From an uncultured Nitrososphaeraceae archaeon (lineage in GTDB: Archaea; Thermoproteota; Nitrososphaeria; Nitrososphaerales; Nitrososphaeraceae): DNA of 64,000 nucleotides. Location: contig CAVSMN010000001.1 of NCBI GenBank assembly GCA_963729045.1, forward strand, positions 24,705-88,704, given 5' to 3'. Below are positions 1-64,000 of the stretch, in pieces (the stretch's first letter is position 1; every line of letters begins with the position of its first letter). A program made the position numbers and the translations under genes. Under the pieces are notes generated by a model. It made no database searches. It saw nothing but the letters and a program-made list of their open reading frames with translations, and was not told the DNA's origin.

Positions 1-328
1 TCTCAAATGTTTTAGATGTGGTTCAGAACTAGATTAACAGCAACTGGTTTTCTTATTAATAAAATATAATTTGATTCGTTTTACAGTATCTCCTAATAAA
101 CCTGCTAAAAAACCCCAGTAAGTGGCTAAAACTAACCTCACTCTCAAATCAGACGGAATTCAACCCCAGATTTTCATAGAAAAAATTAAAGACTATGATA
201 AAAATTCTGTTCTAACTAAAAGACGATCTTGGAAAAATAGAATTTCATTTCATTAATACTAACATCGAGTATCATAGTTGATCCAAGATTCATACGGAAC
301 TTGAAAAATTGTCAAAAAAATAAATTAA

Positions 329-538
329 TCAATAACGCGTTATCAAATTGGCCTCTTCTTTAAGTCTTAAAGAATGATGTCTTGATTTTCTCTTCCTTAA
401 TAATGAATTACAACAATAACATCTACGGGCATCAGAATAATATCTTATTCCGCACATGGAACATTTTGAATTAGCGCTATTATCTTTATAAGAGCCTTTT
501 ATAGGTTTTTCTTTCGCGCATTTACCTTTACAGGGCAT
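329..538 (-). CDS. Small Cys-rich putative zinc-binding protein (thaumarchaeal CxxxC...CxxC...CxCC family)
   Basis: 69 aa: CKGKC, CSMC, CYCC followed by a basic tail; same Cys spacing as 765..983. Confidence 0.7.
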   Translation of the reverse strand: MPCKGKCAKEKPIKGSYKDNSANSKCSMCGIRYYSDARRCYCCNSLLRKRKSRHHSLRLKEEANLITRY

Positions 539-764
539 AAGATGTAATGTTTCCCAACATTGATATCCTTTTCTTTTTATATTTCCTGTTTATTAGTCAT
601 GAGAAAGGTTGATGAAGAGATAACAACTACATTCTGACAATTCAAATTCTGAATGAAAAGTTGATTCTTTATATAATTATGATTTTGAAACATAGAGAAA
701 TGATTTTTAATTAAATTGACTAAAAGTGTGATGCCCTAGTTTATCATGGTTGTTGTTTACCAAA

Positions 765-983
765 TCATATTCTAGTAGCAAGTTTTAATAAACGTGATTT
801 ACACCGATTGTTATGAGGTTTTATCCTAAGAACATGGTCACAACAAGGACACCTCATTCCACTCCAATCCAAAAATAAATTACACTCTATACATCTTTTA
901 TGCCCCTCCGAATAATACCCTTTAGAATATTCGTCTTTGTAGGCCTTGTAAAGATGACATACATCCTTGCAAAACTTTCTCAA
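765..983 (-). CDS. Small Cys-rich putative zinc-binding protein, paralog of 329..538
   Basis: 72 aa: CKDVC, YSEGHKRCIEC, WSGMRCPCCDHVLRIKP. Confidence 0.75.
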   Translation of the reverse strand: MRKFCKDVCHLYKAYKDEYSKGYYSEGHKRCIECNLFLDWSGMRCPCCDHVLRIKPHNNRCKSRLLKLATRI

Positions 984-1026
984 TCCTTAGGAGTTCCAAT
1001 AAACATTACTGAATTTAAGGTTAAAA

Positions 1027-1961
1027 TTAAGCATTTTTTGACTGGGTATTTACTTTTGTTTCATTAACGGGTACGGTTTTAGGCTCCGAAAAGTGCTTAC
1101 ACATATCGATAAACTGTCTTTGCTTCTCTTGTAGATCATCATTTATTTTATCAACCGCCTTCATCAAATAGTGTTCCGACCCTGCTTGCTTAAGTAAACT
1201 TGTAGCAAAGTTAATACTATTGATGTCTTGAAGTATTCGGTGTATCTTGTTACAATTTTTTATGACGACGTTATCGGTATTTTGATATCCTCCACCCTCT
1301 TATATCAGATTGTTGTGGAAGATGAGTTAAAGTGTCCAGAGTTAATTTTAATTTCTCACATCTTTTTTGTAGTTTGAATATATTTTTTGCAACGTTATTA
1401 TTTTTAGGTACAATGATATTATCTGTATCAAACTTCATGACTTTCTTTCCAATTCCTTTTGTTAGTTTATCTACGTTAGAAGACAACTTTTTTGTTCTTT
1501 TATGTAAAGATTTGTCATCAAACGGCATATCAATTATGGGTAAATTAACAGATTCTATTTTTTGAATTATGTTATTTGATTTTGATAATAGATTTTGTTT
1601 TCTTACTTTAAGTATATTTTCAAAATTCTTTAGATAATTTTGGTCTCCACCTGATCCCTTTTTATTTAAAACCTCCTTGTCGATTAAATCATATGCTCTC
1701 AGCTCTCTTTCTATTTTTGATAATGATTTAGAGATCTGCCTCATTGTTTTAAGGCTTTTTTGATTTCTAATCTTCTTAGGAAAAACCAACTGGTTATATT
1801 CCAATTTTTTTATATCGTGGTTTAAATCGAAAAAATCTTTCTCAGTATTGGTTTTTAAATATGAATTACTTTTTACTCTTTATATCTGCGAAATTTTTTT
1901 GAAAATCTTCCATGTAAGGCTGAATTAGTTGTAAGGATGATGTAGTTGATTTGCTTGCCAT
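1027..1961 (-). CDS. Hypothetical basic helical/coiled-coil protein of about 310 aa, split by two +1 frameshifts
   Basis: MASKSTT.. (1961) joins the 1271..1804 frame after removing one A near 1870; after removing one G near 1295 it continues as GGYQNTDNVVIKNCNK...QSKNA* to 1027. Confidence 0.55.
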
Positions 1962-2680
1962 CGTTTTAATGTAACAATACTTATATTTATACATTATAGT
2001 TAATATAGATCTATATAGTTCCTTTATCATGTTTATATAAACACAATGAGAAAGTCTTGAAAATATGGATTTAGCATTGATAATTGAAAGTAACAACAGG
2101 GTGAGATGTCAGAGTGGTAGACATCATCATTAAAAACTACTCCCATTCTGTATAAAATAAAATAGGAACAAGAGATTAGAAGTTACTCTCGTTTTTGATT
2201 TAAATCTAAAAAATTTTATTTAAAGTTTTATGACTTATTTCGTCAACAATTCAGATTTTCATTATTTTTCTTTTTTAAGAATCTAGATGAATTGATCACA
2301 TGGTAAATGATTCTATTAACCAATAGATGATCTGATAGCTAATATCTAATAAGGTCGATCTATATACATTCGTTATAAAACACATATAATAAAAATTAGA
2401 AATAAAGGGTATAAATCGCCACTAAAGAATTGTATAAAAACCAGGATTAACCATATACGAAAGAGAGTAGTAGATTGGGTTTACTCCAATACCTGATCAA
2501 AGAAAGAAATGAGGAGATTTCTTAGCATAAAGGAGAAAATAACGATACTAATTCCTTCTAAGAAACTAGATGTATATAAGTAAATTGAAATGAAATCCAT
2601 TACCATCTTCATGGTCTACGGACATTATATTGAAACATGATAATAATGCCAGAAGTAAATAGTAATTAGACGAGAAAAAA

Positions 2681-2956
2681 ATGAAAAAAATGACTGACGG
2701 ATTAAATCTAAAAATATCCGAAATCCTGAATGAAAGTTATGTGGATATTCATGGACATGAAATAACATTTGAGAAAACAGGAAAGTTTGAATACACATCC
2801 GTATATAACATTAATTGCAATAGAAAATATGTTATTGATTTGTCACCAGCCACAGTATCAGTAAAGGAGATTACTATTCCAAGAGAAGATGTGGTATACA
2901 GCGATAATTATTACTCTAGTATAGACCAAAAACGCAAAACACAAATTTGTAATTAG
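2681..2956 (+). CDS. Hypothetical protein
   Basis: 91-aa ATG ORF with plausible composition; no recognised motif. Confidence 0.5.
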   Translation: MKKMTDGLNLKISEILNESYVDIHGHEITFEKTGKFEYTSVYNINCNRKYVIDLSPATVSVKEITIPREDVVYSDNYYSSIDQKRKTQICN

Positions 2957-3114
2957 TATATGAGAATAAATAGTGGAATATGACAACAGGTATTATTCTT
3001 TGAAATATCTATAAATAATACTTATAATCATAAAAACTTTAGAATCATGTAAAATTGTTAATTTATTAACTAACTTTGTACTTTTATAAAGTAAAGTATA
3101 GTAAAGTAGAGGAA

Positions 3115-3354
3115 TTAACCGTAAATATACTCAATCGCAATTGGTCCATTGAAATTATTCTGTTTTAATCTTTGTAATAATGTTTCAAGATCAATGTCAT
3201 TATCTAGATGTTCTTCATCTTTTATTGCAATAAATTGATTCTTATAATTTCTCTTAAAAACTTCATAATTTGAATAAATCCATTTGTAATTATCTTTTAA
3301 TTCTCTTAATTTATCAAGTTCAAAGTCCATGAGCATTTGTGGATTCATGTTCAT
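3115..3354 (-). CDS. DUF5678-like small protein
   Basis: WIYSNYEVFKRNYKNQFIAIKD...DIDLETLLQRL pattern; TATA-like element upstream. Confidence 0.6.
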   Translation of the reverse strand: MNMNPQMLMDFELDKLRELKDNYKWIYSNYEVFKRNYKNQFIAIKDEEHLDNDIDLETLLQRLKQNNFNGPIAIEYIYG

Positions 3355-3734
3355 ACATAGTTTCCATTTCTTATAGTTATGTTGTATATAGTCTATATCA
3401 ATATCAATATTTTACATATCTGATCTATTGACATTTAGATCAAAGAAATCCCACCTCTTCTTATGCATAGTTAACTCAGTCAATGTTTCAATTATTCTCT
3501 AGCGCAAACATCTGCATGGGATCCTGAGAACTCTTCTTGTAAATTTAGTTCGTGTGTAATATTGCAATATGCTACCAGGATGAATTGAGTACCTGTACTA
3601 AAATCACAATCTTAATTTGGAAGAATATGGTTAGTTTCGTTTTCAGATCATATGTTTTTGGAATAAACATTGTAAAATTCGATAAAAACCAAAATAATTA
3701 AGATATTTATTATGAGGGTGGATTATACACTAGT

Positions 3735-4046
3735 ATGACAAATGGTAGTAATAATAAAAAAAATGTAGATACTAGTAAAATCAAAAAGGAAAATAAGGAT
3801 GCGGTTGATTCTACAAAAAACAATAAAAAAAATGTAGATACTAGTAAAATCAAAAAGGAAAATAAGGATGCGGTTGATTCTACAAAAAAGGACAGTATAA
3901 GCCTATCAAGTTCTATTTTAACAGAATCAGACAATAAAGAAAAGGAACAGCTCTCGTATTACGAAAAAGAAGTTCTAAAGGAATTAAAAGGTATTAAAAA
4001 AGCATCCAAGAACATCCTCAAAAGTATAAAGAAATTCAGTAGTTAA
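3735..4046 (+). CDS. Hypothetical Lys-rich protein with an internal 23-aa duplication
   Basis: NNKKNVDTSKIKKENKDAVDSTK occurs twice. Confidence 0.55.
   Translation: MTNGSNNKKNVDTSKIKKENKDAVDSTKNNKKNVDTSKIKKENKDAVDSTKKDSISLSSSILTESDNKEKEQLSYYEKEVLKELKGIKKASKNILKSIKKFSS
3750..3887 (+). repeat. 69-bp tandem duplication (2 copies, in frame)
   Basis: aataaaaaaaatgtagatactagtaaaatcaaaaaggaaaataaggatgcggttgattctacaaaa is repeated. Confidence 0.95.
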
Positions 4047-4154
4047 TTAAATTTAAAGATGACGAGGTATCTACTCATCATTTTCTAAAACTACAAATAA
4101 ATGAGTTACTTTAAATTTGATTTATTAGAACAAGTCAACCTAACGTTAAAAATA

Positions 4155-4820
4155 CTACATTTTAAACGTCCTACTCAACATTATTAATTCTGGTCCAGTT
4201 GTTAGATTACCCACAATCAAAGATCGAGTGTTCCAAACAATCCCCGATGATAAATATGGAATACCGCCATTGATGGTTAAAGGCTCTACCTCTACCTTTA
4301 AAACTGATGAAATAGTTTCAACTTCTTTCTCTGTGGCCTTTGGATGTACCGCAGCACCATCATTTGTTGATACAATCATCGAACCAGTTTGATTGAAATC
4401 AGCAACAGACATGGTGTGAGATTCTATTCCTAAAACATCACATATTTGTTTGTCAAATTCATTCTTAAATAATGGAGACACAATTGCTCCTTTATCATTA
4501 GTGGATATTAGATTGCCTATAGCTGTCAATTTTGATTCTAGTTTGGACACATTCAATCCGGTTACTTGTTTTAGATGTAGTACCTCATCCTCTGACGCTG
4601 TTGAAGGCAGTAGCATCCCATTATTATTTAGGACCACCATAGGACCAATTATTCTATTTCCTGCTATAGAAACAAAAATTGGATCCACTTCTAAAATATC
4701 CGTTATTTTCTTTAACTTCGTCTCAGCATAACCATGTGGAAGTAATACTATTTTATCGTTAGATTTTGCAAATATACCTACATTAGGACTTTTATACAAG
4801 TCATACCTAAAAATACCCAA
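4155..4820 (-). CDS. eif6: Translation initiation factor aIF-6
   Basis: SPNVGIF, IGNLISTNDKGAIV, GSMIVSTNDGAAVHP, TINGG, TTGPEL motifs. Confidence 0.95.
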   Translation of the reverse strand: MGIFRYDLYKSPNVGIFAKSNDKIVLLPHGYAETKLKKITDILEVDPIFVSIAGNRIIGPMVVLNNNGMLLPSTASEDEVLHLKQVTGLNVSKLESKLTAIGNLISTNDKGAIVSPLFKNEFDKQICDVLGIESHTMSVADFNQTGSMIVSTNDGAAVHPKATEKEVETISSVLKVEVEPLTINGGIPYLSSGIVWNTRSLIVGNLTTGPELIMLSRTFKM

Positions 4821-4912
4821 ATAATTTAGAACATAGGTAGATTATCATATGAACCTATTGATTAAAATTTAATATAATAATAAATAGAAATGTAAAAAAT
4901 ACTAATTATAAT

Positions 4913-5566
4913 ATGGTAATAGAATTTAGCATGTCTATTAGGAAGGTCAACACTATAATTTTCGCATTACCATGTGTATTACTCTTGTTTTTGTTTAGTT
5001 GGTTCGGCCACAATAGCCTAATAGACACCACACAGGATCTCCCATTGTTTTCGGTGAATAAAGCATTAGCCCAAGAAACTTCCTGGTCAAATTATACAAC
5101 TGATGATAGCACACTAAGCATAGCATATCCGACAAATTGGAAGATTGTTGAAGATAAAAAGAATGACGAAAATCAGACCAATGACATAATAGTATTTCTA
5201 TCACCGAAAGAAAACCCTGAAGATCCCTTTCAAGAAAACATTGTCGTGAATATTTTGATTCCAAAAAATAACTTTACAATCAACGAAAGCATCAATACAC
5301 AAGATATAGTTCAGAAACTTGTAGACCAGAATCAGGGATTTAGATTTGACAATATATCCACCATACATATTGATAGCATAAACAAAACAGCTGATAGCAT
5401 AACATACAGCTTTGAAAATGCAGGTTTTTTGTTTAAAACTAAACAGATTTTTTTGACTATTAACAATAATATTTATATTTTTTCCCTTCTAACTGAGCAA
5501 AAGGAATTCGACAAATACGCATCAATTTTTGACAAGATGCTTATGAGCATTCATTTGTCAATCTAA
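4913..5566 (+). CDS. Secreted/membrane-anchored PsbP/DcrB-like protein
   Basis: N-terminal hydrophobic segment; YT..SIAYPTNW; C-terminal FDKMLMSI. Confidence 0.7.
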   Translation: MVIEFSMSIRKVNTIIFALPCVLLLFLFSWFGHNSLIDTTQDLPLFSVNKALAQETSWSNYTTDDSTLSIAYPTNWKIVEDKKNDENQTNDIIVFLSPKENPEDPFQENIVVNILIPKNNFTINESINTQDIVQKLVDQNQGFRFDNISTIHIDSINKTADSITYSFENAGFLFKTKQIFLTINNNIYIFSLLTEQKEFDKYASIFDKMLMSIHLSI

Positions 5567-5586
5567 AAAAAAGGCGTGGTGTTTTG

Positions 5587-5880
5587 CTAGTTTGTAATCT
5601 TGTCTAAACCGGTATAAATTTGGGTATCAAGAATATTTGTAAAACTAGCAGTCAAAACATCAGTCATTTTAGAAGTACTGGGGTTTGACCAAACAAAAGA
5701 GGTAGGATATTGATTTGAATCAGAAGTGGTATCAAGATTTTGTGCAGAAATAGGATGTAAAGATACAGAATTTTCATCAATATTTGCAGCAATACTGGTC
5801 TGTGAAATCGTCAAACTACTAACAACAATAATTGTCGACAGTATGATTAAAAGAGTCAATTTTGATGTAATTATTTTCAT
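5587..5880 (-). CDS. Hypothetical secreted protein
   Basis: Signal-peptide-like N-terminus. Confidence 0.55.
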   Translation of the reverse strand: MKIITSKLTLLIILSTIIVVSSLTISQTSIAANIDENSVSLHPISAQNLDTTSDSNQYPTSFVWSNPSTSKMTDVLTASFTNILDTQIYTGLDKITN

Positions 5881-6006
5881 ATCTTAAAAAATAGTAGTTA
5901 TATATCTTATAAGAAACTCTTCAATCGTTACAGTAATAAATTTAATTAGATTTACCCTTTGTAAAATCAACTATTTTTTTTTCTATAGTATTTTATCTGA
6001 ATGTTT

Positions 6007-6609
6007 TTATATCATACTTTCGGATTCTACAGAAACTTTATTTTTATCCTCATATTGCTTGATATGATTTTTAAGTTCTAGAGTTTTAGAAATTTCATCT
6101 AATCCATTTACCAAATAATTTTTTAATGTAGGGTCAATATCAAAATCAAAGACTTGAGAATTTATCTTAATTTGTTGTTGTATCAAATCTATTTCAAAGT
6201 TGTCGTTTATTTTGGAGGAAAAGAAATCTTCGATTGTATTCTTGTCCATTTTGATGACCAAAACACCATTTTTAGAACAATTATTGTAAAAAATATCTGC
6301 AAAAGATACCCCAAGGATTACTTTGAAGCCATAATCCTTAAGTGCCCATACCGCATGTTCTCTTGAGCTTCCTATACCAAAATTTTCACGCGTTAATAGA
6401 ATCTGTCTTCCACTATATAGAGGAGAGTTCAATACAAAATCCTTTAATGGTAAACCTTGTTTATCATAACGCCAATTAAAAAATAAATATTCACCGTATC
6501 CAGTTTTACCCAAAAGTTTTAAGAATTGTTTTGGAATAATTTGATCTGTATCAATATTCGCAATATCAAGCGGAACTACCTTACTTGTCAGATTCTTAAA
6601 AGGTTCCAT
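6007..6609 (-). CDS. leuD: 3-isopropylmalate dehydratase small subunit
   Basis: NIDTDQIIPKQFL, NFGIGSSREHAVWAL, SFADIFYNN; start taken at MEPFK. Confidence 0.96.
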   Translation of the reverse strand: MEPFKNLTSKVVPLDIANIDTDQIIPKQFLKLLGKTGYGEYLFFNWRYDKQGLPLKDFVLNSPLYSGRQILLTRENFGIGSSREHAVWALKDYGFKVILGVSFADIFYNNCSKNGVLVIKMDKNTIEDFFSSKINDNFEIDLIQQQIKINSQVFDFDIDPTLKNYLVNGLDEISKTLELKNHIKQYEDKNKVSVESESMI

Positions 6610-6646
6610 AAATACACCTGTAATTTTTATCTGTAATAAATCAAAC

Positions 6647-8062
6647 TTAAACCCATTCTCTAACATCAACAAACTTTCCGGCTATTGCAGCGGCCGCAGC
6701 CATCAAAGGACTAACAAGGTGAGTACGTCCCCCTGTACCTTGGCGTCCTTCGAAATTTCTATTGGAAGTGCTAGCACACCTTTCACCTGCTTGAAGTATA
6801 TCAGGATTCATTCCTAAGCACATACTACAGCCAGGCTCTCTCCATTCAAAACCAGCATTCATAAAAATTTTATCCAATCCCAATTTTTCGGCAGCAATTT
6901 TTACCTGTTGTGATCCCGGAACGACCATTGCTTTAACATTAGAAGATACTTTTTTCCCTTTCACTGCATTAGAAGCTTCGATTAAATCTTCTAATCTTGC
7001 ATTTGTGCAAGAACCGATAAAAACTCGATCCACTGAAATATCAGTAATTGGTAAACCCGGTTTCAAATTCATGTATTCGAGGGCCTTAATAGCAGATTTT
7101 TTTTCATCATCATTTCCTTTAGAATATTCATCAGGAGAGGGAATTGCAGAGTCCACATCGATAGTCATAGCTGGATTAGTACCCCAAGTAACTTGAGGAG
7201 CAAGATTATCGATATCAATAGAGAAAGTCTTATCGTATTGCGCTCCGTTATCAGATCGGAGATTCTTCCAATTGTCTATTTGTTGATCAAATAATTCATT
7301 TTTGGGAGAATAGACTCTTCCCCTTAAATATTCAAAAGTAATTTCATCTGGAGCAACAAGACCCGCTCGAGCACCTGCTTCGATAGACATATTACAAATA
7401 GTCATGCGTTTTTCCATTGTGAGGGATGAAATGTAGTTTCCCTTGTATTCAATCACTGATCCTGAACCACCAGATGTACCTATTTTTCTAATAATGTTTA
7501 ATATAACATCTTTAGACGATATAGCCTGGTTTTGCTTTAAACCGCCATTCAAAACTATTTCAAAATTTTTTGACTTTTTCATCCATAGACATTGAGTAGC
7601 CAATACATGTTCTACTTCACTGGTACCTATACCAAAAGCCAGGGATCCGAATGCCCCATGAGTGGAGGTATGGCTATCGCCACAAACAATCGTACTACCG
7701 GGAAGTGTCAATCCCAATTCTGGACCGATTACATGAACTATCCCTTGATACTTATCATGAATATCAAAAAGTCTTATTCCGAATTCTTTACAATTATTTT
7801 TTAATGCTTGTATTTGTAATGATGAGATTTGATCCACAATGGGCAAGGATCTGTTAGTAGTGGGAACGTTATGATCTACAGTAGCAAAAGTAAGATCGGG
7901 TCTTCTAACATTTCTCTCATTAATCCTAAGGCCATCAAAAGCTTGAGGCGAAGTTACTTCATGCACATAATGCCTATCAATGTATAAAAGGGACAAATTA
8001 CTACTTTCATCAGAATATACTACGTGATTATCCCAAATCTTGTCGTATAGAGTTTGTGCCAA
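6647..8062 (-). CDS. leuC: 3-isopropylmalate dehydratase large subunit
   Basis: [40 protein letters not shown]. Confidence 0.98.
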
Positions 8063-8160
8063 CTATAATATATAATAACAAAACGACTATAATAATAATT
8101 ATTTTATAATTAATTGAGAATTAACAATGCTTAAATGTAGTCTTTTATCATTTGATATAA

Positions 8161-8823
8161 ATGCATGTTAATGATGATCGATATCCTCAACAAATTTTAG
8201 ATCAGATTAAAAAGGGAACAACTACTTGTGCTCTTACCTGTAGTGATGGTGTAGTATTAGCTGCAGATACAAGAGCAAGTGCAGGATTATTTATTGCAGA
8301 TAGGCATGTAATGAAAATACAAAAAGTGGATAATCATTTAGGTATGACAATTGCAGGTGGTGTTGCAGACGCCCAAAATCTAGTTGATACAATGAGATAC
8401 AACTCAAATATATACAGATTATCTAAAAAAGAGCCAATTCCAGTCAGTTCCGCTGCAAGACTATGCTCTAACATTCTATTTAATCAAAGATATTTTCCCT
8501 TTTATGTTCAAATTATCATGGGAGGATTTGATTTTCGTCAGCAAAAAGGACAAATTTATAATATAGATTTATTCGGTTCGATGACTACAGAAAGTTTTAT
8601 TTCAACTGGTAGTGGGTCCCCTGTTGCATATGGATATTTAGAGTCAGAATTTAAGGAAGGAATGAGCGTAAATGAAGCTTATAAAGTAGCAATTCAAGCC
8701 ATTGCCGCAGCAATTAGAAGAAATGCAGGTACTGGAGACAGCATAAATGCAGTAATAATAGATAAAAATGGATATACAGAATTATCTAAAGAAATTAAAG
8801 ATAGCGTCGGCGCTAAATTTTAA
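8161..8823 (+). CDS. psmB: Proteasome beta subunit
   Basis: Propeptide then G|TTT, AADTRAS, GSGS. Confidence 0.96.
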   Translation: MHVNDDRYPQQILDQIKKGTTTCALTCSDGVVLAADTRASAGLFIADRHVMKIQKVDNHLGMTIAGGVADAQNLVDTMRYNSNIYRLSKKEPIPVSSAARLCSNILFNQRYFPFYVQIIMGGFDFRQQKGQIYNIDLFGSMTTESFISTGSGSPVAYGYLESEFKEGMSVNEAYKVAIQAIAAAIRRNAGTGDSINAVIIDKNGYTELSKEIKDSVGAKF

Positions 8824-8887
8824 TCATTTTATTATAATATAGTCATAAAATAAAAACAAAAACAAAAATCATTAAATTTATTCTAAC

Positions 8888-10474
8888 TTAATCTAATTTA
8901 TAACCAATAAAATCTTCAATTATGACTTCGGTCTCCTTTGGGAGTTCAATAATAGGTAGCAATTTTTTAATGAACTTATTAGCAATTATATGAATTGATT
9001 TAAAAGTATTATTTTTTAGGAAGGAGTTTAATAATTTCAGGAATTCAGTATAACTTTTAGGATCATATTCGTCAAAGTGTTTTGTAAATATATTATGAGA
9101 TGTTGGATAAATATCTGATATTTCAACCGGAATCAAGCCAAAAAAAGGATTATAAAGACAAATTGAAGCCTCCGGAAAAGTACTGGAAAGTTTTCGTAAT
9201 ACAGAGGAGGAATAAAAAGGTCTTATCCCCTGATCTGGATATAAAAGTAAGATATTATTATTGGGAGATTTGTAGTTATCAATTAGCATATTGCGATAAT
9301 TTTTTAGTTCTGGTCTAAACTGATCTATTGGTTCAAACAAATAGATTGCTTTTTGCTTAAAGACCGGAGTATTTTGTTGAATATATTCAAAATTCTTAAT
9401 TGTATGAATTGCATCCATTAATTTGGGATGAGATCTTGCTTTTTGCAGCACGTATTCCCAAAGCCTACCATCGTAAATTGATTGCTTTACTGCAGACATC
9501 TCCTGTTTTAGAACATACAAATTATGTTTAGCAAGATTAATAATTCTGGTTTGTGGGATTTCATCGATCAATTCTTTAACTGAATAATCGCAGCAAACAG
9601 GACAGCAGCATGGCAAATACGAGAGATCTTCTAATCTCAGTGTTCCTGAAGAACTCATATAACGATTAGCTTTTGCATACAAGATATACGATGCAGAATC
9701 AAATGTATCGCAACCTAATGCAACAGCAAGAGGTATTGTTAATGGATGACCTGCACCAAATAAATGGATAGGTTTGTTTGGTATAGATAATTTGGTAGCT
9801 TCTATAAGTCGAGCAAGTGTAGAAAACTCATAAGCTTCCATCAGTTCAACCGGGCTACCAATTGCAAAAAATGAAAAACCCTTTTTATCTAAGAGTGAGG
9901 CGGAATACCGTACCAGATCAAAATGCTCAGCTCCCTGAATTGTTCCAGTCCATATTTCACCTTTTGATGATAAAATATCATCATTGCTATTATCCCCATT
10001 CTGGTCAGTTCTATTTTTTCGTATGACATCGATTGTTTCATCTATATTTGAAATAGTTTCATTTACATAGGATTTTGCCGTATTATAAGGCAAACCATAG
10101 CCTGTTGGTTTATCTAATGGAACGGGAATATCACTACCAATATCAAGTTCAAATTGGGCCATTATTGAAGGTGTTACGTTGACTTTACCGTATTCGAGCA
10201 CTTGGTAACCTCCTGAATCTGTCATGATAGGACCGTCAAAATTAACGATTTGATGAATTCCCTGTTTTTCGGCCTTTTCACCATAAAATTTGAAAGCGAT
10301 ATAGGCATTTGTTATTATACATTCAAAGCCAAGACTTTTTAAAAAACTTGGGCTGATTTGTTGTTTGACTGGATGAATTACAGGTATAAACGACGGAGTT
10401 TCAAAAGAACCATGAGGAGTGGTTAATTTACCGATCCGAGCAGCTAAATCAGTACATTTCACCTCAAATACCAA
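8888..10474 (-). CDS. tgtA: tRNA-guanine(15) transglycosylase (archaeosine synthesis)
   Basis: MTDSGGYQ, HLFGAGHP, GCDTFDSASY, CxCxxC...H zinc site. Confidence 0.95.
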   Translation of the reverse strand: MVFEVKCTDLAARIGKLTTPHGSFETPSFIPVIHPVKQQISPSFLKSLGFECIITNAYIAFKFYGEKAEKQGIHQIVNFDGPIMTDSGGYQVLEYGKVNVTPSIMAQFELDIGSDIPVPLDKPTGYGLPYNTAKSYVNETISNIDETIDVIRKNRTDQNGDNSNDDILSSKGEIWTGTIQGAEHFDLVRYSASLLDKKGFSFFAIGSPVELMEAYEFSTLARLIEATKLSIPNKPIHLFGAGHPLTIPLAVALGCDTFDSASYILYAKANRYMSSSGTLRLEDLSYLPCCCPVCCDYSVKELIDEIPQTRIINLAKHNLYVLKQEMSAVKQSIYDGRLWEYVLQKARSHPKLMDAIHTIKNFEYIQQNTPVFKQKAIYLFEPIDQFRPELKNYRNMLIDNYKSPNNNILLLYPDQGIRPFYSSSVLRKLSSTFPEASICLYNPFFGLIPVEISDIYPTSHNIFTKHFDEYDPKSYTEFLKLLNSFLKNNTFKSIHIIANKFIKKLLPIIELPKETEVIIEDFIGYKLD

Positions 10475-10476
10475 GA

Positions 10477-10890
10477 TTAATTCTTGGACTCCCTAAGGAA
10501 TTCATCGTAAATCGCTTTTACACGTGAAGCAGCCAAACCAGATCCTTCCTCGATTCCAGATTCGGTCACCTTAATTTTGTCCATTACAATGATTGCACCT
10601 ACGTCCTCTCGAATCTTTACTAATCCAGGGAATACTCTTGACAACCTTTCAGAAAGAGCTTTCAAATCAAATGGCCTCTCTAAGAGCTTTACCTCTTTAA
10701 CGAATAAACCGTTTATCATTAATTTTTGGATTTGTTGAGATTCTACATGGTCCAATATTAAGTCAAATTTTTCGTTTAAACCAGTCAAAATACCGGCATA
10801 AGTTTTATTGTCTGAAGTCTCAATTGAAACTTTTTTTCCTAAAAATTGTACACTTTCTTCAGCAAATCTTCTTGAAATTAAAGCAGACAT
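10477..10890 (-). CDS. Lsm-family RNA-binding protein with C-terminal extension (SmAP3 type)
   Basis: Sm fold plus FDLKAL...VMDKIKVTESG C-terminal domain; adjacent to tgtA. Confidence 0.85.
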   Translation of the reverse strand: MSALISRRFAEESVQFLGKKVSIETSDNKTYAGILTGLNEKFDLILDHVESQQIQKLMINGLFVKEVKLLERPFDLKALSERLSRVFPGLVKIREDVGAIIVMDKIKVTESGIEEGSGLAASRVKAIYDEFLRESKN

Positions 10891-10946
10891 TATCCTCTTG
10901 GATAATGTCTTAAGGTATATATATATGAAGTCAGTTCAAATTAGGT

Positions 10947-11522
10947 TTATTTCAAAAATTTCAACATATCCGGGTCATTTTGGATAAGTGGCAACCAATC
11001 GATGTTTCCGAAAACTCTTTGCTTCCTATCCCCATACATATCGACAATCTTTTGAGCCGATAAGGACGGTAAAATACTAGTTGCGATCTCTAATTCAGAA
11101 AGTTTGGAAAACTCAAAGTTTTTTAATGCATCATAAGATATTATGCCCAAGATCTCAGCAACCATATTGTCACTAATTTTAGTTTGTGAATATGATCTGT
11201 CTTCATATATTTTTCTTAGCTCGTATGGCGACCTTCTTAATATTACCACAAGGTCTACTAACAGCGGATCTATTACATAAGGTGCAAGATGTCCAACAAT
11301 GATACTATCTTGATATTCTTTCTTAGAAAGCAACAAAGTCAAAAAGTCAAATGACTTTTGAATATCTACATCATGATTTTTCCTATGGGGAGAAATTAAA
11401 AGGTTTTCAGACAAAATTATCTTATTAATATCAACAATTGGTACTTTATCAAACAAAGATGAGAGGATGGTAGCGATGGTGTGTTTGCCAACACCAGGTG
11501 TTCCAGAAAGTATTATTTTCAA
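10947..11522 (-). CDS. Archaeal adenylate kinase, AK6/Fap7 family
   Basis: GTPGVGK P-loop, hhhGH, R-x-Y-xxxK-I-xxN motif. Confidence 0.85.
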   Translation of the reverse strand: MKIILSGTPGVGKHTIATILSSLFDKVPIVDINKIILSENLLISPHRKNHDVDIQKSFDFLTLLLSKKEYQDSIIVGHLAPYVIDPLLVDLVVILRRSPYELRKIYEDRSYSQTKISDNMVAEILGIISYDALKNFEFSKLSELEIATSILPSLSAQKIVDMYGDRKQRVFGNIDWLPLIQNDPDMLKFLK

Positions 11523-11585
11523 AATACTATTACCATTGTATCATATTCTTAATTTTTCAATCTAAAGAATGAATTAAACATGGTT

Positions 11586-11768
11586 CTAAGAATATTCATT
11601 GAAGAAATTATTGATGTAATCACTAAGATCATCTCTTAATTTTATTACTTTTGTCCTTTTATCACCATCTAGATTTGTATGGAGTAATACGTCTAAACCC
11701 TCAACCAAGTATTGGATGTTTGAGAAAGTAAGCAGAGTCTTTTGATTTCTGTCAGTATTTTCTTCCAC
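11586..11768 (-). CDS. Hypothetical small helical protein
   Basis: 60-aa ORF co-oriented with the AK6-SmAP3-tgtA cluster. Confidence 0.5.
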   Translation of the reverse strand: MEENTDRNQKTLLTFSNIQYLVEGLDVLLHTNLDGDKRTKVIKLRDDLSDYINNFFNEYS

Positions 11769-11965
11769 GTCGATAATGTTATTTCGGAATTGTTAAAGTT
11801 TATGGTTTAGTCGATTAAAGAAAAGAACAGATCACTTGTGTGAGAGGGAGATGAGAGAGAGAAAGGCTTACCTTAATAAGAACAGTAATAAGAACACATC
11901 ACTAGTTTTTATCATATAGAAAAATCTAATCAAACTTTAATATACATATAAATATCAAAATAATC

Positions 11966-12972
11966 ATGATAAAAAGGCTTGGTATTATTTTTTCAGGACT
12001 ATTAATACTGTTATTATTATCAAACATCAACTATAATGCAAACATCCAAGTATTAGCACAGCAAAATACTTCGGCAAGTACAACAAACTCTTCTGTTCCC
12101 ACTGTTTCTGACACAGTATCAAATATTACAAAGCTTTCAGGCGGTGTAAAGATAATTTCTCCAGACAAAGGAGATCTAGTCCCATTAAATTCAAACAATT
12201 CACTAGTAATCAAGGAGTTTCAAAGGATAATGTAACATCAGATTGTGACGTTTCTGTTATAATAAATAATGTAAAACCCTATCAGAATGTTAATCCTACA
12301 GGTGTTCAAGGAGACAATGATTATTCTAACTGGCAATACACAGTAGCAAGCAATTATACAAACATCAATGAAGGAAACAACAAAATAACATCTAAAATTC
12401 TTTGTTTAGATGGTCCACAAACATTACAAGCATATTACTCTGTAAATATTACAGCTACTAACTTTACACAAGCACAGTTATCTAGCTATAACATGATGTT
12501 AGAGTCTTCAAATTCAACGACAAATAGTGGTAATATGAGTCAGGCAGCATCAGGTGGATTACAACCTTTTGCACAAATTCAACAATTCAATCAAGATACA
12601 GGAAATGGTCCAATATGTTGTAAGATAGCAGGAAGTAGTCCAGGACAGGTGAGTGCATCTACTGCCGGTACAGACGTCCCCACAACTGATGCTACAGATG
12701 TTGCTACCACTAATGATGACGAGGAGATTAATGATGACAACAGTAATGATGACAACAGTAACAGGAATGACGAGGAGAATAATGATGACAACAGTAATGA
12801 TGACAACAGTAACAGGAATGACGAGGAGAATAATGATGACAACAGTAATGATGACAACAGTAATGATGACAACAGTAATGATGACAACAATGATAATGAT
12901 GGTGGAGGCAGCATGATGGACTCTATAGAAGACACCATAAGGGACAGTGGAATAGACTTTAGTTTTGATTAA
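11966..12972 (+). CDS. Secreted Ig-like-domain protein with an acidic Asp/Asn repeat tail (one frameshift near 12215)
   Basis: Signal peptide, VKIISP; adding one G gives KGVSKDNVTSDCDVSVIIN...WQY...NKITSKILC, in frame with 12493..12972. Confidence 0.75.
12715..12890 (+). repeat. Nested tandem repeat: 51-bp units containing 15-bp AATGATGACAACAGT subunits
   Basis: Encodes (NDEENNDDNSNDDNSNR)n. Confidence 0.9.
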
Positions 12973-13134
12973 TAGTAATTATTTTTACTTTTAATCAATT
13001 CATTTTAAATTTCTTCACTATTATTTGTCCAATCCTCAATAAAATTAGTCAAAGTTTATGTGGCTATTCTCTACTTGATTTTCTCATAATTATCTAGTTA
13101 TCCAAAATATTTGTTAAATCAAGCAACAAAAATC

Positions 13135-14574
13135 TCACATGTTTGTATCTGTCCACGTTGAAATAATACTCTTAATTTTTTCCTTGTGTCCTTTTTCGGC
13201 GAATATTCTATACTTCTTGTTAGGGTAAAATTGTCTTATAAAATCGAGATCCAATGGTTCTAATTTTTTAGATTTAGTATTATAAAACATCAGTCTTTTC
13301 AAAGTGGTCTCATCGACAGGTGGTTTTGTTACCTTCTTTCTTGTAATATTTATTACCAACACTACCCCATCATCAGGCAACCCCGCTTCCTTTCTAATTT
13401 CATCTTGTAATCCCTTTGATCCTTTTGAATCCATAATCCTTGTAATCCTGTTATTATCACTCAGATCAAATTCGTGAACGAGTGACAAAATATTTCTATT
13501 CAAGTAATCGTCTACAAGTTTCCTTGTTTTTTCATTTTCTACTTTTGTTAATTCATGTATCAAGACATCATCAGATAATTCTAATATAGATTCCATCTCT
13601 GGATTAGATAGTTTCTGAAAGACCGAGTTGGATTCCTTTGCAGCCTCCTTCATTACATAAGACAAATGGACATCAGCACCTTGGGATATTTTATGCAAGT
13701 AAATTGACCTGTGCATTTGGGCATAGGCCTCAAAGAATCTCATTGCTGCTTCTCTGGCTTGGGTTGAAACAGTTACAATTCTATCTTCTTTTAAGAAGTA
13801 CAAATTTTGAACAATTCTCCCTACATCTACAAAACCATACTCTTTTGCCCCAGTTCTATTAGAATCCAATATCAGGTAGTTAAATCTGTCAACATTGTAC
13901 GGATCTTCCTTTATAAGATAATTCAAATACCAATTTGACTCCAAAAAAGCATCCATCCTAGCAATAATCTCTTTACTGACGCCTATTCCTTCTAGGATCC
14001 TTTTTGTATTTTCGATAATTCTAAAATTAGGGGATAGATCGCATAATAATGCCATTATTTCATAAGACTCGATTTTGTTTTCAGAGGATTCTTCAACCAA
14101 ATTAGTGAATTTCTTGTATATTATTTCCAAACTCAAGTATTCGTGTTTCCAATCTAAAGATGGGTTGACTAGTTTTAGAAATTCTTCAAAGGTATGAGAA
14201 AATGGGGCGTGTCCTATGTCATGCAATAGGGCTGCCAGCCTTGTTAGTTGAATTTGTTTTTTGATTTCGGTTTTGCAGTTAATTGAATCCATCAAGTCGA
14301 TTATGGATGTGGAATTGATCTTGTTATTGGAATTCAAGATAATATGTGTGGAAGCCTCACCAGCAATATGCATGGCACCCAAAGAGTGTTCAAATCTTGA
14401 ATGAGACGCCCCTGGAAAAGCCATAAAGAGATTGGAGCTTTGTTTTATTCTTCGGAGGCGTTGAAAATATTTTGTATTGATTATATTTTTCTCGATATCT
14501 GTAATTCCAACATATCCATATTCAGGAAGCCTTATACTGCTGGTGAAGTTTAAGAGGGGATGATATACTGGCAA
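13135..14574 (-). CDS. HD-domain phosphohydrolase, SAMHD1/dNTP triphosphohydrolase-like
   Basis: FQRLRRIKQ, HSRFEHSLG, LLHDIGHAPFSHTFE, HE, VDRFNYL, IYLHK. Confidence 0.9.
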   Translation of the reverse strand: MPVYHPLLNFTSSIRLPEYGYVGITDIEKNIINTKYFQRLRRIKQSSNLFMAFPGASHSRFEHSLGAMHIAGEASTHIILNSNNKINSTSIIDLMDSINCKTEIKKQIQLTRLAALLHDIGHAPFSHTFEEFLKLVNPSLDWKHEYLSLEIIYKKFTNLVEESSENKIESYEIMALLCDLSPNFRIIENTKRILEGIGVSKEIIARMDAFLESNWYLNYLIKEDPYNVDRFNYLILDSNRTGAKEYGFVDVGRIVQNLYFLKEDRIVTVSTQAREAAMRFFEAYAQMHRSIYLHKISQGADVHLSYVMKEAAKESNSVFQKLSNPEMESILELSDDVLIHELTKVENEKTRKLVDDYLNRNILSLVHEFDLSDNNRITRIMDSKGSKGLQDEIRKEAGLPDDGVVLVINITRKKVTKPPVDETTLKRLMFYNTKSKKLEPLDLDFIRQFYPNKKYRIFAEKGHKEKIKSIISTWTDTNM

Positions 14575-14659
14575 TAATGCTTAATGATTAGCCAATTTTT
14601 AAAAACTCTATGTTTTATCCTTTACAATGCATTTTACCTTAGTCATCGAAAAAGTTAAA

Positions 14660-15096
14660 AAAATGAATCAAACACGAATGTTAAAAATCCTCTCGATATA
14701 GGCAGAGGCTATCAAATTTTCATAGACGAGTTAAAAAAATATGGCGGAATCAAAGCCGCAATCAAACACCAAAGCCATCTTCTTGATGAAATAAAAAATA
14801 AAAATTCAGATTTGATTGAACAGAGGAAAACCTTGTTGGCATTATGTCAAAAGGCTATTATTCTAATGAATATGTTAAACAACCACTATTTCTATCATAA
14901 AGGATTTTTTGATCATTATCATAAAAAGAATGGTGTTAGTATTGTGGTGGCTGATCGGATATCAATACCTATTATTATTTTAGTTCAGAATGCCCCAAAA
15001 GAAGGTCAGAATAGCAAAGAAAAAGACACAAAGGGTGACACTGCTATGTCTTCAAATAATAACAACAATAAAGATGAAGATAAAGAAAGAGATTAG
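14660..15096 (+). pseudogene. Possible fragment of a coiled-coil hypothetical gene
   Basis: Frame of 14812..15096 stays open upstream to about 14660 (FIDELKKYGGIKAAIK) without a proper start. Confidence 0.3.
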
Positions 15097-15098
15097 AT

Positions 15099-16223
15099 TT
15101 ATTCCTTTAATTTCCCTCTCTTTGAACTTGTTTCTTCTTCCAAATCATCTACACCCTTCTCAGTTACAGTAAATTTAGTGTCAGAATATGGATGATAGGG
15201 AGAGTCAATCATCTTGGCAGTTCTATTTTCACCTGACTTTCTGAGATAAATTCTATAGGTTGAGGCATGACCTAATACATTTCCTCCTGCAGCTTTTGTG
15301 GGATCTCCAAAAAAGGTATCTGGTGAAGATTGAACCTGATTGGTTATAACTACAGAAATATTATAAATCTCAGCAAGTCTAATGATTTTGTGTAGCATAG
15401 AATTGAGTCGCTGCTGTCTATCAGCTAGGGTGCCTCTTCCTGCAAATTCTGCCCTGTGCAAAGATATAATGCTGTCTATGATAACAAGTCTGGCTTTAAA
15501 ATCATTAATATATTTTCCAAGATCTTTTATGATCAATTCAAGATGAGAGCTATTGTAAACCTTACAAACTGCGATACTTTTTAAAACGCTAGTTGGATCA
15601 AGTCCTCTAGACACAGCTATTTGATCTACTCTTTCAGGTCTGAATGTCCCTTCTGTATCGATATATATGGAACCACTTCCAAATCCACCATTTTCGACTG
15701 GTTGACTAGCCGTCACACACAGAGTATGACAAATTTGAGACTTGCCAGAACCAAATTCACCATAAAATTCAGTAACAGCCTGGGTCTCTATACCTCCCAA
15801 AAGAAGTTTATCCAAAGCATTTGAACCAGTTGTACATCGCAACAATGATTTTCTTTTTTCTAATGCAACATCTGCAGTAACAAATTCCTTGTCTAAAAGA
15901 TTAGAATCTCGTAAAAGTTGTTGAGCAGCAATAATGAACGCTGCTGCACTTTCTTTTGAAGAGTTGATCTCAACAGAAAGTTCTTCTGAACTTGTAACTG
16001 CGAGGTCCATCACAGTTAGTACACCGGCATCACGTAATTTTTTTGCAGTAGTTGGTCCAATACCTGGAATATCTTGTATATCTAAATCATCAATAATAGT
16101 AGGGATAGGTTTTGATTCTTCTAAATCATTATCAGAAATTTCAGAAATTTCAGGGCTTTCGCTGGAAAGAGCACTTACAACATCCTCGTCTTTTATTCTT
16201 TCACTATTTCTTTTTTCGACCAT
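15099..16223 (-). CDS. radA: DNA repair and recombination protein RadA
   Basis: HhH IPGIGP, GEFGSGKSQ, YIDTEGTFRPER, LADRQQRL, GGNVLGHAST. Confidence 0.98.
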   Translation of the reverse strand: MVEKRNSERIKDEDVVSALSSESPEISEISDNDLEESKPIPTIIDDLDIQDIPGIGPTTAKKLRDAGVLTVMDLAVTSSEELSVEINSSKESAAAFIIAAQQLLRDSNLLDKEFVTADVALEKRKSLLRCTTGSNALDKLLLGGIETQAVTEFYGEFGSGKSQICHTLCVTASQPVENGGFGSGSIYIDTEGTFRPERVDQIAVSRGLDPTSVLKSIAVCKVYNSSHLELIIKDLGKYINDFKARLVIIDSIISLHRAEFAGRGTLADRQQRLNSMLHKIIRLAEIYNISVVITNQVQSSPDTFFGDPTKAAGGNVLGHASTYRIYLRKSGENRTAKMIDSPYHPYSDTKFTVTEKGVDDLEEETSSKRGKLKE

Positions 16224-16298
16224 ATTCTACTATATGTACTTTCTGTTATATTAAATAATTGACTACGACAATGACTGCGACCAATTTTGAAACTATTG

Positions 16299-17072
16299 TT
16301 ATTTTTCATCTTCCTCAAAGATCAAAAGTTCATCACCTTTGAAATTCTTAAAGGAATCAGTAATGCCCAACAAATTATTATTATAGAAAATATTGCTTAC
16401 TGTTTCGTCTTTGATAGTCAAGACAATAGTATTAATATTAAAAATTTGAATTGTCAAAGGAAACTTACTTTGGAATAGCTCATCGTCAATTTTTATGTCA
16501 GCAAATCCGTTTATCGGAGTATTGGAAAATTGATTAAAAGTAATAGAAGAGCCATTGCTATTTTGAAAATTGAGTAGTTCTATAAAATGTTTATCGATAC
16601 CATTTACGGTAAGCAATTTAAAATTGGCATGAAAATCTGTAACTAAACCTCTTGATACATTCAAAGACCAAGTTCCAGAAACCAGCTTTTGAAAATTATG
16701 GAGTACAATGGATTCAGAAGTTTGATTCAGAGATGTAGGAGGAGGTCCGGATAAATTTTGGTTTATCCCACTATTATCAGGAAAAAGTACAGTGGACAAT
16801 AATCCTTTTGTATAAAATGTATTAGAATTGTTGATGGGTGGTAATGCCTCATCAATTCCCCCTCCAGTTGTTTGAGTATCAATGGATAAGAGTAAATTAT
16901 TGTAATTCATGCCTTGTGCCAATCCCACATAATTCCAGAATTTAAGTTCCTGATTTGCAGATGGTGCAACTAATCCAAGATCAGAAGAGAAAAACAATAG
17001 TAAAAAAGTAAAAATCAAGGCAAGTGGAAATAATTCAAGCAAAAAAGGAAGAAAAGAGAATCGATTACCCAA
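16299..17072 (-). CDS. Hypothetical secreted/membrane-anchored protein
   Basis: N-terminal hydrophobic helix; VSGTWSLNV...F.ANF beta-rich domain. Confidence 0.7.
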   Translation of the reverse strand: MGNRFSFLPFLLELFPLALIFTFLLLFFSSDLGLVAPSANQELKFWNYVGLAQGMNYNNLLLSIDTQTTGGGIDEALPPINNSNTFYTKGLLSTVLFPDNSGINQNLSGPPPTSLNQTSESIVLHNFQKLVSGTWSLNVSRGLVTDFHANFKLLTVNGIDKHFIELLNFQNSNGSSITFNQFSNTPINGFADIKIDDELFQSKFPLTIQIFNINTIVLTIKDETVSNIFYNNNLLGITDSFKNFKGDELLIFEEDEK

Positions 17073-17270
17073 ATTTATTTCTTAATAAAATTCATAATAT
17101 AAATTGTTATTGTACTGAATTGATTAATTATCTTGAATCTACATATTCAATGGTTAGTATGAAATAAAATTTTGCAGATTGTTAATCAATTTGCTTACCA
17201 AACTAGATGTATAAAATCAAACAAAATTGTCTTTTATTTTGCTCCAGTGTCATCATCGGCATAGTATGAT

Positions 17271-18293
17271 TCATAGCACTCCACCCATTGCCATAGATCC
17301 ATTTTTAGATGGAACCAGCGAGAATGTCATGAGTCCGTCTGCAGATGTTTGATTTGTTTTATTCAAGTATTCGTTGGAAATTTGTTGTACAATTGGTTTA
17401 GTAAGCATAAAATGTATAATATCTTTTGTTTGGTTATTTCCATCTACCATTAAAACATTTGTAACATCTTTTCCATTGGTATAACCTTGGTATGCACCGT
17501 CAGCGGATAGAACACTAGGTTTAGGGACTTCTACCTCTTGATGTATAAATACGGTATTCTTAGGGTCATCTAGTCTCTTAGGGTCATAATTAAACGGCAT
17601 TGTAAAGTTGATGGAATTAGATGGTTGATTGTATGTTATATTCCCTATTTCATCATAATAAGAAAGAACTTTGGTTGGAATTGTTTTACCGTCTACAGTC
17701 AAGTTTGCATTCTTTGCTGCTCCAATACTGAGCCAACCATCAAAGACGGGTTGTTGATCATCTGGCAAGATTGTGCGAGAATAATCTACGGTTACAATTC
17801 TGACGATAAAGTGATATAAACCTCCATCCAAAAATATGGGTCCAGAAGCAACTACTGGAGATCCCTCTCTACTAGTATAAGCTTCAAGTATAGGATCAAG
17901 TTCCCCATATACTGATATTTGATTCTGATTTCTTGGCTGCATTTCTAATGGTCAAGTTTCCATCAGGATTAAAAAACCAGTCAGACAGCAAAGGTTTCCC
18001 GTCCTTTTCAATCGTAATAAAATAAGTAACCTCTTTGAAAGTTTGGTTTGTTTTTGAATCAAGTAGTTTAAACTGCACTGTGGGCTTTTGGGCTTGATCC
18101 TTGAATTGTCTCTGTGGTTACTACAGGAGGATTCATTTTTATCAGCAGATCTGCGTTTCTATCACCAAATGACGCTGATAATTGCTTCCATGAAAAGTCC
18201 ATCACCATATGCACTCTTAGAAAAAACAAAAAAAGTTAACAAAGGACTAGATATCAAACTAAAAATCAAAATTATAGACAGGAGAAACTTCAT
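17271..18293 (-). CDS. Thaumarchaeal surface protein resembling the N-terminal part of PEFG-CTERM proteins; about 3 frameshifts
   Basis: MKFLLSII signal peptide, AYGDGLF, IKMNPPVVT, VQFKLLD...VTYFITI, GGLYHF, SYYDEI, FTMPF, FIHQEVEVPK fragments in successive frames. Confidence 0.6.
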
Positions 18294-18379
18294 AAAATAA
18301 AGTAGGAATTTTGGCTATATAATTATTATTGATAAGATAATAAAAAAAATTATATCGACGAAATGATCTCGTCTATATC

Positions 18380-19240
18380 ATGATCCGATTGATATTTACC
18401 ATAACATTAGTCGTTTTTATTCTTCAATCTACTGTTTTAGGATCGAGTGGAACGTTAACTATGGAATTGGCCTCAGGTCAAGCAGGTCAAGCAGGTCAGC
18501 CAAGTAACGATCTAGAAAGCTACAAAACAGTAAACTACTATGCAAGATTTAATTGCGGTACAATAAGTGACGATAGTGGTCCATTGAGACCCGGAAAATA
18601 TGATTCGGATATTACGATATTCAACAAGAAAAGCTATCCAATAACCGTAATTTGGAAAGCTATTGCAATAGATCAACAAGTCAAGAATAATTTCAATATT
18701 CTAAATATCCCTTCAGAAAATATTGCTAACATTAATTGCGCAAAAATACTTCCAATTCAAGATAAAAATGCTACTAATTCTATCCCTGCTGCTTTATCTA
18801 AAAAATTCACAGAGGGTATTATAAAACTAGAAATCAGTGTTGATAACGGGCTATTGGTAAATAACTTTCTAAATAATCAGAATGCGAATATTATGGTAAA
18901 CGAATCCGATATTGGTAATCTAATTAACGTGGATGTACTTCACACAGTGAATACTTTGGATGATTTAAACAAAGAAGTGTTATACTTGAAAACAGACTTT
19001 TCAGTTCTATCAAAAGATAAGAATAAAATAAGTAATTTCACGGCTGTCTTCCATATTGATCCCGATGAAATTGTTGATCCATTGTCAATTATCAAGAATA
19101 AGATTTCAGAGAATAATACAAATCAGAAAATTGATATCAATGGCTCTGAAATATTACTTAAGGATACAGAAATTATCTCAGATACATTGACAGATAATCA
19201 CGCACTAACCGTTCAAAGAGTTGACGCAATTATTTCATAG
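18380..19240 (+). CDS. Hypothetical secreted protein
   Basis: Signal peptide; YYARFNCG...LRPGKYDSDITIFN. Confidence 0.75.
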   Translation: MIRLIFTITLVVFILQSTVLGSSGTLTMELASGQAGQAGQPSNDLESYKTVNYYARFNCGTISDDSGPLRPGKYDSDITIFNKKSYPITVIWKAIAIDQQVKNNFNILNIPSENIANINCAKILPIQDKNATNSIPAALSKKFTEGIIKLEISVDNGLLVNNFLNNQNANIMVNESDIGNLINVDVLHTVNTLDDLNKEVLYLKTDFSVLSKDKNKISNFTAVFHIDPDEIVDPLSIIKNKISENNTNQKIDINGSEILLKDTEIISDTLTDNHALTVQRVDAIIS

Positions 19241-19255
19241 AAAAGAACATCTTGT

Positions 19256-19271
19256 TTATCATTAGTGATAA
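19256..19271. promoter_or_regulatory. Palindrome TTATCA-ttag-TGATAA upstream of amoC copy 1
   Basis: Perfect 6-4-6 inverted repeat, arms conserved in copy 2. Confidence 0.55.
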
Positions 19272-19399
19272 TCATCGACGATAAGCTTGACAACATTGAC
19301 AAAACATCAGAAATTTAGTTAATTAATTAAACATTCATCTAATAATTTAATAATATTCCATCAATTTCTAGTATTATTTATAAATATTTTAGTTCACAT

Positions 19400-19410
19400 C
19401 TTATATATTT
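19400..19410 (+). promoter_or_regulatory. Putative TATA box of amoC
   Basis: CTTATATATTT about 30-37 bp upstream of ATG; identical in copy 2. Confidence 0.55.
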
Positions 19411-19437
19411 AATCAACGAAGACATGGTGATAGTAAA

Positions 19438-20001
19438 ATGGCACAAATGCCTGCATTAATTCCAAAGGAAGTAGAAATCCAGAGGCTAAAAAAGATCTAT
19501 ATAATGGTCATTATGCTAGGGTCTATTGCTGCATCAGTAGAAGTAGACAACTTTGTTGATGGATCATTGCACCAAACAGCCATCAGAGACAGTGCATTTA
19601 CACCAGCTCATTGGTGGTTATACAGTCACTTTATTGCACTCCCACTAGGTTGGGGATTTGTTGCGATGTATGACAGGAGAGTACCAGCATTAAGAGGACC
19701 AAACAATTCAATGAATACTGGTCTAAAGATAACCATTATCGGTTATTTAGCTACCATGTTCACAATTGGTATCAATGAAATGTGGCACTTTTGGTTTGTT
19801 GAAGAAATATTTTCAGTACCTAACCACTGGATGTTTAACATGGGTGTAGTAGTAGCTTTCATGGGTGCTTTGGCCTATGTAGTTAGGGTATACGCACGTT
19901 TGGTAGAACTTGGCGCTGAAACTCCTGCAAGGAACCCCTATGTAGCAGAAATGTACAAACTAGCATTAGAAGGAAAACTCTACAGCAGATCAGTTCCATA
20001 A
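19438..20001 (+). CDS. amoC: Ammonia monooxygenase subunit C
   Basis: MAQMPALIPKEVEIQRLKK, VDGSLHQT, DSAFTPAHWWLYSHF, NEMWHFWFVEEIFSVPNHW. Confidence 0.99.
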   Translation: MAQMPALIPKEVEIQRLKKIYIMVIMLGSIAASVEVDNFVDGSLHQTAIRDSAFTPAHWWLYSHFIALPLGWGFVAMYDRRVPALRGPNNSMNTGLKITIIGYLATMFTIGINEMWHFWFVEEIFSVPNHWMFNMGVVVAFMGALAYVVRVYARLVELGAETPARNPYVAEMYKLALEGKLYSRSVP

Positions 20002-20003
20002 TC

Positions 20004-20055
20004 TTTTTTTTGTTTTGTTTTAGTGCTTTGTTTTTGTTTTAGTTAGTTAATTTTA
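20004..20055 (+). terminator. Oligo-T archaeal terminator of amoC
   Basis: T8 run and further T-rich tracts directly after the stop codon; similar after copy 2. Confidence 0.6.
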
Positions 20056-20159
20056 CTTAATTATTTAGATACATTAGAATAGAAACCGATATAGTTAATT
20101 TCCCTAAAAGTCCAATCTTTCTTTATAGGAAATGCATCTTAAAATAAACAAGGTGGTAC

Positions 20160-20621
20160 TTATAGTAACCCATCAGAATCCGGATCTGCATCATTAGATT
20201 GTTTTAGTTTATCAGAGAAACTTATCGTTTTACCATGATCAGATATGGAAATTTGGGTATCAACTCGAATGTTCAAACCTAATGATCTATATACTGCAAG
20301 CAGATCTCCCCCAGATATTTTAGAAATCTCCCCAAATCGAATCAATTCATTTAACCTTTTTATAATAATTTTAGTTTGCAAGGGAAATTGCTGTTCAGCG
20401 AGTTTTAAAACTTCGTCACCTCTATCGTACAGATAGCGCAACAAGAAATTCCTTTCAGAATCGATTCCTTCTGGTTTATTTTTATTTGTTTTATTCTGGA
20501 GTTCCAAATTGATCTTGTCTTTTTCTTTTGAGGCTAACTGCTCTTGTAGCTTTTTCATCTTTCTTGCTTTAATTAATTCAAGATCTGGATCATCCATGCC
20601 TGATTTTTTATCGGCGCCCAA
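20160..20621 (-). CDS. PDCD5-like double-stranded DNA-binding protein
   Basis: DPDLELIKARKMKKLQ N-terminus; YDRGDEVL...ISGGDLL. Confidence 0.75.
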   Translation of the reverse strand: MGADKKSGMDDPDLELIKARKMKKLQEQLASKEKDKINLELQNKTNKNKPEGIDSERNFLLRYLYDRGDEVLKLAEQQFPLQTKIIIKRLNELIRFGEISKISGGDLLAVYRSLGLNIRVDTQISISDHGKTISFSDKLKQSNDADPDSDGLL

Positions 20622-20622
20622 T

Positions 20623-22101
20623 TTAACCTTTAATAACTCCTAGTGGGACCAATCTAACAACTTTTGTGGCAATCCCAACCTTATGTGACACATCGGCAAC
20701 CATATCGACATCCTTATACGCATCGGGAGATTCTTCGATCAATCCATTTTTAGTTAAAGATTTAACATATATGCCCCGTGATTCTAACTTTTTCTTCACA
20801 TCATCTAACGTATAAGTTCTTTTTGCTTCTGATCTTGACATAGTTCTTCCTGCCCCATGAGCCGTTGATCCAAAGCTAAGATCCATTGATTTAGGTGAGC
20901 CCAAAAGAACCCAACTTGCAGTACCCATGGACCCTGGAATAATTACAGGTTGTCCTACAGAACGAAATTTATCGGGTAGTTGTTCCATTCCCGAAGGAAA
21001 TGCACGTGTTGCGCCTTTTCTATGTACTACTAAATCACGAGATCCTTCCCCATCAACTCTATGACGTTCTACCTTTGCAATATTATGAGATACATCGTAT
21101 ACTAATTCCATGCCGAGATCTTGTTCGCTTAATTGAAGAACTCGTTGAAATGTCTTCCTCGTCCAGTGAGTGAGCATTTGCCTATTTGCCCAAGCAAAAT
21201 TTAGCGCAGAAAACATGGACTTTCTATAACTCTCTCCTTCCACTGAGGTATTAGGAACACAGGCCAATTCTCTATCTACAACATTTAGATTATATTTTTT
21301 CATGGCTTGTTCTGACAACCGTAGGTAGTCACTACAAACTTGATGTCCAAATCCACGGGAACCACAATGTATTAAAATTTGTATTTCTCCTTCTTTTCTA
21401 ATTCCCATGGTATTGGCCGCTTCTTCATCATATATCTTGTCCACTTTTTGGATCTCTAGAAAATGATTTCCCGAACCCAAACTCCCTAGTTGCATTGAAC
21501 CGCGTTTTCTAGCGTTAGTTGAAATATTTATAGGATCTGCCCCTTTCATTCTTCCACTCTCTTCACAAGATTCAAGATCGGTATCTATTCCATAACCATT
21601 CTCTACAGACCATTTTGCGCCGTCAATGAGTAGATCGTCCAGCTCTGAGCTGGTCAGCTTAATAGCCCCCTCACTTCCAACACCTGTGGGAATAGAGGAA
21701 AATAGAGAATCAACTAGAATTTTGAGTTTAGAATGAACATCAGATTCTACAAGATTAGTTCTAATCAGTCTGACTCCACAATTAATATCATAACCTACTC
21801 CACCAGGACTAATGATACCCTCTTCTAAATCTGATGCAGCCACGCCACCCACAGGAAATCCATATCCTTCATGACCATCAGGAAGTACAACTACATGTTT
21901 TTTTACCCCAGGCAGGGTTGTGACATTGACAGCTTGATCGAGTGTTCGATCAAGGGCCATTTTAGATATCAATAGATCATTCGCAAATATTGTTACAGGA
22001 ACATTCATCCCACGCGAATCTTCTTTATATATCTGAAATTGATAGTCAGAAATTTTATTAACCAAATGCTTCCCATTTTTTGTTACTAATGAACCAGACA
22101 T
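20623..22101 (-). CDS. rtcB: tRNA-splicing ligase RtcB
   Basis: PDGHEGYGFPVGG, GYDINCGVR, GSGNHFLE, HRKGATR, HGAGR, EESPDAYK. Confidence 0.98.
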   Translation of the reverse strand: MSGSLVTKNGKHLVNKISDYQFQIYKEDSRGMNVPVTIFANDLLISKMALDRTLDQAVNVTTLPGVKKHVVVLPDGHEGYGFPVGGVAASDLEEGIISPGGVGYDINCGVRLIRTNLVESDVHSKLKILVDSLFSSIPTGVGSEGAIKLTSSELDDLLIDGAKWSVENGYGIDTDLESCEESGRMKGADPINISTNARKRGSMQLGSLGSGNHFLEIQKVDKIYDEEAANTMGIRKEGEIQILIHCGSRGFGHQVCSDYLRLSEQAMKKYNLNVVDRELACVPNTSVEGESYRKSMFSALNFAWANRQMLTHWTRKTFQRVLQLSEQDLGMELVYDVSHNIAKVERHRVDGEGSRDLVVHRKGATRAFPSGMEQLPDKFRSVGQPVIIPGSMGTASWVLLGSPKSMDLSFGSTAHGAGRTMSRSEAKRTYTLDDVKKKLESRGIYVKSLTKNGLIEESPDAYKDVDMVADVSHKVGIATKVVRLVPLGVIKG

Positions 22102-22189
22102 TATTCCCTTTATGATAAATATTTTAATTTTGTCAAATATTAATCATCCTAAATAATAAATTAGATAATCAATATCTGACTTTAGACTA

Positions 22190-23545
22190 ATGCCTATTTT
22201 ACCTATTGATAGCGGAAGATATGGAACGAAAGAAATGAAAGACATTTTTGAAGAAGATAGAAAACTAAATTATGAATTAATTTTTGAATCTGCGGTTGCA
22301 AATGCACAGGCGGAATTACAGATAATTCCGATGGAAGCTTCTAAAAATATAGAAGAGGTTGTTTCATCTAATAAAATATCAGTACAAAGAGTAAAAGAAT
22401 TAGAAAGTATAAGTGATCATGATACTGCTGCGATAGTAGAAGCAATAAGCGAGTTATGTTCAGAAAGTTCAAAACCTTGGATTCATTATGGCTTGACAAG
22501 TAATGATGTGGTAGATAGTAGTACCTCAATGCAGATGCGGGACGTATTTAAGATACTGGAATCAAAATTGCACCAGCTAATCAAAGAATTACTAAAAAAA
22601 TCAACAGAATATCAAGATTTGCCTGCGGTAGGTAGAACTCATGGCCAACATGCAAGTATTACTTCCTTTGGACTTAAATTTGCTATTTGGTCAAATGAAT
22701 TACTTGACCACCTAATAAGGATTGACGAGGGGAAAAAAAGATTTCTACTTTGCAAAACCCTAGGAGTTGTGGGAACAGGATCTTTGATGAGAGAGAATGC
22801 ATTAGAGGTTCAAAAAATAGTTGCAAAGAAACTAGACCTCTTCCCCACCGAAGCTGCAACCCAAGTGATTCCAAGGGAGAGATATTCAGAAATGTTATTC
22901 ACAATTACACTAATAGCATTAACATTAGACAAAATAGCTATCGAAATTAGAAACTTGCAGCGTACTGAGATCGGAGAAGTTCAAGAACCATTTAAGAAAG
23001 GACAGATGGGAAGTAGCGCAGTACCAGTAAAAAAAAATCCAATAAAGAGCGAAAGAATCTCTTCATTGGCCAGAATCGTTAAATCAAATCTGAACGTTTC
23101 TTTAGAAAATATAGCATTATGGCATGAAAGAGATTTATCAAATTCGGCTAACGAACGTTTTATTATTCCAATGTCATCCATCCTGGTGGATGATATGATA
23201 AGCACAATGATAAAGATCATAGCAGGTTTAAAAATAAACAAGGAAAAAATAGTAAATAACATAGAATTGACCAAGGGTCAAATATTTGCAGAATTTGTCC
23301 TACAAGTTTTGGTATTAAAAGGTATTCCAAGATTCAAAGCATATAGAGATATTCAATCAGTAGCCTTTAGTGCAGCTGAAAAACAAGAACACTTTTTTGA
23401 TGCTTTAATAAAAGAAGAAGAAATTATCAATAATGTAAGCAAAGAGGAATTAGAAGTGATATTTAATCCCCAAAGTCAACTTTCTGCATCGAAGAACATT
23501 ATAAGAAATATAGTAAATAAAGCGAAACAAATGAATATTTCCTAA
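22190..23545 (+). CDS. purB: Adenylosuccinate lyase
   Basis: HYGLTSND, GRTHGQHA, GSSAVPVKKNP, WHERDLSNS. Confidence 0.97.
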   Translation: MPILPIDSGRYGTKEMKDIFEEDRKLNYELIFESAVANAQAELQIIPMEASKNIEEVVSSNKISVQRVKELESISDHDTAAIVEAISELCSESSKPWIHYGLTSNDVVDSSTSMQMRDVFKILESKLHQLIKELLKKSTEYQDLPAVGRTHGQHASITSFGLKFAIWSNELLDHLIRIDEGKKRFLLCKTLGVVGTGSLMRENALEVQKIVAKKLDLFPTEAATQVIPRERYSEMLFTITLIALTLDKIAIEIRNLQRTEIGEVQEPFKKGQMGSSAVPVKKNPIKSERISSLARIVKSNLNVSLENIALWHERDLSNSANERFIIPMSSILVDDMISTMIKIIAGLKINKEKIVNNIELTKGQIFAEFVLQVLVLKGIPRFKAYRDIQSVAFSAAEKQEHFFDALIKEEEIINNVSKEELEVIFNPQSQLSASKNIIRNIVNKAKQMNIS

Positions 23546-23773
23546 CCACATCTACAATATTTTTTCAAAGTATTTCTACCAATTTCGAATACTAGTTCAA
23601 ACTCTCAAAGCAGTTTCCTAACTTTTTATGGTATTCTGTCATATGTACATGTTGATATAATAATTTTTAGTATCAATACGAGGTAATACAAAAATAACAT
23701 TCATAAGATAGAAAGAGGGATAATTCAAGTTAAATATTAATAAATGGAAAATTAAACAGAACCCAATTTCCAT

Positions 23774-26185
23774 TTGGGGTGGAAAATTGATTTGAATGTA
23801 GGCGAGTCGATTAAGAAATGGACTTTTAATTTGTCCTATTATGATTATGCGAGTTGCTTTTTCATTTCATTATCATTTGTCTCGATGATCACAACAGGTA
23901 TTTTCGCCATCCCGCTAGTATCAGATTTTTTTTCAGAAAAGGAATTTGATTGGAATAGAGATTGGACCAACGTACTATTCACTACAACTAGTATGCTGGG
24001 TTTTATATGGGGTCTTATGGCACATTCACAGTTTGATATTTCTACAAAAATGGTAAGGAATACCTGGCATTTATGTCGTAAACTAGACCCATTTATAGGA
24101 GAATATGACTATAAAACATTCAATCCGGAAACAAATCATTTGGAAGACGGATATGCCTATCATAGTTTAGTAGATTTTTGGGATAGGGAAAACGAGGTAC
24201 CCCACTGGCTTGATAAGGGAAAATACTGGAAGATATTATTGGAGTTGCGGAAAATAAACAAGAACGTAAGGCTGGAAGTGACAAAGGATGCAAATCTCCC
24301 TTTTAAAAGAGGAAAGGGTAACATAGTAGTTATATTAAAAAAATTCGATCAGGCTGATTCTCCGAGTAAGAAAAATAAATTAACTGATGGTAAGAATGCA
24401 ATATTTAGGGTTATGATTCCGCAATGGCTAGTAATTAACACAGAATATAAAAGATTTAACATTTTCTCTCAAACAGAAATAAATACAGTAACAAACATAC
24501 TTTCAGATGTTAATAAAAACATACCCAAAATAATTGATGAAATAATTTTCAAAGAAGAACCTTTTCTGAAAGATTCTGGAAATATTTTGACATCCTTCTC
24601 CACGTACCTATACAAGAGTCTCCCCATAAGGATAGTGTATAATAGAATTAAAGAAATACTTCCGGGTGCAAAAAAGCGTCAAATACAATACACGAATGAA
24701 AATCTTTCGAGTTTATCTCTAGATTATCTAATTGAATCTATTTTGTTAAAGGCCAGACCCACAGGCATCAATCAGGAATCATTGACTAAATTGCATTTAT
24801 TGACCCAATATCTTAAAAAAGAATATGATAAGCTAGGCTTAGGAGAAGGATCGAGTGAATATCACAATCTACATCACTCCCTAGAAGTCGCATATATGAG
24901 CCTAAACATGTTACCAAAGGAAATTCATGGTTACACGATTACCAATAGAGACTATGAAATAATGCTAGTTGCAGCATTGTTACATGATTACGATCCGGAC
25001 CAAGGCACCTCGCATTATGATTTAAAGTATACAAGAGTTCCCACAGTAGCAAACACTATAGCGGAAATAAAAAGAAAAAGAATTCATGATGCATATTTTT
25101 TGCTAAATAGTGAAGAACTAGTTAGATTTTTTAGAAAATATGAGTCTTCTCCTTTGGTAGTGGCACAGGAGTTTGCTACCACTCATCCAGAAATGTTAAA
25201 TGGTAGAGAAGCTAAAATCGAAGGCAAAATAGTTGAAGCTTTAATATGGAGAACAGACTATCCTTTTAATGAAAATGCGTATAACAACTTTAATCGGTTA
25301 CTAAAAGAAATAGATGGTCAAGACTTTTCCGTAGAGAAAATCAATCTAATCGCAGAAATTCTATCATTAGCTGATCTGTCAGTAACGTATCTTAGTTCTG
25401 ATCCTCTCTTAGCATGGAACAGAGTAGTAAAATTGTATGAAGAACTAGATTTTCCATTGGTAGAAGCTGTTTCTAGAACTGACAGATTCTTGTCTTTATT
25501 TTCAGAAGGTTCATTATTTAAGGACATAATATCAAGAAAAAACTTTCCAGATGTTTTCAGACAAAAATGGGATAATGTATATCAATTTTTTCATGAGGGA
25601 AATCCATCAAACAAAATAAACAATCTAATCTTGGATGCTAAAACAAAATATGAAAAAATTAACATGGATGTGTCGGTCAGTAATTGCGATTATTTAATTA
25701 ACACTGCTCTTCATAATAAGAACGAATATCATATAGGAATTGTAAAAGATAAAGACGAAATAATAAAGGCACAAACAAAATTATCAGGACTTCAAATAGA
25801 GAATTTAGAGATTCTTCCAGGCAACCCGGACAACATTCTCCCTTTCATAAAAGATAAATCCGTTGATAATTTCATGATAACAATCTTTTGTGATAATTCT
25901 GAAAAAAGAGTCAATAAAGAAAGGATACTAAAAAATCTACTTCATTCTTACAAGTCTAAATTAAGCCAAGATGGAACTATTCAAATTATTGTGGAGAACG
26001 AACAGGATTTTAGAAAAATATTGTCATTAATACCTGAACATGACTTTAAAACAACTAACATGTCCGATAAGGTTGCATTAAGAGCACTGAATCTAGATAA
26101 ATCTGGACACACCAATGATGCTAAAAATGTCAAAATAATAACTATACAAAAGCAACAAAATAATGACAATAATATACAAAAATGA
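23774..26185 (+). CDS. Membrane-anchored HD-domain phosphohydrolase (PDE-like motifs) with a degenerate Rossmann/methyltransferase-like C-terminus
   Basis: Two N-terminal hydrophobic helices; YHNLHHSLEV, AALLHDYD, LSLADLS; C-terminal DKSVD...LSQDGTIQI. Confidence 0.7.
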   Translation: MGWKIDLNVGESIKKWTFNLSYYDYASCFFISLSFVSMITTGIFAIPLVSDFFSEKEFDWNRDWTNVLFTTTSMLGFIWGLMAHSQFDISTKMVRNTWHLCRKLDPFIGEYDYKTFNPETNHLEDGYAYHSLVDFWDRENEVPHWLDKGKYWKILLELRKINKNVRLEVTKDANLPFKRGKGNIVVILKKFDQADSPSKKNKLTDGKNAIFRVMIPQWLVINTEYKRFNIFSQTEINTVTNILSDVNKNIPKIIDEIIFKEEPFLKDSGNILTSFSTYLYKSLPIRIVYNRIKEILPGAKKRQIQYTNENLSSLSLDYLIESILLKARPTGINQESLTKLHLLTQYLKKEYDKLGLGEGSSEYHNLHHSLEVAYMSLNMLPKEIHGYTITNRDYEIMLVAALLHDYDPDQGTSHYDLKYTRVPTVANTIAEIKRKRIHDAYFLLNSEELVRFFRKYESSPLVVAQEFATTHPEMLNGREAKIEGKIVEALIWRTDYPFNENAYNNFNRLLKEIDGQDFSVEKINLIAEILSLADLSVTYLSSDPLLAWNRVVKLYEELDFPLVEAVSRTDRFLSLFSEGSLFKDIISRKNFPDVFRQKWDNVYQFFHEGNPSNKINNLILDAKTKYEKINMDVSVSNCDYLINTALHNKNEYHIGIVKDKDEIIKAQTKLSGLQIENLEILPGNPDNILPFIKDKSVDNFMITIFCDNSEKRVNKERILKNLLHSYKSKLSQDGTIQIIVENEQDFRKILSLIPEHDFKTTNMSDKVALRALNLDKSGHTNDAKNVKIITIQKQQNNDNNIQK

Positions 26186-26239
26186 CCCCATAAAAAAAAG
26201 AAATAATAAAGAAAGAAAACATCCAAATATAATATAATT

Positions 26240-29200
26240 TTGGTCTATATTAAAAAATTAGATGTTTTTGGATTTAAATCGTTTGGATCAAAGAACATTT
26301 CACTAAACTTTCAAAAAGGTCTAATAGCTGTAACTGGACCAAATGGGTCGGGCAAAAGCAATATTCTTGATGCAATAATATTCGCTTTAGGGGAGAACAG
26401 TCCAAAAGCCCTTCGTGTAGACAAATTTCAATCACTTTTTCATGATAGTAGTTCAAATGATAATTCTAATAAAATAGTTAAGGTCAGTGTAACTTTTGAC
26501 AATGAAGATAGAGGAATTCCAGTGGATGCCAATCTTGTTACCATAACGAGAGAAATGTCCGGAGTCAACACTGGAGAAAGTCAATACTATTTGAATAAAA
26601 AGAGAGTATCGAGAAATAATATCTTGGAATTATTAGAGATAGTGGTCGCCTCTCCTAATAAACTGAATATAGTCCAACAAGGGATGATTACTAGAATATC
26701 GGAACTGAATTCGGAAGAAAGGAGGAAAATAATCGAAGATATAGTTGGACTCTCATATTTTGATGAAAAGAAAAATCAGGCCTATAAACAACTCGAGGAA
26801 TCAGACAGAAGGCTTGAAATAGCATTGGCTAAAATGGACGAAGTAAGGAATAGGATTGATGAGTTAGAAGAAGAGAGAAACGATCAACATAGATATTTAC
26901 AAATAGAATCAGAGATTAACCGGCTAAAAGCGATAAAACTGTCCGGAAGCATAAATAATCTAACTGGAAAAATATCAGAATTCAATGAAGAGCAAAAAAC
27001 TAAGGAAATTAAAAGTCAAGAGGTTTCAAAAAAACTAGGAGAAGTAACCACTCAAATCGAAAACATTAGTCAAGAGAAAAAGTTATTTTTGGTTCAGGCC
27101 AATTCTGCAAGCAGTGAAAGAACAAAAAATGAGAAAAGACTATCAACAGTAGCCTATGAATACGAAAGAAATAGAGCTACGATAAAAGAAGCAGAACATT
27201 ATTTTGACCAATTAAATCAAAAGGAGAAAACCAATGAGATCGAGCAAAAAACCTTTAGAGAAAAAGAGATCGAATTAAACAATCAATTAATAGATATTGA
27301 ATCCAAGATCAAGATAGATGAAGAAAACCATAAATGAGTTGAGAAAGAAAAAATCTGAGAAAACCAAAGAAATAGATGAAATTAACAAGATAAACTCGGG
27401 TGAAATAACATACAAGAATTTCTTGACAGATAGAATAAATAAATTAATCCCCATAAAAGGAAAAATTGAAATAACCATAGCCAGATTTGAAGAAAACATT
27501 AAAAATTATTCCGAAAAGATAAAGGAAAATGACTCACAAATCCACAAGGTCCTTGCAAAGAATCAGGAAATTGAAAGTGCTATTCTCAGTTCAAAATCAA
27601 AAATTAAAGAGCTTGATACAGGAATAAGTAAGCTGGAAGACGAGAAAGAAACAATTGATAATAAATTATTCAAAGCTACCGCCGAAACCAATATCTCAAA
27701 AAGAGTAATAGAAAATGCAGAAAAAGTGATCATTAAATACGAAGAGAAAATAAACCTAGCAAAGAATAGTTTAACTGAGGATTATGCGATTGCAACCCTA
27801 TTAAAAGATTTTAAGAATTTAGATGTAATAGGATACGTATTTAATTTAATAACATGGAATGAGAAATATCAAAAAGCTGTAGTTGCATCCGGAAACGAAT
27901 GGATGAAAGCTGTAATTGTAAAAGACATCAAAAGTATGATTACACTTGCAGAATTCTCAAAAAATAAAGGAATACATTTTCTAAAGATAATTCCACTCGA
28001 ACTACTTAGTGGAGAGAAGATAAAAGATATTGAAGACAATCCATCGATTTTGGGAGTTCTCTCAGATTTTGTCTCAAGCAAAGTAAAACACTTACCCGAA
28101 TTTTTATTTGGAAACACGATTCTTACGAAGAATCCGTTGACAGCATATTTATTATCCAATAATGGTTTCAAAGCCGTATCAACGAGTGGAGAAATTTTTT
28201 TTCCTAACTTGTCGTTAATGCAATTTGATTACGGATCAAAAATTGCAGATGTTACGAAGGATTTGTTACTTTCTGACTCTATTGAAAATTTAAGAAAAAA
28301 TATAGAAAAATTACAAGAATTAACAAGAATAAGAATTACGGAGCTTGATATGCTAAATAAGGAGAGAACATTCTTGGGAGGGAAACTGGATACATTTACT
28401 TTAGAAAAGTCCAATATCACAAAAAACATCAATGAGTTAGAAAATCTTTTAGTAACAAATCTTAAAAATTTGAATATACTATATACTATAAACAAGGAAC
28501 ATAGCACACATTTGGATGATCTTTTTCGCAATTTTAGCTACTCTAAAAGGAGGTTCAAAATTATTACTAATACTAATAGTAGAATGAATATTGAAATAAA
28601 AAATACGGATGAAAGAATTGACATGCAAAAGATAATGAAAATTGAAGAAGACGGACGCAAAATTGTTGGTGAACTAGATATCATAAACACCAGATTAAAT
28701 CAATTGAAATTAACACATTCGATGGTAAAGAATAATATAGAAAATATTACTCGGGCACATAATAAATCCATACAAGAAGATGATCAAATCAGGATAGAAA
28801 AGGTTGAGAGGAATAGGATTCTAGAAAAAGCCACATCAGATGGAAAGGATATAGAATCAGAATTAAGAACTCTGAGGGAAAAGGAAGATGAAATAATTCA
28901 AGCAACAAGCACCACTTACTCAAGATTACAAGAGTATGAAACAGAGATCAAGAAATTAACCGAACTAGAAAAAAAACTTGGTAAAGAATCAAATCAATTA
29001 GAAAAAGATATTGGATTTTTAAGAAAAGATATTCTAGATCTGGAATATCAAAAAATGAATCAAACTAACGATCTTGCTAGATTAGGTCACAAATCCTTGT
29101 TGGAAAGTTTTGATGTAGACGACTTATATCGCGAACTGAAAGAAGAGTATGAAAATATAAGAGATAAAGTAAATTTTAGAGCAGATGAAACTTATTTAGA

Positions 29201-29771
29201 GATAATAGAGGGATACAGAGGTTTATCGGATAAAAGAAACCATCTTGAAGAAGAGAGAAATTCAATTGTGAATTTCATAGAAGAAATAGGTAAAGAAAAA
29301 GAAAATCTATTTACGGATGCTTTCAAGAAAGTTGATGATGACATTAGAAAAACATTTTCCGATATTACCGGAGGTAATGCCTATTTGGAACTTGAGGATC
29401 CCGATAACATTTTTTCTGGCGGGATTTTATTAATGGTGCAATTTCCCAATAAACCTGCCAGGGAATCTACATCCTTGTCTGGAGGTGAAAAAACAATGGC
29501 TGCAATAGTATTCCTTCTGGCATTACAATCGCTAAAACCATCTCCATTCTATTTAATGGATGAGGTAGATGCCCATCTTGATGCTCAAAACACTGAAAGG
29601 CTATCAAAAATACTACTACTTAGATCTGTCAATAATCAAATTATAATGGTAACACTCAAAGATTCCACAGTAGCAAAATCAGATTTAATATTTGGGGTTT
29701 ATCCGAAGAATGGACTATCTCAAGTGGTAAAGTACAATCATCCAAGCAAAGTCAAATTAGAAGTAGAGTGA
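26240..29771 (+). CDS. smc: Chromosome segregation protein SMC (frameshift near 27325)
   Basis: GFKSF, GPNGSGKSN, hinge region, LSGGEK, DEVDAHLD; halves join if one A is removed from gaaaacc. Confidence 0.95.
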
Positions 29772-29805
29772 CACATAATTAAACGATGGATAAATTGAAT
29801 CCTAA

Positions 29806-30813
29806 TTAATATTTTGATTTTGATTTTTTTTGATTTGGGTTTAGGTTTCTATAATAGAAACAAGAAACAGAATGTCTCTTGCTAATATCAAATTGTTCTA
29901 TATCATTAGTACAATCAGTAAAAGATAATTTACACCTATTATAAAATTTACATCCCTTTAATGGCAATTCAGATAAATTTATGCCACCGAAGCTCTTATA
30001 GAATTTAGATTCATCGGTTGAAAAAGTAACCGCATCCAGTAACATCCAAGTATACGGATGAAGTGGATTATGTAACACTTCATCAATTTCTCCATATTCG
30101 ACGATGCTTCCAGCAAACATAATCCCAATCTTATCACCAATGAATCGCGAGGTTGCTAAATCATGTGTGATATAAATAATAGAAATATTCAGAGTCTTTC
30201 TCAACTCATTTAATAACGACAAGATTTCAGCTCTAACAGAAATGTCTAACATCGAAACAGGTTCATCAGCTATTATTAATTTTGGGATTTTTACAATTGA
30301 TCTCGCAATTGAAACACGTTGTCTTTGACCACCTGAAAGCATGGTTGGATATTTCTCCAAAATCTCTTCAACGGGTTCAAGTCTTGTTCTACGTAGTGCA
30401 AGACGCACTTTCTCATCTTTTTCGTTACGACTTAATTTATTCTCATGAATTTTTAGTGGCTCCATGACTATGTCTTTTATTTTGATGTGGGGATTTAAGG
30501 AACTATAGGGATCCTGATGGATCATCTGGATCATTGAATAAAATGCTTTCCTTTTTTTTAGAGAGTGAACGTCATTCCCCTCAAAGGATATAGTACCATC
30601 GTCGGGGATTATAGCACCCATTATGAGTTTAGCGAGCGTAGTTTTTCCAGAACCAGATTCGCCGGCTATAACCAATACTTCACCCTGTCCCAAATCAAAG
30701 GATACATTATCGATTGCCTTTCTGGCTGGATTTGATGAAGATAAAAGATGGAAAATATTCCTATGAATTGGAAAAGTTTTGTTTACATTCCTGACCTGAA
30801 GCAAAGGCGACAT
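29806..30813 (-). CDS. Oligopeptide/dipeptide ABC transporter ATP-binding protein
   Basis: GESGSGKT, LSGGQRQR, DEPVSMLD, HPYT, C-terminal Cys cluster. Confidence 0.93.
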   Translation of the reverse strand: MSPLLQVRNVNKTFPIHRNIFHLLSSSNPARKAIDNVSFDLGQGEVLVIAGESGSGKTTLAKLIMGAIIPDDGTISFEGNDVHSLKKRKAFYSMIQMIHQDPYSSLNPHIKIKDIVMEPLKIHENKLSRNEKDEKVRLALRRTRLEPVEEILEKYPTMLSGGQRQRVSIARSIVKIPKLIIADEPVSMLDISVRAEILSLLNELRKTLNISIIYITHDLATSRFIGDKIGIMFAGSIVEYGEIDEVLHNPLHPYTWMLLDAVTFSTDESKFYKSFGGINLSELPLKGCKFYNRCKLSFTDCTNDIEQFDISKRHSVSCFYYRNLNPNQKKSKSKY

Positions 30814-31164
30814 AAATAAAATATGAGCTTATTGGTATTTTAAAATATATCTATTAGTGTTCAGGAACACTGATTTGATGCCCCAGATTGAACTCATTTT
30901 CTTATGATTAATAGTCAAAAGTGGTTAACGATTAGAGTCAGATATTAATTTGTATTTTTATAGACATTCCTAACAATTAAGCAATATCCAACCTTATTGT
31001 AGGTATATAGACATTGTAAACCATGTCAACTATAGACTTTTTTTGTACCTGTAAATTGCATTTTACTTTTTTACCTCGATCAAGAATGTAAGAAAATATA
31101 TCATGATGAATTGATGATGATGGGAATATCATAAGCATATTATATTATTGTGAAAGAAAATCAA

Positions 31165-31725
31165 TTACATCTCAACATTGGTCCTAGTTTTCAATAACTT
31201 TCGTAAAACTTTCGTTATTATCATATTCAGAATCATGAAAATCAAAAATTCGGCATAATGAGAAGTTTTACAAATTCGGCATTTAGATTTTGATTCGGAT
31301 GAAATAATTGCCATTAAATTTTTTTCAGTTATCATGATCTTCTTGATGGCTTTATAGAATTTTGGATATAGCATATCAATAATTTCCCTGTTATCTCTCA
31401 CGATCGAAACAAATGGATAGTTTTCATAAGCCAGCATCTTTACATTAGCTTTATAATATTTTACTAAGGTCCCTTTAACCTCTTCTGTTTTATAAACACC
31501 TATCAAACCGTTTTTTTTCAGTATGGTTATGTGGTGTCTCAAAGTAGTCATGGCAATGTTAAATTTTGCTCTTTTTAATAAATCAAATAAATCCTTAGTC
31601 GAGAGGTTCCTATGATAAAGAAAATCTAAAATTTTTAGTCTGTGGGGATCGCTAGGTACTTTTGCAACATTTTCATTCATCAAAATTGTAGTCAATGGTC
31701 TTTCATGAACTATAGTTTTTCCCAT
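31165..31725 (-). CDS. ArsR-family winged-helix regulator with C-terminal CxxC..H
   Basis: SDPHRLKILDFL, TTLRHHITILKKNGLI, KYYKA; CRICKTSH. Confidence 0.8.
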   Translation of the reverse strand: MGKTIVHERPLTTILMNENVAKVPSDPHRLKILDFLYHRNLSTKDLFDLLKRAKFNIAMTTLRHHITILKKNGLIGVYKTEEVKGTLVKYYKANVKMLAYENYPFVSIVRDNREIIDMLYPKFYKAIKKIMITEKNLMAIISSESKSKCRICKTSHYAEFLIFMILNMIITKVLRKLLKTRTNVEM

Positions 31726-31805
31726 AGGATACTTTTTTCATCCAATTTTATTAATCTTGATTAAATATAGTGATAATAATCATTTATTGAACAGTTGCAC
31801 GAAAT

Positions 31806-32249
31806 ATGATTATGAATTCGATGAACAAATGCGTGTTTTGTGAAATAATTAATGGAAATATTAAAGCTAGAAAGATACATGAAACCGAACATTCAATAGC
31901 AATTTTAGATGCATTTCCCCTCAAGGATGGACATTCACTTATAATTGCCAAATCACATAAACCCAAAATTCAAGATTTGAGCTTTATAGAAAACAGGGAC
32001 ATTTTTGATGCATTGCACCTATTGACTGAAAAAATAGAAAAATCAATGAACTGTAATTCTTCACTAGTAGGTGTACATAATGGAAGGGATGCTGGGCAAG
32101 AAATTCCCCATTTTCATATTCATATTATTCCAATTGCAGAATCAAGTGAAAAGATTTCAATTCATTCTCTTTTTAATAAACGAGATACTCAAGGAAGTGA
32201 TTTAGATGAACAATGGAGAAAAATATCCAAGGAGATACAAAGAATCTAA
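31806..32249 (+). CDS. HIT family nucleotide hydrolase
   Basis: CVFCEII, GHSLII, NGRDAGQEIPHFHIHIIP. Confidence 0.95.
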   Translation: MIMNSMNKCVFCEIINGNIKARKIHETEHSIAILDAFPLKDGHSLIIAKSHKPKIQDLSFIENRDIFDALHLLTEKIEKSMNCNSSLVGVHNGRDAGQEIPHFHIHIIPIAESSEKISIHSLFNKRDTQGSDLDEQWRKISKEIQRI

Positions 32250-32944
32250 GAAATACGAGACAATACTTCAGGTAATTCAGAGAGAGTGTGTATAGTGAAA
32301 AGTGGTGTCTCTTTTTTGTTCATAGGCTCTTGAATTTTGTATAAAGAGTCCAAAGTTCTTATGGTCTTCATTCCGAGCTCATTGGCAGGTAAAATGTCGA
32401 TATCTAATCTATCTCCAACCATGATGCAATTGTCAATACTTGAATTAGAGCCAAGTAACGCCTTATGAAATATTTCATGATTTGGTTTTTTAGATCCAAT
32501 ATCTTCTGCTAAACATACTATTCTAAAATGCTTATCTAGATCGTTTAGAACCAATAGATTGGCTGAACCGGATGAATTGTTGCTGATTATACCTAATGAA
32601 TATTTCTTGGATAATAATGGGATGAGGTAGTTAACTTGACTAAATAGTTTGATTAGTTTTCTTTTATTTTCTAGCAAATCCGTCTTTAAAACATCGAAAA
32701 TCACAGAATCATATCCCTTAGGAAGGATAAGACTTACCATTAGGGAAATAATTTCCAGAAATCCTGATGAACCAAATTTTCTGTTTCGAACTAAATCATT
32801 TCTCAACGTATAATAGTTTCTTTGATCTATCCTAGCCCCATAGTCATTAAGTGTCTGGAATAATAGTTTATCAAAATAAGTAACGTAATTCCATTCATCA
32901 ATGAGCGTTTGCCCAAGGTCAAAGAAGACGAATGGTCTCACCAA
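32246..32944 (-). CDS. HAD family hydrolase
   Basis: FFDLGQTL, IISN, KKP, MVGDRLDIDI. Confidence 0.9.
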   Translation of the reverse strand: MVRPFVFFDLGQTLIDEWNYVTYFDKLLFQTLNDYGARIDQRNYYTLRNDLVRNRKFGSSGFLEIISLMVSLILPKGYDSVIFDVLKTDLLENKRKLIKLFSQVNYLIPLLSKKYSLGIISNNSSGSANLLVLNDLDKHFRIVCLAEDIGSKKPNHEIFHKALLGSNSSIDNCIMVGDRLDIDILPANELGMKTIRTLDSLYKIQEPMNKKETPLFTIHTLSELPEVLSRIS

Positions 32945-32983
32945 GTATTTTTAAAGCCATTAATTATTTATAGTTTAGATTAT

Positions 32984-33811
32984 TTTATCAATACTGATAA
33001 TCATCGACGATAAGCTTGACAACATTGACAAAACATCAGAAATTTAGTTAATTAATTAAACATTAATCTAATAATTTAATAATATTCCATCAATTTCTAG
33101 TATTATTTATAAATATTTTAGTTCACATCTTATATATTTAATCAACGAAGACATAGTGATAGTAAAATGGCACAAATGCCTGCATTAATTCCAAAGGAAG
33201 TAGAAATCCAGAGGCTAAAAAAGATCTATATAATGGTCATTATGCTAGGGTCTATTGCTGCATCAGTAGAAGTAGACAACTTTGTTGATGGATCATTGCA
33301 CCAAACAGCCATCAGAGACAGTGCATTTACACCAGCTCATTGGTGGTTATACAGTCACTTTATTGCACTCCCACTAGGTTGGGGATTTGTTGCGATGTAT
33401 GACAGGAGATGTACCAGCATTAAGAGGACCAAACAATTCAATGAATACTGGTCTAAAGATAACCATTATCGGTTATTTAGCTACCATGTTCACAATTGGT
33501 ATCAATGAAATGTGGCACTTTTGGTTTGTTGAAGAAATATTTTCAGTACCTAACCACTGGATGTTTAACATGGGTGTAGTAGTAGCTTTCATGGGTGCTT
33601 TGGCCTATGTAGTTAGGGTATACGCACGTTTGGTAGAACTTGGCGCTGAAACTCCTGCAAGGAACCCCTATGTAGCAGAAATGTACAAACTAGCATTAGA
33701 AGGAAAACTCTACAGCAGATCAGTTCCATAATCTTTTTTTTTGTTTTTAGTTTTAGTTTTTGTTTTAGTTAGTTAATTTTGTACTTAATTATTTAGATAC
33801 ATTAGAATAGA
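32984..33811 (+). repeat. amoC cassette direct repeat, copy 2
   Basis: Near-identical to 19255..20083. Confidence 0.97.
33167..33731 (+). CDS. amoC: Ammonia monooxygenase subunit C, second copy; 1-bp insertion at 33410 (pseudogene or assembly error)
   Basis: Identical to 19438..20001 except the extra T in gacaggagaTgtacc. Confidence 0.95.
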
Positions 33812-33849
33812 CAGGTTTGATTAGACAGAAATTGTATTCTTAAGCAGTA

Positions 33850-34368
33850 TCATCCAAATAGCTTTGAGATCCAAAGTTGCAATTTAGCTGGATCCATTTC
33901 TAATATTTGTACATTTCCATGTCTTAAGATCTCGGTTCCGTCCTCGTCATATTTAGATAAAATGACCACTTTATTGATCCCTACTGTAATAGCCATCTTG
34001 CTACATTCTATGCATGGAGCAAGAGTAGAGTATAAAGTAGCATTTTTGGTACTGCCAGCATTTCCAAACATAACGCATTGCATTATTGCATTGGCCTCCG
34101 CATGCACACAAATACACCTATCTAAAGATTCACCTGATTTAACAATACCTTTAATCCTATCTGTACATCTTTTACATCCACCCTCAAAGCAATTTTGGAA
34201 TCCAGATGGGGTACCATTGTAACCAGTTGATATTTGTCTATTATTCTTAACTATTACAGCTCCTATTTGCCTAGTAAGACAGTTGGATCGTAGCTTTGCC
34301 AAAAAAGCTTGTATCATAAAGTAAACGTCCCAATCGGGTCTTTCAAATTCCCTGTCTAATCCATCCAT
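33850..34368 (-). CDS. dCMP deaminase family protein
   Basis: RPDWDVYFM, STGYNGTP, HAEANA, PCIEC. Confidence 0.92.
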   Translation of the reverse strand: MDGLDREFERPDWDVYFMIQAFLAKLRSNCLTRQIGAVIVKNNRQISTGYNGTPSGFQNCFEGGCKRCTDRIKGIVKSGESLDRCICVHAEANAIMQCVMFGNAGSTKNATLYSTLAPCIECSKMAITVGINKVVILSKYDEDGTEILRHGNVQILEMDPAKLQLWISKLFG

Positions 34369-34687
34369 AAATTCCTATATATAATAGCCATTAATTAAAA
34401 TACAACAGTTCAGAGCTAGAAGGTTGTCATCATTACTGTAATAACATAAAATAATGACACATATAAAAATATTAAATAGTTTTTTTGAGGAACACTAAAG
34501 AATAAATATATAATGTGCCAAAGAATTTTGTTTTCAATTGCATTTAATTCCAACCTAGAACAAGTTGATAAGGCATTCTCAAACACTGAAGTTAAAATCA
34601 ATCAATTTATTGATAGCAAATGATATCAAAAAGGTAAATATAGAAAATATCGATATGAATCGACTAGATTGTTGCAATTTTTAGTAT

Positions 34688-34858
34688 TTATGTAGATTTT
34701 TTACTTCCTCCTATCTTGAACATTTTCGTATTACACACAGTACATATACCTTGAGTAGCAGGTCTTCCATTTTTCATGGTTACCTCTTTTTCATCTTTCA
34801 TTTCTCTTTTTGCTTTGCATTTAACACAATATCCTTCCATCTGTTTAACCTTCTGCAT
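34688..34858 (-). CDS. DUF5679-like zinc-ribbon micro-protein (absent from the ORF track)
   Basis: MQKVKQMEGYCVKCKAKREMKDEKEVTMKNGRPATQGICTVCNTKMFKIGGSKKST*; alternative start at 34840. Confidence 0.85.
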   Translation of the reverse strand: MQKVKQMEGYCVKCKAKREMKDEKEVTMKNGRPATQGICTVCNTKMFKIGGSKKST

Positions 34859-34965
34859 GAGTAGATAAAATACATGTAGTATAAAATTATTGTTATAAAT
34901 GACTAAAAAATCATCACTAAAATATCACTATTTTGCTAGATTACGATATTTTATATAAGTAATTA

Positions 34966-36307
34966 TTGCAAAAAATGATATTGAATGCAAAAGAAATTCA
35001 GGATAACATTCTAAAATTAATTAAAGAACATCACGACTGGTTCAATGACTCCATTCCCCTCATAGCAAGTGAAAATATCCCCAGTCCAGCCGTCAGGGAA
35101 GCTGTGGCGTCTGATTTTGGAAATAGGTATGCAGAGGGTTGGCCTGGAGAAAGGGTATACGCAGGGTGCACTTTTATAGACAAAGTTGAAAATATTTGCA
35201 ATGATTTAGCAAGATCAGTATTTAAAGCTGAATTTGCAGATTGTAGAGCAACTTCGGGAGTTGTCGCAAATTTGGCAATATATTCTGCATTCTCAAATCC
35301 TGGAGACACTATGATAGCTTCGTCGATTCCTACCGGTGGACATATTTCACACGGAAAAAAGGAGCACTCAGGAACGGCCGGCTTGGTTCACGGATTAGTA
35401 ATAGAACACTTTCCATTTTCAAAAGAAAACATGACCATCGATGTTGAACTGACCAAGAAAAAAATAGATACAATGATTGCCGAAGGAAAAGCACCGAAAA
35501 TAGCGATGTTTGGCGGCAGTCTTTTTTTGTTCCCTCATCCTGTGAAAGAATTATCAGAATTCTTGCATGAACGAAATGTGTATATAAATTACGATGGAGC
35601 CCACGTAGCAGGTCTAATCGCTGGTGGACAATTTCAAGACCCTTTACGAGAAGGCGCTGATTCGATGACCATGAGCTCGCATAAGACACTATGGGGACCC
35701 CAAGGAGGCATCATAGTATCGGTTGAAAAATATTCGGAGTCTATAAAGAAGGCAATTTTTCCGGGAAATACAAGTAGTCATCACCTGCATCATGTTGCGG
35801 GCAAAGCAGTAGCATTGGCTGAATCATTAGAATTTGGAGAAGAATATGCAAAACAAGTCATCAAGAATGCAAAAATGCTTGCCTACTCCCTTGCAAATCA
35901 TGGATTCAATGTTTTAGGGGAAAAGAGAGGCTATACTGAATCACATCAACTTGCCGTCGACGTCTCAAATTATGGTGATGGTGGAACTATAGAAAAGGAC
36001 CTTGAAAAATGTAATATAATCCTAAATAGACAATTGCTTCCTGGGGACATAAAAGAGGGAAGAAATTATTTTCATCCCAGTGGCGTTAGAATAGGAGTTC
36101 CTGAAGTAACCAGACTAGGAATGAAGGAAGACGAAATGCAGGAAATAGCAACCTTTATTAAAAAAGTTGTAATAGACAAGCAAGATATTCCTAAAGTTTT
36201 GACAAAATGTAACAGAGTTCAAAAAGAACTTTCAAAAGGTACATTACGCTTTTGATAATGAAACCTCTGCATATCAATATATTCAATTGGTGAATAGGAA
36301 AGAATAA
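34966..36307 (+). CDS. glyA: Serine hydroxymethyltransferase (frameshift near 36205)
   Basis: LIASEN, YAEGWPG, GGHISH, SSHKTLWGPQGG; C-terminus VTEFKKNFQKVHYAF...RKE* is in another frame. Confidence 0.96.
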
Positions 36308-36422
36308 ATCAACCCAAATCAGAGGAATTGTGCAAAATTACTCGAAATATCTAGCCTTCCTATAGATATTTCTACACATGATTTATATAATATAGAAGGA
36401 TCAAATATCTCTGCAAAAAAAT

Positions 36423-36959
36423 ATGCCAATCGATCCAGATTTTCCAGCAAATCATCAAGTAATTGGAAAGATAAAAACTTCAGACGATGAACATTTTCAC
36501 TATTTATGGGGTCCAGGTTCACTAAAAGAGGCAGCAGAGAATACAGAAGTTAAAGAAGCATTCCAAGCAAAAGGAGAAGAAATAGGACCTTTAGGTGTAA
36601 GTGGAACTATGGTAGCAGTCGACTGGGATTCGTGTGTAGCAGATGGAGCATGTATTGAAGCATGTCCTGTACAAGTTTTTCAATGGTACAGAACTGAACA
36701 TGACGTATCAGCTAAAGAGGCAGTAAATGAAGTATTTGAAGGTACTGGTTCTTCAGTTAAAGAAGAAAGAAAAGACTATACAGATAAAGCAGATCCAATC
36801 AGAGAACATGATTGTATTTGGTGTATGGCATGTGTGTCAGTATGTCCACCTCAAGCAATTAAGGTAGATCAAGCCGCATTGGAATTCCACGAAAAAGCAT
36901 CAGGAACATTTAACGAAGAATTATCAAAAGGTAGTGCACCACCACCTCACGCACACTAA
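36423..36959 (+). CDS. Zfx-type (zinc-containing family) dicluster ferredoxin
   Basis: MPIDPDF N-terminal extension, CVADGACIEACP and CIWCMACVSVCP, KADP. Confidence 0.9.
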   Translation: MPIDPDFPANHQVIGKIKTSDDEHFHYLWGPGSLKEAAENTEVKEAFQAKGEEIGPLGVSGTMVAVDWDSCVADGACIEACPVQVFQWYRTEHDVSAKEAVNEVFEGTGSSVKEERKDYTDKADPIREHDCIWCMACVSVCPPQAIKVDQAALEFHEKASGTFNEELSKGSAPPPHAH

Positions 36960-37057
36960 ATATTTTTTTTTAGAATCAGCAATAATTACTATAACAAGAT
37001 TATTCAAAGTTAGAAATACAAAAGTAGATACAGTAAATCAACATATCAAAATATAAA

Positions 37058-37396
37058 CTACCAGATCATCCAAGATTCTAACGTTTTTGAGAATGAATTT
37101 AGAATAAACCTACATCGTGATGAAATATCCAAGTGATCTTCACGGAGTGATTCATCAATGCATTGAACGAATAAAATTAAAGGAGAAGAAGCAGAATCTA
37201 GCCTAGTCCAATCATTTCCACACGATTCTAAAATAGCATCCACCTTTTGATTATATAGTTTGGAAATTGTAAATGACACATCCTCCAGTTCAGAGTTTGA
37301 AATCTCGTGAGATGAGAGGAATGACTTCAAGTTCTCTGAATTTATTAGAAAAGAATCGATATAGTGATTCTTGATTGATTTAGGTACTCGAGTCAT
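37058..37396 (-). CDS. Hypothetical protein, translationally coupled to gatE
   Basis: ATGA overlap with the gatE stop codon. Confidence 0.6.
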   Translation of the reverse strand: MTRVPKSIKNHYIDSFLINSENLKSFLSSHEISNSELEDVSFTISKLYNQKVDAILESCGNDWTRLDSASSPLILFVQCIDESLREDHLDISSRCRFILNSFSKTLESWMIW

Positions 37397-39336
37397 GCTA
37401 AGAAGGGGAAGGAGAAGAATCCTTCGTTAAGAAATGTTTCTAATTTGTGTTTCAAATAGTCATTAATTTTGCTACCATCTACCTTACCTCTCAGAACTGC
37501 CATACTTTTCCCCATCAATACACCCATGGAATTGGGCCCTTTCTCTCTTATAACGCTCAAATTATCATCAAACAATTTATCCAATGTAGAAAATAAGTCC
37601 GTATCATCTAATTTAGTTAGGTTGAGGGAATTTATTGCTTCCTCTACCGTCATGCAATCCTTTTTCATTAATTTTTCAAAAATTAATATTATAGACTCTT
37701 TTGCAATAAATCCCTTATCAAGCCTATTGAAAATGTCTAGAATCATTTCATCTGTCAAGAGGTCCTTATCAAGATTATTTCTGGAGAGACTAACGATATC
37801 TTCAGTAAGTTTTGATGCAACAAAGGTGGGTGAAATAGTGGGATTGGTTATCAAGAGTCTTTCAAATAAATTATAATAATCAGAATCAAAAATTTGTTCA
37901 GATAATTTCATATTCAATCCATACTTTTTCATGATTCCTTTGATTAATTCATTCCATGGCAAAGGTATTTTATTTTTCAAACTATCAAGTAAGTTACGAT
38001 CAACAGGAATTGGCATTATATCCGTTTCAGGATACATTCTGGATGAACCTGGTCTAGGTCGTGAAAAAATGGTAGTTCCGTCTAAAGTAACTGAACGGGT
38101 TTCAGCAATGACACCATATTTAAATTGGATTACCCTTTTAATCAATGGTTCAAGAAGGTTGCTTATTTTTTCCCTGTTACCGCCTATTATTATAAAGGCA
38201 TCGTCAGTAGAAACATCAACAGATTTCTTAACGCTATCTATCTCATTGATAGTGATCCCATAATTAGGTAATTCATCGGAATGAAAGACGCCACCCAATC
38301 CAAAAAATCTAACAAACTCTCCTAACTCTTTACCTAGTCGTACATCTTTCACAGGTTCATAGCCAATCAATCCACTTAGACCCCTCAAACGGATACAATT
38401 AATGACTGGGTCTGGATCTTTTAATATTTTTTTTATCACCTTAGATGATGAATTTGAGAACAAGGAAGTTATGTCTTCAATTTTATCGCCAATAAAGGAA
38501 TCATCAATATTTCTATTTCTAAATTCTTCCGCAATTTTGATTAATCCGTACTGTCTTTTTGTTTCGTAGTCTAAAACTTTGATAAGTTGTGATAATTGCT
38601 GTACTCCCTTGACTTCGACTACTTGACCATCATTGACAGATATATTCACATCCTGCCTTATGCTCCCAATTCCTCGAGTCACTCTTTTACTACTTCGAAG
38701 TAATCTACCTAGAGTTAATGCGACGTTTACAATTTCTGCAGGAGTCCCAGATATGGGATCAAGTGCGATTTCGACTAGCGGGATCCCAAGCCTGTCGAGT
38801 CCGTATTCCTTTAATAGAGGATTGGTAGAAATTAATTTTGCTGCATCCTCTTCTAAACATATACCCTGGACACCTATCTTGTTGAAATTATCGACTTCTA
38901 AGTAACCTCCCGTTGATATCAACATAGTTCTTTGAAATCCACTGACATTAGAGCCATCTATCACTAATTTCCTCATGACATGAATTTCATCAACAATATT
39001 TGAATTTAGAGCAAGTGAAAACAACAATGCTGTTTCAAGTGCATCTTTGCTTACTTCATGTGGGGGCTCCTCGTCAGCTTCTACTAAACAGCTATATCCT
39101 ACTTTAGAATAATACTTGATTGAATTCATTTTGGCGTGTTCAAATAATGCAGCTTTGTCAAAATCACCCAATTCACTTTTTGTAGGTCTCAAAACTCGAA
39201 TAAAGTTGAAATCATAACCCTCGTCGTTGGATCCATCGCCTTTGCAATTACAAAAGAGTTTAGACGATGTACTTAGTTGTTGATGTATTTCAAAGCCAAC
39301 CTTTACGTTTAATTTGTCGATATCTAGATTCATCAA
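37393..39336 (-). CDS. gatE: Glu-tRNA(Gln) amidotransferase subunit E
   Basis: GFEIHQQL, DEEPPH, IDGSNVSGFQRT, RQDVNIS, RMYPETD. Confidence 0.97.
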   Translation of the reverse strand: MMNLDIDKLNVKVGFEIHQQLSTSSKLFCNCKGDGSNDEGYDFNFIRVLRPTKSELGDFDKAALFEHAKMNSIKYYSKVGYSCLVEADEEPPHEVSKDALETALLFSLALNSNIVDEIHVMRKLVIDGSNVSGFQRTMLISTGGYLEVDNFNKIGVQGICLEEDAAKLISTNPLLKEYGLDRLGIPLVEIALDPISGTPAEIVNVALTLGRLLRSSKRVTRGIGSIRQDVNISVNDGQVVEVKGVQQLSQLIKVLDYETKRQYGLIKIAEEFRNRNIDDSFIGDKIEDITSLFSNSSSKVIKKILKDPDPVINCIRLRGLSGLIGYEPVKDVRLGKELGEFVRFFGLGGVFHSDELPNYGITINEIDSVKKSVDVSTDDAFIIIGGNREKISNLLEPLIKRVIQFKYGVIAETRSVTLDGTTIFSRPRPGSSRMYPETDIMPIPVDRNLLDSLKNKIPLPWNELIKGIMKKYGLNMKLSEQIFDSDYYNLFERLLITNPTISPTFVASKLTEDIVSLSRNNLDKDLLTDEMILDIFNRLDKGFIAKESIILIFEKLMKKDCMTVEEAINSLNLTKLDDTDLFSTLDKLFDDNLSVIREKGPNSMGVLMGKSMAVLRGKVDGSKINDYLKHKLETFLNEGFFSFPFLA

Positions 39337-39356
39337 ACTCGTCCTCTTTAAACCTA

Positions 39357-40784
39357 TTAAACTAGTGGCAACATATTAGAAATTTCATTAGAATAATCAG
39401 TTTTCATGATCCTAACAAAATCCTCGGCACCCGTATTATTACCTAATGCCCACATTGCTTTAACGACGGCGGTTTCTGAACTCATATTTGAAAGAGGGAT
39501 AATACCCAAACCCAAAAGGTCTCTGCCGGTATCATAGACGGTCATCTGTACCGTACCAAATATACATTGTGAAGTCATAAAAACAAAAATGCCTGAATTT
39601 ATTAGTTTTTCTAAAATAGGAAAGCAGTCTTTACTCACATGTCCAAGCCCAGTGCCCTCCAATATAATGACTTTATAATCCATCTGTAAAAAGTTCTCAA
39701 GAAATGAAGAACTAAATCCAGGATAGAATTTCAATAGAAACACTTTATCACTAAAAGCCGTCCTTGAAGTAAAATTTTTTGAAATATTTGCACGTTCTAT
39801 TCTTCCGTTGTGTAATAACTTGTTGTATTTTATGTCTGAATTCTCAATTAAGGCAAAAGGCATACCATTGAGCGATTTAAATGCATCACGTTTGCTGGTA
39901 TGGTTTTTTCTCACTCGTGTCCCAAGATGACATGCAATTACTTCATCTGAAGTATTATGGTGCATACAAACAAAAATGCCTGAATATCTTGCATCCTTGA
40001 TAAATCTTATTGCACCAACTAGATTGCTGAATGCGTCTGAAGAAGGTCTATCGGATGATCTCTGAGAACCAACCAAAAGTACAGGAATTGGGATATTTTG
40101 GAGCGCGAAACTTAATGCAGAGGAAGTATAATGCATGGTATCCGTACCGTGAGATACAATAATTCCATCATAGTGTTCGTTGTTGATAGCAAATGAAATT
40201 CTATCCGCTAGAGCAGACCAATGATGGGGATTCATGTTTTCACTATATTCGTTGAATAAGAATTCAGGATAAATGTATCCATAGTCAGAAAGTTCTGGAA
40301 AAGCAGAATATAATTCGGATGCAGTCAAAAGTGAAGTTACACCACCTGTTCTATAATCAATTTTACTTGCAATAGTGCCACCTGTGCTAATTAGCAATAT
40401 TTTTGGTAATAATTTAGAACTATTCATTTTATCGAACAAATTGTGGCTATTATTATCATCGTTAGCACGGGCATTATCACTTGGATCGGATTTTGCTACA
40501 GGTTTTTTGGATAATTGATCAATATTTTTATTTTTATTGATAATTTCTATAATATTTTCTATTTCAATTCCAATATTGTAACCGCTTTTCAATTTTAATA
40601 CGATATATTTGTCACTAAAAGTTTCATATCGGGGCAGAATAATGCCAAAAAATTCTGCTTTTTTAGTAACTATTTTCACTTCATCACCTACGCTAACTTT
40701 AAATTTGTTTAAAAATTTTTGAGAATTTCTACTATAGCTTTTATCAGAGCTCTCATGAGAATCGAGATCAATATTTCGTGTCAA
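39357..40784 (-). CDS. gatD: Glu-tRNA(Gln) amidotransferase subunit D
   Basis: LKLKSGYNIG, TGGTIASKIDY, HGTDTM, GSQRSSDRPSSD. Confidence 0.97.
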   Translation of the reverse strand: MTRNIDLDSHESSDKSYSRNSQKFLNKFKVSVGDEVKIVTKKAEFFGIILPRYETFSDKYIVLKLKSGYNIGIEIENIIEIINKNKNIDQLSKKPVAKSDPSDNARANDDNNSHNLFDKMNSSKLLPKILLISTGGTIASKIDYRTGGVTSLLTASELYSAFPELSDYGYIYPEFLFNEYSENMNPHHWSALADRISFAINNEHYDGIIVSHGTDTMHYTSSALSFALQNIPIPVLLVGSQRSSDRPSSDAFSNLVGAIRFIKDARYSGIFVCMHHNTSDEVIACHLGTRVRKNHTSKRDAFKSLNGMPFALIENSDIKYNKLLHNGRIERANISKNFTSRTAFSDKVFLLKFYPGFSSSFLENFLQMDYKVIILEGTGLGHVSKDCFPILEKLINSGIFVFMTSQCIFGTVQMTVYDTGRDLLGLGIIPLSNMSSETAVVKAMWALGNNTGAEDFVRIMKTDYSNEISNMLPLV

Positions 40785-40874
40785 ATATAGAAGTATGAAA
40801 AAGGTTTGAAAATATATAGTTAGATCATGAAAGGTAAATTTTAAGAAGAGTATATAGTATATGTATATAGCTAC

Positions 40875-41558
40875 TTAGGGTTTCACTAATAACTTTCCAA
40901 TCATCCAAGGATGAAATAGACAGGTATATTCATAAAATCCGGGTTTATTAAAAACAACAGTGAAGGAGTTGCTAAAAGAGTAATCAAAGTTCTGTTTCTT
41001 ATCCAAAGCTAGCAATGGCCCAGAGTTAACGAATTTTTCAGTTCCATTAAAAGCATATATAGAGTCTCTTTTTAGTTCCATTACATTATCATCTGCTGTA
41101 ATTACGGTAGGAGTTAATGCTCGTGCATTTAACATCATAACAATCCGTGTTCCATTACCAGTCGTTTCTTCTAATGGCTCTCCCAGATTATTTAATACAG
41201 GGACAAATTGTGTGTTATTAGAAACGTAGAAGGGAACTCCGATCTTTTCGGCATTATCTAAATCCCTTATAAAGGTAACAGTATGAGGATTTGGAACATC
41301 GACTCCGTTATACCACGTTATACTATCCCCGGCAGTTATTTCTACATAATCAGGAAAATACTTTGTAAAGGATACAGTATTATTTCCTTCGCCCACTTTA
41401 ATAGCGTAATTATCAGGCTTTACAGATAAGGTGTTATTACCGGTTGAAGAACTATTGTTGTTTTTGGCATCAACTGTAGCATAAACAGAATTAATATGAA
41501 TAGTAAAGATAAAAACAGTAAATAAGATTCCTAGATGAAAAATTTTAAAAACTAGCAT
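40875..41558 (-). CDS. Secreted cupredoxin (type-1 blue copper) domain protein
   Basis: Signal peptide; PHTVTF ... YTCLFHPWM (His, Cys, His, Met ligands). Confidence 0.88.
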   Translation of the reverse strand: MLVFKIFHLGILFTVFIFTIHINSVYATVDAKNNNSSSTGNNTLSVKPDNYAIKVGEGNNTVSFTKYFPDYVEITAGDSITWYNGVDVPNPHTVTFIRDLDNAEKIGVPFYVSNNTQFVPVLNNLGEPLEETTGNGTRIVMMLNARALTPTVITADDNVMELKRDSIYAFNGTEKFVNSGPLLALDKKQNFDYSFSNSFTVVFNKPGFYEYTCLFHPWMIGKLLVKP

Positions 41559-41704
41559 TTCCTAAATCCATCTATATTTCTTACCATTACAATATATTGT
41601 TTTTTATATTCAAGCTAAAAATAGGATTATTTGATAAGCTAAAGCCCCTATTTAATTAAGATCAAACTATATTTTAGTAAATTATTCAAATAGGAATATG
41701 ATAT

Positions 41705-41971
41705 TTAGGTAAAATCATCCTGAAGTGATTTTGACTCGATTAATTCTTGAATCTCCTCATTCATCTTTAGGAACCTAATACCCTTTTCAGTGGTCCTGTA
41801 TTTACCGTCGGTGCCAAGAGCCAACAAGTTATTCTCTAATAGTATAGGCAAATATTCCTTTATCTGAGCATATGATAGAAAGGCCTTGTACATTATTTTA
41901 GTTTTTGAAATGCCTCCATTAGCGGCATTTAGGATATTAGAAATTATTTCGGTCCTATTCCGATATTTCAC
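41705..41971 (-). CDS. Archaeal winged-helix DNA-binding protein
   Basis: MKYRNRTEII..IL, KTKIMYKAFLSY, YRTTEKG. Confidence 0.88.
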   Translation of the reverse strand: MKYRNRTEIISNILNAANGGISKTKIMYKAFLSYAQIKEYLPILLENNLLALGTDGKYRTTEKGIRFLKMNEEIQELIESKSLQDDFT

Positions 41972-42111
41972 ACAATAATATAGAAGAATGTATTATATAA
42001 CTTATATTGTTGATTATTCTATATTAATATACTATAGTCGATTTAATTATAAATACACAAGATTATAACAGGATATTAATTATTGATTATTGATTAACTA
42101 TAGCTATAAAG

Positions 42112-43090
42112 TTGACTAATAAGAAAATCAATTTTTCAGAATGTGAAGCGATTATCTTTGATATAGATGGTGTATTAGTTGACGTAAAGAAATCATATGA
42201 TGAAGCAATAATAAAAACAGTCCAGTTTATTCTAATTAAGAGTTTTAACATAAATTTAGATAACTTTCCTTTTCAGGACATGATTTCTAAACTTCGAAAT
42301 ACGGGCGGATTTAATAATGATATCGATACCGCTTATTCAATAGTCCTAATAATTTTATATTGTATCTTAATTAATAAAATGAATACAGACAAGACCATTC
42401 AAGTTTTTCGTAGTATATTGGAGAAATTAGATGACAGAGGTAAAGATTCGGTAGAAAAAGAGCTCGAGAAGATCGGAAATATAACATCCATAACAAAAGA
42501 ATTAAGATATCCAAGTGATGGCGATACGATTTCCACACTTTTTAATGAAATCTTTTATGGTCCAATTTTATATAAAAAGCGGTTCAATAAGGAGCCAATA
42601 TATTATTTTGACGAGCCACTCATAAACAAGGATATTCTAATAATTAAAGAGAGTACAATACGTCTTCTTTCAAAGAAATTTAATGGAAATTTGGGATTGA
42701 TATCCGGACGGAGCAAAATTGCTTCTTATTTCACTCTTAACAGTCTCATAGATTACTTTGATGAAAATGCTTGTGTGTTTTTAGAGGATGAAAATAGAGA
42801 AGTTTCCAAACCTAATGCATTTTCCCTACACAAGGTATTTGATAATTTAAAATTGACTAGTGCGTTGTATGTAGGAGACTCCATTGCAGATCTTTTAATG
42901 GTAGAAAATTTTAGGAAGCAAACAACAGAGGATAGAATATTTTTTTGTGGAGTCTATGGTGATGGGGATGGGATGGCAAAATAAAAAAGGATCAATTGAT
43001 AAGAAAAGACTGCTAAAATCAAATAATGCAGATGTAATCATTAAAAATGTAAACGATTTACCAAATATATTAAATAATACAAAAAATTAA
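42112..43090 (+). CDS. HAD-family phosphatase at the head of the his cluster (frameshift near 42975)
   Basis: FDIDGVL, GGFNND, SGR, KP, YVGDSIADL; tail ADVIIKNVNDLPNIL is in another frame. Confidence 0.85.
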
Positions 43091-43099
43091 AAGCACATA

Positions 43100-43700
43100 G
43101 TGATTATTGAGGATCATCAACGTACGTGTGAAATTGAAAGAAGGACGAAGGAAGTAAATATAGTGACTAAAATCAATTTAGACGGAAAAGGAAACTCAAA
43201 CGTTAATACAGGGATCGATTTTTTAAATCATATTGTAGTATCTTTTTCAAAACACAGTAAGATTGACATTGATTTGAAAGCAAAAAGTGAGGACGGTATC
43301 AAGCATCATCTAATAGAAGATACAGGCATCGTATTAGGCCAAGCCATTGATAAGGCCCTCGGCAAGAGAGAGAACATTAATCGTTTTGGAAATGCCACAG
43401 TTCCAATGGATGAATCCGTTTCAAGCGTCGCTGTAGATCTGATAAAGAGACAATATAGTCACATCGATATGAAATTAGAAAGAGAAAAGATTGAGAATAT
43501 TTCGCAAGAAGACATTATTCATTTTTTTCAATCATTCATTGGAAATATTAATTGTTGCATGCATGTTATCGTACAGTTATGGAACAAATGATCACCATAA
43601 AATCGAATCGGCCATAAAAGCCACCGCAGTTGCATTAAGGAATGCCATCGGGATTGATCCAAATAGCGAGGGAGATCCTACCACCAAAGGGATGATGTAG
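43100..43700 (+). CDS. hisB: Imidazoleglycerol-phosphate dehydratase (frameshift near 43576)
   Basis: [34 protein letters not shown]. Confidence 0.95.
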
Positions 43701-43703
43701 TAT

Positions 43704-44321
43704 ATGGTGAAAATATCAATTTTTGATTATGGAGCCGGAAACATTTTTAGTCTTCAATCATCCTTGCAAAGAAACGGAGCACAGGTATCAATCATAAATG
43801 ATTTTGAAGAATCATCAGAAGTGGATGGAATAGTATTACCCGGTGTTGGAAATTTTGATCCAGCAATTATTTCAATAAACAAATGTAAAACGGGATTCTC
43901 CCGATTTATGAAAAAAAACATTCCAGTCTTGGGAATATGCTTGGGAATGGAGATGTTATTTGAGAAAAGTGAAGAGGGACAATTAGCAGGACTTGATATA
44001 ATTGAAGGAGAAGTATTGTCCCTCCCCAAAAACTTAGTAAAAATCCCTCATATAGGATGGAATAGTTTGGAGATAACAGATAAGAAGAGTAAATTATTTG
44101 AAGGAATACCAAATAAATCTTGGGTCTATTTTGTACATTCTTATTATACTACACCTAAAAATAGCGACATAATAACATCAAGATCGAATTACGGAGTACA
44201 CATCCCGGCCTCAATAGAAATTAACAGTATTTATTGTACACAATTTCATCCAGAAAAATCAAGTACAATTGGCGAAAAAATGATTAAAAACTTTGTAAAT
44301 ATTTGCAAACGATCAAAATGA
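43704..44321 (+). CDS. hisH: Imidazole glycerol phosphate synthase, glutaminase subunit
   Basis: DYGAGN, LPGVG, GICLGM, YFVHSY, QFHPEKS. Confidence 0.97.
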   Translation: MVKISIFDYGAGNIFSLQSSLQRNGAQVSIINDFEESSEVDGIVLPGVGNFDPAIISINKCKTGFSRFMKKNIPVLGICLGMEMLFEKSEEGQLAGLDIIEGEVLSLPKNLVKIPHIGWNSLEITDKKSKLFEGIPNKSWVYFVHSYYTTPKNSDIITSRSNYGVHIPASIEINSIYCTQFHPEKSSTIGEKMIKNFVNICKRSK

Positions 44322-45034
44322 AAAGCATCGCAGCAATTGATCTATTAGATGGCCAAGTAGTAAGATTGGTTAATGGTAAATTAGAAAATAAAACTGTGTA
44401 CGATGACAATCCATTAGAAGTAGCAAAAAAATGGGAATCCGAAGGGGTTGATATGTTACATATAGTTGATCTAAATGCAGCTTTGAATACAGGAAAGAAC
44501 AATAGCGAAATAATATTAAAAATAATTGATTCGGTAAACATTCCAGTACAGGTTGCAGGCGGTATCCGAACTATTAACAGTATAAATAGATTCTTAGACA
44601 TCAAAAAGCCAATAAAGGTTGTCATAGGAACATTTGCTTTCAAACAGCCAGAGATGATACAAAAGATATCAAAGAAAAGACTAAATCGGATTATAATTTC
44701 AGTAGATCATAATAAAGAAAATGTAATGATCTCTGGATGGAAGGAATTTTCAGGTATAAAATTATTTGATGCCATCCGGTTTTACCAAGAACTGGGTATT
44801 AATGAGTTCTTGCTGACAAATATTGACAAAGATGGCACTTTGGAAGGTCCCGATATAGAAACACTAATCAAAATAAATAATACCTTTAAAGATGTAAAAA
44901 TAGTTTCTAGCGGAGGAGTCAGCAATATAATAGATATATTAAAGTTAAGGAACGTTAATTGTTATGCAGTAATCTTAGGGAAAGCATTGTATGACGAGAA
45001 ATTGAAAATAGAACATGTTCAAGAATTGATTTAA
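44318..45034 (+). CDS. hisA: ProFAR isomerase
   Basis: [38 protein letters not shown]. Confidence 0.95.
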
Positions 45035-45035
45035 T

Positions 45036-45837
45036 ATGGCAGTGGCAAAAAGAATCATTCCCTGTCTGGATGTAAATAAGGGTAGAGTTGTAAAAGGTAT
45101 TAACTTTAAGGAACTCAAAGATGCGGGAGACCCTGTCAAATTAGCCAAACAATATAGCGACGAAGGCGCTGATGAATTAATATTTTTAGACATTACTGCG
45201 GCTGAGGAACATCGCAAAACAATGAAAGATATTGTAAAAAATGTAGCTAGTGTAATAAACATACCATTTACGGTTGGGGGCGGCATAAAGACATTGGAAG
45301 ATGCACGTAATCTACTCCTAAGTGGTGCAGACAGGGTTTCAATAAATACCGCTGCAGTAGTAGACCCGGAATTGATCCAGGAATTGATGTGTATTTTCGG
45401 AAAGCAGTGTATAGTAGTTGCTTTGGATGTAAAAAGAAACTATGATCAAGGTGGAAAATATTTTTTTTCCAAGGATGGAAAAAAATATTGGTTTGAAATC
45501 AAGATTTTTGGTGGGAAAAAATCTACTGGAATTGATGCGGTCGCAATGGGCTAAAAAAGTTGAAAAGATGGGAGCAGGAGAAATACTTTTGACAAGCATA
45601 GATACAGACGGGACAGAAAATGGATACGATATTGAATTAATTAATGCGATTTGTGATAAAATAAATATTCCTGTAATAGCCTCAGGAGGATGCGGATCGG
45701 TTGATGATATACTAAAAGTGTATAAAAAAACAGATGTCGATGCAGCATTGGCAGCATCTCTGTTCCATTTTAATAAGGCAAAGTTAAAAGAGGTTAAAAA
45801 ATATTTAGAGAAAAATAACATATTAGTAAGACCATAA
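45036..45837 (+). CDS. hisF: Imidazole glycerol phosphate synthase, cyclase subunit (frameshift near 45545)
   Basis: [44 protein letters not shown]. Confidence 0.95.
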
Positions 45838-45937
45838 TGTTAAGTTAATGCAGTATGGGGAAAATACAGTAACAGTAACAATATACTAAAATTTAAAACT
45901 AAAAGTATTACTTGTCAGAGGAGCATTAATCACCTAT

Positions 45938-46225
45938 CTAAAGTGTTTTGACGATATCAAAAGTGAAAAACTCCTTCTTATATTCCTCATTCATAATTTT
46001 AATATCTGTCACTACGGCATCCTTAGGTCCCGACTTACACCAACTAAGCATTTTATCAATATCGACATCCAAACCCTCCATTACAGACTCTACCCGTCCG
46101 TCTGACAAATTTCTAACCCAACCAACGATACCTAGCTCCTGTGCCTTTTGTGCAGTGTTTTGACGATAATATACCCCTTGTACCTTTCCACTTACAAAAA
46201 TATGAACCCTAGTATAATTTATCAA
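45938..46225 (-). CDS. acyP: Acylphosphatase
   Basis: VSGKVQGVYYR, GWVRNLSDGRVE. Confidence 0.93.
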   Translation of the reverse strand: MINYTRVHIFVSGKVQGVYYRQNTAQKAQELGIVGWVRNLSDGRVESVMEGLDVDIDKMLSWCKSGPKDAVVTDIKIMNEEYKKEFFTFDIVKTL

Positions 46226-46264
46226 AGTCAAAACACCATATGATATTTGAATCATACAAAATTG

Positions 46265-47631
46265 TTATGGAATTAAGCCGCCTTCTTCTTCATAAAGATC
46301 CTTATAAGAGGTGCCTTTTCTTATTAATTTTATATCGCCCTCACAAGTTTTCATCAGAACTGGGGGCTTAGTTTGACAATGAAAGGGCATATTAAACACT
46401 AGAGAATAAGCTCCCACATTATAAAACAAAATATAATTTCCAACGTTCGCATATGACAGGTCGGATAGTTTCGAGGTAGGAAAAACATCTAAAGTGTCAC
46501 ACAACCTTCCCACAAGATGAATATTCTTCCCAGTATACTGTTTGTTAGAATTGGAAAAGTAAATATGATTATTGGTGTTGGTGTTGTGTTATTTGATATC
46601 ACTTCCTGAGGATATTCTTGTTTAAGTAAAGCAGCATCTAACAAAAGATGATATCCTGTATCTAAAATAACTATTTTATGATCATTGTATTCTTTAGTGT
46701 TGACAATTTTTGATACCATTATAGACGATTCTGCAACTAGGTATCTACCACTCTCTATCATTAGTGTAAATTTACCATGAGAGGACACTAGATTATTCAG
46801 TTTTTCTATATAAACAGACGACATTTCACTTGGGGTAGGAACGGGCTCGTTATAAAATACAGGAGTCCCGCCACCAATATCCAGTGTTTTTAATGAAAAA
46901 TTGGGGATTTCTTTTTTTAGTTTATTTAATAATGAATTTAGTCGGTCTAGAGCATTAACATAACATACAAAGTCGGTAATTTGAGACCCCAGATGAAAAT
47001 GAAAACCCTCAAACTCCAATAAAGGATTATCAAAAATGGATTTAACAATGAAATAAGCTGAATCAACTTTTCCACCGTTTAAAGGAACTCCAAATTTGCC
47101 ATTTTTGTAAGATGCACGGACCTCGGCTTTAACACCTACTTCAGGATTCATACGCACCATTACTTTAGGAATAATGCCAACAATGTTAGCAGCTTGAGAC
47201 AAATTAACTAATCCAAAGTAAGAACTAACGACAATTCTCGTAATCCCATAAGAAAGGACCTGCTTATATTCATCTAGTTCTTCTGTTACACTTGTGTAGA
47301 CAATATTTTCAGGATTAATGTTTAATTCTCTTATAAAAAACAATTCACCCAGAGAAGTAAGATCAAAAGTAATATTGTCTTTCATGAATGTTTTAAGAAT
47401 AGATGGATTAAAATTAGCTTTAATTGAATAGGCAATCTTTACATGACCATGAAATTTTTCATAAGCTCCGTTAAGTTCTAAAACTTTATCATGCAGAGCC
47501 TCTTCGTCTACTAGATATAATGGAGTACCATATTTTTCAACCAACTGGCTAATTTCTTCGTCTGTAAAAAAACGATTAATCTTAGATAACGTTACTTTGT
47601 TTTGAATAATCTGTAGTGCATTTTCAACCAT
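46265..47631 (-). CDS. lysA: Diaminopimelate decarboxylase (frameshift near 46585)
   Basis: YGTPLY, YSIKAN, KFGV, HFHLGSQI, DIGGG, ESGRYL, GRLCDTLD, GAYS. Confidence 0.9.
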
Positions 47632-47811
47632 TCTTTTTGTGAAAGTTATTCAAGAAATTATACTTAAAAACATTGCCCCTAAAAATTATTTTCATTTTAA
47701 TAATTATGTTAAATAATTTATAATAATTTTTATGCAATATTAATAAAAAATATAAGATTATGACTTTTTTCAACTAATAAAGAAATCAAAATATGGGAGA
47801 AAATAGAAAAA

Positions 47812-49986
47812 TTACCTATAGTAAGGTACTGTAACTTTCTCACCCGACTTACTATCTCTTTGAGTTTTTATCTTCTTTACAGCATCTTCGAAATGTTTCA
47901 TTGTAACATGTGCCTCCGATGCATGTTTTGCAGCGTCTTCAGGATTACTATATTTTTGAAGATACTCATGCAACACGAGTGAAACCGCCGTATTTGCAAC
48001 AGCAGATACATCAGCTCCACTAAATCCATCTGTAATTTCAGCGATTCTATCGAAATCAACGATGTCAGAAATAGGTTTTTCTGATGAATGAATTTCCAAT
48101 ATTTTCTTTCTTGTAGCCTTGTCAGGTAAAGGCACATACACTATCTTATCAAACCTACCTGGTCTTAACAATGCAGGATCGATCATATCCGATCGGTTAG
48201 TTGCGGCAATAATAACTACACTGGTTAATTGTTGAATTCCATCCAATTCGGTTAATAGTTGCGAAACGACCCTTTCAGTTACCATGCTATCACCTCCCAG
48301 TCCTCTTACTGGTGCGATAGAATCTATTTCATCAAAGAAAACAACACATGGTGCGGCTTGTCTTGCACGTCGGAAAATTTCTCTGACCCCTCTTTCGGAT
48401 TCGCCAACCCATTTTGACAATAATTCCGGTCCTTTCACGCTAATGAAATTAGCTTCAGATTCTGTAGCAACTGCCTTGGCAAGCATCGTTTTTCCGGTAC
48501 CAGATGGACCATGCATCAGAATTCCTTTGGGATTAGAGTGACCTAGTTTTGTATAAAGATCTGGGTACCTTAATGGCCATTCCACTGCTTCCTGTAGCTC
48601 TCGTTTAACATCATCTAATCCACCTATATCATTCCATTCAACATCAGGAGATTCCAGATAAACTTCCCTCATGGCAGAGGGCATCACTTCTTTAAGAGCA
48701 CTTTCAAAGTCAGACATGGTAACAATCAATTTATTCAATACTTCAGGATTTATTTTCTCATCCTCCAAGTTAAGTTCAGGTAACAATCGTCTAAGACATT
48801 TCATTGCAGCCTCCTTACAGAGATATTCCAAATCTGCACCAACAAAACCATGACTTACAGATGCTATTTTTTCTTGATTTACATCTGATTCTAAAGGCAT
48901 ATTTCTTGTATGAATTTGTAGGATTTCCAATCTACCACGCTTATCAGGAACTTTAATTTCAATCTCTCGGTCAAATCGACCAGGTCTTCTTAGAGCTGGA
49001 TCGATGGCATTTGGTCTATTTGTGGCAGCAATAACTATAACTTTACCTCTTGCTTCCAATCCATCCATCAAAGATAATAACTGAGATACAACTCTACGTT
49101 CAACTTCTCCTGTTACTTCTTCTCGCTTTGGAGTTATAGAGTCTATTTCGTCGATAAACATTATAGAAGGAGCCTTTTCCTTGGTTTCTTTAAATATTTC
49201 ACGCAGTCTTGCTTCAGATTCACCATAGAATTTGCTCATTATTTCTGGACCAGAGATACTTACGAAGTGTGCATTACTTTCATTAGCCACTGCTTTTGCC
49301 AACAAGGTCTTACCGGTACCTGGAGGTCCATACAACAACACTCCCTTTGGTGCCTCTATACCCAGTTTTTCAAATATTTCTGGATGTCGTAATGGCAGTT
49401 CAATCATTTCACGAACTTTTTGGGCTTCCTCTTTTAGGCCACCAATATCTTCGTATGTAACTTGTGGTACTCCACGGAGAGTTTCTCCCCGTTCAGCGAT
49501 ATGAAATACAGTTTTTTGAGTAACTAAAACGGCATCAACACCAGGACCTGGGGTGACACCTATGACTTGAAATGTAAGTCTACCACCAAAATATGGCACC
49601 ATCACATTGTCGCCTTTGATTAATGGTACACTTTCAAGAGCATCAGCTAAATATCGTTCATCAATTGGAGGAATAGCTTCTAATGGTGCAACTATAACTT
49701 TTTCTGCAGGAACAGCTTTAATCTTTCTAACAATTACAGTGTCTCCTATAGCTACACCTGCATTATTTCTAACCAGACCATCAACTCGGAGTATACCCTT
49801 ACCTTCGTCCGAAGGATAAAGAGGTAAACATTTTGCAACTGTTCTACGTTTACCTTTAATTTCCACGACATCACCTGTAGATGCGCTCAAAGCATCCATA
49901 GATTCATAATCAATTCTAGCAACACCACGGCCTACATCTCGGGTATAAGCTTCTAGCACCTTTAGTGATATGGTGTTTTGGCTCAT
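47812..49986 (-). CDS. cdc48: CDC48/VCP family AAA ATPase
   Basis: N-domain plus two AAA modules ([16 protein letters not shown]), ALRRPGRFD. Confidence 0.97.
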
Positions 49987-50183
49987 AATTATATAACTAC
50001 ACAACTCTTTATAACTTTATTATCAAGAGTTGGATGATTTCTCAGATATTCTTTAATTTGGAAAATTTCAAATTAATGTGTCTGATTCCATTATAATAGA
50101 AATTATGTTATACTATCAAAATTCCTAGAACTATCAAGAATAAATTTAATAGCGGGCCTTTGAGATCGATATATTAGATTTAA

Positions 50184-50915
50184 TTGGGAAAGAGGACATT
50201 AGTAAGAAGAAGAGGGAAAGGAGGAAAACAATTTAGAGCAATTATAGTTGGAAAAATAGCTCCCACTAAATATCCTAATTTTGAGATTAATGAAGTTCAT
50301 CATGGTATTGTAATGGATTTGGTACATGAAAGAGGAAGAGATGCACCAGTTGCTAAAATTAAATTTGATGACAATAATTATTCATATATTCCGGCCCCAG
50401 AAGGTACAACAGTCGGAAGCAAAATTGAGATAGGAAATGGAGCAAAACCCTTGTCTAAAAATATTCTAGACTTAGGATCCATACCAGATGGAACACTTGT
50501 TTGTAATATTGAAAAAAATATTGGCGACGGTGGAAAATTGATAAAGGCAGCCGGAACATCAGCAATAGTATTTTCACATTCCGTTGATAGCGTAAAGGTG
50601 AAATTCCCATCAGGAATGATCCTAAATATGAATCCCAAATGTCGTGCAATGATTGGAGTTGTTGCAGGAGGTGGAAAATCGGAAAAGCCGTTCCTTAAAG
50701 CCGGTAATAAAGCAAAATATATGCAATCCAGAGGAAGATTATACCCAGTAGTAAGAGGAATTGCTCAAGCAGCAGTATACCACCCACATGGTGGAGGAAG
50801 ACATCAACACATAGGTCATCCATCATCTGTAGCAAGAAACACCCCGCCTGGTGCCAAAGTAGGTAATATTGCACCCAGGAAGACAGGAAGAGCAAGAATT
50901 AAGAGGAGACAATAA
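50184..50915 (+). CDS. rpl2: 50S ribosomal protein L2
   Basis: MGKRTLVRRRG, HERGRDAP, HPHGGG, PPGAKVG. Confidence 0.97.
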   Translation: MGKRTLVRRRGKGGKQFRAIIVGKIAPTKYPNFEINEVHHGIVMDLVHERGRDAPVAKIKFDDNNYSYIPAPEGTTVGSKIEIGNGAKPLSKNILDLGSIPDGTLVCNIEKNIGDGGKLIKAAGTSAIVFSHSVDSVKVKFPSGMILNMNPKCRAMIGVVAGGGKSEKPFLKAGNKAKYMQSRGRLYPVVRGIAQAAVYHPHGGGRHQHIGHPSSVARNTPPGAKVGNIAPRKTGRARIKRRQ

Positions 50916-50944
50916 ATTAAGAAATCAAAAAAAAATTTATTGTA

Positions 50945-51775
50945 ATGTATGATATCTCAAAAATACTTGGTGAAATGGAATTTGCTTTAAACACCAACAA
51001 CTTTTTGAGATTAACTGCTTTGGAGGATCTTCATAAAAATGAAAAAGGAGATCCGTTTAAAATTTTGATTGGCACTATTCTTTCATCTAGAACAAGAGAT
51101 GAAAATACCACTCAGGCGCTTATAAAACTATTTAAGAAATATGAAGGAGTAGAAGAGATTTCTAAAGCGAATTTGGACGATATTAAAAAGGAGATATCAT
51201 CCGTCGGTTTTTACAATATCAAGGCAGCTAGGATAAAACAAGTCGCAAACATTATAGAAAGTGAATTTCATGGACAAGTACCAGATGATGAAGAAGACCT
51301 ATTAAAACTACCAGGAGTAGGAAGAAAAACTGCAAATTGCGTACTCGTATATGCATTCCAGAAATCGGCCATACCTGTAGATACCCATGTGCATAGAATT
51401 TGCAATAGATTAGGAATAGTAAATACAAAAAGTCCAGAAGAAACAGAAAAAGAATTGTCTGCGTTGGTAGACAAAAAACATTGGATTAGACTAAATTCTG
51501 CATTTGTGAGGTACGGCCAAAATATTTGCCTGCCGCTAAAACCAAAATGTAATTACTGTAATTTAAGACAAATTTGCAAATATTATAAAGAAAATAAAGA
51601 AAACAATAAAAGCAACAAAAAAGGTCTAAGAAAGTTTCCAGTATTTTGGGCATCTAGTTTTGATAACTTTAATTCCGCTTCTTCCAAAACAACAAGAATA
51701 TCACGGTTCCGCCTACACCTACTATCATTACTAATGGCATATAGTAAAGAACAGATTCAGTTAGACTACCATTGA
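50945..51775 (+). CDS. nth: Endonuclease III (true 3' end may be near 51628)
   Basis: HhH LPGVGRKTAN, VDTHVHR, C-x6-C-x2-C-x5-C; the tail overlaps the convergent gene, suggesting an indel. Confidence 0.92.
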   Translation: MYDISKILGEMEFALNTNNFLRLTALEDLHKNEKGDPFKILIGTILSSRTRDENTTQALIKLFKKYEGVEEISKANLDDIKKEISSVGFYNIKAARIKQVANIIESEFHGQVPDDEEDLLKLPGVGRKTANCVLVYAFQKSAIPVDTHVHRICNRLGIVNTKSPEETEKELSALVDKKHWIRLNSAFVRYGQNICLPLKPKCNYCNLRQICKYYKENKENNKSNKKGLRKFPVFWASSFDNFNSASSKTTRISRFRLHLLSLLMAYSKEQIQLDYH

Positions 51776-52424
51776 GAACTTCGAATTGGATAGAGCCCCC
51801 AAGTGTAGAATTAGGCATTGAGGGTTCATCTTTTCCATAAACTTCTATAGATCCCACGTCGAATCCGTTTAATCCAAGTTTATCTACTACTATCCTTTTT
51901 CCGTTAGTGACAGACAATCCTTGGACATTGGCGTGAGATACGGTTACCGGACCGTCCGTAGACCACCCATTTTGATTGTTTTCATACATTCGCATATATC
52001 CAGTGTCATTTGTATTCACAGATACTATGAATCTCTTTGACTGATCACCATACAACATCAATTCGATAAATTTCTCACTAGGAGGTGCCTCCTTAATTTT
52101 TATGATGGTTTTAGAATCATTATTATTGTAATAGCTAAGATTGTTATATATCGAGATAATCCAATTATTTACCTTTGGTTCATCAAAAACATATTCAATC
52201 GGATTACGTCTATCATTATTAGTATCATTAAAAGGCAAAACAAAACTTTCTGAGACATTGGTTTTGGCTGTTTGAAATTCTTGAGAATTATTAGTTAATT
52301 GAGAGAAGACGGGATTCGGGGGAAAAATACTCACCACCATAACAATAGTTAAACCTAAACCAAGAATTAAGAAAATGTGGTAATATGATAAATTATAAGT
52401 CGAAAATTTATAATTTATTATCAT
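51669..52424 (-). CDS. Hypothetical surface protein with a C-terminal membrane anchor
   Basis: Signal/TM segment at the N-terminus; C-terminal TM followed by WKKRN. Confidence 0.75.
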   Translation of the reverse strand: MIINYKFSTYNLSYYHIFLILGLGLTIVMVVSIFPPNPVFSQLTNNSQEFQTAKTNVSESFVLPFNDTNNDRRNPIEYVFDEPKVNNWIISIYNNLSYYNNNDSKTIIKIKEAPPSEKFIELMLYGDQSKRFIVSVNTNDTGYMRMYENNQNGWSTDGPVTVSHANVQGLSVTNGKRIVVDKLGLNGFDVGSIEVYGKDEPSMPNSTLGGSIQFEVLNGSLTESVLYYMPLVMIVGVGGTVIFLLFWKKRN

Positions 52425-52470
52425 ATTAATTCTTCATAATGCGATTATATATTTGTAAAATATAAGTAAA

Positions 52471-53601
52471 TCAATCTACAAATGGTCTTGGATAGGATAA
52501 TATTACTTTAGAAATTTCAGGTCTCATTAGATGAGAAGGTGGTAATTCGCCTGAGGAAAACATTTTTCGCATTTTGGTTCCACTTAATTCTTCTCTATAG
52601 TTCAAATCATGGGGACAGGTGCGTTCGTTAACATAGCTTTGACATTTTTTACAGAAATAAAAAGCTGGAAAGAAGATAGGCTCGATTTCAAGTTCTGGAT
52701 AATCTTTAAAAATATCGTGAGCTGCAAATGGGGAATAATAATTACCTACACCGGCATGATCCCTGCCTATTATTATATGAGAGCATCCAAAATTTTGACG
52801 CATAATAGCATGATGGATGGCTTCTCTTGGTCCGGCGTATTTCATTTCGGTATGTAAGGTGGAAAAAATGATTCTAGATTTGGGATAATAATTATCTATC
52901 AAGACCGTATAGGAATTCAATATTACATCGTCTTTAAAATCTCCTACCTTTTTTTTACCTATTAAAGGATTTATAAATAAGCCATCGTAAATGTTTAATG
53001 CAGCTTTTTGTAACATTTCGTGAGCCACATGTGGAACATTTCGGGTTTGAAATGCAACCGTACTTTTCCAACCTTGATCTTCAATCTCTTTTCGAGATTC
53101 TGCTGGAGTTAAGCGAAGTCGGTCTAAAAATTTATTGTTGGGAGTATTGACTATTTTAACCTCTCCTGCAATAAGTATATCCTGCATTGTAACAAATTTA
53201 TTGAATCCAGGATGTGATGGATCGTCAGTTTGAAAAACGGATTTAGCGCTTTGAGTTTTATCAAATTTATACAAGTCTTCTACCTGCATTACTCCAAAAA
53301 TTTGACCGTTGTTACGTAAAGCAACTTGTGACGAATCTTTTACTTTTTTTGCTAACTCTTCATTAGCATCTAAAATAATAGGAATTGTCCAAGGTAAATC
53401 GTTAGCTAGTCTCCCTTTTTTTACTACGCTAGTAAAATCTTCTTCATTCATAAATCCTTTTAATGGACTAAATACTCCAAATGAAATATTTTCTATTTCC
53501 TTTTTTAGTCCGGTATCCACATCTACTGTAAATAAATCCTTGTCAATTCTAGACAGATCTATAAAATTATTTGTTAAACTACCACCATGTGGTCTAGGCA
53601 T
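52471..53601 (-). CDS. sat: Sulfate adenylyltransferase
   Basis: PHGG, FSPLKGFM, AFQTRNVPHVAHE, YAGPREA, GRDHAG. Confidence 0.97.
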   Translation of the reverse strand: MPRPHGGSLTNNFIDLSRIDKDLFTVDVDTGLKKEIENISFGVFSPLKGFMNEEDFTSVVKKGRLANDLPWTIPIILDANEELAKKVKDSSQVALRNNGQIFGVMQVEDLYKFDKTQSAKSVFQTDDPSHPGFNKFVTMQDILIAGEVKIVNTPNNKFLDRLRLTPAESRKEIEDQGWKSTVAFQTRNVPHVAHEMLQKAALNIYDGLFINPLIGKKKVGDFKDDVILNSYTVLIDNYYPKSRIIFSTLHTEMKYAGPREAIHHAIMRQNFGCSHIIIGRDHAGVGNYYSPFAAHDIFKDYPELEIEPIFFPAFYFCKKCQSYVNERTCPHDLNYREELSGTKMRKMFSSGELPPSHLMRPEISKVILSYPRPFVD

Positions 53602-53719
53602 CCTTCTATGAAATGATAGAGGTTATTTCTTTCTTCTTTTTCTAGTATGCTTTGCTTTGCTTTGCTTTGTTATCTTATCTTAATTCGTAAGGGCTAATTC
53701 TATCATAAACTTGACTTTT

Positions 53720-54464
53720 TTAACTCTTATTCCAATGGAGTCCACATTCTTTATGAAAATCATTTTCCCACCACCATCTGCCAGCTCTTAGGTCTTCACC
53801 TGCTGCTACTGCACGGGTGCAAGGGGCACAGCCTATACTCGGATATCCCTTATCGTGTAGTTTATTATAAGGTATGTTATTCTTTTTTATATAATCCCAA
53901 ACCATGTCATTGGTCCAGTCTACGATAGGATTGATTTTGATAATGTTGTTATTTGATTCATCAATTTCAACTTTTTTTGCATTAGACCTAGTAAAAGTCT
54001 GCTCACGTCTTAACCCGGTTATCCAGGCATCCAGATCCTTTAGCATTCTTCTTAAAGGATGGACTTTACGGATTTCACAACACAATTTCCGTTCTTGAAC
54101 GCTGTTGTACATTAGATTTACTCCATTTTCTGTCACCATTTTCTCTACTTCCATAAAGTCTGGAAACATAGTTTCAATAGATATAGAGTACTTTTTTCTT
54201 ATTTTGTCCATTACATCATAAGTTTCTGGATTAAGTCTACCTGTATCTAAAGTAAAAACTCGAGTATTGTCACCATGAATATTATACATCAAATCAATTA
54301 TTACTACGTCTTCTGCACCAAAACTTGATGCAAAGGCTATTTTTGGAGAAAAGGTCTTGATTGACAAAGATAAGATATCTTTTGCAGTTTCTGCTTCATA
54401 CTTTAGATGGATTTGCAGAATAAAGTTTCATAAATTCAATTTTCCTATCATCGGTGTTGGACAT
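53720..54464 (-). CDS. cysH: APS/PAPS reductase (N-terminal frameshift near 54405)
   Basis: SSFGAED, LDTG, CC..RK, GYPSIGCAPCT, RAGRW, ECGLH; four Cys indicate the Fe-S (APS-reductase) type. Confidence 0.93.
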
Positions 54465-54612
54465 ATTATTAGTTGGAACTATAACTCATATAATATTATC
54501 TTAGGTCTAATGATGTGATGTAATCAGATTTCAAAATAAGAAGACATTACAAAGACATCTAGTTTATTAGGGAGGTTACCATAGTAAACAGAACTCGTGG
54601 TGAAAGTAAGGT

Positions 54613-55960
54613 CTGAGTTTAGAAAAGTGGGAGTTATTTGCAGAATATAATAATTTGGGCTTTGATCCATTGAGATGGTTACCGGATTGTTCATAACGAG
54701 TTAAACCATGAAAAGTTTGATGGTATTGCAGACGAATTTAAAAACAGAAATAATTTAAGAATAATACCAAACCATTATAGCTATTTCCAATATCCAGAAA
54801 AAAAAGATGCAGAAATAATTAGAAGAGTTTACAAAATAGACGAAGAGTTCAGACACGAAGATCTGAAAACTAAAAAAGCCGTATCAATATTAAAGTATGA
54901 TAAAAACATAGTTAATGACGACAACCTATTAGTTAGTGAGATTAAGAAAATATCTGACTCTTTTGATACTAAAATAGAGGTAGATAAGGTGTCCATCATA
55001 CCTACAAATAGTAAAAAGGATTTCCAGTTTATTTTGTTTGATCATATTAAAACTCAAAGAGGAAACAAAACTGGATATACAATTGTTACCAATTCTAATA
55101 CCCAGGCAACAGATGTTACTCAACCTATAGAGTCTCCAATTCATATGGAAATATCCTTTACTGAATCTATTAGTCTTTTAAATCTACTTGGGTGTTCTAA
55201 AGATATTAAACTTTATCCAATATATGATGCACCAAATGATGAATTATTAGATGATATAAGAAGAAATATTGATAGTTTTACAGCAAAATATAATTATACA
55301 TTTGAAGACTATAGTTCGTTGAAGTTGGGTGGTCTTTTTTTTGGTACCACAGCAGTAGGCAATACTCACAAAGAATTACCAAACAGATATGATTTAATAG
55401 AACAAGATATGCAAATAATAGCAACTGACAGCTTGGGACTTTTGGCATGTCTTGGCTTGTACATAATCACCAACCTAGATGACACAGTATTTCAAAAAAT
55501 GAATAAATATGGCATAGATAGAGAGAAAGTAAATCAATTAAAGGATCTGGCTCTTAAAAGTCTCACAGAGCCAAAGGTATCGATTGGGAAAATAGTATCA
55601 AAGTATCTGCCTGATTTTGAAAACCAATTCGATTTACAATCAAATATATTAGTAACACATCCAATCTCAAAGAACGGTATTGCTTCATTTGTGGAACTCT
55701 CGAAATTAATTAACAATCAAATAATAATTGATAATGTTCCATATGTAGATAATGATATTAAGAATTTTGTATTAAAGGAGCACCTATTATCAAATGTTAG
55801 CGCCTCTACTCCTGATACAAATATGATAATAGTATCAAAAGACTTTGCAGCAACCATTATGGAAGAGTTATCCAAGCACAAGTTTAATCCAGCAATTGTA
55901 GGTAGAATTGGAAAACCAGGGAAAGCTGGAGTTAGTTTTAATAATAAGATTCATCAGTAA
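54613..55960 (+). CDS. SelD/AIR-synthase-related protein (frameshift near 54693)
   Basis: EYNNLGFDPLRWLPDCS N-terminus joins the 54989 ORF after removing one base; TDVTQ, LNLLG, PIYDAP, GGLFFGTT, AIVGRI. Confidence 0.65.
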
Positions 55961-56160
55961 AAAAACAGAAAGGCTTAGGATAGGTTATAAATGAAAAGAA
56001 AAAGAGGTTCATGAAATGAAAATTTTTCTATTATTGTCAATAATTGTTTATAATTAGAAGTATCGTATTTGAAAAAGTTGTTTGGAAAATGGTATATTAC
56101 TATTCATTATTTAACTAATTTATCCTTAAGACAAAATAATAAATAAATAATGATTATTAA

Positions 56161-56886
56161 TTATTGGGTTGTTGATTGCGATTGACCTATTCCTTGAGTT
56201 GTTGCACTTTCATCGTTACCATTACCATTACCATTACCATCATCACTATTGTTATTGTCAAATGCAATGTTATCAGCTGATTTAATATCAGTTACACACA
56301 CAGCTTTTAGTTCATCATTATCATTAAATTGTGGTGAGAGTCTAAAGGATACTACATCCTCAACATCGGTTCCAGGTCTAATGGTCAAATCATTTTTACT
56401 TAATGCATCTGTACCTGAGAAAGATGCTGGAATTTCTGTCAAGTCAGCATTGTTATTTTCAATGTCTACTTGTCCTGGGGATTCGAATGTTATAGATTCG
56501 ACCTGAAGGTCATTTCCACAGTTATCAGAATTTTCTCCTAATGTTACAAAGTGGTTATGCCATACGGGATCATTTGCATCTGTTTGTTCTTCACTATCTT
56601 GGACACCTGCATGTGTTGTGCTAACTACTACTGCATCTAACCCTTCTGTAGTTAACACACCGTATCCAAATGCACCACCATCACCATTCGTGGGAATATG
56701 ACCATGGGTTTCAAGGAATGCACTCATTTCATCTGAATTAGCATCAATTGTGGCTTCTCTTATGTTAAGAAAGTCATCATTATCTCCTCCTTCTGAATTA
56801 GAGGATATAGATGCAAATGCCAGACTTAAAGGTGACAATACTAATATTAATAGCATAGAAACAACTGCAATGAGTTGATTATTCAT
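56161..56886 (-). CDS. Secreted acidic His-containing hypothetical protein
   Basis: Signal peptide; THGHIP, AFGYG, TTHAGVQDSE, WHNHFV; GN repeats; QGIGQSQS tail. Confidence 0.75.
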   Translation of the reverse strand: MNNQLIAVVSMLLILVLSPLSLAFASISSNSEGGDNDDFLNIREATIDANSDEMSAFLETHGHIPTNGDGGAFGYGVLTTEGLDAVVVSTTHAGVQDSEEQTDANDPVWHNHFVTLGENSDNCGNDLQVESITFESPGQVDIENNNADLTEIPASFSGTDALSKNDLTIRPGTDVEDVVSFRLSPQFNDNDELKAVCVTDIKSADNIAFDNNNSDDGNGNGNGNDESATTQGIGQSQSTTQ

Positions 56887-57490
56887 TATCTAGTTCTATT
56901 TTTGAAATATTTATACCTTGTGTGTACTTTTAGCAAGATTTGTAAATATTGCGAATTATTGGTAAATACTGACCACAATTATGGTTTGGTAAAAGCAATT
57001 GAATGTAAAATCATACAGAGTATTATTTGATTTGAGTCATAAAAAAAATTAGGTTTATTTTGCTAGAAATCAATTAATGTTCCTTGTATCATTATAAGAC
57101 TTGGGGCTTCATTCAAAAATCTGACAGGTGTCTCGTTATCCGTAACACTTTTCAATTAACTATAAGAATATCTTTACTGATATCTTTTAAAATATTTGTC
57201 ACCTGAATGAAGCATCTATTGCTTTTATCATCAGGAAATTCATGATTTGGATGAGGGGTTTCCTTCTTCTCTTCCTTCTATGGTAGAAACAGTACATCAC
57301 CAAGCAACTATTTATAAATTTCTAACAATCACCAATTTAATACCATAGTGAAGGCTCCAATAAAGTTATAGACAGAATTGTATAGATTAAAACAAATTTC
57401 AATATAGTTATCTTAGGAATTATAGTTACAAGTACAATAACATACAATGCTTTTTTTTACTTTCGGGATTATAATAAAGAAATAAAAAAA

Positions 57491-58213
57491 TTAGTTGTTA
57501 GTATTTAGACATACTACATAAGGAGTTATTTGAATATCTTCTCCTTCCACGTTTATCGTCCAGCTGTTATTTTGAATGTTGGGTATGCTTCCAATTTCAT
57601 TTATTTCTCCGTTACCGCCTCCTTCTTCATCTCCTACGATATTGTATCCACCACTTAACGGAATATCATTGTCGTTACAGGTTGCAGTGGCAGTTACAAA
57701 AGAATCTTCTTCGGATGTAGATTGTTGAACGCCATTTTTAACATACATGTTTTCCTTTAAGATAATAGAGTTATTACCTGCTGGTCCTTGGGGTCCTACT
57801 TCACCTGCTGGTCCTTGTGGTCCTACTTCACCTGCTGGTCCTTGTGGTCCTACTTCACCTGCGGGTCCTTGTGGTCCTACTTCACCTGCGGGTCCTTGTG
57901 GTCCTACTTCACCTGCGGGTCCTTGTGGTCCTACCGATTCATCGTTTCCCGTGGACTCTGCTATATTCTGTTCTATGTTATCTTTTATTGGTTCAGGTAA
58001 TATCACGGATTGATTATCAATATTGAAAAATGATTGAGATTGATTTTCGTTAAATAAAGGTTCAGTATGTGTTTGTGATAAGTTATCGTTTGAAGAATCA
58101 CTAATGTTTCCCACATCAACATCTAGTTGTTGAGCAACTACAAGTCCATGGTTACCCTGTATGGCAGTCAAGATTATTGTAATTATAATCAAATAATATA
58201 CAATTGATTGCAT
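57491..58213 (-). CDS. Secreted collagen-like protein
   Basis: Signal peptide, (GPQGPAGEV)5-GPQGPAG, C-terminal domain ATC..LSGGY..W..VVC. Confidence 0.9.
57777..57933 (-). repeat. 27-bp tandem repeat (about 6 units) encoding Gly-X-Y triplets
   Basis: cctgc(t/g)ggtccttgtggtcctacttca units on the + strand. Confidence 0.95.
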
Positions 58214-58320
58214 TTCTATACAGTTTCAATTATTCTATATATTAAGATTATGATACGACACAATTTGTTAATCTTTTTCTGTTTTGCAATAAAATTTGTA
58301 ATAATTTTAATTAACTTTTA

Positions 58321-58590
58321 CTAATCTGTCCCTATAGCTATGATTAATCCGCTTTCCACAACCATTATAGAAATATCGCTACAGTTAGCACACTTTACTA
58401 ACAGGCTTTCTCTACAGCTATGATCTAATAGAAACGGATCATATACTTCAAAAAAGTGTTCATAAACATATTTCATATCTGTGTATTCATTTATTGTTGT
58501 ATTTGGAAATAAATCTATATTGTTGTCAATAGCATTTTTGTAGGGAATATAGCTAATTGTAGAATCGATATCAGAATTATTATAATTCAT
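58321..58590 (-). CDS. Hypothetical protein with a CxxC motif (possibly a fragment)
   Basis: HSC...KCANC. Confidence 0.4.
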   Translation of the reverse strand: MNYNNSDIDSTISYIPYKNAIDNNIDLFPNTTINEYTDMKYVYEHFFEVYDPFLLDHSCRESLLVKCANCSDISIMVVESGLIIAIGTD

Positions 58591-59709
58591 AGATGCTCAT
58601 ATTATGATATATGTGTAGAGGCCAAACAACATACTGATTTCTTGTTTGGCAGTGTAAAAAGAATAACCTTGATGGTATAGTATTGTTAGCACGGATGTTT
58701 GACATTGTTAGATTAATACAACTCTATTCCCCTTCAGATATAAAAATATAATGGTTAAAATTGTAATTAATTTACAATTCCACTCAAATAGTAGAAAATA
58801 TTTCATCAATATTGAAAAAGTTATTGAAATTTAATCAAAGTTTCAACAAGGATGGAAATGTCGAGTTAACCATATTACATCTAGATGTCTTTTTTGCTGT
58901 CTTTTTGCGATCTTATTTAAAATGACTACCTAATTATGTTTTTTATCACCCAAACAAGCATTCGATCCTTGAATTAAAAAAAGAATGGATTTGCATGAGA
59001 ATGAATGTGTTTTAATTGATAAACATGGTCTAATTTTCCCAAGTAGGTGTTAAAGGGGTATTAAATACAGCCAACAGCATTAATAAGCCATTTAGTTAAA
59101 GAACATACATTTTGTTTTTTACATATAGAAATGGATATAGAACGGATATATTTGTGAACTTTACAACTAATGAAATTCCATTTTTTGCCACTTATCCTAA
59201 TGAAACAAATGTCAATGACCTGATGTTTTACCGAAAATCAGTTCGCCATTGTTAAAACAGGTAGTTGAGGCTCTTCGGTGATTTGGATTTCTTTAAGTTT
59301 GTTAATAAATACTCATCTATTTATCCATTTACCCAACGGTTTAGAGAGAAGAAAGAGGATCCTACTCTTCACATTCAGCAGAACACAATTAAAGATTAGA
59401 AAATGTCGAGTACCAGAAGTGCTCTTCATTATAACATTGATCTGTTTGATATGATATCATCCATAAAATAGATCAAGTGGTTGCCAAATGTGACTGGAAG
59501 TTAACTAAAAACATTTACTGACAACCTTTAAATATAATTATTGTGATATTTTGGTATTGTTTAACAAGATCACATATTTACATATTAATACCTCATCATT
59601 ACGTGAATTAATTGAACGTGAAAGCCGGATATTTTCATGCAGGATTCAATAAAAATCACACCTTACAAAAAGTTGCATTAATTTAATGATCCAGTTAAAC
59701 GAGTAGAAA

Positions 59710-60879
59710 ATGAATAAGAAGATGGTGGATGATTTGGGAAATAAAAATAATACAACAAAAGATGAAAATAATATACATCTTTCCCTAAAAGAGGGTGGTC
59801 TACAGGATAATCAAATAACCTTTGTTAATTTTTCCAATAATTATTGTGTATGCATAATTGATATAATTGATTCTACAAACAATACATATGATATATTAGA
59901 ATCTAAAAAGATCAAACAATACTATTCTGTATTTCTCAATACCATGACCTCAATTATAAGCCGTCATGGGGGTAAAGTAATTAAAAACGCTGGCGATAAC
60001 TTGTTGTATTATTTTCCAAGGACAATGAATGAGAGCAACTATTTGGATTTTCAAGATGTAATTGAATGTGGATTATCTATGATTGATGCAAAGGATCAAG
60101 TAGATCTGCTGTTGAATTTAAATGGATTACCACCTATAAATTATAGGATTAGTGCAAGTTATGGTAAAGTAGAACTAGCTATCGTAGCAAATTCTCATAG
60201 CGGCGATATTTTTGGAACACCTGTAAATGTATGTTCTAAAATAAATCATTTAGCTTCATCGAATCAAATGATAATTCATAGAGATCTTTATCAAGTGATG
60301 AAAGAAATGCCATATTTCGATGACTATGTATTTGAGGAATTAGATCGTAAAAACAGTGTTAACGACTATTCAGAGAATAATAGAAATGTATATACAACTT
60401 ATTCCGTTCGTCGATTTGAAGATATTAATAAACAAAAAGAAATAGAAAGTAAAATATTAGCATTACATGATGAACGTAAGCGTATTCATCAAAATAAAAA
60501 TAACTCGTCTTTTAACATTTTGTTGATAGATGATGACAAAGACATTCTTTTTACATATTCAGCGATAATTAAAAGCCAAGGCTTTACAATAACATCTTTT
60601 TCAAATCCATACAAAGCACTTGATGACTTTTCCACAACGAATCCATATCTGTACGATTTAGTTATAATGGATATACGGATGCCTGGAATAAATGGTATTA
60701 AATTATACTCTAAATTTAGGATAATGAATCCCAATGTAAAGATACTTTTTATGTCGGCATTAGATGCTGTTGGTGAATTGTTAAGCTTATTTCCTGAAAT
60801 TAGTGATTCAGATATCTTGAGAAAACCTGTAGATTCCCAACAATTATTAGACAAAATAAATACAACAATAAGACAATAA
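59710..60879 (+). CDS. Class III adenylate/guanylate cyclase fused to a C-terminal response-regulator receiver domain
   Basis: IIDIIDST, KVIKNAGD, YRISASYG, DIFGTPVNVCSKI; REC: LIDDD, IMDIRMP, FMSA, RKP. Confidence 0.9.
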   Translation: MNKKMVDDLGNKNNTTKDENNIHLSLKEGGLQDNQITFVNFSNNYCVCIIDIIDSTNNTYDILESKKIKQYYSVFLNTMTSIISRHGGKVIKNAGDNLLYYFPRTMNESNYLDFQDVIECGLSMIDAKDQVDLLLNLNGLPPINYRISASYGKVELAIVANSHSGDIFGTPVNVCSKINHLASSNQMIIHRDLYQVMKEMPYFDDYVFEELDRKNSVNDYSENNRNVYTTYSVRRFEDINKQKEIESKILALHDERKRIHQNKNNSSFNILLIDDDKDILFTYSAIIKSQGFTITSFSNPYKALDDFSTTNPYLYDLVIMDIRMPGINGIKLYSKFRIMNPNVKILFMSALDAVGELLSLFPEISDSDILRKPVDSQQLLDKINTTIRQ

Positions 60880-61297
60880 GAAATTAGTTAGAAGACAAAT
60901 TGACTTGAACAAAAGTCATAATACAGGTCTTTTATTTAGAACTTGTTCCGAAGTAAGATGGTAAGCAATATTAGTAACGATCTATATTATTATTATTATT
61001 TTGTTATAAACGACCTTCAGGTTCTCTAGAAGAGTAATTAATACCCTATTGATTACTGCGGTAAAGACCCTTAGAATATTCAGTTAAACCAAAAGATCTA
61101 GACGCAAATTATGAAATTGGAAATAATGATTTTACAATTCATAATGGTGACATGGCAAATAATTTAAAATTAAAAGACTATCAATAGTGAATGATGTTCA
61201 CCCTTACTACTAGCTCAATGGAGATTAGGTTTTATAAGAAATTAAGAGATTCATAAGTTTATACCTGTTAAACCAACGCCGATACCGATGATACCCT

Positions 61298-63080
61298 CTA
61301 TAAAGATAAAGATAAAGTACCTATTTCATAAATAATAGTTTCAATAAATAAAATTTGATCTTTGATATGGTTCAGATTCGATTTGTTCCTGCGTTTGGTT
61401 CGGGGTCTGATTACTGAAATAGATCTTAGTTCAACAGGAATACTAAAGCTAAAAGTACAACCAATTCCGTTCTGGTTGTTTGATGCCCAGATCTTACCTC
61501 CATGAGCTTCTACTATGTTTTTTGAAATGTATAGTCCTAAACCAGTTCCACTATCGGACTTTGTAATAAACTTTTCAAATAGATGATTCATTACCTCAGA
61601 ATTAATTCCTTTACCCTTGTCAACAATACTTACAATTACCTGTTCTGCGTTCTTTTTCCTTAATACTGTTATATTTATTTTCCCATCCTTAGTGAACTTT
61701 TTTGCGTTATTTAATAAATTTAGTATCACCTGTGATATTCTAGCTTTATCGCCTTCTACTAAAATTGATTGATCAAACTCATCATTTAATCTAGTTCCAT
61801 CATGGAAATCAAAATCAATGGATACATATTCTTCCTTTTTTTCTGAATTTGTGGTAAAGTCCTGGATGGTATTTTCAACAAGCTCTACAAAATCAAACCT
61901 CGAAATATTAAGTCTTAATATATGACTATCTATTCTGGAGACGTCCAAAATATCGTCGGTTAGCTTTTGCAATTTCTTTGCGTTTCTATATATCACTTTA
62001 ATATCTTCTTTCAATTCGGACTTATCGATCTCGCTAGTGTTATTCTGAAGGTTTTGATTGATCAGATCAGAAAGTCCCAGAATGGGCTGAATTGGTGTAC
62101 GCAATTCATGGGCAGCTATATTAATAAAATCATCCTTGATTTTTTCGTTTTCCTGTAATTTTTTAAGATTTTCTTTGATTAATGAATTGGCCTTTTTTAG
62201 ATACATACTGTATTGCATGCTTGATATAAATAAGTGCAATAATATTTACAAAATATCCTACGTCTTTAAGAACATGTGCCATATTGTGTGCAGTATCAAA
62301 AGACATTGCAGAAAAGGCCATCACGATCTGTGTAAATATATCTATTACAAGATACAAGGCAAGTCCTTTATACACGACATCTTTTTTTAGATAGAGTTTT
62401 TTTTTGTAAAAAAAGAACAATACCAAACAAAATAATATTAGAGGTGGAATTTCGTACGGCCGATGCACGGAATAATCATCTAAAACAGATGCAGGATAAA
62501 CCAAAAAGAGTGAGCTTAAAGCTGTAACTATTGCGATAATCCCCAAAATTGATATATAAAAAATTATACCATCTTTTTGTGCAATATTAGTTCTTTTTTC
62601 ATGTTCCTCTTGTGTATACGATTGGGATCTGATGTCAGTTAGTTGTCCTATTTCTTCTCTTTCAGATAGTGAAGAGTATTTTAAGATAGCAATTAAGAGC
62701 ATCGCACCAAGGAAGAATCGGCCTGCAAACCAGGTTTGAGGAATGAAATATTTTATAAAATTTATATTCTCTATTAATGCAAAAGATACTATAACATGGA
62801 ATAAATCGATAGAAACACTAATAAAAAAGCCTACACCAACAAAAAGACTAAATCTATCTCTTAGAACCCTATAACGCAAAATGTAATAAAAGGATAGAGC
62901 CGAGCCTAGTATTACTGCAATCAATTCGATGTAAAAATGATGTGTTTCTGAAGAAACCCATAAAGTAGGATCTAATGAGACTGCCAAGAACAGAGACAGC
63001 AGTAGAGAAGGCACAACAATTAGTTTAATTATACTCGATAAAATCGAATCATCTGAAAAAATATGAGTAAGATTTTTCAA
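61298..63080 (-). CDS. Sensor histidine kinase with a MASE3-like multi-TM input domain (frameshift near 62230)
   Basis: HFYIELIA, DLFH, TWFAGR TM domain; AAHELRTPIQP, NLLNNAKKF, DKGKGI, GTGLGL. Confidence 0.88.
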
Positions 63081-63226
63081 AAAAAATCATCCTCTCTTAG
63101 TAATAATCATAAAAATATGAAATAATATTGGACAGGTGTGGAAACTCATCGGTTTGTTTGCTACAATATCCCATCCGAATTTGTTTTCAATATCTACTAC
63201 AATAAACATTAACGAATTCAATACTG

Positions 63227-64000
63227 TCAATTACCATCTATTTTAGCTTCAGATAACTTCCTTTTTATGATTGAGATAAATTGTTCGCCGCTTAAAGGTT
63301 TTCTCACAATTTCAGTCATTTTGATTTCAGGTAATGCTTCAACGAACTCGCCAACCAGATCCAGAGCAGTTACAAAAATAATATTCAAATATGGATCTAT
63401 CGCTTTAAATCTGTAGAATAGCCTTATTCCGCTCACCTCGCGCATTCTTATATCCATAACTACCAAGTCATAGTTATGTGAATTCTTTTTTGTCAAGTTT
63501 TTTAGAGCTTCAATAGGATTTGAATAGGAATGTACTTTATATCCCTCCCTTTTTAACAGTGATTTAAATGTGTATAGAATATCCACGTCATCATCTATTA
63601 GTAAGATATTGTACTGTTTGTTTTTTATTTGACCCAGTCGCTTGATTTCATTTGAAGTGGATGGATACTTTAGTCCTTCTTGTCGTTTGTTTGTGGATAA
63701 AATTTCTCTATTATCTATTATTGTGTAATACGAATTGAAATTTCTGCTGTTCCCATCTAATGATAGTTTGATCTCAGATATTTCAAATCCTTTACTAAAA
63801 GTCGAATTAATTAATAAGGAATACAAGTTCTTTCCTATTACCAATCCATTTGATTTAGACAAGCTGTTTATTTTGGCACATTCATTTACTACCGAGCCAA
63901 ATAAGTCCACTTCCTTGTTGGTAGACCCCAGGGCAACTTCTACTAATCCGTAATTCATACTAATTCTATAATTGATAGGCGGCAGATCTTCCTGTGCTAA
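63227..64000 (-). CDS. Second class III cyclase-REC fusion (5' part lies outside the window)
   Basis: Frame open to the window edge: LAQEDLPPINYRISMNYG, DLFGSVVNECAKI; REC: LIDDD, VMDIRM, FVTA, RKP. Confidence 0.88.
   Translation of the reverse strand, partial: LAQEDLPPINYRISMNYGLVEVALGSTNKEVDLFGSVVNECAKINSLSKSNGLVIGKNLYSLLINSTFSKGFEISEIKLSLDGNSRNFNSYYTIIDNREILSTNKRQEGLKYPSTSNEIKRLGQIKNKQYNILLIDDDVDILYTFKSLLKREGYKVHSYSNPIEALKNLTKKNSHNYDLVVMDIRMREVSGIRLFYRFKAIDPYLNIIFVTALDLVGEFVEALPEIKMTEIVRKPLSGEQFISIIKRKLSEAKIDGN

Follow-up and report, generated by a model that had tools for sequence, protein, structure and literature searches.

The end of the window (the whole stretch of DNA analysed here, 64,000 nt) carries a conserved unit in which a response regulator composed of a class III cyclase-homology domain (CHD) and a receiver (REC), termed copy 2, is followed on the same strand, here the minus strand, by a histidine kinase with a MASE3 membrane domain (MASE3-HK). 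A second CHD-REC regulator, copy 1, is an orphan paralog convergent to the kinase. We give even odds to the reading of this locus as a two-component system that belongs to an ammonia oxidiser of Ca. Nitrosocosmicus and is built around an adenylate cyclase regulated by phosphorylation. Its features are the following:

59710..60879, plus strand: copy 1, CHD-REC response regulator of 389 aa (ORF, Pfam, AF2 model, tree)
59815..60339, plus strand: class III CHD of copy 1, residues about 36-210 (Foldseek, PDB profiles, conservation)
60424..60492, plus strand: long helix leading from CHD to REC in copy 1, residues 239-261 (DSSP on the AF2 model)
60514..60873, plus strand: receiver of copy 1, residues 269-388 (Pfam, 71 bits)
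61298..62239, minus strand: histidine-kinase core, HisKA and HATPase_c, the 3' part of the frameshifted MASE3-HK gene (Pfam)
61407..61414: length-variable stretch in the 3' tail of the kinase, after HATPase_c (alignment with the complete genome G043)
62163..63080, minus strand: MASE3 membrane sensor domain, the 5' part of the kinase gene (PF17159, 37.2 bits, cut-off 31)
62228..62230: site of the frameshift, three consecutive A on the plus strand against two in the intact ortholog of G043 (alignment, sequence)
63227..64000, minus strand: copy 2, CHD-REC response regulator of 257 aa with an open 5' end (ORF, Pfam)

In the mechanism we propose, copy 2 (N-terminal CHD, long helix, C-terminal receiver) and the membrane kinase, predicted to have MASE3 but no PAS domain, would form an operon on the minus strand, and copy 1 would be an orphan of the same architecture, kept within about 10 kb of the cassette in relatives. 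A membrane-associated signal would set autophosphorylation of the kinase at the H-box His, from which the phosphoryl group would be handed on to the phospho-acceptor Asp of the receiver (D321 in copy 1). Dimerisation of the receivers would then, via the linker helix, bring two CHDs into a head-to-tail dimer, an arrangement that class III cyclases need, and the dimer would convert ATP to 3',5'-cAMP.

The two CHD-REC regulators

Copy 1 was described in an earlier note, made from the sequence alone, as a class III cyclase followed by an intact receiver, and the Pfam profiles bear this out: Guanylate_cyc (PF00211) matches residues 44-203 with 33 bits (cut-off 21.9) and Response_reg (PF00072) matches residues 270-383 with 71 bits. 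The AF2 model of the protein has a pLDDT of 88.4 and a pTM of 0.83. Foldseek searches with its CHD returned only class III cyclases as top matches (Cya2, Rv1625c, CyaC, CyaB, RhoGC and mammalian AC; E 7e-13 to 5.5e-10), with target-normalised TM-scores (TMt) of 0.72-0.84 for single-domain chains. Profile searches against the PDB gave CyaB (4e-13), Cya2 (6e-10) and CyaC (1.2e-8), and all 34 matches are proteins of the nucleotide-cyclase fold, mostly adenylate or guanylate cyclases. The two metal-binding Asp residues, D51 and D96, were identified both by direct reading and by the HMMER alignment to solved cyclases, and the same alignment places K92 and D166 at the base-specifying positions, as the note had also claimed; Lys and Asp at these positions are the adenine-type pair of class III cyclases. 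N173 is kept, R146 lies in the R-x-G-x3-G motif, and K177 occupies the Arg position (HMMER alignment). The helix of residues 239-261 is the presumed signal-transmitting element between the domains. The receiver has a complete set of functional residues, namely the acidic pair D274/D275, the phospho-acceptor D321 (codon 60670-60672), S349 and K372; in 60 homologs D275, D321 and P373 are invariant, while D274 and K372 are conserved in at least 90%.

Copy 2 is truncated, since the window ends with contig C1 and the 5' half of the gene is lost there, leaving the last ~70 residues of the CHD and the whole receiver. Because of this incompleteness the fragment scores just below the cut-off for Guanylate_cyc (20.1 bits against 21.9). 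Its complete ortholog in G043 (84% identity over 253 aligned columns) reaches 37.9 bits, and all catalytic positions are kept both there and in a second assembled copy of the gene on contig C8. The receiver contains the motifs D-D-D, M-D-I-R-M, T-A-L-D and R-K-P and scores 70.7 bits, so that the prediction of a paralogous cyclase with an intact receiver stands. Among the 120 best matches listed, the proteins of the locus are found again with identities of 83-97%, several of them named Ca. Nitrosocosmicus by their source, and such recurrence is far beyond chance.

The MASE3 histidine kinase and its linkage to the regulators

The kinase region combines a MASE3 domain above the Pfam cut-off, in an ORF with at least five strongly hydrophobic segments (crude hydropathy scan), with HisKA (52.7 bits), whose H-box is intact (His codon 62108-62110), and HATPase_c (92.9 bits). 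The multi-TM MASE3 kinase proposed between the two regulators is thus real in its domains, but in this assembly a 1-nt insertion divides them between two overlapping ORFs in different frames, a frameshift that had been missed. In relatives, MASE3 and the kinase core are encoded together in one uninterrupted ORF of about 540-600 aa (590 aa in G043), and the gene is intact in most of the 30 loci of relatives examined. Moreover, two public soil runs of different studies yielded contigs whose identity to the window is 95-99% or more, and these are one base shorter at 62225/62227, no more than 3 nt away from the site. Since relatives have one ORF and two independent soil runs lack the extra base, the split probably arose in assembly or is peculiar to this strain, and the gene is probably intact in the near-identical soil populations that these contigs represent. 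For a further public run (X2), 0.91 of the sampled words were present and no contig aligned, which is no proof of absence.

If the frameshift were real, the kinase would be a pseudogene and the system dead in this strain. We consider this unlikely, although the extra base is present in the assembly and there is a second irregularity downstream, where the window lacks 11 nt relative to G043 (61407..61414) and the last ~35 kinase residues are therefore out of frame; at this place a contig of run X1 has 11 nt more and a contig of run X4 has 1 nt less. Even G043, a complete genome, has a disrupted MASE3-HK paralog (locus L017). Against a genuine lesion speak the two soil runs and the nature of the change, which is a difference in homopolymer length, and also the neighbouring contig end C8:1-6460, where several more frameshifts suggest that contig ends are poorly polished. 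Contigs of one RNA library cover parts of all four ORFs, a weak hint that the locus is transcribed. We also considered a true segmental duplication of the module (C8:6-6460 versus window 59349..63997, 88-89% identity), but two assemblies of one locus are the preferred explanation, because the overlaps of C8 with other contigs are confined to its two ends (the C1 end and the C9 end), its gene order is that of the single locus in G043, and it is closer to G043 (93.6% identity) than to the window (90%).

The unit of a copy-2-type regulator and a MASE3-HK occurs as three paralogous cassettes in Ca. Nitrosocosmicus and also in a second genus. A CHD-REC gene lies directly upstream of the kinase gene, on the same strand, at 9/23 loci of our first locus set, at 8 of the 30 best MASE3-HK loci and at 10/54 CHD-REC loci, and in the tree this linkage spans three paralog clades as well as the second genus (G012, G026). 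Complete orthologs of copy 2 at loci L019 and L036 are placed in this way before intact MASE3-HK genes. In two genomes of a second family (L032, L033) the CHD-REC gene is followed by a PAS-containing kinase, and at 25/54 CHD-REC loci no kinase lies nearer than about 2.5-3 kb. The MASE3-HK named as partner is likely cognate to copy 2, since regulators of the copy 2 type directly precede such a kinase in many relatives. The position of copy 1, on the other hand, is variable: the distance from the cassette is 0.4 kb in the window and 0.4-1.4 kb for the orthologs at L065, L066 and L070, about 2.2 kb on C8 and about 10 kb in G043 and two MAG contigs, and in one MAG copy 1 is co-directional with the cassette. 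The unit conserved in relatives is that of copy 2 and the kinase, and the suggested module of two paralogs arranged around a kinase dissolves into this cassette and a member of another clade.

It had further been suggested that the two paralogs form a heterodimer, which in its strong version would be a functional heterodimeric cyclase under joint control of the kinase between them. The orthologs of copy 1 do stay close to the copy-2/MASE3-HK cassette, copy 1 is not accompanied by its own kinase, and a search of this MAG did not reveal the one that belongs to its sister clade. Nonetheless, the paralogs share 41% identity and fall into different, well-supported clades, the alpha-1 helix of the copy 1 receiver resembles that of the sister clade and not that of copy 2, and both spacing and orientation vary. 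As the catalytic residues are complete in either paralog, there is no sign of an obligate heterodimer, and each can therefore form symmetric homodimers; known obligate class III heterodimers are unlike these paralogs, each of which has a complete catalytic set. We found no positive evidence for the pairing and judge it very improbable. An assignment of copy 1 to a kinase by comparing specificity residues of kinases and receivers was abandoned as too thin.

Active site, product and receptors

Conservation of the CHD was assessed in 144 sequences, i.e. copy 1 and 143 of the 150 best cluster representatives (sharing at most 50% identity; the other 7 were left out as their match did not span the domain). 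K92 is conserved in 144/144, D96 in 140/144, D166 in 139/144, R146 in 134/144, and D51 and N173 in 133/144 each, a pattern that indicates purifying selection on the active-site positions. At position 177 Lys is found in 138/144 and Arg in 4. Lys in place of the transition-state Arg, noticed earlier in the two regulators, is thus correctly seen but not peculiar to them: it is a hallmark of the family, in which the Asn of the Asn-x3-Arg motif is present and its Arg position is taken by Lys. We know of no active enzyme with this replacement. In the phosphate loop, D-(I/M)-V-(N/D)-S-T stands in place of D-I-x-G-F-T. In canonical class III enzymes a Lys of the C-terminal hairpin contacts the gamma-phosphate; in our model this stretch is an insertion (pLDDT 63-70) and the Lys is not evident.

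These deviations raise the question whether the CHD is a pseudo-cyclase that binds nucleotide or merely dimerises, without turnover, so that the protein would be a phosphorylation-controlled scaffold or sensor, or a phosphate sink for the kinase. In addition to the Lys in 138/144 sequences, the altered loop and the hairpin Lys that is not evident, such a role would agree with the near absence of receptor domains from most genomes that have the family, and with about 14 CHD genes against 1-2 candidate receptors in the genome of the window. We nevertheless find it unlikely, as conservation across clusters is 92-100% for the metal-binding Asp residues, the Lys/Asp pair, the Asn and the Arg of R-x-G, which is expected of a working active site and unusual for degenerate CHDs, and as Lys for Arg is a conservative replacement that retains the charge. 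Structure prediction of two CHD copies as a homodimer scored 0.00 against a mark of 0.42, with controls absent, and so speaks neither for nor against dimerisation.

The CHD subfamily was found only in the order of ammonia oxidisers, in 29/30 genomes of the family to which the window belongs and in 110/145 of the second family, and it is nearly universal among ammonia oxidisers of soil and marine origin, some of them cultured. The CNB domain (PF00027) is absent from all 145 genomes of the second family and present in 8/30 of the first. The genome search for cNMP-binding effectors proposed in the note yielded only one CNB and one GAF protein in the genome of the window, the canonical domains being otherwise nearly absent. 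This gap predicts either new effectors or a non-cyclase role of the well-conserved active site. An active cyclase with another product (cGMP, a Pycsar-like cyclic pyrimidine or a different nucleotide) would account for the lack of receptors for cAMP: the distribution of CNB domains does not follow that of the CHD family, the PycC models of PADLOC score 31-43 bits, about as much as Pfam Guanylate_cyc, and the uridylate cyclase 8jsz is among the PDB profile matches. However, the PycC scores reflect no more than general class III homology, the adjoining gene encodes a histidine kinase and no Pycsar-type effector, and K92/D166 is the adenine-type pair, which makes another product rather improbable. 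For the CHD-REC regulators we infer synthesis of cAMP from their residues. More tentatively, and at less than even odds, the ammonia-oxidiser clade with Asn-x3-Lys and (N/D)-S-T may make a messenger that would be read by receptors other than CNB or GAF proteins, with its CHD-REC members wired into two-component systems in Nitrososphaeraceae. If true, this would be the first defined archaeal pathway of cyclic-nucleotide synthesis, distinguished by a non-canonical residue in catalysis, regulation from the C-terminal side and a new class of effectors.

According to the available text of a 2023 review of nucleotide messengers in archaea (PMC10249747), cAMP is present in archaea but no archaeal protein that makes, degrades or binds it has been characterised; Thaumarchaeota go unmentioned in that text. 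A comparative genomics study of 2025 (PMC13577086) lists, in the portion available, extra class III cyclases, kinases and regulators among the core genes of Nitrosocosmicus, and the accessible literature on cyclases in ammonia oxidisers contains mentions at the level of annotation only. In the census of Galperin 2018 (PMC5847659) the main text uses neither the word "cyclase" nor "MASE3", and the supplements searched have no Guanylate_cyc/PF00211 entry, although a CHD-REC entry is possible in supplement file 4. Our literature search found no paper on archaeal MASE3 histidine kinases. The domain calls are already public, under source names such as "response regulator" and "class 3 adenylate cyclase/...response regulator". 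Since these calls and the listing of cyclases as core genes predate our analysis, what is new is the architecture together with the motif, the linkage and the gap in receptors, and not the presence of a cyclase domain. As the family is near-universal and some hosts are cultured, it offers a concrete, clonable candidate for the missing cAMP synthase, tied to a membrane sensor kinase. A predicted cAMP-making regulator with a phosphorylation switch in a soil ammonia oxidiser makes archaeal cAMP synthesis testable, and new effectors or a non-cyclase role, whichever proved true, would be informative.

Comparison with known systems

With the solved bacterial class III domains Cya2 (2w01), CyaB (3r5g), CyaC (1wc0) and Rv1625c (7yz9) the CHD shares the fold (TMt 0.72-0.81) and, in alignment, the metal Asp pair, the Lys, the Asp/Thr position, the Asn and the R-x-G Arg. 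It differs from them in sequence (15-18% identity), in Lys for Arg and in (N/D)-S-T for G-F-T. The N-terminal coiled-coil transducer is lacking, as the CHD begins about 35 residues in, and the regulatory helix is C-terminal to the CHD. The kinase resembles NF047874 (MASE3_PAS_HK) in its MASE3 membrane domain and HisKA/HATPase_c core, but it is of archaeal source and its intact ortholog has no PAS domain between MASE3 and HisKA; scores of 152 and 32 bits, far below the 560-bit cut-off, place the kinase outside this subfamily. To PycC of Pycsar there is general class III homology (31-43 bits). A Pycsar cyclase sits beside a cNMP-activated effector, whereas here the neighbours are a histidine kinase and regulators with no adjoining effector gene, the CHD forms one protein with a receiver and is paired with a kinase, and the base-specifying pair is of the adenine type.

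A further analogy is with the bacterial REC-CHD adenylate cyclases, two-component-controlled proteins in which a class III CHD is likewise joined to a receiver within a single chain; PDB entry 3kcn, which matches the receiver of copy 1, bears the title "adenylate cyclase homolog". The domain order is, however, reversed: in cyanobacterial response-regulator adenylate cyclases of the CyaC type REC is N-terminal to the CHD, whereas in the 70 scanned of 150 listed representatives of our family it is C-terminal in 37 and N-terminal in 1. The diguanylate cyclases PleD and WspR have GGDEF domains, an N-terminal receiver and c-di-GMP as product, in all of which they are unlike CHD-REC, yet CHD-REC would likely follow the same logic, in which phosphorylation of a receiver leads to dimerisation of a cyclase domain that works only as a dimer.

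Domain composition and the putative active site

Four ORFs make up the region, and the earlier note had read them as two cyclase-receiver paralogs around a MASE3-type histidine kinase (HK):

Open reading frames of the region
59710..60879, + strand: copy 1, 389 aa
61298..62239, - strand: histidine-kinase core, 313 aa
62163..63080, - strand: membrane protein (MASE3 ORF), 305 aa, in another frame and overlapping the kinase core
63227..64000, - strand: copy 2, 257 aa, 5' end open

The observation is real and the domain reading correct according to Pfam profiles, a fold model and residue alignments. Pfam identified Guanylate_cyc (33 bits, cut-off 21.9) and Response_reg (71 bits) in copy 1, HATPase_c (92.9 bits) and HisKA (52.7 bits) in the kinase core, MASE3 (37.2 bits, cut-off 31) in the membrane ORF, and Response_reg (70.7 bits) with the tail of Guanylate_cyc (20.1 bits) in copy 2, which is cut because the window's last base is exactly the end of contig C1. 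The genome (2.85 Mb, 22 contigs, 87% complete) has a GC content of ~30%, and the closest named homologs belong to Ca. Nitrosocosmicus.

The AlphaFold2 model of copy 1 (pLDDT 88.4, pTM 0.83, from a 60-sequence alignment) comprises a disordered N-terminus (1–27), the class III cyclase-homology domain (CHD, ~36–210), an insertion (211–230) modelled less confidently, a long helix (239–261) and the receiver (REC, 269–388). The top matches of a Foldseek search against the PDB were all class III cyclases: Cya2 (2w01, E 7e-13), followed by Rv1625c, CyaC, CyaB, RhoGC and mammalian AC, with target-normalised TM-scores of 0.72–0.84 for single-domain chains. A CHD-only profile of 22 sequences likewise matched CyaB (4e-13), Cya2 (6e-10) and CyaC (1.2e-8), and all 34 of its matches were nucleotide-cyclase-fold proteins, for the most part adenylate or guanylate cyclases.

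HMMER alignments place D51 and D96 on the two metal-binding Asp residues of class III cyclases and K92 on their substrate Lys; N173 takes the place of the Asn, K177 occupies the Arg position, and D166 stands three residues ahead of the conserved Gly. A scan with residues 1–260 against 1.84 billion cluster representatives yielded 873 clusters at E<=1e-3 and 133 at E<=1e-30. In an alignment of 144 rows (copy 1 and 143 of the 150 best clusters, the other seven having matches that do not span the domain), K92 is kept in all 144, D96 and G95 in 140 each, D166 in 139, K177 in 138 (Arg in 4), R146 and C175 in 134 each, and D51 and N173 in 133 each; the active-site set is therefore under strong selection. 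The family reads D-(I/M)-V-(N/D)-S-T where the canonical motif is D-I-x-G-F-T. The replacement of Arg by Lys is, as judged from the alignment, a conservative change and a trait of the whole CHD family. Catalysis and a cyclic-nucleotide product are plausible, if unproven, predictions.

The split kinase and the contig ends

The reference genome G043, which is complete, encodes the kinase ortholog in one 590-aa ORF that carries MASE3, HisKA and HATPase_c domains and lacks PAS. Nucleotide alignment revealed one extra base in the window, AAA at 62228–62230 (+ strand) against AA in the reference. MASE3 matches occur in 79 of 120 genomes of the family, with open frames almost always of 540–600 aa. 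Contigs of four public runs were aligned to 59600..64000; run X2 yielded none, and the sole contig over the site has one base fewer at 62225 in run X1 (study P1) and at 62227 in run X4 (study P4). Because relatives carry intact ORFs and both contigs lack the base, the frameshift most probably reflects a faulty assembly or a change confined to this strain. There is another defect in the length-variable tail beyond the catalytic domain, an 11-nt deficit against the reference at 61407–61414; the H-box is intact.

A further copy of the region is found on contig C8 of the same genome, where C8:6-6460 matches window 59349..63997 at 88–89% identity with a 1.8-kb insert, and where the first 6.4 kb contain several frameshifts. 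True duplication of the module would account for this, but the only matches of C8 to other contigs are at its two ends (to the end of C1, and to that of C9, with C8:96478-100403 against C9:230663-234479 at 93–98% identity), and its gene order (HK, REC, copy 2, MASE3-HK, then copy 1) is that of the single reference locus. We infer that the assembly contains a single locus twice, as the C8 and C1 copies, owing to two variants or to noisy contig ends; the overlaps resemble contig ends left unmerged or badly polished, or differences between strains, and C1, C8 and C9 are probably neighbours.

Several other repeats and genes were found in the vicinity and elsewhere in the window:

Side observations in the window and on other contigs
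57491..58213, - strand: 240-aa protein with a hydrophobic N-terminal segment and six near-perfect 9-residue collagen-like G-x-y repeats; Pfam Collagen, 39 bits (cut-off 27.2)
57776..57934: tandem repeat that encodes these collagen-like repeats, 27-nt unit, 5.9 copies, 98% match
56161..56886, - strand: Asn/Asp-rich protein of 241 aa, signal-like at its N-terminus, without a Pfam match
2010..3056 of locus L011 (on C8): fragmented homolog of the 241-aa protein, inside the 1.8-kb insert that separates copy 1' from the kinase
19255..20083 (C1:43959-44787), 32984..33811 (C1:57688-58515) and C11:100140-100938: three copies of a ~0.8-kb repeat, 98–99.5% identical
47853..49964 (C1:72557-74668) and C10:21015-23126: 2.1-kb duplicate, 93.8% identity

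For an archaeon, a protein with collagen triple-helix repeats is out of the ordinary. A mobile element or a recent gene duplication may underlie the ~0.8-kb repeat.

Genomic neighbourhood and phylogenetic distribution

Among 23 loci (20 fetched around CHD matches and three from the window's own genome), CHD-REC immediately precedes a co-directional MASE3-HK in nine: the window, C8:1-9500, C8:58500-66000, one locus each in genomes G032, G001, G073 and G012 (the last from another genus), and two in G043, one of them with a broken kinase. In two genomes of a second family, the gene after CHD-REC encodes a PAS kinase. CHD-REC is found upstream in eight of the best 30 MASE3-HK loci, every one in the window's genus; three of the 30 encode a hybrid MASE3-HK-REC, and several are cut by contig ends. 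The surroundings of 54 CHD-REC genes from 78 named loci fall into six categories, which were transcribed by hand:

Context of 54 CHD-REC genes
MASE3-HK directly downstream, same strand: 10
MASE3-HK downstream, convergent: 5
MASE3-HK upstream, same strand: 1
Other kinase nearby: 10
Cut by contig end: 3
Kinase-free within ~2.5–3 kb: 25

Gene linkage gives good support to the pairing of kinase and regulator. In relatives, the copy-2 gene is itself directly preceded, on the same strand, by another pair, namely a 604-aa kinase whose N-terminal region is PLD-like, together with a single-domain receiver:

Second kinase-receiver pair
7222..9421 of L011 (on C8), - strand
4929..7365 of L019 (on G043), + strand

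The full neighbourhood is therefore HK, REC, CHD-REC, MASE3-HK; in the window's own genome the place of the HK/REC pair falls beyond the contig end. At another locus of the complete, single-contig G043 genome (L017, G043:C1:3148000-3164000), a paralogous MASE3-HK downstream of CHD-REC is split into three ORFs (6015..7660). Some CHD-REC/MASE3-HK cassettes may be decaying.

A Pfam scan of 70 of the 150 best cluster representatives found REC C-terminal to CHD in 37 (both domains called in 28, only REC at E<=1e-4 in nine), REC-CHD in one, dCache-HAMP-CHD in seven, HAMP-CHD in two and MEDS-CHD in one; Guanylate_cyc was the sole family called at E<=1e-4 in 21, either short stand-alone or longer proteins (some up to 1,650 aa), and one had no match. 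Of 120 other genomes in the window's family, 113 carry the CHD at E<=1e-15, as do 17 of 18 genera (the tally includes the unpublished genomes G035, G077 and G099). The class-wide sample gave 29/30 in the window's own family (f1), 110/145 in the second (f2), 1/7 in f3 and 2/3 in f5, and none in 65 genomes of ten other families at that threshold. When 185,579 species genomes were scanned with the pattern, 286 relatives came up; the 78 loci retained are all titled Nitrosocosmicus, Nitrososphaera, Nitrososphaeraceae, Nitrosopumilaceae, Nitrosarchaeum, Thaumarchaeota, Thermoproteota archaeon or, for one locus, 'Archaeon'. The window's genome has 16 PF00211 matches, corresponding to ~14 genes.

Candidate receptors, known systems and the two paralogs

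The window's genome contains one GAF protein and a single PF00027 match, in a 557-aa protein ~67 kb from copy 1. This protein, encoded upstream of the window (C1:17634-17894 region; 196..1869, - strand, of L013), joins a cNMP-binding domain (residues 37–123) to a thioredoxin-reductase-like pyridine nucleotide-disulphide oxidoreductase, and open frames of similar length (557–592 aa) occur in five of the seven genomes sampled from the genus. In the class-wide sample, 24 of 251 genomes have PF00027: 8/30 in f1 (5/7 in the window's genus), 5/7 in f3, 7/9 in f6 and 0/145 in f2. This distribution is out of step with the CHD subfamily, which is the chief argument against a textbook cAMP pathway, and mainly for this reason one may consider, more boldly, that the CHD clade makes a nucleotide messenger read by receptors unrelated to CNB and GAF domains.

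Passages of the literature mention Nitrosocosmicus-specific core genes including extra class III cyclases, sensor kinases and regulators (PMC13577086), enrichment of COG2114 in sponge Thaumarchaeota (PMC9289680) and cyclase genes labelled in a figure legend (PMC4836417). By term search, the main text and searchable supplements of an archaeal two-component census mention neither a cyclase output domain nor MASE3 (PMC5847659), and a passage of PMC10249747 states that archaea have no characterised protein for cAMP synthesis, degradation or binding. Our literature search found no experimental work on the CHD family. The CHD-REC/MASE3 system is a lineage-specific variant, and its interest is raised by the open question of archaeal cAMP synthesis and by the missing receptors.

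Most likely, the MASE3 kinase controls the predicted CHD-REC adenylate cyclase via phosphorylation-driven dimerisation: phosphorylation by the kinase would bring CHD-REC proteins together and thereby place the cyclase under its control. An IQ-TREE tree was computed from 27 CHD-REC proteins, omitting the pair of frameshifted copies on C8. Copy 2 falls within a clade of regulators that precede the window-type kinase (100/100), and copy 1 with its 91% identical G043 ortholog in a separate clade (100/100), whose sister group (96/90) consists of regulators with a different MASE3-HK of their own. Copy 1 itself lacks such a dedicated kinase, and a MASE3-HK of the sister-clade type was not found in the window's MAG (87% complete). 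Orthologs of copy 1 remain near the copy-2 cassette, at 0.4 kb (convergent) in the window, ~2.2 kb on C8, 0.5 and 1.4 kb in two MAGs, 0.4 kb (co-directional) in one short MAG contig, and ~10 kb in G043 and two long MAG contigs.

The earlier note had suggested a heterodimer of the two copies, which finds no support here. In all catalytic columns, copy 1 and the complete forms of copy 2 (on C8 and in G043) alike retain D, K, G-D, R, D, N and K. Obligate class III heterodimers show complementary loss of catalytic residues; copy 1 and copy 2 show nothing like it, both paralogs keeping the complete catalytic set.
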